From contig CAVSGI010000021.1 of the NCBI GenBank assembly GCA_963727445.1, positions 544,001-608,000 on the forward strand: DNA of 64,000 bases, in the 5' to 3' direction. The position numbers were made by a program, and so were the translations under genes. Of this stretch, positions 1 through 64,000 are shown in pieces. Each line of letters opens with the position of its first letter. The stretch's first letter is position 1. The DNA comes from an uncultured delta proteobacterium (lineage in GTDB: Bacteria > Myxococcota_A > Polyangia > Polyangiales > B10-G4). The notes beneath the pieces were generated by a model. The model was not told the origin of the DNA and ran no database searches. It saw only the letters and a list, made by a program, of their open reading frames with translations.

Positions 1-1
1 G

Positions 2-1801
2 TCGCTCATCATCGGAAAGAACGAGAACGACGCGACGCTGATCATGCTCCTCGACAGCGGGGAGGTCGTGGACTTCCTCTACGAGGAGACGGAGCGCTAC
101 CCGGACCTCGCTGCCTATCTGCTGAGCCGGAAGGAGACGCTCCTCGAGATGCGGGCCGCCGCCGCGAGCGCGGCCGAGCGCACGAAGCGCGAGTGGGATC
201 CCGCGTTCCGGAAGGCGGACGACGCGGCGCTCGCGGAGGAGCTGCGTGCGACGCTCGACGCGGCCGAAGGGCGGCCGCCGGTGGCCGAGGTGGCCTCCCT
301 TCCCGATCCGAACGCCGGACCGACACCGGCCCCCGGCGACCTGGTCGTCCGGGACGAGGACGGAGATATCGTCGCTGCGGTGGAGCTCGGGCTGACGCTC
401 TATCTCGGCGCCGCGCCGACCGAGGAAGAGACGCTCGAGACCTTCCGCGCGTTCCGTCGCGTCTTCCCCGTGCCGGGCCCCATGAAGTGGAGCCTCGCCG
501 ACCGCATGGTCTTCTCGATGAAGGAGAGCGACGATCCGGACGCGGAGCCCTTCGCCGATCAGCTACGCGTCGACGACTCCGGGTTCTATGGCCTTCGCGT
601 CCTCTTCGGTACGGACGACGCGCCCTACATCCTGAACGTCCGAGGCATCCCCCCGGAGGAGATCTACGAGGACGACGAGGGCGACGAGGGCGACGACTCC
701 GAGCCCCGGCTCGAGCGGAGGGCCTCCTTCGTCGAGGTGTTGGTGCCGGTCACCGAAGACCCCGAGAAGCTCCGCGCGCTCGCCCACGCGCTTTCGGAGC
801 TGCTCCCCATCAGGAGCGGTCACGGCGGCTACTCGGCGCGCGCCTCGGACCAAGAGGACGAGTCCTGGGCAGCGATCTTCGGCTGGTGTCGTCGCTTCTT
901 CGGCGTCGACGCGTGCTTCGTGGACGGCTGGCTCGGCGGGGCGCTCCATCGACACCGCGGGGCCGGGTGGCTGACCGTGCTCGGGCCGCCCTTTCTCTCC
1001 GCGCTCGGCACCTTCGCGCTGCCGGACGCCGTGACCCGTCACGATGGCGCCCGCGCGACCGTCTTGACCGCGGGGCCGCCGACCCTGGGCGACGTGGCGC
1101 AAGGGCAGATCCCCACCGCGATCATGGAGGTCGCGCGCCTCCTCGCGCCCATCACTCTCACCGAGTGGCAGAAGCGCGGGCACATCAGCGCGGGCGGCCT
1201 CTGGTTCTCCACCTTCGCGACGGAGCTCCCGGGCGCCTTCGGGCACCACCATGCGACCGAGAGCTTCCTCCGGCGCTTCGTCGATCCGATGGCCTTCGTC
1301 GGCCCGAGCGCTCGGGAGGTCGGTCTCGAGATCATCGAGCGCTTGAAGGCGAGCATGGACGCGGAAAAGCTCGAGGCATGGAGCGCGCAGACGGACCTCG
1401 ACGACCTCGAGTTCTTCCGCGACGTCATGGTCGCGCTCTTCGCCGGCGCTCATCACACGCCCGACGACGCGCTCCGAATCGAAGCGCTCGAGCACGCGAC
1501 GCGCTTCCCCGGCTGGTCACCTGCGGCCGCCTACAACAACCTGCTCAATCACTACTTCGCGGCCGATCGCATCGATGACGCCATGGCGCTGATGCCCATG
1601 GCACTCGAGACCGCGAAGGACAACCCCTACACCTATCACTCGGCGGCCTGCTGTCTCGTGAAGGCCGGCCGCCTCGACGAGGCGATGGACGCCGTGCGCC
1701 ACGCGGCGGAGGCCGAGTACGAGCACCTCGACAAGCTCGAGGTGGACGACGACCTCGCGCCCTTGATGGAGCGCGAGGAGTGGAAGCGGCTCTTCGGCTG
1801 A
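2..1801 (+). CDS. 5'-truncated multidomain putative immunity protein: possible SMI1/KNR4 (SUKH) tail, DUF3396-like central domain, C-terminal TPR
   Basis: Frame is open from base 2. The central region has a DUF3396-like pattern (LGLTLYL...SGHGG...GWLTVLG...GDV). The C-terminus YHSAACCLVKAGRLDEAMDAVRHA is TPR-like. The SUKH call rests only on the visible end (LLDSGEVVDFLYEE..YPDLAAYL). Confidence 0.55.
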   Translation, partial: SLIIGKNENDATLIMLLDSGEVVDFLYEETERYPDLAAYLLSRKETLLEMRAAAASAAERTKREWDPAFRKADDAALAEELRATLDAAEGRPPVAEVASLPDPNAGPTPAPGDLVVRDEDGDIVAAVELGLTLYLGAAPTEEETLETFRAFRRVFPVPGPMKWSLADRMVFSMKESDDPDAEPFADQLRVDDSGFYGLRVLFGTDDAPYILNVRGIPPEEIYEDDEGDEGDDSEPRLERRASFVEVLVPVTEDPEKLRALAHALSELLPIRSGHGGYSARASDQEDESWAAIFGWCRRFFGVDACFVDGWLGGALHRHRGAGWLTVLGPPFLSALGTFALPDAVTRHDGARATVLTAGPPTLGDVAQGQIPTAIMEVARLLAPITLTEWQKRGHISAGGLWFSTFATELPGAFGHHHATESFLRRFVDPMAFVGPSAREVGLEIIERLKASMDAEKLEAWSAQTDLDDLEFFRDVMVALFAGAHHTPDDALRIEALEHATRFPGWSPAAAYNNLLNHYFAADRIDDAMALMPMALETAKDNPYTYHSAACCLVKAGRLDEAMDAVRHAAEAEYEHLDKLEVDDDLAPLMEREEWKRLFG

Positions 1802-1907
1802 GCTCGGCGCGCCGAACGCGTCCAATCAACAGCCGGGCAAGGGCACGGGAGTCTAGTCTATAGACTAGAAGCTATCTCAAAACTCAGCGCTCGCGAACTG
1901 CATGACC

Positions 1908-2149
1908 GCGCCGAAGGGAGGGTCCCACCCCGGGGCTCGGGGACCTTGCAGATGCGAGCGCGAGGCAAGACCAGCAACGTGGTCTCGTCGGCAATCCAGC
2001 TCCGCGTCGCCTGACGGCACCGCTACGCCTTCTTGCCGACTAGAGAGCGCTCGCGCAAGGTCCCCTGTCCGTCCGTGCCAACGCGGGTGCGACACTGCGT
2101 GCGCGTTGGCACGGCCGGACACCCCGGGGTGCGACCCTCCCTCCGGCGC
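1908..2149. other. Highly base-paired multibranch element in the IS, downstream of the transposase (candidate ncRNA or nested MITE)
   Basis: Outer stem 1908-1935/2122-2149 (26 of 28 complementary). Inner stems 1939-1949/2055-2065, 1954-1961/2047-2054, 1968-1973/1980-1985, 1987-1994/2033-2040, 2066-2071/2116-2121 and 2073-2085/2102-2114. Confidence 0.6.
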
Positions 2150-2190
2150 CTGATAGATCAATCTCGGACGAGTTTCTCGAACTGGGTGAT

Positions 2191-2961
2191 TCAGAACTGT
2201 CTGAGCAGGATGACGAGACAGCCGAGCTGCACGAAGCCCAGGAAGTTTTCTGGCCGGCGTTCGTAGCGGGTAACGAGCCGTCGGAAGTTCTGCAGCCACG
2301 TGAACACTCGCTCGACGAGCCATCGCCGACGGTAGCGACGCAACGGTCGACCATCCTGGGTGTGGCGCCGACGCCGCGGATGATGTGGCGCAATCATCTC
2401 GATGTCGCGCTCCACGAGGAGGTTCGTGTCGAGCTTGTCACTGTCGTACGCCTTGTCTCCGATCAAACGTTGCGGCAGCTCGTCCAAGAAGGCCGCGTCT
2501 AACGTTTCGTCGACGAGCGTGACCTCATGACGCTGACCACTCGCAATCGAGAGCGGCGATAGGAAGACCATTGCCGTCTGCGACTGCCATGATCTTGGTG
2601 GCCTTCCCGCGACGAGTTTTTCCAACGCAAGGCCCCCCTTTTTGGCTCCCGCGTGGGTGCCGTCGATGAATCCTTCTGTCAGGTCCAGCTTCCCGCGATC
2701 CCGTAGGTCTTCAGCCAACGCTCGCAGCATTCGCTCCATCACACCTTCGTCGACCCACTGCTGATAGCGTCGGTGGCATGTCTGGTACGGCGGATAACGT
2801 CCTGGCAGATCGCCCCACTGCGCACCGGTGCGTAGAATCCACAGCACGCCGTCGAGCACCTCACGAGCAGACCGTCGTGGCCTTCCTGGGCTGCCCCTAC
2901 GTCTGTCGCGCTCAGGAAGAAGGGGCTCCAGGATTTTCCACTCCTGATCGGTCAGATCCAT
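2191..2961 (-). CDS. IS5-family DDE transposase with -1 frameshift site and an apparent extra base near 2555
   Basis: Motifs [47 protein letters not shown]5G6 slippery run at 2633-2643 on the minus strand. Confidence 0.92.
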
Positions 2962-3057
2962 TCAGACCGTAGATCAGAAAACCGATCCGACGTCGATCCC
3001 CCAACGCTTTCTCCTTAATCCTCGCAGACTTAGATCCCACGAGTTTTGAGATAGCTT

Positions 3058-4449
3058 CTAGCGGCCCTGCATCGGGATCCCGAGCGTGTCGCGGGTGCCG
3101 GGGTGTTCCGCGCTGGTCCAGATCAGGCGCTCGGCACGCTCGACATAGAGATCCTCGCAGCCGCGCGGCCACGCGGTGATCTGGCTGGTGAGCCCGGGGC
3201 GGTTTCGGTAGAGGCGTCCGTAACCCGAAGCCTGGCTCGAGCTGGAGACGTAGTAGACGTCTTCGAAGGTGACCGCCCCCTGCATGCGTGATTGCGCGGC
3301 GAGCACCGCGTCCTCCGCGAAGACGCGCCCGCCCGAGCCCGCGAGCCAGCCCGAGGCGAGGTCGACCGGCCAGCGCACCACCCGTCCGTCGACGTCGTCG
3401 GCATGGTACTCCCCGCTCACGAGCGCCGGCGGGGTGCCGTCGCGGTCGAAGCCCACGAAGGAGAAGCGGACGCGACAGGAGTCGCCCGCGAGGGAGTAGC
3501 GGGCGATCTCGGGGACCGCGTAGCGGTAGCCGTGTGCGTCGCTTCGAGTGCCCGAGAAGCCGATGCGTCCCGTGTCGTCGGTGTTCGTCGGCCGGAAGAT
3601 GCGCGCCATGTCGTAGACGCGGAAGCCGCGGGAGGTGATGGCGACGTAGAGCTTGTCGCCGATCCACGCGATGCCGCCGGCATGCACGGCCGCGCCGTCG
3701 CCGTAGGTCGCGGCTTCGAAGTCGACCGTGGCGCCATCGCCGACCGGCGTGACCAGGAGCAGGTGGCGGTAGCGGACGTTCTCCAGATCCGTGATGTCCG
3801 CCAGGCTCACCCGCACGCCCTTCGTGGGGAGCGCGTCGGTCCGGTGATACCAGCTGACCAGAACCGTGCGGCGACCCGAGACTCGACCGTCCTCCCGCGC
3901 GTCGCTCGAGCCGGTCATCCCCTGCGGATACCAGTAGTCCACGTCCTCGTCGCCGGCGTTCCAGCGGAAGCCCACGAAGTCGTGATTGCGCATTCGGTAG
4001 GCCGAGTCCGCGGAGATGCCGGCGCGCCCAGCGCGGTTGAGATGGCCGACGACGGAGTCGATGGAGACCGCGCCGCCGGCCCGCGTCACGAGAGCATCGG
4101 CGCGCGCCTCGGCCGCCGCGCGATCATGGGGGCCCTCGAGGACGAAGGCGCAGCCGTCGACCGACTCCATCGCCTGCTCCGTCGGGCTGCCCTCGACACC
4201 GCGACAGGCGCTGACGCCGGGACATCGAGGCGGCGCCGCATCTTCTGCGCCGTCGACACCCGCGTCCATCGGCTCGGCGTCCATCGAGGTCGCGTCGGCG
4301 AGGGCGTCGCCGTCGGAGGTCGCGCCATCCCGCGAACCCGCGTCGGCGCCCCCGTCGGCCGTCGACCCGTCGCTCGGCGCCGCGCTTTGTCCGCAGGCGG
4401 CGACGAGCCACGTGACGAGGACGGCCGTGCGTACAGCGGCGAGGACCAT
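3058..4449 (-). CDS. Secreted lipoprotein of unknown function (WYPQG motif, probable beta-propeller)
   Basis: Lipobox VAAC, acidic DGG/DAG linker, Trp/Tyr-rich globular domain (WYPQGMTGSSDA, HAGGIAW). Confidence 0.7.
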   Translation of the reverse strand: MVLAAVRTAVLVTWLVAACGQSAAPSDGSTADGGADAGSRDGATSDGDALADATSMDAEPMDAGVDGAEDAAPPRCPGVSACRGVEGSPTEQAMESVDGCAFVLEGPHDRAAAEARADALVTRAGGAVSIDSVVGHLNRAGRAGISADSAYRMRNHDFVGFRWNAGDEDVDYWYPQGMTGSSDAREDGRVSGRRTVLVSWYHRTDALPTKGVRVSLADITDLENVRYRHLLLVTPVGDGATVDFEAATYGDGAAVHAGGIAWIGDKLYVAITSRGFRVYDMARIFRPTNTDDTGRIGFSGTRSDAHGYRYAVPEIARYSLAGDSCRVRFSFVGFDRDGTPPALVSGEYHADDVDGRVVRWPVDLASGWLAGSGGRVFAEDAVLAAQSRMQGAVTFEDVYYVSSSSQASGYGRLYRNRPGLTSQITAWPRGCEDLYVERAERLIWTSAEHPGTRDTLGIPMQGR

Positions 4450-4551
4450 CGAGCGAAGATAGCGTCACGCGCGACGCCGTCGAGCCAAATGCGTGTGCGC
4501 GCTTGTTAAGTGGAGCGCCCACAATCGTGGTCAGGCGCTAGACTCCGCGCC

Positions 4552-5403
4552 ATGGATACGATCGCGGTATTGGGCATGGGCCTCCTCGGGCGGGGCTTCG
4601 CGTTGAACCTCCTGGACGAGGGGCATGCGGTGCGCGTGTGGAACCGAACGGCGAGCCGCGCGGCCGTCGTGGGCGAGGCCGGGGCGACCGTGGCCGCGAC
4701 GCCGGCCGAGGCGGTAGAGGGCGCTTCGCGCGTGCACCTCGTGCTGAAGGCCGACGACGCGGTGGACTCGGTGATCGAGGCGCTTCGTCCGTCACTCGCC
4801 GACGGGGCCTACGTCATCGATCACAGCACGAACCTGCCGGCGCGGGTGGGCGAGCGGTTCGCACGCCTTCGCGAGGACGGGGTGCGCTACGTACACGCTC
4901 CGGTCTTCATGGGTCCGCAGAACTCGCGGGAGGCGACGGGACTGATGCTCCTGAGCGGCCCTGCGGAGGACGAGGCGGCGCTGCGTCCCGCGCTCGAGAC
5001 GATGACGGGGCGCGTCTGGTACCTCGGCGAGGAGCCGGACGAGGGCGCGAAGATCAAGATCACCGGCAATGGGATGTTGGTGATGCTCACCGCGGCGATG
5101 GGTGACCTCTTCACGATGGGCGCCGCTTGCGGTGTCGGCTACGAGGAGGTCCTCGCGCTCTTCGACGAGTTCAAACCGACCCCCGCCGGCATGGGTCGCC
5201 GGGCCGTCGGCGCCAGCAAACGGCAGCCGCCGGGATTCACCATGACCATGGCGCGCAAGGACGTGGGGCTGATGCTCGAGACGGCGGGCGATCCCGACCG
5301 GCTCACGGTGCTCCCCGCCATCGCGGCGGCGATGGATCGCGCCATCGCCGAGGGGCGGGGCGAAGAGGATTTCACGAGCCTCGCTGACCCGACGCGCGAG
5401 TGA
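4552..5403 (+). CDS. NAD(P)-dependent oxidoreductase, 3-hydroxyisobutyrate dehydrogenase family
   Basis: GMGLLG Rossmann motif, VWNRT, IDHST, APVFMG, KDVGL. Confidence 0.88.
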   Translation: MDTIAVLGMGLLGRGFALNLLDEGHAVRVWNRTASRAAVVGEAGATVAATPAEAVEGASRVHLVLKADDAVDSVIEALRPSLADGAYVIDHSTNLPARVGERFARLREDGVRYVHAPVFMGPQNSREATGLMLLSGPAEDEAALRPALETMTGRVWYLGEEPDEGAKIKITGNGMLVMLTAAMGDLFTMGAACGVGYEEVLALFDEFKPTPAGMGRRAVGASKRQPPGFTMTMARKDVGLMLETAGDPDRLTVLPAIAAAMDRAIAEGRGEEDFTSLADPTRE

Positions 5404-5454
5404 TCGGGCCGACTTCCGGCGCAGAGTGACCCCCATCGGGGTTTTTCGCGCCAT

Positions 5455-6327
5455 TCACCGGTGGCCGTCCGGCCGCCCGCTTCCTTCGACGGCCGGCGCC
5501 GGCGCGCGACCACAGCTCCGCTGCAGGAACCCTTCCCACAGAAATCCGCGCCACAGATCGTAGAAGACGCCCCAGGTGTGCACGCCGCCGCCGACCAGGC
5601 GACGGCGCTCAGGAACCGAATCGGCGAGCAAGCGCTGGCTATTGGCCCAGCGCTCCTGGCGGCCGTAGCCGACGTAGATCGGCACGTGCGTTCCATCGGG
5701 CCGTCGTGGGTCGGCGGCCCAGGCCCAGATGAGATGGAAAAACGCATCCTGGGATCCGTCGGGGTCCAGGTGCGCGTTGCCGTTCAGCTCTGGATCGTCG
5801 CCGAGCGCGGCCCGCCAGGCAGCGAGGCCGCCGCTGGACTCAATCTCGCCCTCCACCCCACCAGGGAGGAAGCCGAGGCCGAGCCATGGGGAGATGAGGA
5901 TGATGCCCTCCACTTCGTCGGCGTGGGTGGCGCCGTAGCCGAGGGCTCCGAGCGCGCCCATGGAGAACCCGACGAGCCACACGCGCCGGTAGCCTCGTGC
6001 GCGCGCGGGCTCGATCACATCTTCTTCGAGGCGCTCGAGGATCGTCTGCTCCACGTAATAGCCGAGGTGGGCGTCGACGAGGATCTGGTCTTCGTCGACG
6101 TTCCTTTCGAGCTCGCGGGCGAAGCCACGGTCGACGAAGTCCATGGGGTCGCCGCCGTAGCCCGGGAGGATCACGAAGAGACAACAATCGGGATCCGGCT
6201 CCCGGGTGAAGCTCATCTGGTGCATGGGCACCGTGGCCGCGGGCGCTGGCGGATGCAGGCAGCCGCAGAGCGAGAGGGCCGAGAACAGGACTGTCGAGAC
6301 GCGCCGCATGGTCGCTTGGTCGGCCAT
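5455..6327 (-). CDS. Alpha/beta hydrolase lipoprotein
   Basis: Lipobox LCGC, LPGYGG oxyanion region, GFSMG nucleophile elbow, GGVHTW His motif. Confidence 0.8.
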   Translation of the reverse strand: MADQATMRRVSTVLFSALSLCGCLHPPAPAATVPMHQMSFTREPDPDCCLFVILPGYGGDPMDFVDRGFARELERNVDEDQILVDAHLGYYVEQTILERLEEDVIEPARARGYRRVWLVGFSMGALGALGYGATHADEVEGIILISPWLGLGFLPGGVEGEIESSGGLAAWRAALGDDPELNGNAHLDPDGSQDAFFHLIWAWAADPRRPDGTHVPIYVGYGRQERWANSQRLLADSVPERRRLVGGGVHTWGVFYDLWRGFLWEGFLQRSCGRAPAPAVEGSGRPDGHR

Positions 6328-6433
6328 CGTAACGCGTGGGAACCGGACCAGCGGTCCGGTGTGGTCCAGTGTGGTTCACCCGGCGATAGCCAAGAAGTCG
6401 CCTGTTTACCGGGGATTTCGAGAACCGCGGCGC

Positions 6434-6449
6434 CGGCATGGCGCCTGCT
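6434..6449 (+). promoter_or_regulatory. Putative sigma-54 (-24/-12) promoter
   Basis: CGGCATGGCGCCTGCT has the GG-N10-GC spacing and sits upstream of RBS GAGGAGG (6468-6474) and ATG 6479. Confidence 0.55.
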
Positions 6450-6478
6450 CATGTCCCGTTTCGACCCGAGGAGGAACG

Positions 6479-8887
6479 ATGACTGGGACGAACGAGAAGC
6501 GGAAGCGGTGGCGGTCGTGGTGGACCCTGCCGCTGGTGTTTGCGGCGATGACGGGATGCGCAGCAGAGGTCGGTGATGGGGAGGTCGCAGGTGATGGGGA
6601 GGAGCTTCTCTTCATGGCCGAGGCATACGACCCATCCGACGTCTGTGACTTCCGAATGGTGGCGGAAGCAGGTTCGGGGACGCTCGAGTTCCCCTACTGT
6701 GCCACCGCCGACGTCACGCCCGGCGGATGGGGACCGTATCCCCCCTTCGACGACGTTCGCACGCTCATCTTCGCCCAGCACGGGCGCGGCTCCGACGCAC
6801 AGATGTACCTGGACTATGCGAATCAGGCTGTCACGGCCGCGCACTCGGCGCACTTCGTGGAGTCGGGCGAGACATTCGTCATCGCGCCGCAGTTCGTCGA
6901 GCCGAGCGAGCTCGACGAGGTCTACGACTGGTACTGGGACGACCTCTTCGTGTGGAACGAGTACGGCGCCGATCACGATTGGGCGCTCGGTGGGACGTCC
7001 TCGTGGCCGGGCGCGCCCGGGAGTCGCAGCTCGTTCTCGATCTTGGAGGAGCTCCTCACCCGCGCCATCCAGCGGATGCCGAACCTCGAAGAGATCGTCT
7101 TCGTCGGTCAGTCGGCCGGTGGACAGTTCACCCAGCGCTACGCGCTCCTCAACGACTACGACTTCCCGGAGGGCGTGCACGTCCGTTACGTGCCGACCAA
7201 CGGCTGGGCCTACGCGTATCCGAGCGACGAGCGGCGCGACTACCTCTTCGGCGGCTTCGAGGAGCCGAACATGGCCCTGAGCTTCAAGTACTTCCCGGAC
7301 ACGGAAGTCTGCTCACCGACCGCGAGCTGGAGCAGCTGCGACTACGACACCTACGAGCTCGGTCTCGGCCGCGTGCCGGCGACCCATTGGGCGGCGTCGG
7401 TGCTCCCCACGTTCGGACCCGCCGGCTCCGATCCGGACTGGGTCGAGAACGTCGACATCCTCTCCGTCGGGCTCCGCTATCGCAGCCGCGACGTGACCTA
7501 CCTGGCCGCCGAAGCGGACGTCGTCCACGCCGAGCAGTGCCATTGCGGCATGCAGATGCAGGGCGAGAACCGCCGGCAGCGGGCTCAGAACCTGAGCGAC
7601 TACATGAAGACGCTCTGGAACGCGCCGACGCACGACGTGATGCCGGTGCCCGACCAGGGTCATGGCGGCCAGTCCTTCCGGGAGCCCTGCGGCGTCGCGG
7701 CGATCTTCGGCCACCCCGAGCACTGCCAGCCGCTCACCGAGCGGACCGTCGGTTCGGGATGGAGCGGTGACATCGTCTCGATCGCCTACGGAAACGTGGA
7801 CGATGACCCGGCCGACGAGGTCGCCATCGTTCGCAACCAGGGCCTCGGCGGCCAGGTGTTGGTGCTCGACGACCGCGCCCATCGCCACGCCGTGCTCTTC
7901 GAGCCGAGCGCGGGATGGGGCTTTCTGCAGATCCCGCGGGAGGTCGCCTTCGGTGACACCAACGGCGACGGGTTGGACGAGCTGGGCGTGGTGCGCAGCA
8001 CGAGCTCCGGCGACTCGTGGTTCGTGTACCGGCGCAACGACGGTGGCAGCTGGAGCACCGTCGGCCATGGCGGCGCCGATTGGCCGTCGCCGCGTTCCGC
8101 GTATCACATCGCGTTCGGCGACATCGACGGCGACGGCACCGACGACGAGCTGATCGTCGCGCGAAACGCGACATCGGGCCCGCGCTGGTACTACTACGGG
8201 GTCCACTCGAACGCGCTCTATACCGAGCGGAGCGCCGGTCAGTACTGGGGCGACGGCATCTTCATCACCGATATCGCCTGCGGCGACACCGATGGTGACG
8301 GACAGGCCGAGGTCGGCATCTCCACCAACGCGACGACCGGAGCTCGCGTGCAGGTCCACCACATGAACGGCTACTACGTCCAATCGGTCGACACCATCGG
8401 TACCGGGTGGCGTACCAACCACGTCGTCAGGCATCTGACCTTCGGCAACATGGATGACGACGACGGGGAAGAGATGTTCATCGGGCGAAGCGTGTATCCC
8501 GGCTACGACCGTTGGGTCGTGATGAACGACGCGACGCAGGGTTATGCCGTAGTCGCCGGCGGTGGCCGAAACGGCGACCCGGGGTGGCCCAGCGACGCTT
8601 CGATCACCGACGTCGACTTCGGTTTCCTCGACGCCTGGCACCACTATCCGGCGCTCGCCGTTTCCGCGCTCTCCGACAGTGGCCCGGTGCTGGAGATCGT
8701 GACCATGCAGGTCCGCGACGATGTCCTGAAGGTCGGTGACTACTCGCGACCCGAGGTGGCGGCGAACGTCGACGTGCGAAGCGTCGCGTTCGGAGACATC
8801 GACGGTCTCGGCGGCGACGAGATCGCCTACGGCGTGGACGACGCACAGGACGTGGGCTTCGGGGTGCGCGCGCTACCGGCACCGTAG
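6479..8887 (+). CDS. Secreted lipoprotein: alpha/beta hydrolase fused to FG-GAP-like beta-propeller
   Basis: Strong RBS, lipobox MTGC, QHGRG, GQSAGGQ elbow, and repeated (F/Y)GDxDGDGxDE Ca-binding motifs in the C-terminal half. Confidence 0.8.
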   Translation: MTGTNEKRKRWRSWWTLPLVFAAMTGCAAEVGDGEVAGDGEELLFMAEAYDPSDVCDFRMVAEAGSGTLEFPYCATADVTPGGWGPYPPFDDVRTLIFAQHGRGSDAQMYLDYANQAVTAAHSAHFVESGETFVIAPQFVEPSELDEVYDWYWDDLFVWNEYGADHDWALGGTSSWPGAPGSRSSFSILEELLTRAIQRMPNLEEIVFVGQSAGGQFTQRYALLNDYDFPEGVHVRYVPTNGWAYAYPSDERRDYLFGGFEEPNMALSFKYFPDTEVCSPTASWSSCDYDTYELGLGRVPATHWAASVLPTFGPAGSDPDWVENVDILSVGLRYRSRDVTYLAAEADVVHAEQCHCGMQMQGENRRQRAQNLSDYMKTLWNAPTHDVMPVPDQGHGGQSFREPCGVAAIFGHPEHCQPLTERTVGSGWSGDIVSIAYGNVDDDPADEVAIVRNQGLGGQVLVLDDRAHRHAVLFEPSAGWGFLQIPREVAFGDTNGDGLDELGVVRSTSSGDSWFVYRRNDGGSWSTVGHGGADWPSPRSAYHIAFGDIDGDGTDDELIVARNATSGPRWYYYGVHSNALYTERSAGQYWGDGIFITDIACGDTDGDGQAEVGISTNATTGARVQVHHMNGYYVQSVDTIGTGWRTNHVVRHLTFGNMDDDDGEEMFIGRSVYPGYDRWVVMNDATQGYAVVAGGGRNGDPGWPSDASITDVDFGFLDAWHHYPALAVSALSDSGPVLEIVTMQVRDDVLKVGDYSRPEVAANVDVRSVAFGDIDGLGGDEIAYGVDDAQDVGFGVRALPAP

Positions 8888-8911
8888 CCGTCTTCGAAGA
8901 AGCGGAAGAGA

Positions 8912-8943
8912 CGAGAGCCGCCCGGCGCGCCGGGCGGCTCTCG
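8912..8943. repeat. Perfect 32-bp GC-rich palindrome (possible terminator or stability hairpin)
   Basis: CGAGAGCCGCCCGGCG|CGCCGGGCGGCTCTCG, 25 bp after the stop at 8887. Confidence 0.7.
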
Positions 8944-9073
8944 GCCTTTGGCGCCGGGTTGTCGCGCCGGACCCGATCCGGGGAGAATCGGACGCCATCC
9001 CTTGGCCGTCCGTGATACGCACCCAGCGCTGGCCGAAGGAGGAGGTCGATGAGAAGAGCGACGGGCCTGGCTG

Positions 9074-10669
9074 ATGGATGACGACAGGCTGGGGGAGGTC
9101 GTCGGGGAGGGGCGCTATCGACTCGACGCCGTTCTCGGCGGCGGCGGGATGGGCGTCGTCTACAAAGCGCGCGATCTGCGGGACGGGGGTGACGTCGCGT
9201 TGAAGATGCTTCATCCGGAGTTTGCCAGAGACGAGCGCTGCCTCGCGCGTTTCCGGCGCGAGGCCGAGCTCTCGTCGGCGATGGCGCATCCACACGTCGT
9301 GCGCGTCCTGGGCTTCGTCGCCGGTGACGGAGAGGCGCCCTTTCTCGTCATGGAGCTGCTCGATGGCGAGTCGCTCGACGCGCGCATCGAACGCGACGGC
9401 GCGCTCGACCCGGCGTTCGCCGTCCGCGTCGGCCGCGAGGTGGCCGCCGCACTCGAGAACGCTCACTCCATCGGCGTGATTCACCGTGACCTCAAGCCCG
9501 CCAACATCGTCCTGGTGGACATGAACGGAAGAGCGAGCGCCAAGGTCGTCGACTTCGGCTTGGCGCGGCTGATGGAAGGGCGGGGCTATCAGAAGCTCAC
9601 CGGAACGGGGCAGATCGTCGGCACACCCGCGTACATGGCGCCGGAGCAGTTTCGGAGCGGGTCGATGGACGAGCGCACGGACATCTACGCGTTGGGCACG
9701 CTCCTCTACGAGGCGCTGGCGGGCGTCGCGCCTTTCGACGGTCCCAACATGGTTCCGAGGATCCTCGCCGGTGAATGCCCGCGCGTCGACGACAGAGCGC
9801 CGAACGTCTCCCCGCATCTCGCGGAGATCGTCGCGCGTGCCATGGCCCCGGATCCCTCCGACCGATATGGGTCGACCCACGAGCTGGCCACAGATCTCGG
9901 CAGGATCAGCAGCGAGCCGCTCCCCACCCTCCTCGACTGGCAGCCGGCCCTGCCGCTCGAGACGCTGCGCGAGCAGGCCACCAGGTCCTTCGACGACGCC
10001 GATGCCTCCGTGATGCCCGCTGCGCCCGTCACCCCTTCACAGGTGTCCGCGCGCCCCCGCTACGGCATCTTCGCGCTGGTCGGGCTCGCTGCGGGGATCG
10101 CCGGTGCGACCGCCGTGGCGGCCGCGCTGCTCCTGGCGCATCCCGAGCCGTCGCCGCCCTCCTCACAGACGGGCACCGTCCCCGCTGTCGTCCCGGTTCC
10201 GATCGCGGACCCCGTAACGGACGCGAGGGACGCGGCGCCCGACGGGTCGGCGACGCGCGATGCAGGGGCTTCCGCCGTGCCGCGACGGCCACGCCCGGTA
10301 CAGCACTCGACGGGCGCCATGACCGGTGCTGCTGCGCCCCCGACTCCAGCCCGCGTCCGGGTTTTCATCACGGGGATCGAAGGCGACCCGGCGGTGGTGG
10401 AAGCCGGCATTCGCAGCGTCTTCGCGCGCCGGCGAGCCGAGATCGAACAGTGTCTGGCGGAGGTTTCTCTGCCGCCACGACCCTTCGAAGCTCGCGTCGA
10501 TCTCACGGTGGGACCGAACGGACGCTCCCCGGGTTTCAGCGGCGACTTTCCCGGCGGATCGGACGCGTGTCTGAACCAGCTCTGGGCCGAGCGATACGAG
10601 GTTCGGCCGACGGCGACGTCGTACTCGAACGTGGAGATCTCGTTCAGAATCGAAGACGCCGAGCTGTGA
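9074..10669 (+). CDS. Transmembrane Hanks-type Ser/Thr protein kinase
   Basis: GGGGMGVVY, VALK, HRDLKPAN, DFG, GTPAYMAPE, then a TM helix and a C-terminal periplasmic domain. Confidence 0.95.
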   Translation: MDDDRLGEVVGEGRYRLDAVLGGGGMGVVYKARDLRDGGDVALKMLHPEFARDERCLARFRREAELSSAMAHPHVVRVLGFVAGDGEAPFLVMELLDGESLDARIERDGALDPAFAVRVGREVAAALENAHSIGVIHRDLKPANIVLVDMNGRASAKVVDFGLARLMEGRGYQKLTGTGQIVGTPAYMAPEQFRSGSMDERTDIYALGTLLYEALAGVAPFDGPNMVPRILAGECPRVDDRAPNVSPHLAEIVARAMAPDPSDRYGSTHELATDLGRISSEPLPTLLDWQPALPLETLREQATRSFDDADASVMPAAPVTPSQVSARPRYGIFALVGLAAGIAGATAVAAALLLAHPEPSPPSSQTGTVPAVVPVPIADPVTDARDAAPDGSATRDAGASAVPRRPRPVQHSTGAMTGAAAPPTPARVRVFITGIEGDPAVVEAGIRSVFARRRAEIEQCLAEVSLPPRPFEARVDLTVGPNGRSPGFSGDFPGGSDACLNQLWAERYEVRPTATSYSNVEISFRIEDAEL

Positions 10670-10752
10670 CTGGGGAGGTTGCACGGCCGATTGAGGCCGC
10701 TCCTCCGCGCGCTCGAGACTCGCGCGCGGCCACGTCGACGAGGGCTCGACGG

Positions 10753-11619
10753 CTACAGCGCCGACATCACCCACACGCGAAGCGCGGGCCGCAAGCGCTC
10801 GAGCAGGTCGGGGGAGAGGCCGAGACGGTCGATGGAGCTGAACGCCGGCGTCTCGTCGACCTGGCGGTGCACCTCGGCTTCGAAGCCGACGCGACGCAGG
10901 AACGCGTCGAGGGCGGCGCCGTCGTCGAAAGAGGATGCGTCGAGCTGGCGCTGGGTGATGCCGGTGATCGCCTCGCGCAGGCGGACGCGTTCGGGCGGGA
11001 GCGCGGGCGACCCTTCCATCAGGACGAAGTCCGGCGTCATCCACGTTCCGCCGAAGTCGTCCAGCAGGGCGTGGACGTTGAGGGCCAGCCGCTCCGTCTC
11101 GCCCTTCGTGAGGTACAGGATCAGCCCTTCACAGAGCACGATCACCGGCTCTGTGGGATCGAGGACGGAGGCGGCCGCGCGGAGCTGGCCCGGGTCGAGC
11201 GCGTCGGCGGCGGTGAGGAAGTGCCGCGGGCTCGCCGGGATGCCGTGCGCGCCGCGGAGGTCGTCCAAGAGCGCGCGCTTCGTCTCGACGACCTCGCTGA
11301 GGTCGGTCTCGACGTACCGGATCCCTTCGTGCTGCGCGAGATGGAGGCCGCGCAGCGAGTAGCCGCTCGCCAGCTCGAGGACCTGCGTGGCGCCGGACTT
11401 GCGGATCAGCTCGGTGATGCTCTTGTACCGCGCCTCGAACATCGGAGCGTAGAAGGTCAGCTGCTCCGGGTTCAGGTCGTGGTCGCGGACGAGCTGCTCG
11501 AAGGCGTCGCCGGCGCCGACGCGACCCGCGGCCTCGGCGGCGAACGGGATGTCGGTGAACTGGCGGTAGTACGCCGCGAGCTTCGCCGTCATGCTGATGT
11601 GGGATGGATCGGCGGTCAT
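10753..11619 (-). CDS. Class I SAM-dependent methyltransferase (leucine carboxyl methyltransferase-like)
   Basis: QVLELASG, YVETDL, ADAL, LCEGLILYL. Start taken at MTADPS. Confidence 0.85.
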   Translation of the reverse strand: MTADPSHISMTAKLAAYYRQFTDIPFAAEAAGRVGAGDAFEQLVRDHDLNPEQLTFYAPMFEARYKSITELIRKSGATQVLELASGYSLRGLHLAQHEGIRYVETDLSEVVETKRALLDDLRGAHGIPASPRHFLTAADALDPGQLRAAASVLDPTEPVIVLCEGLILYLTKGETERLALNVHALLDDFGGTWMTPDFVLMEGSPALPPERVRLREAITGITQRQLDASSFDDGAALDAFLRRVGFEAEVHRQVDETPAFSSIDRLGLSPDLLERLRPALRVWVMSAL

Positions 11620-11664
11620 CTTCGAGCTCCGGAGCGCGACGGGGCACCGCCGCGCTCCGTGGAT

Positions 11665-12384
11665 ATGTATGAGCTCATGACGAGCTCTCCAGTCAAGGAC
11701 GAGCCGCCAGCCTGGTACTGGCTGTCGCTGGTCTTGGTGTATGCGCTGATCACGTCGATTCCGCTGTTGTGCACGGGGGACCTCGGCTGGTGGCAGGCGT
11801 GGGTCTATGCCGGCACGCTGTTCATCATCGGTGTTGGTGGCCGGGTGGCGGCGGAATGGCGCCACCCCGGCTTGATGGCCGAGCGCGTCAAGTTCGGCAA
11901 GGGGCAGCAGGTTCAGCCCTGGGACCGACTGCTGTCGCCCCTGATGGCGATCGCCGTCGTCATTCCAGTCCTGACCGTCGCCGGACTGGACCACCGTTTT
12001 GGCTGGTCTCCCACATTCCCGCTCTGGGCCAATCTGCTGGGGATTGTCCTGATCACGCTCGGCTATTCCTTCGCCACTTGGGCCCTGGTCGAAAACCGCT
12101 ACTTCTCGAGTACGGTGCGCATCCAGCTCGACCGCGGGCACGTGCTCTGTGACACGGGGCCCTACCGGTTCGTGCGGCACCCAGGCTACGCCGGCAACAT
12201 CCTGCCGCTCTTCGGCATCGTGCTTGGTTTGGGCTCGCTGTGGACGCTCATCCCGGCAGCGTTTGCCCTGTTCATCATCTTCGTCCGGACCGCGCTCGAA
12301 GACCGTACCCTCTACGACGAGCTGCCGGGTTACCAGGACTACACGCGACGCGTGCGCTACCGCCTCATCCCGGGCCTCTACTGA
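11665..12384 (+). CDS. Isoprenylcysteine carboxyl methyltransferase family membrane protein
   Basis: Several TM helices, ENRYFS, TGPYRFVRHPGYAG, EDRTL..ELPGY..Y...VRYRLIP. Confidence 0.88.
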   Translation: MYELMTSSPVKDEPPAWYWLSLVLVYALITSIPLLCTGDLGWWQAWVYAGTLFIIGVGGRVAAEWRHPGLMAERVKFGKGQQVQPWDRLLSPLMAIAVVIPVLTVAGLDHRFGWSPTFPLWANLLGIVLITLGYSFATWALVENRYFSSTVRIQLDRGHVLCDTGPYRFVRHPGYAGNILPLFGIVLGLGSLWTLIPAAFALFIIFVRTALEDRTLYDELPGYQDYTRRVRYRLIPGLY

Positions 12385-12929
12385 GGCTGGCTTCCGGTTT
12401 CGGGCGGCGGCTCGGGTAGGGGGGGCCCATGCCCCGCATCCGGAAAATCCGAGAGCAGAAGCCGAACCGCCTTCGCGACCCTGTCCGGCGGCACCGGGGG
12501 CTCGCCCGCGCCGATCACCTGACCGTGCCAGATGTGCTCGCCGGTGCGGCGGTCGAAGGCGTCCAAGACGATCGTGCCCTCCTGGATCTCCTGCTCGTAC
12601 TTGCCGAAGCGCATGGTGGGCATTCCCTCGACGCGATCTTCGATCACGATGCGGCGCCCCACGCCTGCGGCGATGATCACGTCGGCGCGACCCGGATCGT
12701 CGACCACCTCCCAGCCCTTGTCCCTGACGACGGCGCCGCCCGCGTCGAGAGCGGCGCGCAGCTGCTCGGACGTCAGCTCGGTCCGCGTGAACTGGGGGAT
12801 GTCGCTGGTCCGCATCAACGACAGGCTGTGGTAGCGGTCGAAGGGCGCGCCCTCGTACGCCTCGTGAACGTAGGTGAGCCCGCCGCCGCAGCCGGCGGCC
12901 ACGATCAGCAGAGGGAGAAGCGCCTTCAT
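12378..12929 (-). CDS. DUF4136-like lipoprotein
   Basis: Lipobox AAGC and EGTIVLDAFDRRTGEHIWHG motif. Confidence 0.75.
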   Translation of the reverse strand: MKALLPLLIVAAGCGGGLTYVHEAYEGAPFDRYHSLSLMRTSDIPQFTRTELTSEQLRAALDAGGAVVRDKGWEVVDDPGRADVIIAAGVGRRIVIEDRVEGMPTMRFGKYEQEIQEGTIVLDAFDRRTGEHIWHGQVIGAGEPPVPPDRVAKAVRLLLSDFPDAGHGPPLPEPPPETGSQPQ

Positions 12930-15575
12930 CGCGTGAAGAATAGCGGGTTCGTCACGCCGAAGGGTCGCCGTCCCGGATAGACCGGGCCGAGATCCGAGCT
13001 CACCCCGTCTGCGACGAAGATCGCCCAGCTCCCCACCACGCCGGGCGCGACCGGGATGTCGATGTCTCCCCGAAAGCGAACCGTCGGATCCATCGGATCG
13101 CGGGTGCTCTCGTCGAGGACGATGGTCTCGTTGACCGCCCCGTCTACGAAGACACGCAGCCGATCCACCTCCACGAAGGAGGGCGCGCGTACGGTGACGC
13201 TCAGGGTGACGCGGTCGGATTCCCCGATCCCGTCCCCCGGTCCCTCGCCTCCGGGGCCCACCACGTCGATGTAAGCCCCGCCGCTGATCACGGCGTGCCC
13301 CGCGAGGAGGGTGTCGCGCACCAGGCCCGCCCCGCCACCGGCCCGGAGCGCGGGCACGTCGTCGACTCCGAGCGCGAGGCACGTTCGCGGGTAGCCGACG
13401 GGGGTCTCGGCCACCTGGTGGCTGTCGGAGGACCCGGTCGCGAAGATCCGCCGCCCCGAGTCCAGGAAGGAGAACCAATCGCGCACGACCTCGCCCTCCG
13501 CGTAGTTCGTCTCGAAGTCGCTGTCGTTGAACGCCTCGATGAGATCGAAGCTCTCGGACCAAAGCTCGGGCCGCCCGACCATGCCGGTGGCGGGGTCGTA
13601 GTCCACTCGACTGAAGTAGGCGCCCTCGCCCATGAGTCCGTTGAAGCTGCGGGCGTGGTTCACGATGATCGCCGGCGAGCCGTCCGGTCCGCTTCGGTCG
13701 TGGGCTTCGTCGAAGACCGATTGAGGCATGCGACCGCCGGTCCAGACGATCGCGCCGTCGCTCGGTCGGGTCGGATCGGCGGCGAGGGGGAAGACACCGA
13801 AGTGCCCCCAGTCGAAGGTGGTGAGCTCCAGGGAAGAGATCCCCATCGCCCAATCCCGAGCGCCGAGCATGGCGATCGTCGGCTCGAAGTCGCCCACCCA
13901 TTCGTGGTCGGAGCGCACCGGGATCTCGAGCCCGTCGCCCACCAGGCTCCGGACCTTGAAGAGCACCGGATCGCTCGTGTCGAAGGAGCGATAGGTGTGG
14001 ATGTGGAAGTCGCCGCAGAGGACACCGGGCGTGTCCACCACGTGGTCGAGGGCGATGGGCACCTCGGTGGTGGCGCCGGCGGTGACGTCGACCGTCGCGC
14101 TCGCGAGCTCCCACTCGAAGCCGCGGGAGACGTAGACCCGGTGCCGGCCCGGTGGCGCGACCAACGTCACGTCTCCATCGAGGGGGAACTCGACGTGAAG
14201 ACGTCCGGGGACGATCGGGGTTTCTCCGAAGCTCGGCGGCACCTCCGGCAGCTCACCCATCGGGATCACCTGCACGCGAACCGGCAGCGCTTCACCGGAC
14301 GCGGCGTCGGTGGCCACCACGTGGATCGCCCCGACGGACGGCATGGTGAGGGCGGCGGTGCTGTCGCTCGCGCCGACGCTCACCGGATCGCTCAGGGGGT
14401 AGCCGCGCTTCCACGCGACGAGCTCCACGTCGTCCGGCGGCAGGTGCAGCGTGAAAGCGCCGCTCTCGTCGGTCAGGGTGCGGCTGACGTGTCCGCCGGA
14501 TGCGTCGGTGGCGTGGACCCGCACGCCGGGCGCCGGTGATCCGTCGTCGAGGGTGACCGTGCCCGTTACCTCGTGGAGCGCGGCTCCGCGCGTCCGAGCG
14601 ATGGCGGCGCGCAGGCCGTCGAGACCGATCCCCCCCACGTGGAGCTCGGCGTAGGAGAGCTCGGTCTCGGCGCAGGCGTCGACGACGAAGATGTCGGGCT
14701 GGAAGATCGAAGCACCCGAGAGGGAAAGGGACGGTGTCAGCGGGCCCGCGGGGTTCGCCCACGCGTAGCTGGTGGCGTCGTCGTCGGCGAAGGCGACGTA
14801 GTCGATGGCGTCGGTGCCCGGGTCGAATCCGCTGCCGTTCGGGTGCCACTCGGGCATCCGCGAGTCCTGGAAGAAGAAGAAGAGGGGGATGCGAATGGGG
14901 GTGTCGTAGTTGCGCGCCGAGGCGATGGTGAGCCGAAGCTCCACGTGCTCGGCGCCGGGCTCGAGGACCCAGTCGAGAGCGCCCATCAGATCGCCCAGCT
15001 CGTCCGTGAGGAAGGCCGCAGCGAGGGGCGCGAAGAAGGGGATCTCGCTGACCGGCCCGATGGCGCGCACGATCGCCGCACCTCCATCGCTTCCGTCCGC
15101 GATCACGCCCACGGTCTCGGTGGCGATGGTGAAGCGGTCCATCATCACCATGAGCTCCGCGAAGTCGGCAGGCGCCGTCGGTGTGCCGTCGACCATCATC
15201 GCGGCTCCGATCGGACGGCCGCCCCACGGGTCGAGCAGAATCGGAAGCCCCCGCGGCTTCAATCACCACCGCGATGTTCTCGTTGGCGAGGACGAAGTCC
15301 CCGGTGCGCACGAAGGTGAGCTTCGTGGGATCGTCGGGCCAGTCGCCCTCCGCGAGGCGCCCTGCGCGCGCTTCGCCGGCGGCGGCGCCGAGGGGGGCGG
15401 CATGCCCGGTGTCGTCGCCGGCTTCGAAGGTGAAGGAGGCGGTGCACTCGGGGCGCGCATCGGGGCTGGCGTCGCCGCCGTCCCCCGCGCCCCCATCACC
15501 GGCGTCGGTGCCGCCGTCGTCGCCGCATCCCGCGCCCGCGAGGAACGCGAGGGACAAGAGAGCGAATGAGCGCAT
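12926..15575 (-). CDS. CehA/McbA-like PHP-fold metallohydrolase lipoprotein with beta-sandwich domains (one frameshift near 15240)
   Basis: The lipoprotein N-terminus (ORF from 15575, ..GDFVLANENIAVVIE) joins ORF 12926-15262. Metal motifs GDFHIHT, SDHE, HFG, NHAR, GSSDSH. Confidence 0.8.
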
Positions 15576-15653
15576 CCGCAGAAGGTATCACCGCGCCGAC
15601 GGTCGGTCGCCTCGGGGGCGGCCAGTGATGCCCGAGCGGCGTATGCTCCCCAC

Positions 15654-16130
15654 ATGAGTGAGCTCGTGGACGGCAGCATTTTCGGTCCCGGGCAGCCCTG
15701 TTTCGGCTGCGCTCCGGACCACCCCATCGGTTTTCGCCTCTCTTTCGCGGAGGACGGCGACGACGTCGTGACCCGCTTCCTCCCCGAAGAGCGCTACCAG
15801 GGGCCGCCCGGGATCCTCCATGGTGGCCTCACCACCACCCTCGCCGACGAGATCGGCGCCTGGGCGATCATCACCAAGCTCGGCAAGTTCGGCTTCACCG
15901 CGCAGCTCAGCGCCAAGCTCCACAAGCCGGTGCGCATCGGCGTGGAGGTCGAGGGCCGCGGGCGCATCGTGAACGACCGAAAGCGCATCGTGGACGTCGA
16001 GGTCGTCCTCTCCCAGGCGGCGGAGCGGTGCATGACCTCGGAGCTGCGCTTCGTGATCCTGGACGACAAGGGCGCCGAGCGAATGCTGGGCCGGCCGCTG
16101 CCTCCCGAGTGGCTGAAGTTCGGTCGCTGA
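15654..16130 (+). CDS. PaaI-family (hotdog fold) thioesterase
   Basis: CFGC..HPIG and QGPPGILHGG..TLADE. Confidence 0.9.
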   Translation: MSELVDGSIFGPGQPCFGCAPDHPIGFRLSFAEDGDDVVTRFLPEERYQGPPGILHGGLTTTLADEIGAWAIITKLGKFGFTAQLSAKLHKPVRIGVEVEGRGRIVNDRKRIVDVEVVLSQAAERCMTSELRFVILDDKGAERMLGRPLPPEWLKFGR

Positions 16131-16144
16131 GCGGCGTCCTCGCT

Positions 16145-17800
16145 TCAGAGCTTGTCGAGGAAGGGCGATGTCAGCACCCCGAGCGACAGCGACCCGCTCG
16201 CGTGAGGATCGACCTCGAGGATCTCGTTCGCGGACCAGGGAATGCCGTAGATGCGGCCGTTCGGCGCGAGGACCGCTCCGATCCATGCACCGTCGGGCGA
16301 CGTAGGCGCGGCGATGTCGCGCGTGGCGAGGGTGCCGAGGTCGATCTCGAGGATCGGTCCGCCGGCGTTTGGCATGACGTAGGCGCGTCCGTTGGGGGCG
16401 ATGGCACCGGCGCGGCCGAAGGTCGACACGCTCGTGCCGGTGCTCGGCAGGACGTCCAGTGTGGATGCGTCGGCGTCGATGCGAAGGAGCGTCATCGACG
16501 CGCAGGGGAGCCCCACGACCAGACCTTCGGGCGTGATCAGGCCGGTGTACCAGTCGCGGTCGGTCGGCGTGACGCTCCCGAACACGTCGACGGTGCTCGT
16601 CGCGAGGTCGACGCGCAGCACACCGGTTCCGTCCTCCGCCGGGATGCCGACGACGACGCCGCTCGGCGTGAGCACACCACCCCGATACTTCTGCGCCGTG
16701 CTTGGGAGCACGCCCACGAAGGTGACCGAGCGATCGGTGGGATCGACGATGGCCGCGCGGGTTTCTCCTGCGGGGAGGCACACCACGCGCCCATCGAGGC
16801 TGAGCACGCTCCCCCCGAAGGCGTTGTCGATGGCGGGGTCGATGGTCGGGCCGAAGAGCTCGAGGGTCCGCGCGACGGGATCGATCGCCAGGAATTGCTC
16901 CGCCCGCGCGGGGCATGCGTAGATGGTCCCGTCAGGCGCGAGCACGCCACCGATGAACTTCTCGTCCCCTGGCATGTCGCCGAAGAGGTCGATCTCCTCC
17001 GTGTCCGGGTCGAGTACGAGGACCTGGGGCGAGGTGAACGGGATGCCGTAGATCCGTTCGTCCGCGCCCAGCACGCCGCCCACCCATTTGTCGTCGCCGC
17101 TGAACACTCCCGCGCCGAAGGTCCGCGCCGTAGGCTCGCCGGTGGAGCCCATCGCGGCCGCATCCTCGAGCGCCGTGCGAACCGCGGGCCATTCGGGGGC
17201 CGTGCAGCCGCGGCGCTCGTCGCAGAAGCTGCCGGAGGCACAGGTGCCGGCGCTGCCGTCGTAGAGGCACGTCCCGGCTGCACAGCGCCCGATGGCGCAG
17301 CTCGCTTCGGCGACGCAATCGGTGTCGGCCGTGCACTCGGGCTCGCCGCAGGTCGCGTCCTCCTCGACGCAGTCGGGGCTCACGCAGCGCCCGGCGAGGC
17401 ACGCGTTCGCGACCGGATCTCCGTCCATCGCCGGGCAGGTGACCCCGACGCAAGCGCGCGTCATCACCACCGTGACCGCCAGACGCCCGTCGAGGCTCAC
17501 GCGCACGGGGCGCTGCAAGACCTCGTTGCCGTCGTGAGAGAGGGTGACTCGGAGGGTCAGCGTGCCCGCTTCGAGCCCTTCGAGCTCCGCGACGCGTCGA
17601 CCGGTCAGGAAGTCGTCGCCGGCCGCGGCGTCCGCTTCGGCGAAGCGTGTGCCGGTTCCCATCGCGTCCGTGACGTCGACGCGCACGTGATCGAACTCCG
17701 TCCCGGGGACGAGGTCGGTCTTGACGTCGACGATCAGCAGCGGGTCCTCGCCCCCACACGCCGCGAGCGCGAAGAGGGCGAGGGCGAGGAGGGGGAGCAT
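16145..17800 (-). CDS. Cys-rich lipoprotein with C-terminal beta-propeller repeats
   Basis: Lipobox LAAC, Cys-rich mid region, repeated [14 protein letters not shown] blades. Confidence 0.75.
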
Positions 17801-17828
17801 CGGGTCATGGTACCCGCATCCGCGCCGA

Positions 17829-19077
<1,249 letters not shown>

Positions 19078-19088
19078 GACAGCCTTCC

Positions 19089-20271
19089 TCACCATCCCAT
19101 GATCTTGGCGATGCATGTAGCGCATGACTTCGGTCGTGCCGCCGCCGATGCGGAAGAGGCGCTGGTCGCGCCACGCGCGCGCGACCCAGAGCTCCTCGAG
19201 GTAGCCCATGCCGCCGTGGAACTGCACGGCAGTCGTCCATGATCTCGCTGGAGACGTCGCCGACGAAGAGCTTGCTCATCGAGATCTTCTTCACCGTCTC
19301 CATCGAGATCTCGCTCTTGTCGACGTAGCTGCTCGCGGTTGTAGTCCTCGACCGCGTCGTAGCGAGGGCCTTGGCGGCCTGCGACTTGGTGTAGAGGTCC
19401 GACGAACTTGCTGCTTCCAGTACCTCGCGCTTGATGAGCGGCTTGCCGAAGGCCTTGCGCTCGCGGCCGTAGGCGACCGAGCGGTCGAGCGCGCGTGTCG
19501 GCAGCCGGCGAGCGCGCTCGTCGAGCCGATGAGGCGCTCGGACTGGAAGTTCTGCATCAGGTAGTAGAAGCCCTTGCCCTCCTCGCCGAGGAGGTAGCGC
19601 TGCGGGATGCGGCAGTCCTCGAAGAAGAGCTCGGCGGTGTCCGACGGCGCGGTTGCCGGCCTTCTCGAGCTTCTTGCTCACCCCGAAGCCCTTGGTGTCG
19701 GTCGGGAAGAGGAGGATCGAGATGCCGCCGTAGCCCGCGTCGGGGTCGGTCTTGACCAGCAGCGTGACGAAGTCGGCGCGGGTGCCGTTGGTGATGTAGG
19801 TCTTGCGAGCCGTTGATGACGTAGTCGTCGCCGTCCTTCTTCGCCGTGGTGCGGATGCCCGCCACGTCCGAGCCGGCGTCCGGGCTCGCTCACGCCGAGC
19901 GCCGCGATGCTTGTCGCCGGCGAGCGCCGGGCGTCAGGAACTCCTCCTTCTGCTCCTTGGTGCCCGAGCTCGTTGATGCAGGGCGTCGCCATGTCGCTCT
20001 GCACCAGCAGGCCCATCGTCACGCCGGCCGCGCCGCAGCGGGTCAGCTCTTCGCTCTTGGCGACGCTGAACCAGTAGTCGCCGCCGCCGCCGCCGACCTC
20101 CTCGGGGTAGTGGGCGCCGATGATCCCGAGCTCGCCCGCCTTCTTGAACACCCAGTTGGGGAAGAGCGCGTCGTTCTCCCAGCGTCGACGTTGGGCGCGA
20201 GCTCCTTCTCGGCGAAGGTCCGGACCTGCTTGCGGAAAAGCTCGTGCTCTTCGGTGTACGGGATTCGGCAT
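19089..20271 (-). CDS. Acyl-CoA dehydrogenase, many frameshifts (likely sequence errors)
   Basis: Fragments [54 protein letters not shown] lie in different frames. Confidence 0.88.
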
Positions 20272-20316
20272 GGGCTGGCTCCTCGGGCAAACGCCCCCGC
20301 GACGCGCGGGAGCGCC

Positions 20317-20340
20317 CACTGAATGACCATTCATTTAGTG
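20317..20340. promoter_or_regulatory. AT-rich imperfect palindrome, candidate TetR-type operator
   Basis: CACTGAATGA-CCAT-TCATTTAGTG (9 of 10 arm match) in the divergent region between the acyl-CoA dehydrogenase and OPT genes. Confidence 0.55.
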
Positions 20341-20412
20341 GATGGGCGGCTTTGGGGCAAGGGGCATGTGGTGATTCCCAACGGCAGGGTACAAAGGCAT
20401 GCTTCGCGCGCC

Positions 20413-22503
20413 ATGGCGAAGAAGCCCGAAGAGGAAGCCCCGTCGTCGAAAGCCGTCACCACCCCGCAGTCGGGCGGTGGGGTGTTCCAGCGTCCCCCGA
20501 CCACCCAGGAGGAATACGAGGCCTGCCGGCCCCTCGAGATCGCGCCCGAGGCGGTGCTCGAGATGGACGAGGCGACCTGGTACGAAAAGGTGTACCGAGG
20601 TGACGCCGTTCCGCAGCTCACCATACGCGCCGTGTTGATGGGCTCGTTCCTCGGCTTCTTCCTCGCCTTCACCAATCTCTACGTCGGTCTCAAGACGGGG
20701 TGGGGCCTCGGCGTCGCCATCACCGCCTGCATCCTCGCCTACGCCGCTTCGAACGGTCTGGTGAAGCTGCGCCTCGCGAAGACCCCGCTCACGATCCTCG
20801 AGACGAACTGCATGCAGTCGACGGCGTCTTCCGCCGGCTACTCGACGGTCGGCACGTCGGTCTCGGCGATCGCGGCGCTCCTCATCCTCTCGGTGAGCGC
20901 GGAGCATCCCGAAGGGCAGCACCTGCCCTGGCACGTGTTCGCGGGGTGGACGCTCTTCCTCGCCGCCCTCGGCGCGATCATGGCCATCCCGATGAAGCGG
21001 AACATGATCAACCAGGAGCGCCTCAAGTTCCCTTCGGGCACGGCGGCGGCGGTGACGCTCCAGTCGCTCTACTCCCATGGCAAGGAAGCGCTCAAGAAGG
21101 CGAAGGCGCTCCTCTACGCGAGCATCATCGGGATGCTCTTTCCGGCGCTCATCGAGCTGAAGATCCTCCCCGAGACAACGGAGACCGGCGAAGTCCATCG
21201 CACGCCGCTGCTGCCCGCGGACCTGAAGGTCTTCGACTGGCTTCCGGCGCCCGGGACACACGTCACCGAGGACGGCCAAACCGTCTCGTACCTCCCCTCC
21301 GACTGGACGATGGTCTGGGACATGAACCCGGTCATGATCGCCGCCGGCGCGCTGGTCGGCATGCGCACCGCCGTCTACATGCTGTTGGCCGGCATCGTTC
21401 TGGTGTACGGGCTCGGGGGCTTCGCCATCGACGACATGTGGACGGCCCCGGGCGCCGCCGAGGCGATCGGCGCGGTGAGCAAGCCGTGGAAGGCGTGGAA
21501 GGAGATCGGGCTCTGGTTGGGCGTCCCGATCATGCTCTCCGCGGGCCTGCTCAACTTCGGGCTCCAGTGGAAGACCATCGTTCGCGCGCTCAAAGGTCTC
21601 GGGAAGTCTGCCGGCGCGGGCAGCGAGTCCGAGGCGCTGGTCAACGCGACCGAGGTGCCCTTCTCCTGGTTCGGCTGGGGCACCCTCGTCGCCTCCATCG
21701 GCGTCCTCCTCGTGGCGCACGGCTACTTCAACATCCCCTGGTACTACGGCGCGCTCGCCATCGCGGTCACCTTCTTCCTCGCCCTCGTCGCCTGTCGCGC
21801 CACCGGCGAGAGCGACATCACGCCCATCGGCGCCATGGGCAAGATCATGCAGCTCACCTTCGGCGTCCTCATCCCGCAGTCGATGACCGCCAACCTGATG
21901 AGCGCCTCGATCACTGCGAACGTGGCCGCGAGCTCGGCGGATCTGTTGACCGACCTCAAGAGCGGCTATCTCCTCGGCGCCAACCCGCGCCGGCAGTTCA
22001 TCGCGCAGTTCCTGGGTATCTTCTCCGGCACGGTGGCCACCGTCGCCGGCTTCTATCTCCTGGTCCCGAACGCGCTCACCCTCACCGGCGCCGACCTCCC
22101 GGGCGGCGGGCACGTCGCTCCCGAGTTCCCGGCGCCCGCCGCCCAGGCCTGGAAGGCGGTGGCCGAGGTGATGGCCGGCGGCGGTCTCGACGCCATGCAC
22201 CCCACCCATCGTCTCGCGATCTTCTGGGGCCTCGCTCTCGGGGTGGTCATGACGCTCCTCGAGCAGTTCTTCCCGAAGTGGAAGGGATGGCTCCCCTCCG
22301 CGACCGGCATCGGTCTCGGCCTGATCCTGCCCTTCCAGTACCCGCTGTCGATGTTCGTTGGTGCCGTCGCCGCCCTCATCTGGACCCGCCGCTGGAAGAA
22401 GAGCGCCGACGACTATCTGGTTCCGGTCGCCGCTGGCCTCATCGCGGGCATCTCCATCATGGGCGTCCTCGTCGCGGTGCTGAACTCGCTCGTGTTCTCG
22501 TAG
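20413..22503 (+). CDS. OPT family oligopeptide transporter
   Basis: QLTIRA, NLYVGLKTG, ETNCMQSTAS, LKFPSGTA, DLLTDLKSGYLLGANPRRQ and many TM helices. Confidence 0.93.
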   Translation: MAKKPEEEAPSSKAVTTPQSGGGVFQRPPTTQEEYEACRPLEIAPEAVLEMDEATWYEKVYRGDAVPQLTIRAVLMGSFLGFFLAFTNLYVGLKTGWGLGVAITACILAYAASNGLVKLRLAKTPLTILETNCMQSTASSAGYSTVGTSVSAIAALLILSVSAEHPEGQHLPWHVFAGWTLFLAALGAIMAIPMKRNMINQERLKFPSGTAAAVTLQSLYSHGKEALKKAKALLYASIIGMLFPALIELKILPETTETGEVHRTPLLPADLKVFDWLPAPGTHVTEDGQTVSYLPSDWTMVWDMNPVMIAAGALVGMRTAVYMLLAGIVLVYGLGGFAIDDMWTAPGAAEAIGAVSKPWKAWKEIGLWLGVPIMLSAGLLNFGLQWKTIVRALKGLGKSAGAGSESEALVNATEVPFSWFGWGTLVASIGVLLVAHGYFNIPWYYGALAIAVTFFLALVACRATGESDITPIGAMGKIMQLTFGVLIPQSMTANLMSASITANVAASSADLLTDLKSGYLLGANPRRQFIAQFLGIFSGTVATVAGFYLLVPNALTLTGADLPGGGHVAPEFPAPAAQAWKAVAEVMAGGGLDAMHPTHRLAIFWGLALGVVMTLLEQFFPKWKGWLPSATGIGLGLILPFQYPLSMFVGAVAALIWTRRWKKSADDYLVPVAAGLIAGISIMGVLVAVLNSLVFS

Positions 22504-22536
22504 CGAGGATCGGGCGGTACCCTCGAGGGCAGCGCC

Positions 22537-23205
22537 ATGCCCCCCGAGCTCATGTTGCTCATCATCGCCGCCGTGTTGGTGGGCTACTTTCTGTTCTGGT
22601 GGTTCTCCGCCGACCAGGTCGCGAAGCGCCGCCTCGAGAAGGCAAAGGCGGTCTCCATCGCGGATGCGCCCGAAGGTGCCATCGTCAAGGTCACCGGGCG
22701 CTTGGTGTTCGAGGGCGAAGCCGCGCTCGAGGGACCGCTCACGGGTCGCACCTGTGCCGGCTTCACGGTCGTGGTGAAGGAGCGGCGCCAGTCGGGGAAG
22801 AGCTCATACTGGAAGACGGTCCTCGACATCCACGACACCGTCGACTTCGTGGTCGAAGACGAGACGGGGAGGGCGTTGGTGAAGGCCGGCGGTGCGAAGC
22901 TGCTCCTGATCCGCGACGAGCACATCCGTTCGGGCTTCCTCACCGACGCGCCAATTCACGCCGAGGCGCTCCTCCTCGACAACGGCATGAAGAGCGAGAA
23001 CTTCCTCGGCATGAACAAGGCGATGACCTTCGCCGAGGGCGTGCTCGAGCCCGGTGAAGAGGTCGCCATCCTCGGCGTCGGCACCTGGGAGATGGACCCG
23101 GACCCCACCCGGAGCGAGGGCTACCGCGACCGCGCCAAGCGTCTCGTCATCGACATGGCCGACGACGGCACGATGATCATCAGCGACGACCCGTCGACGC
23201 TCTAA
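22537..23205 (+). CDS. Membrane-anchored hypothetical protein (GIDE-like beta domain)
   Basis: N-terminal TM helix; VKVTG..LEGPLTGRTC..FVVEDETG..EGVLEPGEEVAILG pattern. Confidence 0.6.
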   Translation: MPPELMLLIIAAVLVGYFLFWWFSADQVAKRRLEKAKAVSIADAPEGAIVKVTGRLVFEGEAALEGPLTGRTCAGFTVVVKERRQSGKSSYWKTVLDIHDTVDFVVEDETGRALVKAGGAKLLLIRDEHIRSGFLTDAPIHAEALLLDNGMKSENFLGMNKAMTFAEGVLEPGEEVAILGVGTWEMDPDPTRSEGYRDRAKRLVIDMADDGTMIISDDPSTL

Positions 23206-23212
23206 TTAGGGG

Positions 23213-23881
23213 TCAATCGCTGGTGCGCGTGGCATCGGGGCCGAGGCGGGTGCGGTCGAGCACCAAGCCGAGGACCGCTTCGACGTCGTGTTGGCCGGTC
23301 TTTTGGCAGAGCGACGTGAGCTGGGCCGCCACGACGGTCTCGGGCTTGCCCAGGTACAGGTGGAGGAGGTGCCTGCCAACCCAGCGCGCAGCCTCGACCG
23401 TGTCGACCTGAGCCTCGGTGAGCGCGTGCTGTTCGGCGAAGTGCACGAGCAGGTCTCGGAACGGGGTGTCGGTCGCCACGCGCTCGAGAAACGCGCAGAG
23501 CGCTGCGCAGAGCCGGCCCACACCTTCGTTCTTGTGGATGAAGCCCGCGCGCGCCGACGCCGCTCGTTCGGGAAGTTTGCGCTCGTCGGCGGAGGAGAGC
23601 AGGACCGCGCGCATCTCGAAGCCGTCCGCCCGCTCCGCCGCCAGCCACTCGAGGCCGTTGCCATCCGTCAGGTGGAGGTCGAGCACGAGGGCATCGTAGG
23701 ACGCGCGCGCCATCTCGAAGCGCGCGGCCTCGAGCGACGGGGCGCGGTCGAAGCGCGAGGTGTTGCCGAAGCGCTTCGCGATCGCGCGCGAGAACGCCTC
23801 GTCATCGTCCACCATGAGCACGCGAACCGGGATGAAGGCGCGTCGACGCGTACCCGACCTTCGACCGATCCCTTCCCCCAT
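23213..23881 (-). CDS. Response regulator (receiver plus degenerate C-terminal HTH-like region)
   Basis: VLMVDDD, LDLHLTDGNG (phospho-Asp), GFIHK. Start uncertain. Confidence 0.72.
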   Translation of the reverse strand: MGEGIGRRSGTRRRAFIPVRVLMVDDDEAFSRAIAKRFGNTSRFDRAPSLEAARFEMARASYDALVLDLHLTDGNGLEWLAAERADGFEMRAVLLSSADERKLPERAASARAGFIHKNEGVGRLCAALCAFLERVATDTPFRDLLVHFAEQHALTEAQVDTVEAARWVGRHLLHLYLGKPETVVAAQLTSLCQKTGQHDVEAVLGLVLDRTRLGPDATRTSD

Positions 23882-24015
23882 GGCAAGACCAACTTACCGC
23901 CTCGTCGCGCGTTCGGCGACAACGAAGCGGGCAAACGGATCACGAATGGCGGTCGAAACTTCCGCGCTCCGTGAAGTTGAACCCCGCAGGGGTGACAAGG
24001 GGTTCTCCTTGGGCG

Positions 24016-25257
24016 TCAGATCTGCGCGTCGGGAAAGCTGAAGGCGACCTTCACGCAGCCGGTGTTCTTGGACATCGCCGTCTCGAAGGCGTCGCGCCAG
24101 CGCTCGAGGGGGAAGCGATGCGTGACCAGAAAGCCCATGTCGACCTCGCCCGAGGCGCAGAGGTCGAGGTAGTGCTCCATCGCGTGCTTCTCGACGCCGC
24201 GCAGCTCCTCGACGCCGAAAGCGTTGGAGCCGATGACGCGTAGCTCCTTGAAGTAGATGGGCGTCCACTCGAAGCGGCGCGGCGCCTCGACGCCGATGAT
24301 CGAGAGCAGGCCGCGTGGGCGGATCACCCGGACGCCGATCTCGAGGGTCTCGGGAGAGCAGATCGAGTCGTAGACCGCGTCGACGCCGCCAGAGAGCATC
24401 GGGAGCCCCCGCCACGGCTTGCACACCCTCGCGCCGGTGAGCGCGGCGATCTCCGCGATCACGTCCTCGCCTTCGCGCGCGGTGATCACGTGCTCGGCAC
24501 CCAGCTTCTTCGCCGCTTCGACCTGGTGCGGGTAGCGGCCGACCACCAGGATGCGCGCGTCGGGGCGCACCACCCTCACCGCGGCGACCGCGGCGAGGCC
24601 GATGATGCCCGCGCCATAGACGAGGACCGTGGGCGGATCGCCCTCGGGCGGATCCTTCACCACCGCGTGGAAGGACACCGCGAAGGGATTGGCGAGGACG
24701 GCCTGCTCGAAGGTGACCTCCTCGGGCATGGGGAAGACCTGGCTCGCGTGCACCGCGACGCGCGAGGCGTAGGCACCGGGGACGTCCCTGCAGTTGCCGA
24801 GATGCAGCCCCGGCGAGAGGTCGCCCTTGTCGAAGTTCTCGCAGAGCGAGAGGTTGCCCCGCGCGCACTCCGCGCAGACCGGCGAGATGCCGCGCGGCTC
24901 GCAGGGCAGCCAGGGCGAGATCACCACCCGGTCGCCGGGCTTCACGTGCGTGACGGCGCTTCCGACCTCGGCGACCACGCCGGCCGACTCGTGCCCCAGC
25001 ACGTGCGGGAAGGAGATGACCGCGGTGAGCGGGTTGTCGAAGTCGCCCTTGAGCAGCAGCTGCTTCTGATCGCTGCCGCAGATGCCCGTCAGCACCGGCC
25101 GGACGACGACCCATCGGTCGCCGCGGACCCTCGCGTCGGGGATCTCGTCGAGGCTCACCGGCGCGAAGCGCCCCGTGTACGCCTGCGGCGAAAAAGCGCC
25201 GAGCACGCGGGTCAGGGCGATCCGCGGCAGGCTGAGATGGAATTGCAGCGCCTTCAT
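24016..25257 (-). CDS. Zinc-binding dehydrogenase (MDR family)
   Basis: GICGSD, GHESAG, structural-Zn cysteines, GAGIIG. Confidence 0.92.
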   Translation of the reverse strand: MKALQFHLSLPRIALTRVLGAFSPQAYTGRFAPVSLDEIPDARVRGDRWVVVRPVLTGICGSDQKQLLLKGDFDNPLTAVISFPHVLGHESAGVVAEVGSAVTHVKPGDRVVISPWLPCEPRGISPVCAECARGNLSLCENFDKGDLSPGLHLGNCRDVPGAYASRVAVHASQVFPMPEEVTFEQAVLANPFAVSFHAVVKDPPEGDPPTVLVYGAGIIGLAAVAAVRVVRPDARILVVGRYPHQVEAAKKLGAEHVITAREGEDVIAEIAALTGARVCKPWRGLPMLSGGVDAVYDSICSPETLEIGVRVIRPRGLLSIIGVEAPRRFEWTPIYFKELRVIGSNAFGVEELRGVEKHAMEHYLDLCASGEVDMGFLVTHRFPLERWRDAFETAMSKNTGCVKVAFSFPDAQI

Positions 25258-25320
25258 CGTCCCTCCGAGAGGGCCTAGGACTCGCGCCTCGGACGAGCAC
25301 TGTCAAGGCGATGAGGCGGG

Positions 25321-25970
25321 GTGGTGGGGACGCAGTCCCGGCTCGCGCCACCTCTGCTGCGCACGCCCTGCACGTGGGCTCCGCCCACGTTCCGGCCGCG
25401 CTTCGCTCCGGTGCCCCGAGCCTTGTGGTGGTGGGGACACAGTCCCGGCTCGCGGCACCTCTGCTGCGCACGCCCTGCACGTGGGCTCCGCCCACGTTCC
25501 GGCCGCGCTTCGCTCCGGTGCCGCGAGCCTTGTGGTGGTGGGGACACAGTCCCGGCTCGCGGCACCTCTGCTGCGCACGCCCTGCACGTGGGCTCCGCCC
25601 ACGTTCCGGCCGCGCTTCGCTCCGGTGCCGCGAGCCTTGTGGTGGCGGGGACACAGTCCCGGCTCGCGGCACCTCTGCTGCGCACGCCCTGCACGTGGGC
25701 TCCGCCCACGTTCCGGCCGCGCTTCGCTCCGGTGCCGCGAGCCTTGTGGTGGTGGGGACGCAGTCCCGGCTCGCGGCACCTCTGCTGCGCACGCCCTGCA
25801 CGTGGGCTCCGCCCACGTTCCGGCCGCGCTTCGCTCCGGTGCCCCGAGCCTCGTGGTGGTGGGGACGCAGTCCCGGCTCGCGCCACCTCTGCTGCGCACG
25901 CCCTGCACGTGGGCTCCGCCCACGTTCCGGCCGCGCTTCGCTCCGGTGCCCCGAGCCTCGTGGTGGTGGG
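25321..25970. repeat. Tandem array of six near-identical 107-bp hairpin-rich units (REP/BIME-like)
   Basis: The GGAC anchor A recurs at 25330, 25437, 25544, 25651, 25758 and 25865. Hairpins GGGAC-RCA-GTCCC and ACGTGGGC-TCC-GCCCACGT, plus a 13-bp closing stem. Confidence 0.95.
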
Positions 25971-25972
25971 CC

Positions 25973-27409
<1,437 letters not shown>

Positions 27410-27490
27410 GGACTCCGGCGTCCGAAGCCTACCCGCCCTCGATGTCTGGGGTCAATGGACCTCAGCGCTGCGGTCGAGGTTTTGGACCGC

Positions 27491-28564
27491 TCAAGGAGCG
27501 GCGGTGCCCTGCTGGTCGCCCGGCTCCGGGAGGTCCAGCCCCTGGCCATGGGCGCTGCGGAGCTGGTCTTCACCTTCGCCCTCGCCGGCGGGCTCGGCGG
27601 GCGGGTCGAGGTGGATCGGCGACATCCGCTCCTCGTGGATCTCGGGGTGGTAGCGCTCGCGGAGCTGGCGCACGAGATCTTCGAGGCCCGTCTGCCGGCG
27701 CTCGCGCCACATGCGAAGGCGGATGGTCTGCGACGCCTCTTCGTAGCTGCGGTGCTCTTCGGGGCGGCGGCCCGTCAGCTTGATGACGCTGAACTTCTCA
27801 CCGACCGCGACCGGCTGCGCCGTGACGTCGCCGACCTCGCTGAGCGCGAAGGCCGCAGCGACGATGGCCGGGTCGACCTCGGCGTCCTGGGCGTTGATGC
27901 CCTGTCCCTCGCGGGTGAAGTAGCGGAGGTCACCGCCGCGCAGCTTGGTCTCGGTGTCCACCGAGCGCTCGCGCGCCGCCTGGCGGAAGGCGCGGGCATC
28001 CTGCTCCTGGAGCTCTCCGATCAGCGCGACCGCGGCCTCGCGGGTGTCGAGCAGGATGTGGCTCGCGCGCACCATCTCCGGACGGTGGAACTCGGCGTCG
28101 TGCGAGTCGTAATAGGCGCGCACTTCCTCTTCGGGGATCGTCTCCGGCGTCATCTGCTCGTCGAAGCGCTCGCGGATCATGCGCTGCACCGCGTTCTGCT
28201 TGCGGGTGCGGATCACGGCTTCGTGGTCGCCGTAGCCTTTGCGCTGCGCCTCGGCGGCCATCAGCTCGAAGCGGATCATCTGCTGGACGAACTCCCGCAG
28301 CTTCTGCGGGTCCTGATAGCGCTGGCGGAGGAAGGGGCTCTGGACGTTGATCGAGTCCTCGACCTCGCCGACGGTGATCTCCACGTCGCCGACCTTGGCC
28401 ACCACCTTGGCGCGTCGGGCGCGCTGCTCCGGCGTCAGGTCCTCGTCGCGGGGGACGGCGGAGGGGGTGGCCGTGGGATCGGTGGGCTGCTGCGCCAGGG
28501 CGACAGCCCCGGCAGAGAGGGCGATCGAGCCCAGAAGCAGGCTGGCGAGGAGACCGCGTTGCAT
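27491..28564 (-). CDS. Secreted PpiC/parvulin-type peptidyl-prolyl isomerase
   Basis: Signal peptide, VAKVGDVEIT, VRASHIL, RGGDLRYF. Confidence 0.88.
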   Translation of the reverse strand: MQRGLLASLLLGSIALSAGAVALAQQPTDPTATPSAVPRDEDLTPEQRARRAKVVAKVGDVEITVGEVEDSINVQSPFLRQRYQDPQKLREFVQQMIRFELMAAEAQRKGYGDHEAVIRTRKQNAVQRMIRERFDEQMTPETIPEEEVRAYYDSHDAEFHRPEMVRASHILLDTREAAVALIGELQEQDARAFRQAARERSVDTETKLRGGDLRYFTREGQGINAQDAEVDPAIVAAAFALSEVGDVTAQPVAVGEKFSVIKLTGRRPEEHRSYEEASQTIRLRMWRERRQTGLEDLVRQLRERYHPEIHEERMSPIHLDPPAEPAGEGEGEDQLRSAHGQGLDLPEPGDQQGTAAP

Positions 28565-28607
28565 CGAACGCGTTCTTTCACGGCCGCCCGGGAGGGTCAA
28601 GCGGCGC

Positions 28608-29561
28608 TCAGAAGCCGTAGGCGGCAGAGGCACCCATGAAGAATCCGAGCCCGAAGCCGCCCTCGACACGCATCATCAGCTGCTTGATGGGCTTGAAGCG
28701 CAGGGCCAGGTGGGGGATGGCCAGCCAGGGGACGATGTTGGGGACGTTGCCTCCGTCGGACCACTGCCCTTCGCGGCAGTTGTACTGTTCCGTTCCGTCC
28801 TGACAGAGCTGCATGCGCCGGGAGTCGGGAGTCGCCGCTGGGCCGCAGTAGCCCGGCGGTGCGGACGCGGGATTGCCGGGCCCGGCGCAGGGCGCGTAGC
28901 CACCGTCCGCCGTCGGGTAGGCCTCCGTCCGGTACACGTCTCCGATCACGATCCCCAGGCCGACGCCGACGCCGTACTCGATGGCGAACCAATCGGTGAT
29001 GTCGGTCGACCACAAGAACGTGCCCGAGATGAAGACCGTCCAGAGGTCGGTCACCACGATCTCCGTGTCCTGGAGGGGATCGCCGTTCGCTCGGAACGGG
29101 CCGTTGCCCTCGGGGCGGGCAAGCCAGAGGCTGCCCACGATGTCGAAGCCGTCCTTGCGGTAGGTGAGCTCGGCGCCGAAGGCGGGGAAGTTGGAGCCCG
29201 AGGACAAATCCGTGAAGAGGTTCAAGAGGAACTGTGGGATGAATATCTGGCGATAGAACGCGCCGACGAAGTAGTAGGCCTCGTGCGGATCCTCGAAGGG
29301 ATCGGTGGACGAGCGCCCTTCGTCCCCGGTGCCGTACTCGCTCTCGGTGTCGTGCTGCGCATCCGAGAGCTCGACGCTCTGGGCGGCTTCTTCGGGCGAA
29401 GCGATCCCATCGCCGTTCTCGGCGCCCTCGGTGCCATCCCCAGACCCGCTGTCGTAGCTCGAGTCGTCCGGCGGCGCTTCGTCGTCGTATTGCGCCGCTG
29501 CGCTCCCGGCGGAGACGAGCAGCGTCACAACCGAAAGCAGAAGTGAAAATCGCGAAAGCAT
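28608..29561 (-). CDS. Putative outer-membrane beta-barrel protein
   Basis: Signal peptide, acidic N-terminus, amphipathic strands, terminal AYGF beta-signal, loop with four Cys. Confidence 0.65.
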   Translation of the reverse strand: MLSRFSLLLSVVTLLVSAGSAAAQYDDEAPPDDSSYDSGSGDGTEGAENGDGIASPEEAAQSVELSDAQHDTESEYGTGDEGRSSTDPFEDPHEAYYFVGAFYRQIFIPQFLLNLFTDLSSGSNFPAFGAELTYRKDGFDIVGSLWLARPEGNGPFRANGDPLQDTEIVVTDLWTVFISGTFLWSTDITDWFAIEYGVGVGLGIVIGDVYRTEAYPTADGGYAPCAGPGNPASAPPGYCGPAATPDSRRMQLCQDGTEQYNCREGQWSDGGNVPNIVPWLAIPHLALRFKPIKQLMMRVEGGFGLGFFMGASAAYGF

Positions 29562-29603
29562 GGCCGCACCCTCCCGTGAAGCGCGGCCAGGATAGCGGTC
29601 CGA

Positions 29604-30362
29604 TCAGGCGACGTCGACCTCGACCTCGTGCTCGGTGGTGAGCGCGTCCTCGAGGCCCAGGGCGGCCCGGGTCCGGACGAAGCTGCTCTCCCGCACCCAC
29701 TGGGCGAAGTGGTCGAGATCGTCGAGGTCCTCGTCCCAGAAGTAGATCCGATCGAGGACCTCCGCGCCGTCGCGATCCACGGCGAGATAGGCGTTGACCC
29801 CGTCCTCTGAGGCCACCGGCAGGAGGCGGACGGGCTCGCCGTAGAACTTGAGGAGCTTGTTCACGGCCACCACCAGGGCGTCCACCGTGACGACGCGGCG
29901 GGTCCAGCCAGGGGCAATCTGCTCCACGTCGACGTCGAGGGGCTCGACCTCGATGAAGGCGCCCGTGGTGCGGATGACGAGGCGCTTTTCGTTCTTGCGG
30001 GTCTCCTCCACCAAAGTCAGGGGCCCCAGCTCCGGCAGGAGCTGGCGGAGGCGGGCGACCAGGCGTCGCGCGGTCAGGCCCTCGTCCTCGCGAAAGACGA
30101 GGAATCGGCCCTCGTCCCGCTGCCCACGGGCCTCGGTGCTGAAGTAACCGTCCAGCAGATTGACGATGGCGCGGGGGGTGGGGAGCAGGCGCGCGGCCGG
30201 GCCGAGACGGGGGTGGAGGGAGCGGGTGAGCAGGCCCGGGGCGACGCCAGCGCCGCGGAGCGCCGCGCGCAGTTGCTGCCAGCCCACGTGAAGGGGACCG
30301 TCTTTTTGGGGATTCAGCTCTCGGAGGGGCGGGAGGAGGCTCAGGTGGCGCGTCTTCGTCAT
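29604..30362 (-). CDS. Hypothetical protein
   Basis: Plausible codon usage and composition; no motif recognised. Start at 30362 or 30395. Confidence 0.6.
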   Translation of the reverse strand: MTKTRHLSLLPPLRELNPQKDGPLHVGWQQLRAALRGAGVAPGLLTRSLHPRLGPAARLLPTPRAIVNLLDGYFSTEARGQRDEGRFLVFREDEGLTARRLVARLRQLLPELGPLTLVEETRKNEKRLVIRTTGAFIEVEPLDVDVEQIAPGWTRRVVTVDALVVAVNKLLKFYGEPVRLLPVASEDGVNAYLAVDRDGAEVLDRIYFWDEDLDDLDHFAQWVRESSFVRTRAALGLEDALTTEHEVEVDVA

Positions 30363-30514
30363 CTCGCTGGGGATATGTGCAAGCACCGTGCACACCCCTC
30401 GGACACGAAGAATCCTTATCGAATCCGGTCGCAGGCTGGAGCCCTCCGTGCTCTAAGAGCCACGATCGCTCCTGAAGTGGGGCGCTCCGTACTCACACCC
30501 ACGCGAACGCGCGT

Positions 30515-31393
30515 TCACGATTCGACGTCGGCGAAGAAGGCGACCATCGCCTCGGTGAGGGCGTTGGGAGCGAACCAGTGGATCATGTGGCCCACCCCGT
30601 CGAGCTCGACGAAGCGGTGATCCTGGATCTCGCCGGCGCGCTCTCGCTCGCCCTCGACCCGAAAGCCGTGGCTACCCCCCACGAGGAGCGTGGGCGCCGT
30701 GATCCGGCTGAGGAACGCCCGATACGAAGAGAGGCGAAAGGGGACAGGGGCGGTCGTGCGGTGGAGGGGATCGAAACGGAAGACCCGCCCTTCACCGTCG
30801 TCGGCGGGTTTCGTGCCCTTCTCGGCCAGGAACATGCCCCACGCGTCGTCGAGCTCGGGGTTCTGGACCCGCATGCGGGTGACCGCCTCCTCGAGGCTCT
30901 CCATCCGCTTCGGGGGGCGGTTGCGCATCTTGTCGACGCCGCGGATCCAGGCGCCGAAGCAATCGGGCGTGAAAGCGGCCGGATGGGCCGGGGGCCCGAT
31001 GCCCTCGATCAGCGTCAGGGTGCGGATGGCATCGGGCAGGGTGCCGGCGAAGAGGGAGCAGGCCGTGCCCCCCATCGAGTGGCCCACCAGGTGCGGGGGC
31101 GCATCGAAGAGGGCTTTGACGATCTCCGATAGGTCGAGGACGTAGTCCGGGAAGTGGTAGTAGCCACCAGCGCCGACCCATTCGCTCTCGCCGTGGCCGC
31201 GCCAATCGAAGGCGACGGCGACGTAGCCCGCGTCGGCCAGGCGGCGCGCCACGCGATCCCAGCCCCAGGCGAGGTCGAGGAAGCCGTGACAGAGAAGGAC
31301 CTGGGGGCCATCCCCTTCGCCCCAGGTGATCACGTGATGTTCGAGCCCGTTCGCGCGGACCGTCCGCGACCTCGGCTCGGCGTCCATGGTCAA
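30515..31393 (-). CDS. Alpha/beta hydrolase
   Basis: LCHGFLD, DWRGHGES, GHSMGG, VGHMIH. Confidence 0.92.
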   Translation of the reverse strand: MTMDAEPRSRTVRANGLEHHVITWGEGDGPQVLLCHGFLDLAWGWDRVARRLADAGYVAVAFDWRGHGESEWVGAGGYYHFPDYVLDLSEIVKALFDAPPHLVGHSMGGTACSLFAGTLPDAIRTLTLIEGIGPPAHPAAFTPDCFGAWIRGVDKMRNRPPKRMESLEEAVTRMRVQNPELDDAWGMFLAEKGTKPADDGEGRVFRFDPLHRTTAPVPFRLSSYRAFLSRITAPTLLVGGSHGFRVEGERERAGEIQDHRFVELDGVGHMIHWFAPNALTEAMVAFFADVES

Positions 31394-31406
31394 GGCTCCC
31401 GCAGCC

Positions 31407-32447
31407 TCAGGAGATGATCTCCCGGAAGGTCACGAGCACCAGGACCCCCAACAGGAAGAGGATCCCGACGGTGTGCACCATCGCCTCGAAGCGCTCGTTG
31501 GGGCGCCGTCGGGTGACGAGCTCGTAGCCGAGGAAGACCAGGCGACCGCCGTCGAGGGCGGGCAAGGGGAGCAGGTTGAAGAACCCGAGGGCGACCGAGA
31601 GGTAGACCAGGATCAACAGAAAGTCGGTCGCCCCGCGTTCGGCGTGCTCCGCGACGATCTTGCCCATGCGGAAGGGGCCGGCCAGGTCCTTGGTGGATCG
31701 TTCGGCGATCATCTGCCCGATGCCGCCGATCTGGAGCATGGTCAGCTCGAAAGGCTTGGTGACGGCGAAGCCCACCGCTTCGGTGATCGGCTTGGCGACG
31801 TAGTTGGTGACCGCGGCGGGCGCGACGCCGATGCGGCCCTCACCCTCTTCGGTACGCGGGGTGATGTCGAGCTCGATGCGCTCGCCGTCGCGGTCGATCA
31901 CGTAGTGCGTGGGCTCGTCCGCGCGAGGGGAGGTCTGTGCCTTGAGCTCTTCGAGGTTGCTGACCGGCTGGCCGTTCGCCTCGACGATGATGTCGCCTTC
32001 GAGGATGCCGGCTTCGGCCGCGGGGCTGTCCTCCTGCACGCGGCCGACGGTCATCGGCTCGATCAGCTCCATCTCTGGCCAGCCCGTGACCGCCACCACG
32101 AAGACCAGCACCGAGGCCGCGATGTAGTTGGCCCCGGGGCCGGCGGCGATGGTGGCGATACGGGCGAAGAGGGACTTGTTCGGGAAGATCTCTGGGTCGT
32201 CCGGATCCACCTCTTCGTGAGGGTTCATCCCGGCGATCTGCACGTAGGCGAGGAAGGGGATGGCGCAGATCTGGAAGGTGGTGGGGCTGTTCTTCGGCTT
32301 GTAGCGGAAGAGCGCCGGACCGAAGCCGATGCTGTAGCGCAGGACGCGCATCTTGAACGCGCGAGCCACGAGGTAGTGCCCGGACTCGTGGACGATCACC
32401 AAGAGGGAGATCCCGAAAATCGCGACGAGGATGTACAGGGGATCCAT
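31407..32447 (-). CDS. rseP: RseP-like M50 intramembrane zinc metalloprotease with PDZ domain
   Basis: HESGH, SIGFGP, AAGPGAN, PDZ (SPAAEAGI..GD), NLLPLPALDGG. Confidence 0.9.
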   Translation of the reverse strand: MDPLYILVAIFGISLLVIVHESGHYLVARAFKMRVLRYSIGFGPALFRYKPKNSPTTFQICAIPFLAYVQIAGMNPHEEVDPDDPEIFPNKSLFARIATIAAGPGANYIAASVLVFVVAVTGWPEMELIEPMTVGRVQEDSPAAEAGILEGDIIVEANGQPVSNLEELKAQTSPRADEPTHYVIDRDGERIELDITPRTEEGEGRIGVAPAAVTNYVAKPITEAVGFAVTKPFELTMLQIGGIGQMIAERSTKDLAGPFRMGKIVAEHAERGATDFLLILVYLSVALGFFNLLPLPALDGGRLVFLGYELVTRRRPNERFEAMVHTVGILFLLGVLVLVTFREIIS

Positions 32448-32550
32448 CCGCTCGGAACAGAGTAACCTCGATCCGGGGCAGGTCGAATCGAAAATCGCGT
32501 CTGTGTGGGGCTCGGAACATCCACCGGGCGCCGGGTGTCGAAATGGAGCT

Positions 32551-34223
32551 ATGCTCCGCTACGTGCGGTTCCGGACGCGGCTCGTCGGCCCATTCGTGGC
32601 GGTCTTCGCGGGCGCGGTGGCACACGCCCAGCCGCGGCAGACCCTGCACGAGTTCGTTCCGGAGGTACGCACGGACGAGGCGGCGCTCCTCTCCACTCCG
32701 GGCGCCGCCGAGCCCGCGGCCATCCTCTATGACGGAGAGCTGATCCCGGCTCCCGAAGATCTCGCCCTCGAAGCGGACGAGCGCCCGATGACCGCCATCG
32801 CGGGGGACGGCGTCGGCCCCGACGAGGTGGGACGGCGCTCGCCGACCTTCCGGCCCGATCGCATGACCTCTCTCGAAGGGACACTCGGCTACTACAGCGT
32901 GTTCTCCCCCACCATCGCGCCCTTCAAGCGCGTCACCGCCCTCGACGGGGTGGTCATGGACGAGGGCGTGCCCGTGCTCGCGGTCTACGACGAGACCCAC
33001 CGCCCGGTGCAGGTGCTGACCCACGACGCGCCTCCGCCCGACGACAGGCCGCGCGACCGCTTCTGGGGCAGTGTGGTCCTCGACTTCACGAACGGGCGCG
33101 AGGTGCCCCTGCCTTCGGTGTCGCCGGAGTCGCGGATCCTCACGCTCCGCACGCATCCCTACACCGAGCTCGAGAATCCGCAAGGACGCCGCCGACAACT
33201 TCTTCGCCTTCGCGCCGCGCGAGCTGTCGTCGAACCAGGTCCGTGTCACCTTCCTCACCGACGCGCCCCGCGAGTACTTCAATGCGGAGGTGCTCCCCGA
33301 GGTCCGCGCGGACTTCTACGCCGACCAGGCGCGTCCGCTACCGAGGGAGCTCGCCGAGCGGGCGGAGGGCTTCGCCCGGGAGCTCGGTCTCGAATCGGAG
33401 CTCGAGCGTGGCTGAGGCCGTCCGCACCCTCACCCGTCACTTCCGCGAGTTCGAGGAGTCCGACGAGCCGCCCGAGGACACCGGCGACATCTACCTCGAC
33501 CTCAGCCGCGGCCAGCGGGGGATCTGTCGTCATCGCGCCTACGCCTTCGTGATCACCGCGCTCGCCCTCGGCATTCCGGCGCGCTTCGTGATGAACGAGG
33601 CCCATGCATGGGTCGAGGTTCGGATGCGTGACGTCGGCTGGATGCGCATCGACCTCGGGGGCGCGGCGAACGGCCTCGAGGCGCAGAACGCGGACGATCG
33701 TCCGGTCTATCGCCCCGCTTTCAGCGATCCGCTGCCGCGCCCGGAGGTCTACGAAGCGAGCTACTCGCAGCTCGCGCCGGGCCAGGTGTCGGGGATCCGG
33801 CCGAACGGCGCAGGTCCGGGAGGCGGCAACGCCGCGGGCGCGGGGCAGGGCCCTGCGAGCGGCGGAAGCGGCGGCGAGGCGAGCAGCGAGACCGCTACCA
33901 CGACCTACACCAGCGTGACCGCGAGCGATCGCGCGCGGCTGGTCCTGTCGGTGGATCGGAGCGAGTACCAGGTCTTCCGCGGGCGGGGCTTCGACGTGAG
34001 CGGGCGTGCGACCGGCGGCAGCGGCGATCCGGCGGCGGGGCTGCGGGTCGAGGTGCTGCTCCACAGCTCCGACGAGCAGTTCCTCCTGGGCGTCACCGTC
34101 ACGCGCGCCGACGGGTACTATACCGGCCACTTCGGCATCCCACCGGACATCTCGGTGGGCGAGTACGAGCTCATCGTCCGCTCGCCCGGCGACGAGCAGT
34201 ACCTGGCGGCCACCGCGCGCTGA
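32551..34223 (+). CDS. Secreted transglutaminase-like domain protein (frameshifts near 33175 and 33405)
   Basis: Joins three ORF frames. Cys-His-Asp motifs GICRHRA, NEAHAWVEV, WMRIDLGG, then a C-terminal beta-sandwich. Confidence 0.8.
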
Positions 34224-34232
34224 GGCCGCGGC

Positions 34233-34902
34233 TCAGGAGCCGCAGTAGAACGCGTCGTGGCCGAGCGGCATGTAGGTGAAGGTCAGCCGGAAGTCGTAGA
34301 CCATGGTGGTGTTGCCGCAGGCGTCCACGACGTCGAGCCGGGTGAGGAACGCGTTCGTGATGTCCGTGCCCGTCGGATCGTCGAGCTCCGCGCTGGCGTC
34401 GATCACCAGGACTCCGTCCTGGATCACCGCGTCGATGGTGAAGGGCGTGAACATCCCGGTGCTCGTCCGAAAGACGCTCATGTAGAGCGTGGCGGAGGCC
34501 GGCTCGGCGGTGCCGGGACGCGGATAGACATGAAACGTCTTCTCCGCGTCGTCGAAGGTGCAAAGCGTGAGAATCGATGGAGGCGCAAGCCGTGATGCCG
34601 GGGGCCGGACACTCGGTGCAGCTCCCCGTCGAGCGATCGAGCCACGTGCCTACGGCGCATGAGACGGGGGCGTCTGGCGTGGCATCCGCCACGCCTCCGT
34701 CCGCCGCCGTGCCCACATCTTCGGCGCTGTCAGCGACCGGCGCGTCGGCGATGGCATCGGCGGCCGCGTCGACGGCCGAATCGGCGGGCGTGGAGTCGAT
34801 GCCGCCGTCCGACGGGGACCCGAACGCGTCGTAGCCCAACCGCCCGCATCCACTCGCGAGGAGCGCGACGAGGCAGAGACGGCGGAGAAGGCCACTACGC
34901 AC
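34233..34902 (-). CDS. Acidic lipoprotein, frameshifted near 34480-34570
   Basis: LASGCGRLGYD lipobox and DA-rich linker; the C-terminal part is in ORF 34233-34481. Confidence 0.55.
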
Positions 34903-35770
34903 GCTCCGACCCTACCATGCCGGCCAGGACGTCGGCCCCGTTGGCCGCCATGTCGTAGGAGCGCCCGGCGGCGACGCGGGCCGCCGGTAGATCGATGGTT
35001 CGCGGGACGGGCCGGAGCCGGGACCGCTTGCTCACGCCCAGCCAGCGCGTCTCCCAGAAGAGGTTGTAGCCCGCTGCGCCGACGATCACGTCGGCAGCGC
35101 TGAAGCGCGTGGCGGCGGGGAAGGGCGCGCTGGGATCGAAGAGGTCGGAGGTGATGACCTCGTGGGTGTCGCCGAAGCGCGCTTCCGCCTCGCGTGTGAG
35201 CACAGGGGCTTCGCCGTCGAGCCCCGCGTGGACGACGAGCGCGAGGGGGCGCTCAGAGGACGCGCCCAGATCGGTCCGCGCCGTCGCCGGCGGCAGGAGC
35301 TCGTCGGGATTGGCGATCACGATGGGCGGGATCTCCTCACGCACCGCGAAGGGCAGCCCGGGCTCGATGCCGATCACCCGCTCGAAGAGCGCCGGCTCGA
35401 AAGGCACGCCGGGCGGACCGCGCAGCCAGGCGGGGGGCGCTTGACGCAAGAGCAGCCACGCCGGCACGTCGAGAGAGGGAAGAAGAAAGCGAAGCGGCGC
35501 CCAGAACAGGTCGACCAGCAGGAGGTCGACGTCCATGGCGCCGAGCGTCCGCGCGAGCGCGCTCCGAGGTGCGCGCGCCTCGTCAGCGAGCGCTCGGGGA
35601 TCGGCCTCGATCTCGATCGCCTGCGGTACCAGGCGGGTGAAGGGGCCGCGGGGAGACAGCACGACCAGCTCGGCGTCAGCGCCGAGGCGGGACAGGCCCC
35701 GCGCGATCGCGAGGGCGCGCACCAGGTGCCCGGCGCCGTGCGTCCCACCGGTGAAGTAGGCGACGCGCAC
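34895..35770 (-). CDS. GT-B glycosyltransferase-like protein
   Basis: GAGHLVRALAIA N-terminus and ADVIVGAAGYNLFWE C-terminal motif. Confidence 0.65.
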   Translation of the reverse strand: MRVAYFTGGTHGAGHLVRALAIARGLSRLGADAELVVLSPRGPFTRLVPQAIEIEADPRALADEARAPRSALARTLGAMDVDLLLVDLFWAPLRFLLPSLDVPAWLLLRQAPPAWLRGPPGVPFEPALFERVIGIEPGLPFAVREEIPPIVIANPDELLPPATARTDLGASSERPLALVVHAGLDGEAPVLTREAEARFGDTHEVITSDLFDPSAPFPAATRFSAADVIVGAAGYNLFWETRWLGVSKRSRLRPVPRTIDLPAARVAAGRSYDMAANGADVLAGMVGSERA

Positions 35771-35787
35771 GGAGCTCCGGGCTGCGC

Positions 35788-37209
35788 TCAGCCCTCACCC
35801 TTTTCGCGCGCGGCCTTCGCCGCCTGCATCCGCGCGCGCAAGCGTGACGCGTAGCCTTCCTTGTTCTGCTGCTTGGCGCGCCCCACCGCGAGCGCGTCGG
35901 CCGGGACGTCACGGGTGACGGTGGTGCCGGTGGCGACGTAGGCGCCTTCACCGACCGTGACCGGCGCGACCAGCTGGCTGTCGCTTCCGATGAACGCGCC
36001 GTCTTCGAGGGTCGTCACGTGCTTCTGCACGCCGTCGTAGTTGCAGAAGATGGTGCCGGCGCCGACGTTGACGCCGTCTCCGATGACCCCGTCGCCCAGG
36101 TAGGCGAGGTGATTCGCCTTGCTGCCGCGTCCCATCGTCGTCTTCTTCATCTCGACGAAGTTGCCGATTCGGGCATCGGGACCGAGCACGCTCAGCGGAC
36201 GCAGATGGCTGAAGGGCCCGGTCTGAGCGCCCTCGCCGATCTCGCTCTCGGCTCCGACGGTGTAGGGCTTGAGCCAGGCGCCTGGCGCCACCTTCACGTC
36301 CGTGAGCACGCAGCCCACGTCGATCACGGAGCCCTCGCCGATGGTGGTTCGCCCGCGGAGCACAACGCCTGGCTCGAGGGTGACGTCGTGACCCACCTCG
36401 CAGTCGCCGCCGACCCAGGTCGTCCGCGGGTCGCGAATGGTCACGCCGGAGCGGGCGAGGCCCTCGAGGATCCGCTCCCGCATGGCGTCGTCGGCCTGGG
36501 CCAGCTGCCAGCGGTCGTTGATCCCGTTCAGGTCCGTGATGTCCCACCGGACGTCGCCCACCCCGCCGTCGCCCGCGGCCATCGCCACCAGATCCGTCAG
36601 GTAGAGCTCGCCCTGGTCGTTGTCCGCCTCGAGGCGCGAGAGGCTCTCGCGGAGGAAGCCTGCGTCCATCGCGTAGATGCCCGGGTTCATCTCGTCGATG
36701 GCGCGCTCGATCTCCGTGCAGTCGCGATGCTCGCGAATGCCCACGACGCGTCCCGCGTCGTCGCGCAGGATGCGCCCGTAGCCGGTCGGGTCCTCGATCT
36801 TCGCCGTGACCAACGCGAGGAGATGCTCGCCGCGCACCGCGACCAGCGCCTCGATCGCGGCGGCGGGCAGGAGCGGTACGTCGCCATAGATGATGACCAC
36901 CGTGCCCTCGTAGCCCTCGAGCGCCGGGAGCGCGCAGCGGACGGCGTGGCCAGTGCCCCTCTGCTCTTCTTGCACCGCCTCCCGGACGTCCGGGTCGCGT
37001 TCGCGGATCGACTTCATCACGGCCTGTCGCCCGTGACCGACCACGACAACCACGTCCTCGGCGCCGGCTTCGCGCGCCGCGGCGATCGGCCACGACACCA
37101 TCGGCCGCCCCGCCACCTGGTGCAGCACCTTCGGCAGCGCGCTCTTCATCCGCGTGCCCTGGCCCGCCGCCAGGACGACGGCGACGAACCTCTCCTTCCG
37201 TGAGGTCAT
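35788..37209 (-). CDS. glmU: Bifunctional UDP-GlcNAc pyrophosphorylase/glucosamine-1-phosphate acetyltransferase
   Basis: LAAGQGTRMKS..PKVLH, GTGHAV, ELYLTD, hexapeptide repeats, GNFVEMK, NYDG. Confidence 0.97.
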   Translation of the reverse strand: MTSRKERFVAVVLAAGQGTRMKSALPKVLHQVAGRPMVSWPIAAAREAGAEDVVVVVGHGRQAVMKSIRERDPDVREAVQEEQRGTGHAVRCALPALEGYEGTVVIIYGDVPLLPAAAIEALVAVRGEHLLALVTAKIEDPTGYGRILRDDAGRVVGIREHRDCTEIERAIDEMNPGIYAMDAGFLRESLSRLEADNDQGELYLTDLVAMAAGDGGVGDVRWDITDLNGINDRWQLAQADDAMRERILEGLARSGVTIRDPRTTWVGGDCEVGHDVTLEPGVVLRGRTTIGEGSVIDVGCVLTDVKVAPGAWLKPYTVGAESEIGEGAQTGPFSHLRPLSVLGPDARIGNFVEMKKTTMGRGSKANHLAYLGDGVIGDGVNVGAGTIFCNYDGVQKHVTTLEDGAFIGSDSQLVAPVTVGEGAYVATGTTVTRDVPADALAVGRAKQQNKEGYASRLRARMQAAKAAREKGEG

Positions 37210-38357
37210 GGCGCCTCCTCCGACTGGGTGAGATGCGCGGCCACCTTCGCCAGCGCGGGTAGATCGTGCACGTCCTCTTCGAAAGCCGGGACCTCGACGC
37301 AGAACGCCCGGCCCAGCGCGTTGTGCATCCGGTCGGCCTGGATCCGGTCCGCCACGGCCAGGACGCGCGAGTCGTCGAGGGCTCGCCGCAGGTGGCGGGT
37401 GAGCTTCTTGGCGGCGTCCGGCGCTTCTCCGGTGGCCTCGGCGACGACGTCTATCAGCTCGGCGCTCTTCAGAGGCGGTTCCTTGAGCAGGGGGTGCACG
37501 CCGTTGATCACGATGCCCTCCGCCGCCATCTGGTACTTGTGCAGGCGCTCGTGGAAGAAGAGCGCCTCGTCCACCGCCAGGGGGCTGGTGCTGGTGACGA
37601 TCACGAAGGAGACGTCGTCGCCCTTGAGGCTCTGCGCCACCTCTTCGGCCCGCTGACGGAATCCGCCGAAGAGGTCGTTCAGATCGGTGACGAACTCTGC
37701 GATCGAGTCGAGGAACTCGGCACCGGTGAAGCGGGACAGCCCTTTGAGAACCAGCGCCGCGCCCTTGCCCACCAGGTTGAGGGAGAGCTTGCCGGTGCTG
37801 GTGAAGGCTTCGATGAACCAGCGCATCGCCGGCGAGTCCACGAGGCCCACCATCTTCGCCGGTGCGTCGAGGAAGTCGAGAGCGTTCGAGGTCGGTGGCG
37901 TGTCGAGAACGATCAGGTCCCACTGTCCGCGCTCGCGCACGGCGTGGAGCTTCTCCATCGCCATGTACTCGCTCGTACCGGCGAGGGAAGTGGAGACGTA
38001 CTCGTAGATCTTGTTGGCGAGGATCCGGTCGCGCGCCTCGTCGCTCGACGCATAACGCATCACCAGCTCGTCGAAGGTGCGTTTGGTGTCGAGCATCATC
38101 GCGGACAGTGATCCGCGCAGCTCGAGCCCGTGCTCTTCGAACAGAGACGCCGAGATGTCCTGCTCGTCGGCGTTCATCTCGGACAGACCCAGGCTGTTCG
38201 CGAGGCGACGCGCCGGATCGATGGTCAGGCACAGGACGCGCTTGCCGCTCATCGCCGCGTGGACGGCCAGCGCTGCCGCGGTGGTCGTCTTGCCCACGCC
38301 GCCAGCGCCGACACAGACGACGACTCTGCTCCTGCCCAAGACTTCCGCGAGCGACAC
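37206..38357 (-). CDS. ArsA/Get3-family ATPase
   Basis: GAGGVGKTT, TIDPARRLA, VLDTPP. Overlaps the glmU start by 4 bp (ATGA). Confidence 0.9.
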   Translation of the reverse strand: MSLAEVLGRSRVVVCVGAGGVGKTTTAAALAVHAAMSGKRVLCLTIDPARRLANSLGLSEMNADEQDISASLFEEHGLELRGSLSAMMLDTKRTFDELVMRYASSDEARDRILANKIYEYVSTSLAGTSEYMAMEKLHAVRERGQWDLIVLDTPPTSNALDFLDAPAKMVGLVDSPAMRWFIEAFTSTGKLSLNLVGKGAALVLKGLSRFTGAEFLDSIAEFVTDLNDLFGGFRQRAEEVAQSLKGDDVSFVIVTSTSPLAVDEALFFHERLHKYQMAAEGIVINGVHPLLKEPPLKSAELIDVVAEATGEAPDAAKKLTRHLRRALDDSRVLAVADRIQADRMHNALGRAFCVEVPAFEEDVHDLPALAKVAAHLTQSEEAP

Positions 38358-38641
38358 GGGCGGGACTCTAAATGAACGACCACGATTGTGGGACGGAGGA
38401 TCGCGAAGGATGCGGCGTCGCTCGGAGGGAGGGCCGACGAAGGACCGCCGATCGGCCGCTCGAGGAGACCCGACGCGGCGAGCGGCGTCGCAGACGAGCG
38501 AGGAACGTTCCAGAATCGTGGTCCTTCATTTGGCTTGGTGGGCTCCCAGGTCCAGAGGGCAGGTGCCGCTGCTTTTTTGACCCGAAGCAAAAGGGAAAAG
38601 TAGGGTGTCTATCCCACATCTGAGCACATCGGGGTACACGC

Positions 38642-39016
38642 ATGACTTGGCTTCTCGAGGACCGCCGCGGCCGCCGCAGCAACAATCGTTACGTCGCTCT
38701 CCGCTACCAGCTGGAGCACACCCGGGAGAAGGGGGGGCTCGAGGCCCTGGTCCTCGCAGACGACGACGGCCTGGTGGTCGCCTCTTCCGGGGACGCGGCC
38801 GTCTGCGCCGAGCTCGGCGCGGTGGCCCCCCTCATCGGCTCGACCCTCATGGGCATGCCCATGCCTCCGCTCTTGCGGGGCGCCGAGGTGGCCATCCGGC
38901 AGGTGGCGGTCTACGGCCAGAACCTCTACCTCGCCGCCGTGGGTGGAGGTGTGGCCCGCGACGCCCACCTGTCGACCTCGCAGAACGGCGTCGAGCGAAT
39001 TCTCGCCTGCAACTGA
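38642..39016 (+). CDS. Roadblock/LC7 (MglB-like) domain protein
   Basis: 124 aa; LEALVLADDDGLVVASSG..AELGAVAP pattern. Confidence 0.7.
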   Translation: MTWLLEDRRGRRSNNRYVALRYQLEHTREKGGLEALVLADDDGLVVASSGDAAVCAELGAVAPLIGSTLMGMPMPPLLRGAEVAIRQVAVYGQNLYLAAVGGGVARDAHLSTSQNGVERILACN

Positions 39017-39038
39017 GACAGGGCGGCCTTTCGGCCGC

Positions 39039-40052
39039 TCAGCTCCACTTGCCGTAGTTGCCGCTGCCGCCGCCGTTGCCCTGCTTCTGCGCGCGCTCCA
39101 CGGCGGCGATGGCGTCGCGGATGAGATCGGCGGCGCCCTTGTTCAGCAGTCCCTCGGCGATCTCGGTGCCCACCTCGCGCGCGACCCCGCGACGCGCCTC
39201 GCCGCGCTCTGACAGATAGCGGTCCCCTGCGCCCGAGAGGATCTTCATCCCGTCGAGGGAGCCGACCATCCCGTGCATCGTGAGGCGGGCGCCGCCGTCG
39301 CGGAGCTCGGCGTGGCCGGCGATCGGTACCTTGCAGCTGCCCTCCAGCTTCGAGAGGAACGCGCGCTCCGCCTCCACTTCGATGCGGGTCTTTTCGTCTT
39401 CGAGATGGGCGAGGAGCGAAAGGGTGCGTTCGTCGTCGAGGCGCGCCTCGATGCCGAGGGCGCCCTGGCCCACCGCCGGGATGCAGATCTCCGGCGAGAT
39501 CACCCAGTGCGCGCGCTGCTTGTCGAAACCGAGGCGCCTCAGGCCCGCGGCGGCCAGCACGATCGCGTCGTAACCCCCCTCGTCGAGCTTGCGCAGCCGG
39601 GTGTTCACGTTGCCGCGGAGGGTCGCGAAGGCGAGGTCGGGGCGATGCGCCTTGAGCTGCGAGCTCCGCCGGAGCGAGCTGGTACCCACCTTCGCGCCCG
39701 CTTCGAGGGCGTCGATATCGATGCCCTCTGCCGTGACCAGCACGTCGCGCGAGTCCTCGCGCACGGGAACGCAGACGATGCCCAGACCCTCGGCGAGATC
39801 GCTCGGGACGTCCTTCATCGAGTGAACGGCGATGTCCGCGCGTCCGTCGACGATGCAAGCCTCCACCTCGCTCACGAAGAGGCCCTTGCCGCCGATGTTC
39901 ATCAGGGGCTTGTCGAGGATCTTGTCACCCTGGGTGACGACGGCGACCTCCTCGATCTCGACGTCGGGGTGCTTTTCGCGGATCCGAGCCGCCACCCAAC
40001 GCGCCTGTGCGAGCGCCAGCTCGCTCTTCCGTGTCGCGATCCGAAGCTTCAA
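39039..40052 (-). CDS. hemC: Hydroxymethylbilane synthase (porphobilinogen deaminase)
   Basis: IATRKSELALAQ, GKGLF, VHSMKD, GTSSLRR, RGNVNTRL, LEGSC. TTG start. Confidence 0.97.
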   Translation of the reverse strand: MKLRIATRKSELALAQARWVAARIREKHPDVEIEEVAVVTQGDKILDKPLMNIGGKGLFVSEVEACIVDGRADIAVHSMKDVPSDLAEGLGIVCVPVREDSRDVLVTAEGIDIDALEAGAKVGTSSLRRSSQLKAHRPDLAFATLRGNVNTRLRKLDEGGYDAIVLAAAGLRRLGFDKQRAHWVISPEICIPAVGQGALGIEARLDDERTLSLLAHLEDEKTRIEVEAERAFLSKLEGSCKVPIAGHAELRDGGARLTMHGMVGSLDGMKILSGAGDRYLSERGEARRGVAREVGTEIAEGLLNKGAADLIRDAIAAVERAQKQGNGGGSGNYGKWS

Positions 40053-40098
40053 CGGTTTTCTCCTCTTCCGCCGGATCCCGCCGGGGCGAGCTCGGCGA

Positions 40099-41418
40099 TC
40101 ACCACTTCTTCCAGCCGCTCTTTCGCCTGCTCCTTCGGCTTCGCCGGGGAAGCGATCGGCGCTCTTCGAGATCGAAGAGGCGGCGCGTGGCTGCGATGAG
40201 CGCGGCCGCTTCCGCGTCCTCACCGCTCGCCTTGAGCTCGTTGATCGGCCGATGAAGGAGCTTGTTCACCATGGCGTTCACCATGGCGTCGAGCGTCTTT
40301 CTGTCCTTGTCCGAAACTTCGAGGCGCGGGACGGTCCGCTCGAGCTCGGCCTGGGCGATCATCAGGAAGCGCTCGCGGAGCTCCTTGATGGTGGGCCCGA
40401 GGGCCAGGGATCGGCGCCACTGCTCGAAGCTCTCGGTCTCCTGGCGGACGATGGCCTCCGCCTGGTCGGCGGCGCGTTTGCGAGCGGCGAGGTTCATCCC
40501 GGCCACTTCTTGAAGGTCGTCCACGTCGTAGAGGAAGACGTTGTCGATCTCGCCGGCGCGCGGGTCGACGTCGCGCGGTACAGCGATGTCGATCAGGAAG
40601 AGCGGGCGGTGCCGGCGGGCGCGTAGCACGTCGCGCATCAGGTCGCGGGTGATCACGAAGCGCGGGCTCGCGGTCGAGGTGATGACCACGTCGGCCTTGG
40701 CCAGCTCGGTCGGGAGCTGTTCGTAGGGAGCGGCGTTGACTCCGAGGCTCGCGGCCAGCTCCTGGGCGCGCTCCGGGCTTCGGTTCACGACCACCAGTTG
40801 GACGCCGCGGCTCACCAGGCTCTTCGCCGCTGCCTCGCCCATCTCTCCGGCGCCGAGGAGCATGGCGCGGCGGCCCGAGAGCTCGCCGAAGATCTTGCTC
40901 GCCAGCTCGATGGCCACCGAGCTGATGCTGACCGTGCCGGCCGCGATGTCGGTCTCGGTGCGGACGCGCTTTGCGACGGCGAAGGCGCGGGAGAAGCAGC
41001 GCCCGAGCAGGGTCCCGAGCCCGCCCGCGTTTTCGCTCGCCTGATAGGCGTCCTTCACCTGGCCGAGGATCTGCGGCTCGCCCACCACCATCGAGTCGAG
41101 GGAGGAGGCGACCCGGAACGCGTGGCGGACGGCTTCTTCTCCGTGGCGCTCGTAGAGATAGGCGTGGAGATCCTGGTTGCCGGCGCGCGTCCCGAGGTAG
41201 GCGCGGACCTGGCGTGCGGCGGTGCCCGCGTCCGGGGCGGCTGCGTAGAGCTCGACGCGGTTGCAGGTCGACAGGAGCACGCCTTCGCGCAGGGTCCCCG
41301 CTTCGATCAGTGAGCGCACCTCTTCGGCCGCCGCCTCGGTCGCCACCGAGAGCTGCTCGCGCACCTCGAGAGGAGTGCCGTGATGCGACAGGCCGATGAC
41401 GAAGATCTCGTCGCTCAT
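40099..41418 (-). CDS. hemA: Glutamyl-tRNA reductase
   Basis: STCNRVELY, LDSMVVGEPQILGQVK, GAGEMG, DIAVPRD. Confidence 0.97.
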   Translation of the reverse strand: MSDEIFVIGLSHHGTPLEVREQLSVATEAAAEEVRSLIEAGTLREGVLLSTCNRVELYAAAPDAGTAARQVRAYLGTRAGNQDLHAYLYERHGEEAVRHAFRVASSLDSMVVGEPQILGQVKDAYQASENAGGLGTLLGRCFSRAFAVAKRVRTETDIAAGTVSISSVAIELASKIFGELSGRRAMLLGAGEMGEAAAKSLVSRGVQLVVVNRSPERAQELAASLGVNAAPYEQLPTELAKADVVITSTASPRFVITRDLMRDVLRARRHRPLFLIDIAVPRDVDPRAGEIDNVFLYDVDDLQEVAGMNLAARKRAADQAEAIVRQETESFEQWRRSLALGPTIKELRERFLMIAQAELERTVPRLEVSDKDRKTLDAMVNAMVNKLLHRPINELKASGEDAEAAALIAATRRLFDLEERRSLPRRSRRSRRKSGWKKW

Positions 41419-42227
41419 CCGGCCGTGGCCCCACCCGCGTTGAACATGTAGCCGACCAGGACCGCGGCGGCGAAGACGTAGCCCACCATGGTGCCGATGG
41501 CGGCGCGCCGGCCGCGCCAGCCAGCGGCCACCCTGAGCCCGAGGACCGCGGCGAAGACCAGCCAGGCGATGAGCGCGAAGCCCTGCGCGGCGGTGATGGC
41601 GGGAGCGTCCGGGTGGACTCGGACCGCCCAGATCCCACCGGTGACGATGCCGATCGTCAACAGCGGGAAGCCGACGGTGATCAGGCGGAAGCTCAGCATG
41701 TCGAGGACGTCGAGAGCGGGAAGGCGCTGAAAGAGACCGCCCAGCTTCTTGCGGCGCAGGAGCGCCTCCTGGATCAGGTAGGCCAGCGCCGTGGCGAAGG
41801 CGAGGGTGAAGGCCACCACGCCGAGGATGTTCACGCTGACGTGCACCGGCAGAAGGAAGGAGCGGACCTCCTGGGGGACCTCCTCCACGCTGTGGCCGAG
41901 GCTCGCGCCGAAGAGAAAGAGCAGGGTCACCGGGGTGATGAAGCCGCCCAGGACCGCGAGCTTGTAGCGGGTGCTCGCGATCAGATAGGCGAGGACGATC
42001 AGCAGAGACGCGAGGGACAGCGTCCGGTGGATGTCGCCGATGGGGGGGTTGCCCGCCGTCGCCCAGTCCGCGGCCAGAAAGCCGATGTGCAGGATCGCCG
42101 CCCCGACCAGTGCGTATTGTCCGAACTTGCCGGTGCGCTCCGTGCCCTTGGCCAGGTACGTGAGGTAGAGCGCACAGGCCACCGTGTAGAAGGCCACGGT
42201 CGCCACGAACAGTCCTGTGACGAGCAT
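41415..42227 (-). CDS. ccsA: Cytochrome c assembly protein (CcsA/HemX family)
   Basis: Multiple TM helices, LPVHV, RLPALDVLD, GIVTGGIWA, GWRGRRAA; directly upstream of hemA. Confidence 0.82.
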   Translation of the reverse strand: MLVTGLFVATVAFYTVACALYLTYLAKGTERTGKFGQYALVGAAILHIGFLAADWATAGNPPIGDIHRTLSLASLLIVLAYLIASTRYKLAVLGGFITPVTLLFLFGASLGHSVEEVPQEVRSFLLPVHVSVNILGVVAFTLAFATALAYLIQEALLRRKKLGGLFQRLPALDVLDMLSFRLITVGFPLLTIGIVTGGIWAVRVHPDAPAITAAQGFALIAWLVFAAVLGLRVAAGWRGRRAAIGTMVGYVFAAAVLVGYMFNAGGATAG

Positions 42228-42234
42228 GGGACCT

Positions 42235-42654
42235 CTACGAGTTGCTCAGGAAGAAGCGAGCGAGGAGATCGATCTCGCCTTCGTCGGTGGTCTCGCCGGT
42301 GGCGGCGGCGGCGGCAGCGGCGAGGTTGTCGCCGGTGACCATCGGCTCCTCTTCCAGGATCGGCTCGCCGACGAAGCCCTCGACCACCGTGTAGGCGTTG
42401 TCGCCGAGGATCACGGAATCGTACGCGTGCTCACCACCGAGCTCGGTCACCTGCTCGAGGTCCTTGACCTTGCCCACGAGCTGGGCTTCGTCGCCCCCTC
42501 CGGCCAGCTCTTCGACGAAGTGAAGGGCGGTCTTGAGGCGGAAGCGCTGTCCACCGGGCTGGAGCTTCATCTCGTCTCCTTCGACGTCGATGCGGCCCTT
42601 CTCCATCCAGGAGTCGAGCGCGTCTTGCGGAAGGAATACCCGGTTGAGACCCAT
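42235..42654 (-). CDS. Hypothetical acidic protein, first gene of the ccsA-hemA-hemC run
   Basis: 139-aa ORF with good codon bias, 7 bp upstream of ccsA. Confidence 0.7.
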   Translation of the reverse strand: MGLNRVFLPQDALDSWMEKGRIDVEGDEMKLQPGGQRFRLKTALHFVEELAGGGDEAQLVGKVKDLEQVTELGGEHAYDSVILGDNAYTVVEGFVGEPILEEEPMVTGDNLAAAAAAATGETTDEGEIDLLARFFLSNS

Positions 42655-42795
42655 GATTTCGAGGGTATCACGGGGCTCGGGGGGAGGGCACGTCCCCGCG
42701 GCCGGCCGAGCGGCGCGCGGTCTCGGGGATTGACAACGGACCACGCCCAACTACAAACATCCCGATATCGGGGACAGGCCCCACCGGGAGAGACC

Positions 42796-43125
42796 ATGGC
42801 TGGAAAGAACGTGCACGAAGTCAACGACCTCAACTTCGACCAGGAGGTCCTTCAGTCGGACGTTCCGGTGCTCGTCGACTTCACCGCGACATGGTGCGGA
42901 CCCTGCCGTCAGGTCTCCCCGCTGGTCGATCAAGTCGCCGACGAGTACGAGGGCAAGCTCAAGGTCACCAAGCTCGACATCGACGACGCCCCGGCCACCG
43001 CGCAGAAGTACGGCATCCGAGGCGTGCCCACCCTCTACGTCTTCAAGGGCGGCGAGGTCGTCGCCCAGCAGGTCGGCGCCGTCCCGAAGAACGTGATCCA
43101 GGCACTCGTAGAGCGCGCGCTCTAA
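42796..43125 (+). CDS. trxA: Thioredoxin
   Basis: VLVDFTATWCGPC, YGIRGVPTL; RBS GGGAGA. Confidence 0.97.
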   Translation: MAGKNVHEVNDLNFDQEVLQSDVPVLVDFTATWCGPCRQVSPLVDQVADEYEGKLKVTKLDIDDAPATAQKYGIRGVPTLYVFKGGEVVAQQVGAVPKNVIQALVERAL

Positions 43126-43698
43126 AGCGAGCGCTCCCAAAGGAGCGCGAGCCACGCAGAAGGCTCGTGGGAGCGAAGCGGAAGGCCTCGCAGCGAGGCC
43201 GAAGGCCTCGTCGCGAGGCCTGAAGCGCAGCGAGCACGAGCCGGTAGTGAGCCCAAGCGAGCGCTCCCAAAGGAGCGCGAGCCACGCAGAAGGCTCGTGG
43301 GAGCGAAGCGGAAGGCCTCGCAGCGAGGCGGAAGGCCTCGTGGCGAGGCCTGAAGCGCAGCGAGCACGAGCCGGTAGTGAGCCCAAGCGAGCGCTCCCAA
43401 AGGAGCGCGAGCCACGCAGAAGGCTCGTGGGAGCGAAGCGGAAGGCCTCGCAGCGAGGCGGAAGGCCTCGTGGCGAGGCCTGAAGCGCAGCGAGCACGAG
43501 CCGGTAGTGAGCCAAGCGAGCGCTCCCAAAGGAGCGCGAGCCACGCAGAAGGCTCGTGGGAGCGAAGCGGAAGGCCTCGCAGCGAGGCGGAAGGCCTCGT
43601 GGCGAGGCCTGAAGCGCAGCGAGCACGAGCCGGTAGTGAGCCCAAGCGAGCGCTCCCAAAGGAGCGCGAGCCACGCAGAAGGCTCGTGGGAGCGAAGC
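43126..43698. repeat. Tandem array of about 4.4 near-identical 130-bp multi-hairpin units
   Basis: GCGCTCCCAA recurs at 43131, 43261, 43391, 43520 and 43650, between convergent trxA and the pseudokinase. Confidence 0.95.
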
Positions 43699-43710
43699 GC
43701 CCCCCGCCCG

Positions 43711-46023
43711 CTACTGCCCGGAGTTCCCCGACTCCTGCTGCAGCTGCAGAAAGCGCTGCTGAAGCCGGCGCTCGCGCTCGGCTTCGGCGCGCCGGTGAGA
43801 CGCGATCAAGACGCCTCCCAGGATGATGACGGAGGCGAGGACCACGGCGCCGATGAGGATCCACTTGCCCATCGTCGACTGGCGCGCGGCGAGGGGTGCG
43901 GCGTAGGGCGCGACGGCGGTCGCGCCGATGCTCGACTCCTCGTCGGCATCGTAGTCGTCGCCTGACACCACGACCTTGGGCGTCGGATCGCGACGCTTCT
44001 CCAAGGGCGGCGTCGACTTCGGCGCCGCCGCCGGGGCGGCCTGCGGCGGCGGCGCGGAGGCGGGTGCGGCCGACGGCGCAGGCTTGGAGGTGCGCTTGGG
44101 TGCGGGCGGCAAGCGTCCGGGCGGAGGCGCGACGGGCGTGGGCGCTGCCTTCTGGGCGGGTGCCGCCTGCTGGGTGGGTGCTGCCGCCTTCTGGGCGGGT
44201 GCCGCCTGCTGGGCGGGCGCCGGCTGCTGGGCGGGTGCCGGCGGTAGACGCTTCTTGGCCTTCGCCTTCGCCGCGGCGGGCGCGGGCTTGGCCTTGGCCT
44301 CTGCCTCGGCCTCTGCCTGCATCTCCACGCCGAGCGCAGCGCGCATCAAGCGGGGATCGATGTCGGGGACGCTGACCTTTCGCTTCCGCGCGGGCGATCC
44401 GTCGTCGTCGCCACCGAGCGCAGCGGCGAGCAGATGCGGAGCGACGCGATCGTCGCCACCGTCGCGGTCGACCGAGCGCGCTTCGAGGATGTCTTCGGCG
44501 CGAACCTGCTGGGTGCCTTCGGCTGCGGGCTTCGGCTCGTCCTCGTCCTCGTCGACGACCTCGAGGAGATCGTCGGCGTGAAGTTGCTGCGTGCCGTCCG
44601 CGCTCTTCTTCCTCGGCTTCCGCCTCGGTTCCTTCGCGCGAGGCGTGGTCTTGCTGGACGGAAGCTCTTCGAGATCCTCGGCGAGGATCTCCTGCGTGCC
44701 GCCTTGGGCCGCTCCCTCCGGAAGGCCGACCTTGCGCTTGGCGTCGGTGGGCTCGTCGTCGAGGATGTCTTCGGCGAGGATCTCCTGGGTGCCTTCCTTC
44801 GCAGCGCCCTCGGGCAGTCCCTTCCCCCGCGGCCGGACGTCCTCTTTGCGCGTGCGCGGATGCGTGTGCTCGTCGCTCTCCGTCCGCGCGAGGGGCCGCG
44901 CCCTCTCCGTCAGCGCGAGATCGTCGTACTCCTCGTCGTGATCGAGCGCCTGCCCCAGCGCCTCGGCCGCGGCTTCGGGGCTCATCGAGGGTACTTTCGC
45001 GGTGTTGTCGACCAGATCGAGGCTCGTCTCCTCGATCGTATCCATCCGGAGCGCACGCCGGTTGCGCGTCGCGCCCATCGGCGTGGGCTCGACGACTTCG
45101 TCCGGGGGGAGCAAGAGGCCGCTCGTCGGCTTGCCGGAAGCTCTCTCTGCGTCTTCGTACGCACCGGGATCGACGCTGGGGATCGGGAGGTCCGCCGCGC
45201 GCGCGATCGCTTCCACCAACGCACCGAGCGTCTCCGGCCTCTTCTTCGGATCTCTGGCGAGGAGCGGGTTCAGCGCGTCAGCGATCGACCGCAGCTCCTT
45301 GGGTGCGCTCGCTCCCGGCACTGGCAGCCGTCCGGTCAAGCACTCGAAGGCGACGCAGGCGACGCCGAAGCGATCGGCCGCCCCACCCGAGATCCCTTGC
45401 GCGAGCTCGGGGGCCATCGTCCGCGACAGCACGGGATCTCCCTGCGCGGCGCTCGCCACCGACACGGGCGGCAGCGCCGAGACCACGAACGGAAAGGTGA
45501 GGGTCAGCCCGTCTTGCCCGAGCCAGATGCGATCCAGGCGGACGTCTCCGTGATGAAGCGGCGGCGGGAGCGCTTCGACCGCCGCGGCGAGCCGCGCGAT
45601 CACCGGCAACACCTCCTTGGGCGACAGCACGTCGGACCGAGCGCGCCGCGCCGTCAGGACCTCGCGCAGGCTGGCGCCGGTGGTCGGCGCTTCCACGACG
45701 TAGAGCCGGTCCTTGTCGTCGACGTCTGCGTCGAGGAGGCCCGGGACGAACCTGTTGCCGATGCCGATGGTCTGCGAGAGCGCATCGGCCACGGCGCGCG
45801 GCGGGGTCTTGCCCAACAGGAACGGGTCGACGAGCCGGAGGATGCACGGCTTCTCCGTCTCTTGATCCTGGGCGCGATGGTTCGTCGCGAACGGATCACG
45901 ACCGATCCGTTCGAGGATCTCGTAGCGTTCGCCGAGCACCTCGCCGGGTCGCGCCCCCCTGCTCCGAGTCACCGGCGATCCGGTGATGTCGGTAGTCGGG
46001 CCTTGCTCATGACGGCTCGCCAT
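43711..46023 (-). CDS. Ser/Thr pseudokinase with long acidic/Pro-Ala linker and C-terminal TM anchor
   Basis: RYEILERIG, HHGDV, MAPE and ADRFG are retained, but the Gly loop, VAIK Lys and DFG are degenerate. TM WILIGAVVLASVIILGGVLIA. Confidence 0.78.
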   Translation of the reverse strand: MASRHEQGPTTDITGSPVTRSRGARPGEVLGERYEILERIGRDPFATNHRAQDQETEKPCILRLVDPFLLGKTPPRAVADALSQTIGIGNRFVPGLLDADVDDKDRLYVVEAPTTGASLREVLTARRARSDVLSPKEVLPVIARLAAAVEALPPPLHHGDVRLDRIWLGQDGLTLTFPFVVSALPPVSVASAAQGDPVLSRTMAPELAQGISGGAADRFGVACVAFECLTGRLPVPGASAPKELRSIADALNPLLARDPKKRPETLGALVEAIARAADLPIPSVDPGAYEDAERASGKPTSGLLLPPDEVVEPTPMGATRNRRALRMDTIEETSLDLVDNTAKVPSMSPEAAAEALGQALDHDEEYDDLALTERARPLARTESDEHTHPRTRKEDVRPRGKGLPEGAAKEGTQEILAEDILDDEPTDAKRKVGLPEGAAQGGTQEILAEDLEELPSSKTTPRAKEPRRKPRKKSADGTQQLHADDLLEVVDEDEDEPKPAAEGTQQVRAEDILEARSVDRDGGDDRVAPHLLAAALGGDDDGSPARKRKVSVPDIDPRLMRAALGVEMQAEAEAEAKAKPAPAAAKAKAKKRLPPAPAQQPAPAQQAAPAQKAAAPTQQAAPAQKAAPTPVAPPPGRLPPAPKRTSKPAPSAAPASAPPPQAAPAAAPKSTPPLEKRRDPTPKVVVSGDDYDADEESSIGATAVAPYAAPLAARQSTMGKWILIGAVVLASVIILGGVLIASHRRAEAERERRLQQRFLQLQQESGNSGQ

Positions 46024-46094
46024 CGATCCCGCGGGAAATTATCACAAGACGGGGACGTCCCGCCCGATCCAGGACGGAGTCGACCCGACTGGGC

Positions 46095-46541
46095 TCATTT
46101 GCGCCCGGTACTGCCGAAGCCACCGCCTCCGCGGGCGGTGGTTTCGAGGGATTCGGCCCTCTCGACCCGAACTCGGGTCACCGGCGCCACCACGAGCTGG
46201 GCGATTCGTTCGCCCGGCTCGATGGCGTAGGCCTCCTCACCGAGGTTCACGAGCAGGACCTTCACCTCGCCGCGATAGTCCTCGTCGATGGTGCCCGGTG
46301 CGTTGGTGACGGTGATCCCGTGCTTGGCAGCGAGGCCCGAGCGCGGTCGCACCTGTCCCTCGTGGCCCGGCGGCAGCGCGATGGCGATCCCGGTGGGAAC
46401 GATCGCACGCCCGCGCGCCTCGAGGCGCAGAGGCGCCTCGAGGCAGGCCGTGAGGTCGAGCCCCGCGGCGCCATCGCTGGCATAGCGGGGCTCGCTCGCG
46501 TCCGCCGAGAGAAGGCGGACGCGGAGCGTCGGCTCGCTCAC
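46095..46541 (-). CDS. dut: dUTP diphosphatase
   Basis: AAGLDL, RPRSGLA, PGTIDEDYRGE, ERIAQ, RGGGGFGSTG. Confidence 0.97.
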   Translation of the reverse strand: MSEPTLRVRLLSADASEPRYASDGAAGLDLTACLEAPLRLEARGRAIVPTGIAIALPPGHEGQVRPRSGLAAKHGITVTNAPGTIDEDYRGEVKVLLVNLGEEAYAIEPGERIAQLVVAPVTRVRVERAESLETTARGGGGFGSTGRK

Positions 46542-46546
46542 TCGCC

Positions 46547-49120
46547 TCAGGCCCGGTCGCCGTCGCGGTCGCGGTCGCGGTCGCCACGCTCACGGTCGCC
46601 GCGCTCACGGTCGCCACGCTCACGGTCGCCACGCTCGCGGTCGCCACGCTCGCGGTCGCCGCGCTCGCGGTCGCCGCGCTCGCGGTCGCCACGCTCGCGG
46701 TCGCCACGCTCGCGGTCGCCACGGTTGCGGTCGCGGTCACGGTCACGGTCACGGTCACGGTCACCGCGTCCACCGCGGTCGCGATCACGGTCGCGTCCGC
46801 CGCGTCCACCGCGGTCGTCGTCGTCGCGGCGACGCCGACGGCGACGCTCGCCGCCACCCTCACCGCCGCGGTCGCGGTCGCGATCACGATCGCGCCCACG
46901 TCCGCCGCCGCCGCGTCCACCGCGATCACGATCACGGTCGCGCCCGCCGCGTCCGCCGCGGTCACGGTCACGTCCGCCGCGGTCGCCGCGCTCGCGCTCG
47001 GGCGGAGGCTCCCAGCCCTCGGGCTTCGGGAGGAGCTCCTTGCGGCTGAGCTTGATCTTGCCGTCGCGGTCGATGTTGCTGACCACGACCTCGACCTCGT
47101 CGCCGAGGTCCATGTGGTCCTCGACCTTGTCCACGTGCTCCCACGCGAAGTCGGAGATGTGGAGCAGGCCGTCCTTGCCGGGAGCGATCTCGAGGAACGC
47201 ACCGTAGCGTTCGACGCGCCGCACGATGCCCTTGTACTTCTTGCCGACCTCCGGCTCGGTGGTCAGGCCTTCGATGATCTCGATGGCCTTCTTGACCGCC
47301 TCGGAGTCGTGGTGGGCGATCGACACGGTGCCGTCGTCCTCGACGTTGATCGCGCAGCCGGTCTGGTCGGTGATCGCCTTGATCATCTTGCCGCCGGGGC
47401 CGATGACGAGGCGGATCTGGTCCGGCTTGACCTTGATGGGTGTGGATGCGCGGCGCGTACTTGCTGAGCTCCTCGCGGGGACGATCGAGGACCTCGTTCA
47501 TCTTGTCGAGGATGTGCAGCCGGCCGTCGCTGGCCTGCTTCGAGCGCCTGCGTCCATGATCTTCGCGGACAGGCCCTCGATCTTGATGTCCATCTGGATG
47601 GCGGTGACGCCCTTCTCGGTGCCGCAGACCTTGAAGTCCATGTCGCCGAGGTGGTCCTCGTCGCCCAGGATGTCGGTGAGGATGGCGTAGTCGTCGCCCT
47701 CCTTGATGAGGCCCATGGCCACGCCGGCGACCGGCGCCTTGATCGGCACGCCGGCGTCCATCAGCGCGAGGGCGCCGCCGCAGACGCGTCGCCATCGACG
47801 AGCGAGCCGTTCGACTCGGTGATCTCCGAGACGATGCGGATGGTGTAGGGGAAGTCCTCCGTGCTCGGGATCAGCGCGGTGAGCGCGCGCTCGGCCAGGT
47901 TGCCGTGGCCGATCTCGCGACGGCCCGGGCCGCGCATGAAGCGCGTCTCGCCGACCGAGTAGGGCGGGAAGTTGTAGTGGAGCATGAAGCGCTTCCAGTA
48001 CGGTCCTCGAGAGCCCGTCGATCTTCTGCTCGTCGGTCGCGGTGCCGAGGGTCGTGGTGACGATGGCCTGGGTCTCGCCGCGGGTGAAGAGCGCCGAGCC
48101 GTGGGTGCGCGGAAGCCAGCCCGACCTCGATGCTGATCGGCCGAACGGTCGTCGAGTCGCGACCGTCGACGCGGCGTCTTGTCGAACAGGACCTGCGCGC
48201 GCATCGTGTTCGTACTTGAGGTCGCTCGTAGGCCTCCTTGATGTCGCCTTCCTGCTCGGGATACTTCTCCGCGAGCGCGGCGACGGCTTCCTTCTTCACG
48301 TCGGCTTGAACTTGCCGTAGCGCGCGTGCTTCTCGGCGATGTTGCAGGCTTCCTTGATGCCGGTCGAGGCCGACTTCCTTGACGCTCGCGGCGGATCTCG
48401 GAGGCGCAGCGACGGGCGGCTCGTAGCTCCCACTTCTCGTCGCCGGCGGCCTCGCGGAGCTTCTCGATGAGCTCGAGCATCGCCCTGGACCGCTTCGTGG
48501 CCGAAGAAGATGGCCTCGATGAGGTCGTCCTCGCTCATCTCGTCGGCGCTCGCCCTCGACCATGACGATCGCGTCCTTGCTGGCGCGCGATGATCAGCTC
48601 GCAGTCGCTCTCCGCGAGCTCGGAGACGGTCGGGTTGGCGACGAACTTCGCCGTCCACCCGACCGACGCGAACGCCCGCGATCGGGCCGGCCCAGGGGAT
48701 GGGCGATTGTGCGAGGGCCGCCGCGCAGCCGATCATGGCCAGCACGTCGGAGAGGTTCTCGCCGTCGGCCGACAGGACGGTGGCGATGACCTGGATCTCG
48801 TTGCGGTAGCCGTCGGGGAAGAGGGGGCGGCAGGGCCGGTCGATGAGGCGCGAGGTCAGGACCTCGTGGTCGCGAAGCCGACCTTCACGCTTGAAGAACC
48901 CGCCGGGGATCTTGCCCGCGGCGTACGTCTTCTCGATGTAGTCGACGGTCAGCGGAAGGAAGTTCTGGAAGGGCTTCGCTTCCTTTGCACCGCAGACGGT
49001 GCAGAGGACGACGGTGTCGCCGCTGCGAATGATGACGGATCCCTGCGCTTGCTTCGCGACGCGTCCGGTTTCGATCGAAACGACCTTGTCGCCGATCTTG
49101 ACGCTTTCCTTGATGATCAC
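46547..49120 (-). CDS. pnp: Polyribonucleotide nucleotidyltransferase; several frameshifts at 47.4-48.7 kb and a long R/D/G C-terminal tail
   Basis: [70 protein letters not shown] and S1 domains. GTG start with GGAGGAGA RBS, downstream of rpsO. Confidence 0.95.
46578..46723. repeat. 15-bp coding tandem repeat (about 9.7 copies) encoding RGDRE in pnp
   Basis: CGGTCGCCRCGCTCR repeated nine times plus a partial copy. Confidence 0.9.
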
Positions 49121-49327
49121 TTGGGCTATCTCCTCCGGACCCCTCGGCCCGGCTCGGACAAATGTGGTAGCCCGCGAACGACGCAAAGTGCGCTCGGTCC
49201 TCGGCCGGGTCATCCGACTCGCGCACGACTCCGAAAGAGCCGGCCGAAGATCGAACCCGCACCGCGGCGTCCGCTGGCCACCGGGTGACGAGCGGAGCAA
49301 CGGCCCCGCCCATCGATGGCGGGACGC

Positions 49328-49597
49328 TTACTTACGAATCCCGAGAGCTTCGATGATTTTGCGATAACGCTCGACGTTCTTGCCGCGAACGTAATCGAGG
49401 AGCCGCCGGCGGCGGCTGACGAGCTTGAGCAGCCCGCGACGCGAGTGATGATCCTTCTTGTGCGTCTGGAAGTGCTCAGTCAGGTAGTTGATGCGCTCGG
49501 TGAGCAGAGCGATCTGAACCTCGGGCGACCCGGTGTCGCTGGCCGTGAGCTGGAAGGCTTCGATGATCTCGCGCTTACGATCTTGAAGAAGTGCCAT
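49328..49597 (-). CDS. rpsO: 30S ribosomal protein S15
   Basis: [25 protein letters not shown]. Confidence 0.98.
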
Positions 49598-49721
49598 GGT
49601 CGGCTTACTCGCTACGGGCGCCCACGCGCCCAGAATGAATCACGTTTCTCCGATTTTCGGACGGCGGACTATGTCCCGGGGGTGGGGGGGCGTCAAGCCA
49701 TTGGGGGACTAGATCGTAGGT

Positions 49722-50567
49722 ATGGAGGATCCTGGAGAAATTCGAAACTCCGACGGTGGCCGGCGGGCCCTGGTCACGGGTGCCTCGAAGGGGGTGGGGC
49801 TGGCCGTGGTGCGGCGGCTGGCCATGGAAGGGGCCCGCATCGCCCTCGTCGCCCGCGGCGCGGAGGCGCTCGAGGCGGCAGCCGAGCAGGTGCGCCGCGC
49901 CGGAGCGGAGGCGATCGCCTTGCGGGCGGACGTCTCGAAGCTCGATGAATGCGCGCGGGTCGTCAGCGAGACCGTCGCCGCTTTCGGCGGCCTCGACCTC
50001 CTCGTCAACAACGCGGGCGCTCACGTGCGCGGCACCTTCGCCGAGCTCGCGCCGGCGGACGTCGCGACCATGGTGGACGTCAACACCCGTGCCCCGCTCG
50101 TTCTGATCGCACACGCGCTGCCGCACCTCGCGCGCGCCCAGGGCTCCATCGTCAACGTCGCCTCCATCGCAGGCATGGCACCGCTGCCGGGCGCGGCCGT
50201 CTACAGCGGCACCAAGTTCGCCCTTCGCGCCTTTTCGATCGCGCTCCGCGAAGAGCTGAAGGACAGCGGCGTCTCGGTCTCCCTCGTGTCTCCGGGGCCC
50301 ATCGAGGACACCGGCTTCCTCATGGACCACGTCGAAGAAGCGGCCGACATCCTCTTCGCCCAGCCGATGAGCACCGCGGACGAGATCGCGGAGCTGGTGA
50401 TCGCGTCGGCGCGCGACGGCCGGCGCGAACGCGCGACGCCGCTGAGGACCTCGCTCCTGGCGAGTGCCTCCTACCTGGTGCCGGGGCTGAGGAGCGTCTT
50501 CGAGCCGATGATCCGGCGGCGGGGCGCACGGAACAAGGCGCGCCTGCTCGAAAGGCGCCGGCGTTGA
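49722..50567 (+). CDS. SDR family oxidoreductase
   Basis: TGASKGVG, NNAG, YSGTK. Confidence 0.92.
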   Translation: MEDPGEIRNSDGGRRALVTGASKGVGLAVVRRLAMEGARIALVARGAEALEAAAEQVRRAGAEAIALRADVSKLDECARVVSETVAAFGGLDLLVNNAGAHVRGTFAELAPADVATMVDVNTRAPLVLIAHALPHLARAQGSIVNVASIAGMAPLPGAAVYSGTKFALRAFSIALREELKDSGVSVSLVSPGPIEDTGFLMDHVEEAADILFAQPMSTADEIAELVIASARDGRRERATPLRTSLLASASYLVPGLRSVFEPMIRRRGARNKARLLERRRR

Positions 50568-50571
50568 CGTC

Positions 50572-51288
50572 ATGGGTGACTACGAAGTCGCACGCACGTT
50601 CAACACGCTCTTCCCCGTCCTCGACCTGACGTGGCTGGTCGTGCTGTCGGGGCTGCTCTTCACGACCGGGCGCCGGGTCGCGCTCGTCGTCGCGCTGGTG
50701 GCGGGGGTGATCTACATCGCCGTCGACTACGGCTATTTCCATCTCTGGCTCGGTACGCGGGAGGTCGTCGGCGCCGACCCGCTGCTCCTCTTGACCTGGC
50801 TCTCCATGTCCTACGGCATGACGAACTTCGCCTGGATCTGGCTCATGCTCTCCCGGGACCGGCATTGGCTGCGCTGGTCGCTCGCGATCCTGGGCGCGTG
50901 GCTCGTCATCGCCGTCGGCAGCCAGCTTCTCGGCGACGGCTTCGACACGATCCAGATCCGTCGCGGCACCCAGGGCTACCACGGCGGCATGATCGCCATC
51001 CTGGTCGTCGGCTACGGCGCGCTCGCCCTCCGGAACTGGCGCGCGGAGGCGCTGGGGGTGGAGAAGGTGAGTCTCCTCTGGCTATGCGCGATCGGCGTCG
51101 CCGTGCAGCTCGGGTGGGAGTCGGTGCTCCTGGTGTCCGGCATCCGTCCCACGCGCTTCGAGCCCTTGATCGTCGACTCGCTCATCGAGACCAACCTCGG
51201 AATGCCCTACGTCTACCTCATCCATCGCGCGGTCTCGCGACGCTTTCGGGACCGCGGCCAACGCGCGCCGGTCTTCGCAGAGCGCTGA
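50572..51288 (+). CDS. Integral membrane protein of unknown function
   Basis: About seven hydrophobic helices; follows the SDR gene by 4 bp. Confidence 0.7.
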   Translation: MGDYEVARTFNTLFPVLDLTWLVVLSGLLFTTGRRVALVVALVAGVIYIAVDYGYFHLWLGTREVVGADPLLLLTWLSMSYGMTNFAWIWLMLSRDRHWLRWSLAILGAWLVIAVGSQLLGDGFDTIQIRRGTQGYHGGMIAILVVGYGALALRNWRAEALGVEKVSLLWLCAIGVAVQLGWESVLLVSGIRPTRFEPLIVDSLIETNLGMPYVYLIHRAVSRRFRDRGQRAPVFAER

Positions 51289-51299
51289 GCGTCGCCGGG

Positions 51300-52343
51300 T
51301 CAGCCCTTGCGCGCCCTCGCTCCTTCGCGCGCCAGATCGATCGCGGCCGCGTGCAGGCTGAGCCCGCGCTCGGCGGCGCGCGCCGACGCTTCGTCGAGAA
51401 CCTCCACCACACGTTCTACCGGCTTGAGGAAGCCCGCCTCGTCCTCGGCGCCCGCGCCGGCGGGAGACGCCCCGATCACGCCGCCGAGGTTGGCGACGAA
51501 GTCAGGGACGAAGAGGATCTCGCGCGCAGCGAGCGCTTCGGCGAGTGACTCGTCCGCGAGCGGGTTGTTGGCGGCGCCGCAGATCACACGGCAGCCGATC
51601 CGTTCGGCCACGCCGGCGTCGATGACGTCGCCGAGGGCACATGGGGCGAACACGTCGGTATCGCCGTCGAGGATGGCGTCCGGCGCAACCTGCTCGGCGC
51701 CGAGCGCCTCGGCCACGCGCCGGGCGGCGGCCAAGTCGGTGTCGGTGATCTTCAAGATCGCCCCGTCCCGATGCAGCGCCTCGGCGAGGAGCGACCCCAC
51801 CCGACCCACGCCCTGGATGGCGACCCGCACGCCTTCGAGCGAGCCTTTGCCCAGGCGCTTGGACGCGGCCCATTTCATCGCGAGGTGGACGCCATGCGCC
51901 GTCGCCAACGCCGTGTCCTTCCCTTCGCCCTGCTTCTGGCTCACGTAGGGCGTCGCCTTCGCCACCACCGCCAGGTCGGCGTCGTTGGTCCCGACGTCGG
52001 TGCCGGCGATGAAGCGCCCGTTCAGCCGGTGGACCGCGCGTCCGAAGGCGAGGAGCAGCGCCTCGTTCTTGTCCTTCCTCGGGTCGGCGAGGATCACCGC
52101 CTTGGCCCCGCCCGCCGGCAGGTTGGCGAGGACCAGCTTGTAGGTCATCGCCCGGGACAGGCGCAGCGCCGCGTCGATGGCCTCCTGCTCGTGTGCGTAA
52201 GGCCACATGCGCGTGCCGCCGCCCGCCATACCGAAGGGGGCGCTGTCGTGGACGGCGATGATCGCCCGGAGCCCGGCTTTGCGGTCCGTGGCGAAGACGA
52301 CCTCTTCGTGGTCGTCGAAGAAGGGGCGCTCGAAGATGCTCAT
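51300..52343 (-). CDS. Glu/Leu/Phe/Val dehydrogenase family protein
   Basis: GGTRM, MTYK, GGAKAVI, QGVGRVG, PCALG, GAANN, PDFVAN.GG. Confidence 0.93.
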   Translation of the reverse strand: MSIFERPFFDDHEEVVFATDRKAGLRAIIAVHDSAPFGMAGGGTRMWPYAHEQEAIDAALRLSRAMTYKLVLANLPAGGAKAVILADPRKDKNEALLLAFGRAVHRLNGRFIAGTDVGTNDADLAVVAKATPYVSQKQGEGKDTALATAHGVHLAMKWAASKRLGKGSLEGVRVAIQGVGRVGSLLAEALHRDGAILKITDTDLAAARRVAEALGAEQVAPDAILDGDTDVFAPCALGDVIDAGVAERIGCRVICGAANNPLADESLAEALAAREILFVPDFVANLGGVIGASPAGAGAEDEAGFLKPVERVVEVLDEASARAAERGLSLHAAAIDLAREGARARKG

Positions 52344-52402
52344 GAGCGCCAGATATGCGCGCTTGCGGCCCCGTCGAGCGTCCCTACGTTGGTGCATGAC
52401 TC

Positions 52403-53314
52403 ATGAAGCGCGTCACGGTCGTACTCGGCGCCGGAGGCCCCGTCGGTCATGCTTTTCACGCCGGGCTCTTGGACGCGCTCTCCGAAGGCCTCGGCTGGGA
52501 CGCCCGGGAGGCGCACCTGGTGGTGGGCACCTCGGCCGGCGCCCAGGTCGGGGCGCTGCTCCGTGCGGGGATGAGCGGCGCGGATTTGTCGGCGCGGGTC
52601 CAGGGCGAAGGACTGAGCGACGAGGGCGCGCGCATCGCCGCCCATTTCCATCGCCCGTCCCACGACCAACCGAAGGAGCGACGCCCCTATCGCCCGGCGT
52701 CGATGCAGTACGTGCGCAGCGCGGTCCGGCGGCCGTGGCGCCTGCGCCCTGCGCGCCTGGCCTCGGCGCTCCTTCCCGAAGGGCAGGTCGATCTCTCGCC
52801 GCAGATCCACGGCCTCAATCGCCTCTTCGGCGACGCGTGGCCGGAGCGTCACCTCTGGATCACCGCCGTCTGCCTGCACTCGGGACAGCGCCTGGCCTTC
52901 GGCCATCCCGATGCGCCGCGCGTCGACGTCGGCACCGCGGTCGCGTCATCGGGCGCCGTCCCCTCGGTCTGCGCCCCCGTCGAGGCCGACGGCCGTAAGC
53001 TCGTCGACGGCGGCATGGCCTCGGCGACCCACCTCGACCTGGCCCTGGACGTCGACGACGATCTGGTGATCGTCAGCTCGCCCCTGTCGATGATCGCGCC
53101 GATGCGCTTGCCCCTTCGCGCCGAGCTGCGCCGGCTGCGTGCCCGCGGCAAGCGCGTGGTCGTCTTCGAGCCCGAGGGCGAAGGCGCGCGTGCGATGGGT
53201 CGCGATCCGATGGATCTCTCCCGCGCGCCAGCCGTGGCGCGCGCCGTGCGGAGCAGTGTCCTCCGTCAGCTCGAGCGGCCAGCGCTCTCGGCGCTGCTCA
53301 AAGAGGTGTTTTGA
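52403..53314 (+). CDS. Patatin-like phospholipase
   Basis: LGAGG, GTSAG, DGG. Confidence 0.9.
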   Translation: MKRVTVVLGAGGPVGHAFHAGLLDALSEGLGWDAREAHLVVGTSAGAQVGALLRAGMSGADLSARVQGEGLSDEGARIAAHFHRPSHDQPKERRPYRPASMQYVRSAVRRPWRLRPARLASALLPEGQVDLSPQIHGLNRLFGDAWPERHLWITAVCLHSGQRLAFGHPDAPRVDVGTAVASSGAVPSVCAPVEADGRKLVDGGMASATHLDLALDVDDDLVIVSSPLSMIAPMRLPLRAELRRLRARGKRVVVFEPEGEGARAMGRDPMDLSRAPAVARAVRSSVLRQLERPALSALLKEVF

Positions 53315-53381
53315 GCGAGGAACGCTCAATCCGAGCAGCGCGCAGGTGCATGTCGGCGGAGCCTGTGGGTAAGCTGCCGGG

Positions 53382-54143
53382 ATGCGAAGACACCTGAGTA
53401 GCCTTTTGCTGGTGGCGGTCTTGGGGTGCTCCGGGGGAACCGACGTCGTGGACGGTGGCGGCGATGGCTCGCTCGACGCCCGCGCCGACGCGGCCGCGGA
53501 CGCGGACGCGGCGACCGATAGCGCGATGAGTGACGCCGCGGAGCTGCCGTGTGATCCGGCGGGTGGCGATGCATGCCCCGCCGGCCTCGACTGCCTCTGC
53601 TGCGCCATTGGCAAGGGCACGGGCTGTTTCTGCACGACGGCGTGCGCGACCGCCGCCGATTGCGCCGACCCGCGTCCCACCTGCGACCACGACACGCCGG
53701 GCTCCGACGCGGGTGTTTGCACCTCGTCCGACCTGGTCTGCCAGATCGGGATCTGCGCTTCCGCCGACACGCGGATCGCCACGCCCGAGGGTGAGCGAAG
53801 GATCACCGCGATCGCGGTGGGGGACATCGTCTACGGTATGCGCGACGGACAGCTCGCCCCCGTCCCGGTCCTCCGGGTCTCACGCACGCACGTCTGCAAT
53901 CACTCGGTCGTGCGCGTGACCCTTCGCGCGGGCGCATTCTCGAGATGAGCGCGGGGCATCCGATCGCGGTGCGGGCCCACCTTCGGTGCGCTCGCGGCGG
54001 GCGACGTGCTCGACAGCGAGACGATCCTCTCCGTGGAAGAGGTCCCCTATCTCGGTGACTACACCTACGACATCCTCACGGCGTCCGACGACGGTTCCTA
54101 CGTCGCGGCGGGCGTCCTGGTGGGCAGCACGCTGGCCCGTTGA
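53382..54143 (+). CDS. Cys-rich lipoprotein with C-terminal Hint (intein/Hedgehog-like) domain; two compensating indels near 53935 and 53972
   Basis: Lipobox VLGC; CASADTRIATPEGERRITAIAVGD (block A); LEMSAGHP in the -1 frame (block B); YTYDIL..SYVAAGVLVGSTL back in frame to TGA at 54143. Confidence 0.75.
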
Positions 54144-54147
54144 GCGC

Positions 54148-55311
54148 TCAAAGCGCTTCGCCGTTCCAGCAGATGTCGTAGAAGTAGCCCTGCATCAGGT
54201 CGCTGCGCTTCACGTGATGCTCGTGCAGGCGGTAGCCGATGACGTGGCTGTAGGCGATGAACTGATAGAGGAGCGGCACCACGTCGCCGGGGTCGGCGTA
54301 GATGTCCTTCCCCGAATGGACCAGGGCGTCGAGATCCTCGGGCATCTCGCTCCAGTCGAGGACCATGTTGCGGATGATCGCCAGTGAGAGCATACGGCGC
54401 GCGCCCGCCGGCGCGACCAGCGTCTCGCCTCCGGTGTCATCGCGGAGTCCGCGATCGAAGAGCTCGTCGGGCATCACCGCGAGACCGGCGGTCGGCCGGG
54501 GATTGCACTCCACGAGCACCAGCCCGTCGCCCGTGCGCAGGAAGTCGAGCCCCATCTGGCCGTGATAGTTCGTGGCGCGGGCGATGCGCTCGGTCGCCTC
54601 GAGCGTGCCCGGCTCGACGATGGACTCGAAGGTGATCCCGCCCGAGTGCTCGATCATGAGCGGGTGGACGTAGGTGACGTGGGCGGTGACGCGCCCGTGG
54701 TGGACGATGCTGTAGGTGCAGAGGTCCTCGCCTTCGATGAAGGGCTGGACGAGGAAGGGGTTGTCCGGGGTGGGCTCACACTCCTCGAGGCTCACCGAGC
54801 CCGCGAGGGAGCCCGCGTTCGTGAAGAGGGTCACGCCCCCGCGCGAGTAGGCCGCGCGCGCGAAGAACCTCGGCATGGAGGCGGTGATCTCGGCCAGCTC
54901 GTCGCGCGACCTCGCGACGCGCGTCTCAGCGACCTCGAGGCCCAGCTCGGCGCTCAGCGCGAGGAAGCTCTCCTTGTCGTGGAGCCGGCGCAGGACGTCG
55001 AAGGAGGGGGCGAAGAGCTCGGCGTGGGCCTCGATACGATCGCGGTGTCTGGCCAGATGGAAGATCTCTTCGAAGGCAGGCATCACGCGGTCGACCCCGT
55101 GCTCGCGGACGATGGCTTCGACGTCGTCGAGGAAGCGCGCCGGGTCGTGGGTCGGCGCCGCGGTGACGAAGCGCTCCGAGACGAACTTGCTGTGGTTGCC
55201 CGGCGAGCTCCGGAACGTATCCGACGCGAGCACCTCGTGGCCGGTACGTCCCAGCTTGCGGATCTCCTCGAGGGCCGCCGGCAGTCGGGAGCTGGTGACG
55301 AGGACTCTCAC
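54148..55311 (-). CDS. ATP-grasp domain protein
   Basis: LHDKESF, LVQPFIEG, GQMGLDF, VECNPRPTAG. Confidence 0.85.
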   Translation of the reverse strand: MRVLVTSSRLPAALEEIRKLGRTGHEVLASDTFRSSPGNHSKFVSERFVTAAPTHDPARFLDDVEAIVREHGVDRVMPAFEEIFHLARHRDRIEAHAELFAPSFDVLRRLHDKESFLALSAELGLEVAETRVARSRDELAEITASMPRFFARAAYSRGGVTLFTNAGSLAGSVSLEECEPTPDNPFLVQPFIEGEDLCTYSIVHHGRVTAHVTYVHPLMIEHSGGITFESIVEPGTLEATERIARATNYHGQMGLDFLRTGDGLVLVECNPRPTAGLAVMPDELFDRGLRDDTGGETLVAPAGARRMLSLAIIRNMVLDWSEMPEDLDALVHSGKDIYADPGDVVPLLYQFIAYSHVIGYRLHEHHVKRSDLMQGYFYDICWNGEAL

Positions 55312-55350
55312 GAGCGTACAGTATCCCCCAACCGCCGGCCGGCTACGGGC

Positions 55351-55884
55351 TCAGGCGTCGGTGGCGGCGTCGCCCGCGCCGGCGTCGCCCGCGCCGGCGT
55401 CGCCCGAGGCCGCATCGCCGCCGCCGTCGGTCGTTCCCCCATCCATCATCGCACCGTCCCCCATGCTCGCATCGCCGCCGCCGTCCATCATCCCGCCGTC
55501 CATCGCCGGGGTGAGCGCGACGCTACCCATGAGGATGTCGTCGGGGCACCCGCAGCACTCGGTCGGGGGGTCCGGGTCGCGCATGAGGGTGAGCGTGACG
55601 CTACCCATCTCGAAGCCGGGGGCGCTCACGTCGATGGTCGTCCCGTCTTCTCCTGGATACGGGCCCCGGCAGGTGCTCACCTCGAGCGCGACCGGTGTAC
55701 AGCTCAGGGAGCCAGCCGTCACGACGGTTCCGTCGGTTGCTCCCGGCAGCATGACGGTGAACTCGGCGGTGGGAACGCAGCCGAGGCACTCCACGGCGCA
55801 GTCGCCACCCCCGTCGCCACTCCCGTCGTCGCCACATGCGGTGAAGAGACACAGGGCGACGGCGGCGGCGATGAGTCGAAGCAT
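55351..55884 (-). CDS. Small acidic lipoprotein with C-terminal DGG/DAG low-complexity tail
   Basis: Lipobox FTAC, Cys pairs, repeated DGG/DAG. Confidence 0.7.
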   Translation of the reverse strand: MLRLIAAAVALCLFTACGDDGSGDGGGDCAVECLGCVPTAEFTVMLPGATDGTVVTAGSLSCTPVALEVSTCRGPYPGEDGTTIDVSAPGFEMGSVTLTLMRDPDPPTECCGCPDDILMGSVALTPAMDGGMMDGGGDASMGDGAMMDGGTTDGGGDAASGDAGAGDAGAGDAATDA

Positions 55885-55927
55885 GAAGCGAGTGTCGCGG
55901 GTCCACTCGGGACCCGCAACATCTCGC

Positions 55928-56881
55928 TCACCAGTCGACGCAGCGCGCGGTCAGGAAGTCGCAGTGCCGCCCGTCGCTGCAGTCGGTGTCCGCGCTGCAT
56001 CGCGGCAGACAGACGTCGGTCGCACCGCTGGGCGAGGCCAAGCACTCGTAGCCGCTCCGGCAGTCGCCGGCGGTCTCGCAGTCGGGCAGGCAGATGGTCC
56101 CTTCCATGCCGAGTGACACGCAGGTGGTGTCCGCCTCGCAGCCGACGTCGCTGCCGACCGTGCAGCCGTAGCGGATGCAGATCCCACCGGCGAAGCCCCA
56201 CGATGCTTCGTCCGCGCAGAAGGAGAGCTCGGGACAGTCGTCGTTCGACGCACACGCCGAGCCGTTTTCGGCGCCCGGGGTCAGGCACCGGCCATACCCC
56301 ATCATCCGATCGCCGCAGATCGTCCCGGTGGGGCACTCGGTGTCGTCGGTGCAGCCGCTGGTGCACACCGGCGCGGGCACGCCGATGCCCGAGTAGCAGG
56401 CGGTGCCCATCGGACAGGCGCTGCTGCCCGTGTCACCGCATCCGAGGAGGCAGTAGCCGAAGGTGCCGGCCGTCAGAACGCAGATGCCATCGTCGGGGCA
56501 CGGGACGTCCGCCGCGCAGACCCAGGTGCAGTAACCGACACCGCTCGAACCCGCCCCGCAAAAGCGTCCATCGCAGTCCGCGTCCGAGCTGCACGGTGTG
56601 CCGACGCCTCCCGTTTCGGAGGGAACGCCGCCGTCGTGTGTCGGGCCGGCATCGGTGGGTGAGATGGCGCCGCCGTCCGCCATTCCGACGGACGCATCCG
56701 AAAGGCTACCGCCACCGCCGCCGCCGATGACGGAACCGCCACCGCCGCCGCCGGAGCCGCCGCCATCACCCTCGAAGAACCCCGCATCCTCCCCCGACAA
56801 ACCACCGTCGACCGAGTCCGAAGAGTGCGAGCTCCCGCATGCCGCGAGAACCGCGAGCCCCAACACCATCGCTTTGTGCAT
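55928..56881 (-). CDS. Cys-rich repeat lipoprotein
   Basis: Lipobox LAAC, Gly-rich linker, repeated C..D.DC....C modules. Confidence 0.75.
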   Translation of the reverse strand: MHKAMVLGLAVLAACGSSHSSDSVDGGLSGEDAGFFEGDGGGSGGGGGGSVIGGGGGGSLSDASVGMADGGAISPTDAGPTHDGGVPSETGGVGTPCSSDADCDGRFCGAGSSGVGYCTWVCAADVPCPDDGICVLTAGTFGYCLLGCGDTGSSACPMGTACYSGIGVPAPVCTSGCTDDTECPTGTICGDRMMGYGRCLTPGAENGSACASNDDCPELSFCADEASWGFAGGICIRYGCTVGSDVGCEADTTCVSLGMEGTICLPDCETAGDCRSGYECLASPSGATDVCLPRCSADTDCSDGRHCDFLTARCVDW

Positions 56882-56895
56882 GGCACCTGGACCGG

Positions 56896-56911
56896 TGCAA
56901 GGGCTGCACCA
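56896..56911 (-). promoter_or_regulatory. Possible sigma-54 promoter
   Basis: The minus strand reads TGGTGCAGCCCTTGCA (GG-N10-GC) just upstream of the Cys-rich lipoprotein gene. Confidence 0.4.
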
Positions 56912-57020
56912 CGCCATCGCCGCCACAAAGCGTGCGACGAAAGCGGCGCTTTCGTCTCGCCGTTCGAATCCGCACGCATCGACGCGTGCGTTTTCCTAAC
57001 GCCCACGAAGGGCGCGCCCC

Positions 57021-57896
57021 TCACTCGAGCTCGAGGACCCGCGTGCTCGCGAGATCGAAGACCCCGCGTTCGGTCCGGAGCTGGATCACGCCGTGGGCGA
57101 TCGGATAGCCGGCGAAGCGCGTGATGCAGGTGGTCTTCGCGTCACAGACGTCGGGATCCGAATGACGGCCGGAGCCCGGGTAGCGCAGGGGAACCCGCAC
57201 CCGCGCGGACTGGCCGTCCTTCAGGAGGACGTCCGCCGCCGGGATCACCACGCCGTAGTGGTTTCGCGCGGGCACGAGCTCCACCCGGCGCACCTGCGCG
57301 AAGGGCACCTCGAAGACGCGACCGCCGTCGAGACAGACGAGGCTCGGCCCACGCAACGCGTCCACGTCGGTCAGGCTCTCGAAGGAGATCTCTTCGCCGT
57401 CCTTGGTGATGCACCGACCGCGGACGGGCGGAGGATCCGACGCGTAGAGCTGCTCGACCGCGCTCGCGTAGCGGCCGCGCGCGTGGAGCACCGCCGCTTC
57501 GAGACGTTCGCGCTGCCAATCGGAGGGTGGCGCCACCCAGGCCCGCGCCCGCGCCGCGTCCTCGTCCGTCCGGCAGCGCAGGTAGACGTCGTAGGCGAGG
57601 GCGAGCTCTCGGAGCTTGTACTGGTCGAGCTGTGGCGCGTGGCGGTAGAGGTGATCGATCAGTGGCAGCGCTTCGATGGGCGCGTCGCGGTGAAGGAGCA
57701 CGCCGACGAGCGTGAGCGCGAAACGGGGCTCGAAGCCCTTCTTCTGGAGTGCCCCTCGCAGGAGGGCGGCTGCGCGTGCGAGGTCGCCTCGCATGCACGC
57801 CACGTGGACTTCGCTGTAGACCCAGGCTTCTCTCGCGGTCAGCAAGAGAGCCCTCGAGATGCCGGGGAGGAGAGCATGTAGGTCCTGAGAGCACAT
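57021..57896 (-). CDS. ImpE/SciE (TagJ-like) type VI secretion accessory protein
   Basis: TPR-like N-terminus, then FESLTDVDALRGP..GRVFEVPF..VPLRYPGS..T..HGVIQLRTERG, resembling the ImpE C-terminal pattern. Start uncertain. Confidence 0.7.
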   Translation of the reverse strand: MCSQDLHALLPGISRALLLTAREAWVYSEVHVACMRGDLARAAALLRGALQKKGFEPRFALTLVGVLLHRDAPIEALPLIDHLYRHAPQLDQYKLRELALAYDVYLRCRTDEDAARARAWVAPPSDWQRERLEAAVLHARGRYASAVEQLYASDPPPVRGRCITKDGEEISFESLTDVDALRGPSLVCLDGGRVFEVPFAQVRRVELVPARNHYGVVIPAADVLLKDGQSARVRVPLRYPGSGRHSDPDVCDAKTTCITRFAGYPIAHGVIQLRTERGVFDLASTRVLELE

Positions 57897-58015
57897 GTCG
57901 GGCCAGCGATTAAGCGTTTGGTTTCCCGGCTTGGCTGTGTCCGTCCGGAGCAGGGAGGCAGAGATTGCGTGCTCTTCCGGCGCGATCAGTGCGCTGGCCG
58001 CGTCCTGAGCGCCGC

Positions 58016-59272
58016 TCACTCCCCAGGGAGACGGTGCCCACGAGCGCCGGGGTAGCGCGCCCAGCTCACGACCCCGGTGAGGCCATCGAAAGCGCCGGTC
58101 TCGCCGGTGAGCGGGTCGACGTAATGGACCTGGCTGCCCTCTGCCCAGGTCACCACCCGCGCGTCGGGGCGGTCGCCGAGGGGATCGCTGACGTCGAACG
58201 GCGGCACGGCCGTCAGCACGTCCTGTGTTGCTGCGCCGCCGTCCACGCGGAAGTGCACGATGGTCGACAAGGATGGGGTGCCGTCGGCGGCGCTCTGGTT
58301 CGTGAGCAACACCCCCGCGTTGGGGATGGAAGCAGCGATCGCGCCGAGCCGCACCATCGCAGGAGGCGGCGCGCCGTCGGGCGGCGTGCCCGTGTAGACC
58401 TCGGGCACGATCGACGCGAGCTCGGTCCCGTCGGGCGCGAAGACGCGGAGGGAGTCGCCGTCGTCGATCAGCACCTGGCTCGGGTCGCTGGTGATGGCGC
58501 GGGTCGCGTCCGGCGGCAGCATCGTCGCCACCTCCACGTCGCGATCGTCGAGGGCGTAGGTCAGCCGGCCGGTGTCCTCGAGGAGGTAGCCGACGCCGGC
58601 GCTCTGGGCCATCACCGAGTCGCCCATCACTCCGTCGAAGGAGAACCACGAGCCGATGTCGCTCGGTCCGAGGAAGACGCGGCGCGCGGTCCCGAGGCGC
58701 GCGCGCCAGTCCGTGAAGAGCATCGGATCGAAGGAGAGCTCGGGGCTACCGTCGGCGGAGAAGATCCGCAGGAGGTTTTCGTCGCGGAGGAAGGCGTGGC
58801 TTCCATCGAGGCTGCTGGTGACGCGCGCGTTCGGATCGTCGGTCTGGTAGACCATCGCGCCGTCGGCGGCGAAGAGCCACGTCCCCGGGGTCGCGCTCAT
58901 CAGGTCCCGGCGAAAGCCGTAGAAGGCGAGGTCCACCGTGGTGAAGACCGCCGTCGCGTTTGTGACCACCTCTTCCCAGCTGCCCAGGCGAAAGACGTAG
59001 AGCGCCGAGACGCCGCCCCCGGTCGTGCTCCCCGTGAGCACCACCCGCGTGTTGTCGAGGCTGGCGAGGAGGCGCGGATTCGTGAGCGATGCCGGGATCG
59101 GCTGGCCGACCTGGGTGACGCTCTGCGTGTCGACGTCCACCGCGACCATGCGATCGCCGTCGAGCGCGAGGATCCCTTCGGCCACGGGCGCCGGACCGGT
59201 ATCAACCTCGCCACAGGCGAGCAGCGCCGAGGCGATGATGAAAGGTACGATGAGCTCACGAAGCCGTCCCAT
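58016..59272 (-). CDS. Lipoprotein of unknown function, probable beta-propeller
   Basis: Lipobox LLAC and beta-rich repeats (LRIFSADG, LRVFAPDG). Confidence 0.68.
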   Translation of the reverse strand: MGRLRELIVPFIIASALLACGEVDTGPAPVAEGILALDGDRMVAVDVDTQSVTQVGQPIPASLTNPRLLASLDNTRVVLTGSTTGGGVSALYVFRLGSWEEVVTNATAVFTTVDLAFYGFRRDLMSATPGTWLFAADGAMVYQTDDPNARVTSSLDGSHAFLRDENLLRIFSADGSPELSFDPMLFTDWRARLGTARRVFLGPSDIGSWFSFDGVMGDSVMAQSAGVGYLLEDTGRLTYALDDRDVEVATMLPPDATRAITSDPSQVLIDDGDSLRVFAPDGTELASIVPEVYTGTPPDGAPPPAMVRLGAIAASIPNAGVLLTNQSAADGTPSLSTIVHFRVDGGAATQDVLTAVPPFDVSDPLGDRPDARVVTWAEGSQVHYVDPLTGETGAFDGLTGVVSWARYPGARGHRLPGE

Positions 59273-59330
59273 GGGGCGAGGATAGCGCGTGGTACCTTGC
59301 AGGTGGCTCGGGGGACGCTTGGACCGGTCG

Positions 59331-62033
59331 GTGCGGCTCAGTTTGCTTTCCTTTCTGCTGCTCGCTTCCGCGTGCAGCCGCGGGATGTCCGTCCCGGAGG
59401 ATTCGAGCGTCGGCTTCCCCGATGGGACGACGATGTCGGACGTGGGGGCGGACGGGCGCGTGGACACAGGCTTCGTGCGTCCCGACGCCATGCCGCCGAT
59501 GGACTCTTCCCTCCCGGACGGCGGGCCCGGTCGCGATTGCGTCCCGGAGGTCTGCGACAACGAGGTCGACGACGACTGCGACATGCATGTCGACGAGGCG
59601 TGTCCCTGCGTCCCGGGCGAGGTGAGCGCGTGCTTCTCCGGTGTGCCGAGCGGTCGCGGCGTGGGCGTCTGTCAGGACGGGATGATGGTCTGCACCGGGA
59701 GCTTCGAGTTCGGGACCTACGGGCCCTGCGAAGGGGACGTGGTGGACTCGATGGAGATCTGCGACGTCGAAGGGCTCGACGAGGACTGTGACGGAGCGAT
59801 CAACGAGGACTGCGAGTGCTTCGACGGCGACCCTCCGCTGCCCTGCGGGAGCGACGAGGGCGAGTGCGTCGCGGGGATGCAGCGCTGCGTCGACGGGCGC
59901 CGCACGGCATGCGAAGGGGCGGTCGCGCCGGCGGTGGAGAGCTGCAACGCCCGCGACGACGACTGCGACGGATCGGTCGACGAGGGGCTGACGCGGCGCT
60001 GCGGCATGGACGTGGGGGAGTGTCGGGCGGGCCTGGCCACCTGTGTGGACGGGGCGTGGGCCGCTTGCGCTGGTGAGGTGGGGCCTGCGGACGAGGACTG
60101 CAACGGGCGCGACGACGACTGCGACGGCGCCACCGACGAGCTGCCGCCGCGCGCTTGTGGCAGCGACATCGGCGCTTGTAGCGCGGGGAGTCAGGTGTGT
60201 TCCTCCGGCAGCTGGGAGATGTGCACCGGCGCCGTCGCCCCGATGATGGAGTCGTGCAACGGCGCCGACGACGACTGTGACGGCACGGTGGACGACGGAC
60301 TCACCCGCAGCTGTGGCACCACCGACGTCGGCGCGTGCGCCTTCGGAACCGAGTCCTGCGTCGGCGGCGCCTACGGCGCGTGCATGGGCGCCATCGCGCC
60401 CGGAACGGAGCTCTGCGAGGGCAGCGTCGACGAGGACTGCGACGGCACGGTGGACGAGGGATGCGGTTGCGTCAGCGGCACGACGCGGGCCTGCGGCAGC
60501 GCGGTCGGGGCGTGCATGGAAGGCAGCCAGCTCTGCACCGCGGGCGCGTGGGGCACGTGCACCGGCGAGACCGGCCCGTCGATGGAGCTCTGCGACGGGA
60601 CCGTGGACCAGGATTGCGACGGCGCCGTCGACGAGGGCTGCGCATGCATCGATGGCGCGACGCGCACCTGCGGGAGCGACGTCGGCGCGTGCGCCTTCGG
60701 GATGGAGACCTGCGACCTGAGCGGCAGCTGGGGCGCGTGTGCGGGCGGCACCGGGCCATCGACCGAGGTGTGCAACGGCGTGGACGACGACTGTGACGGG
60801 ACGCCGGACGAGGGCGGCGTCTGCCTTCCGCCCACCGCGACCTGTCCCGCCAGCCAGAGCACCACCGTCGGCTCTGCCGTGACGCTCGGCGGCGGCGGGA
60901 TGGATCCGGACGGCGGCGCGGTGAGCTACGCGTGGACCGTGGTGACGGCGCCGGTGGGCTCGACGGCGGCGCCCAGCCCCGCGGACGCCGCCACAACCAC
61001 CTTCGATCCCGACGCCGCGGGCAGCTACACCCTGCGGCTCTGCGTCACCGACGACGAAGGGGTCACCTCCTGCTGCACGGCGATGGTGACCGCCACGAGC
61101 GCCTGCTCACCCCCGACCGCGCCGGTCCTCACCACCTGCCCGACCAGCTGGGATCGGCGCCCAGTGGTGCAGTTCGACCCGCTCCCATCGGGCATGACCT
61201 ACACGCTTTACGCAGATGGCTCGCCCTACGCCACGATCTCCACGGCGGGTCAGAACTATCATCGCCCCCCGAGCGATCTCGGGGCGGGCGCTCCGCCGCC
61301 CGGCGCCGCCACCACGATCTACGCGCGCGCCTGTCTCACGGCGGACCCGACCTGCTGCGCGACCAGCGCCACAGTCACGACGTCACTGGTCGAGTCCTGC
61401 ACCACGCCCGTCGCGCCCACGCCGAGCAACCTCATCTTCAGCGAGTACGTGATCAACGGTGATGGGAGGTGCCCGGGGCCGAACTGCGAGGCGGGGGAGG
61501 CCTTCGAGATCACGAATCTGTCGCACTGCCCGGTCGCGCTGAACGGGCATCACTTCTCCTACTGCAACGCGTCCTGCACGACCTTCCGGTGGATGGACTT
61601 CGGCCCGTCGGACATCGTTCCTCCGCGCGGCGTCTACGTGGCCATCCGGAACATCAGCGGCTCGTCGTGCAGTTATCCCTTCCTCGGCGCCGACGACCCG
61701 GGCCTCTTCGGCCTCAAGACCTCGAGCCTGGTGATGATGAGCACCGCCGGCGACACCAGCGGGTGGTTCGTGAACTCCGGCGGCAGCTCCACCACCCTGC
61801 GCATCGCCACCGGCCCCTTCGTCGACATGACCACCGGCACCACCATCGACATCATCTCTCCCTACTCCGGCGCCGCCGGAGAATGCCAGTCCATCGGCTT
61901 CGACGCCTACGGCGCCTGCGGCAGTGTGAGCCCGGTGGCCACACCGACCGACGTCCTCGATCCCAATCAGCTCGGCCGCCTCTGGGAGCCCTGCGATACG
62001 CTGACGTCGCCCGTGCCGGCCAGTTGCATGTAG
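59331..62033 (+). CDS. Large Cys-rich lipoprotein: tandem E.CNG.DDDCDG.VDE repeats, PKD/REJ-like domain, lamin-tail-like domain
   Basis: About eight DDDCDGxxDE-type repeats; DPDGGAVSYAWTV..GSYTLRLCVTD; LIFSEY..EAFEITN. Confidence 0.85.
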   Translation: MRLSLLSFLLLASACSRGMSVPEDSSVGFPDGTTMSDVGADGRVDTGFVRPDAMPPMDSSLPDGGPGRDCVPEVCDNEVDDDCDMHVDEACPCVPGEVSACFSGVPSGRGVGVCQDGMMVCTGSFEFGTYGPCEGDVVDSMEICDVEGLDEDCDGAINEDCECFDGDPPLPCGSDEGECVAGMQRCVDGRRTACEGAVAPAVESCNARDDDCDGSVDEGLTRRCGMDVGECRAGLATCVDGAWAACAGEVGPADEDCNGRDDDCDGATDELPPRACGSDIGACSAGSQVCSSGSWEMCTGAVAPMMESCNGADDDCDGTVDDGLTRSCGTTDVGACAFGTESCVGGAYGACMGAIAPGTELCEGSVDEDCDGTVDEGCGCVSGTTRACGSAVGACMEGSQLCTAGAWGTCTGETGPSMELCDGTVDQDCDGAVDEGCACIDGATRTCGSDVGACAFGMETCDLSGSWGACAGGTGPSTEVCNGVDDDCDGTPDEGGVCLPPTATCPASQSTTVGSAVTLGGGGMDPDGGAVSYAWTVVTAPVGSTAAPSPADAATTTFDPDAAGSYTLRLCVTDDEGVTSCCTAMVTATSACSPPTAPVLTTCPTSWDRRPVVQFDPLPSGMTYTLYADGSPYATISTAGQNYHRPPSDLGAGAPPPGAATTIYARACLTADPTCCATSATVTTSLVESCTTPVAPTPSNLIFSEYVINGDGRCPGPNCEAGEAFEITNLSHCPVALNGHHFSYCNASCTTFRWMDFGPSDIVPPRGVYVAIRNISGSSCSYPFLGADDPGLFGLKTSSLVMMSTAGDTSGWFVNSGGSSTTLRIATGPFVDMTTGTTIDIISPYSGAAGECQSIGFDAYGACGSVSPVATPTDVLDPNQLGRLWEPCDTLTSPVPASCM

Positions 62034-62060
62034 GCTGAACGGGCTCGACGCCCCGACCTC

Positions 62061-62474
62061 ATGCGCACTTCCCTCCTGATCGCCGTGCTCTTCCTGGCGG
62101 CTTGCTCCGACGACATGATGTCGGCCGACAGCGGGCCGATGAGGGATGCCGAGATCGTCAACGGCTGCCCGGTGCTCGATTCTCCGCAGGCGAGCCCCGG
62201 CGATCCGATCGACGGCGACACCTTCGACAGCTTCGCCAGCGGCTTCTTCGCGACCTATTGCACCCGCTGCCACTCGACGACGCTCACGGGCGCGATCGAC
62301 CGAAACGGCGCGCCCGACGGGCGCGACTGGGACGACGAGGCGAGCGTGCACATGTACCTGCCCCTGATCCGACAGTGGGTCGGCGAGGTCAACGGCATGC
62401 CCATCGGCGATCCCCAGCCGAGCTGCGACGAGCGGCGGCGCCTCGTGCGGTGGATCGACGCGGACGCGCCCTGA
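62061..62474 (+). CDS. Monoheme c-type cytochrome lipoprotein
   Basis: Lipobox LAAC, CTRCH heme motif, distal GMP, C-terminal LVRWI. Confidence 0.82.
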   Translation: MRTSLLIAVLFLAACSDDMMSADSGPMRDAEIVNGCPVLDSPQASPGDPIDGDTFDSFASGFFATYCTRCHSTTLTGAIDRNGAPDGRDWDDEASVHMYLPLIRQWVGEVNGMPIGDPQPSCDERRRLVRWIDADAP

Positions 62475-62478
62475 GCGA

Positions 62479-63655
62479 TCAGAGGCGCGTGGCGGTGACC
62501 GGGTAGGACTGGTCCGCGCAGTCGTAGCAGTCGCCGAGGCTCATGGGCGTGAAGTCGGCGGTGAAGCTGCCCATCCACTGGTCGTCGGCGGTGAACATGC
62601 CGCTGAGGGAGTAGGTCTCGTCGCAGGCGCCGGTGAGGGTGCAGGAGGCCGTGAAGGAGCGCGTGGCCGCGGTGTACGTTCCCATCATCGCGCAGGGCGC
62701 ACCGGAGACCGTGATCGACGACCCGCTCACAGCGATGGTGAAGGTGGTGATGGTGTAGTCCACCAGGTAGACCAGGCCGAGGTACGAGGCGCACATGTAG
62801 TCCGGTGGGGTGCTCGTTCCGTAGTCCCCGTTCGGATTGAACGCCCGGCACATGGAGACGTCGTAGGTGCAGAGGCTCGTACACCCGAGCGTCCCCGATG
62901 TCCCCGACATCACGGAGCCGCAGGTCGCTCCGCCATAATCGGGATCGTCGCACTGCTCTGATCCGTCGATCGTCCCGTTGCCGCAGAGCGTGCAGGTCGA
63001 GGTGTCGTAGCCGCTGCAGTCGCTGCGGCAGGTCGCCATCCCGGAGGAAAAGCCCATCCCGAGGCTCGCACAGTCCGCCGTCGAGCCCGCACAGCAGCTC
63101 CCGACGCCGTCGTCACACGCGCCGTTGCAGTCGTCGTCGACGCCGTTGCAGAGCTCGGTGGGCGGGACGCAGGCGCCGTAGGTGCAGGTGCCGCCGCAGG
63201 TCTGTGTTCCGGTGGAGCCGCAGCTCGTGGGGCAGCTCCGGATTTCGCCGGAGCTGCACTCGGTCCCCTCGTCGACGCGGCCGTCGCAGTCGTCGTCCAT
63301 GCCCGTGCAGCCCTCCGGCGGCGCAGTATTCGCGGTCTCGGCAGCGGTCGAGGGTGCAGGGGACGCCATCGGCGCACTCGATGTCCTCGGTGCAAGGCTC
63401 CGGCGCGGTGCGGCAGCCGAAGGCGGTGTCGCAGCTCAGCCCTTCGGGGCAGCAATCGGTGCAGGGCTCGTGGCTGCACGCGCCCGTGTCGCAGTGGTCG
63501 ATGGTGCAGGCGATGGTGTCGTTGCAGTCGAGGTCGGTCGCGCACTCGTCCCCCGGGGTGCCGTCGAAGCCCGGCGTCCCGGTGTCCTCCGTGGGGTCGC
63601 CGCGGGTGCCGCACGCAGCCAGAACGAGCATCGCGGCGAGGCAGAGACGGCGCAT
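62479..63655 (-). CDS. Cys-rich repeat lipoprotein (frameshift near 63320)
   Basis: ORF 63113-63655 (lipobox, C.D...CT.D.C) joins ORF 62479-63369 (DDDCDG, CGNGTIDGSEQCD). Confidence 0.75.
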
Positions 63656-63799
63656 CGAACGATTCTATACTTCTTCTGTCCCATTCCGGCGGCGGCTCGG
63701 CACCCATCTCTCATGGCCGTTCTGTACGCTGGGCTCCTACATCCGGTCGGGTTAGCCTCCGCAAACGCGGAGGTCGCCCGTCGTGCTCCGCGCGCCCGC

Positions 63800-64000
63800 A
63801 TGGATGGAGCCACGTCTCAGAGTCGCGAGGATGAGCTGGTCGCGCTGGTGCCAGCGGTGCGCCGCTGGCTCTACCGCCTCCTCGGTCCGGGGCCCGACTT
63901 CGACGACGCGGTGCAGGAGGCGCTCCTCGAGGTCGCCCGCGCGCTGCCCCGCTTCGAAGGACGCAGCAAGCTGAGCACCTACGCGCACCCCATCGTGATG
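63800..64000 (+). CDS. ECF sigma-70 factor, 3'-truncated by the window edge
   Basis: Reads MDGATSQSREDELVALVPAVRRWLYRLLGPGPDFDDAVQEALLEVARALPRFEGRSKLSTYA, matching region 2 (D.VQE..F.GRS..ST). Confidence 0.85.
   Translation, partial: MDGATSQSREDELVALVPAVRRWLYRLLGPGPDFDDAVQEALLEVARALPRFEGRSKLSTYAHPIVM

Follow-up and report, generated by a model that had tools for sequence, protein, structure and literature searches.

The segment at 1908-2149 of the window (the whole 64,000-nt stretch of DNA analyzed here), which lies in an IS5-family element downstream of its transposase, is a composite of two nested repeats, an element A and a REP-like unit B carried in one of its loops. This split into an outer and an inner part was shown by searches of the source genome (9.47 Mb, 68.8% G+C) and 60 relatives. 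Element A is an uncatalogued family of polar three-way-junction repeats of ~190 nt, restricted to one order. We favor, with a probability of about 0.58, the view that A is a passenger, i.e., a non-autonomous element of the REP/REPIN kind that is carried along in the ends of IS and is moved in trans as a folded single strand, and its reading as a guide RNA encoded by the IS5 element is largely refuted.

Host IS5 element and its structured segment

The features of the element and the segment are as follows.

1868..3058, minus strand: IS5-family element with about 310 extra nt at its 3' end; a TA lies on either side, at 1866-1867 and 3059-3060 (presumed duplication)
1866..1885, strand not given: right terminal inverted repeat, 20 nt including TA
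3041..3060, strand not given: left terminal inverted repeat, 20 nt
2191..2961, minus strand: IS5 transposase frame, 256 aa (NF033580, 210 bits against a cut-off of 110; PF13340, PF01609)
2176..2193, minus strand: possible decayed remnant of an original right end, across the stop codon (resemblance weak)
1888..2152, minus strand: element A, a Y-shaped three-way junction with a short outer tail (1888-1907), model score 144.7 bits
1908..2149, minus strand: closing stem P1 (1908-1935 with 2122-2149), differing in sequence between copies with pairing maintained
1939..2065, minus strand: arm P2 (1939-1949 with 2055-2065; 4-nt bulge 1950-1953; 1954-1961 with 2047-2054), core beside the bulge near-invariant
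2066..2121, minus strand: arm P3, a hairpin with a conserved core and a conserved irregular pair
1985..2041, minus strand: element B, a 57-nt REP-like palindrome in the variable P2 loop (stem 1987-1994 with 2033-2040)
2040..2043, strand not given: CTAG at the B/A junction

The host element was assigned to the IS5 family by its IS5-type DDE transposase, terminal inverted repeats and CTAG/TA target, and from this target we take it to be IS427-like. Its terminal arms (1865-1885 and 3041-3061) are 100% complementary. Between the transposase stop codon (2191-2193, minus strand) and the inner edge of the terminal repeat (1885) lie 305 non-coding bases, in agreement with the roughly 300 of the preliminary description, and the almost fully paired structure reported there was confirmed, with z about -10 relative to shuffled sequences. 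The closing stem of 28 bp (1908-1935 with 2122-2149) is present and 93% complementary, as is the second hairpin (2066-2085 with 2102-2121), whose 13-bp core is perfectly paired. The region 1880-2195 folds at -187.2 kcal/mol on the plus strand (z -10.1, equaled by 0 of 100 shuffles) and at -197.8 kcal/mol on the minus strand (z -8.9), and 1888-2155 of the minus strand reached z -11.9 when folded as DNA. With the Rfam covariance models, no family was found at threshold for the segment, for ten solo or IS-borne loci or for the window, where sub-threshold hairpin matches only were returned. An 83-codon frame (1902-2153) was rejected as a gene; it has no Pfam match and is missing from solo copies that do not carry B.

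The segment is found, whole or in part, in five copies or remnants within the source genome (C21, C1, C10, C11 at 92%, and C14), which indicates that the extended IS5 element has transposed, and another genome (G023) carries the same IS end with 46 bases of the segment. In the C21 and C1 copies, ~28 transposase residues are off-frame relative to relatives, from a slippery site near 2633-2643 to about 2555 (six relatives were searched, and the motif is listed in five); thus, these two transposases are probably inactive now. A search of plasmids matched the transposase part only.

Relatives of the IS5 element were drawn from 35 loci of a genome-wide scan and from 17 of 401 genomes of the order. 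Outside the source genome, 53 locus rows reach the transposase C-terminus, several rows representing one element, and in 47 of them the terminal repeat lies at most 43 nt from the stop codon: the end is 11 nt past the stop in 44, at the stop in two and at 43 nt in one, the other six having no match to the repeat pattern used. Close transposase relatives are compact and end a few bases after the stop. As the stop codon overlaps the terminal repeat in this IS5 clade, the 3' extension is a derived state. Neither A nor B was matched in these 53 rows; the segment is therefore absent from related IS copies, an outcome that the preliminary description had named, like wide occurrence outside the IS, as refuting it.

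Several other features were observed around the element and elsewhere in the window. A perfect 18-nt palindrome with two CTAG motifs (1853-1870) occupies the right flank of the IS and is possibly the footprint of an earlier insertion or excision. On one side, a gene with the type VI immunity domain TsiV (PF11876; 2-1801, plus strand) ends 65 nt ahead of the IS, and on the other, the stop of a lipoprotein-like frame of 463 aa that has no Pfam match (3058-4449, minus strand) is the TAG of the IS target. Directly outside the right end of one compact IS5 relative, a long near-perfect hairpin was seen (L036:2272-2391), which is not element A. The window also holds two tandem arrays of palindromic units, with periods of ~107 nt (25320-25970) and ~130 nt (43125-43699), and a dispersed ~165-nt repeat (38366-38536) that is matched at six or more further places in the genome.

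Element B and the CTAG motif

Element B is missing from solo copies of A. It has 16 profile matches in the source genome, three of them IS-borne, and it forms tandem arrays in another genome (G001). Copies of B outside any IS also terminate in CTAG, which explains the CTAG at 2040-2043: its position had been given correctly, but it marks the B/A junction and is not a targeting motif. Element B joins A after CT on the minus strand, and a longer duplication is absent. Since TnpA-REP cleaves at CT according to the cited part of PMC8266576, we infer that the CT upstream of B may be linked to cleavage of the TnpA-REP type.

Fold, covariation and distribution of element A

An alignment of 17 copies of A gave a three-way junction in which 29 of 59 pairs show double changes. 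There were 98 double-change cells and six single-change cells in this alignment, exceeding all 500 shuffles and every slid control, although these counts do not translate into a probability because the copies are related. In a second set of 65 distinct copies, which were aligned to the A model and are hence biased towards it, double changes occurred at 45 of 58 pairs. Among 75 copies, there is hardly any variation at the junction, in the bases beside the P2 bulge or in the P3 core, and the closing stem P1 varies freely in sequence with its pairing retained. Covariation, on which the preliminary description had made a structured RNA depend, is thus strong in A, and this argues that A is not a decaying random passenger.

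Of 151 genomes of the order, 29 were found with the model R1 to contain A, with 1 to at least 15 copies per genome (lower bounds, as 15 candidates per genome were scored), mostly alone or as inverted pairs located where genes end; A is therefore widespread in IS-free form. In one genus, 34 of 55 genomes carry it. In a sample of the phylum, seven of 151 genomes had A, all within its own order, and as the model was built from close copies, remote copies could escape it. A pattern scan of metagenomes yielded four loci with A. A 16-base pattern matched viral contigs 72 times, but none of these matches was a genuine copy (best profile E 2.5e-4, short pieces). In the titles and abstract openings searched, the A family is not described; the supplementary repeat tables of PMC3733652 and PMC5737381 could bear on its novelty.

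Copies of A occur solo (in the source genome at C14:279876 and C17:97565), in tandem, as tail-to-tail inverted pairs and in mosaics with other palindromes. At one Crp-MlaC site, among the 30 loci listed, A is present in some species, while the spacers of others are short and A-free; no target duplication is evident at this site, where the empty sites have diverged. The possibility that P1 is made from the insertion site was ruled out, as one P1 is common to different sites within one genome.

Additional arrangements were observed alongside A. In genus g9 (L272-L343), A is clustered downstream of terminators with three or more additional families of palindromic repeats, some of which join truncated A at one recurring position beside the P2 bulge. 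In genome G104, the repeats of two inverted A pairs (L237:1975-2766 and L213:833-1700) continue inward for another ~100 bp, so that the hairpins are 800-900 nt long. At L242:631-1525, a small membrane-protein gene, identified by eye, lies between two direct A copies in a cassette-like arrangement.

Strand preference and gene context

The stems of A contain mismatches that are distributed unequally between the strands. On the plus strand, A.C outnumbers G.T by 83 to 14 in 75 copies and by 109 to 15 in the second set of 65 copies, and the excess is seen in 23 of 26 genome groups. As plus-strand A.C mismatches are G.U or G.T wobbles on the minus strand, the minus strand is the favored folding strand. 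The folding energies of 17 copies did not reveal the bias, which emerged only with the 75 and 65 copies. Such a bias would result from selection as well as from deamination if an intermediate is single-stranded.

Where a gene ends beside A, it mostly does so at the outer edge. Among the 125 copies without an assigned IS, a gene 3' end lies within 120 nt of the outer edge only in 50, of the inner edge only in one, of both edges in five and of neither in 69, with genes called by a codon score. In the source genome (G000), all five A-ends and all three left ends of the IS5 face an incoming gene end, which makes IS orientation relative to host genes uninformative there.

Element A inside unrelated IS elements

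Six IS lineages, two each of IS5, IS701 and ISAs1, were found to carry element A close to the inner side of an end. The second IS5 lineage (G018), whose transposase is about 30-35% identical to that of the window lineage, has A between the stop codon and the right end in all seven full-length copies. Of the IS701 lineages, one (L183, with the same end in G001) carries A at the right end and the other (G067) at the left end, and the ISAs1 lineages of G055 (three of three copies) and G081 carry it at the left end. In all six lineages, among them that of the window, the folding strand has its 3' end towards the IS terminus, irrespective of which end is occupied and of the direction of the transposase. 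In the families sampled, such carriers are a minority, as A is present at three of 23 ISAs1 loci and absent from 20, and present at one of ten IS701-relative loci and absent from nine, some of these loci being truncated. A different stem-closed element of ~190 nt lies inside both terminal repeats of an IS701 in G019 (L424:159-348 and 2091-2250), its two copies being 73% alike and inverted.

Search for a mobilizing enzyme

Pfam searches of 86, 124 and 122 frames neighboring A, the last set being 122 of 185 candidate frames, revealed no reverse transcriptase, including the RVT family, and no integrase, and a retron non-coding RNA was rejected on this result. The transposases in the scanned neighborhoods were those of the IS carriers and one Y1 gene only. 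A Y1/HUH gene of about 245 aa is multi-copy in G002 (L383, L413-L421; 12 matches), with a shared short motif ~100 nt past its stop, and within one of its copies lies a small cassette of two genes with DUF2442. In three of ten Y1 loci of G002, A lies 0.1-0.9 kb downstream, beyond the shared end motif, with its folding strand on the transposase sense strand. In contrast, A was near none of the 29 Y1 loci of other genomes and was missing from 14 of 15 loci in the first set. Moreover, the Y1 family is frequent in families that yielded no A, and its distribution, in a tally that includes the unpublished genome G122, from which no conclusion is drawn, does not follow that of A. The Y1 protein scored 32.7 bits against the RAYT model (cut-off 80), and its role as a general mobilizer of A is unsupported outside G002.

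Relation to known systems

Comparison with REP, BIME and REPIN elements and their TnpA-REP (RAYT) proteins, as presented in the cited parts of PMC8266576, PMC3116915 and PMC6006769, revealed many likenesses. Element A is an intergenic multi-copy palindrome with inverted doublets and mosaics, one recognized strand, a conserved bulge or mismatch in the stem and polymorphism between related genomes, and B has a four-base tag at its stem foot and joins after CT. However, REPs are there described as hairpins of 20-65 nt in hundreds of copies, whereas A is ~190 nt long, three-way branched and present in 1 to at least 15 copies per genome; B (57 nt) fits the REP size. The GTAG/GTGG (or CGTC) foot tag is absent from A, which has a loose AGG...CCG only, and B has CTAG in its place. 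In addition, a linked RAYT was not found for A, and A is carried inside the ends of DDE IS, while the IS-REP links known from these sources are IS inserting into REPs. In view of its size and tag, we do not class A as a REP/REPIN member, though it is probably REP-like in its working.

Omega RNA of IS200/IS605 is an example of an IS-encoded RNA. The bridge RNA of IS110 (PMC11208160) and the small RNAs of ISPpu9 (PMC8450116), as far as the cited parts describe them, resemble A as structured non-coding stretches in an IS end. IS-encoded RNAs are, however, bound to one transposase family, whereas A is optional in three and mostly IS-free, and it shows neither the conservation across a cognate transposase clade nor the loop complementarity to target or donor flanks expected of a guide RNA.

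The stem-loop MITEs ERIC, Correia/NEMIS and RUP are 100-200 nt long, fold strongly and lie at gene 3' ends. Element A shares this size range, the strong fold and the location, but it lacks terminal inverted repeats that would match a transposase. The MITE reading was rejected because the closing stem P1 is freely variable between copies and matches the ends of no carrier, and because no target duplication is evident at the diverged Crp sites. Similarly, the long closing stem around two hairpins recalls retron msr-msd, but A has neither an adjacent reverse transcriptase at the scanned copies nor an invariant G following the 5' strand of its closing stem; a title cited in PMC6868368 reports dispersed copies of msDNA-like repeats in the myxobacterium Nannocystis. 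Integron attC sites and the DUF1874 motif (PMC5737381, in part) are likewise strand-biased folded palindromes at gene 3' ends, and a few A copies flank small genes, but the neighbors of A are mostly housekeeping genes; an attC reading was rejected, as no integrase is nearby and the AAC/GTT core is variable.

The passenger reading and its alternatives

The preliminary description had proposed either an IS5-borne RNA or a nested MITE/REP-like passenger. Since related IS lack the segment and the segment is widespread outside IS, the passenger is supported, in its REP-like form and not as a MITE. Under this reading, an enzyme whose gene lies elsewhere would recognize A in its folded single-stranded form, as HUH transposases do with REPs and REPINs, and A would insert beside gene ends and IS termini, persisting in an IS only where frame and terminal repeat were both unharmed. 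It would have entered this IS5 lineage between the stop codon and the terminal repeat, the only harmless place, and would since have been copied with the IS; the same entry may have occurred in the other IS5, IS701 and ISAs1 lineages, which would carry A between hosts. Some observations count against the passenger reading. No mobilizing gene is consistently linked to A, and A has no GTAG tag, is 4-10 times the size of a REP and is branched. Sequence does not distinguish folding as single-stranded DNA from folding as RNA, as is also held in the cited part of PMC5737381. Neutral hitchhiking does not explain why the polarity is fixed in six IS lineages or why, in G055, the A core is better conserved than the IS non-coding DNA beside it.

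These last observations bear on a less probable explanation, in which A, as RNA or as folded DNA, would be a structured module with a function in insulating boundaries or ending transcription there, kept by hosts at gene ends and recruited by unrelated IS families for end protection. Such a module would fit the identical orientation towards the terminus in six of six IS lineages, which is suggestive at about 1 in 32 by chance, and the placement of gene 3' ends at the outer edge in 55 and at the inner edge in six of the 125 solo copies. It would also fit the unrelated stem-closed element inside both ends of another IS701 and the core of A in the G055 ISAs1 copies, which is 0.93-0.95 identical against 0.72-0.86 in adjoining windows for one pair, a contrast weakened by the homogenized ends of one copy pair. 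However, the folding strand is antisense to the gene ending beside A, the opposite of a plain 3'-UTR RNA structure, and co-directional contexts show A in the two orientations equally (13 and 12). In addition, no terminator-like or sigma-70-like site was found in 1780-3100, and most of the sampled relatives of the carrier IS lack A. We regard it as rather unlikely that A is a strand-specific module with a conserved junction core, recruited convergently by unrelated DDE IS inside their terminal repeats, for example for insulation, and spreading between hosts thereby.

Less likely still is an origin of A as a subterminal module of DDE IS, the solo copies and inverted pairs being leftovers after deletion of the IS body. 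One-ended remnants in which CTAG, a terminal repeat and A follow one another (G000 C11, C14, L185, L222, L252, L254) agree with such an origin, as do the IS-borne R1 matches of G018 (seven of seven) and G055 (three of three), but the IS that carry A come from three families unrelated to one another, in each of which they are a minority, and no transposase was found among the 122 frames neighboring the genus g9 loci. Stops of genes ending next to solo A are TAG in 19 of 55 cases, against 61 of 170, and CTAG is likewise not enriched; the derivation of solo A from an IS inserted at TAG stops was therefore rejected.

A targeting or regulatory RNA encoded by the IS5 element, comparable to omega or bridge RNA, is very improbable: the segment lies downstream of the transposase on its sense strand with a strong, covarying fold, and the G018 lineage also has A at its 3' end, but closer transposase relatives lack the segment, A occurs in IS701, ISAs1 and many IS-free sites, the CTAG target is common to A-carrying and A-free IS, and loop-flank matches were no better than shuffles bar one marginal case (6.03 against 5.78 +/- 0.12, 5/200), loop-loop complementarity within A being null as well.

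The analysis thus removes a claimed first IS5 guide RNA and brings to light a family of structured repeats that is uncatalogued, covaries strongly and clearly prefers one strand. If convergent recruitment of A were true, A would represent a new kind of portable IS end accessory. A branched substrate of single-stranded DNA this large would be rare, a point made for another motif in the cited part of PMC5737381. REPINs have been described as vertically inherited in the cited part of 10.1101/2021.07.10.451892. The recurrent placement of A in one polarity within the ends of IS5, IS701 and ISAs1 elements may provide a route by which non-autonomous palindromes pass between genomes.
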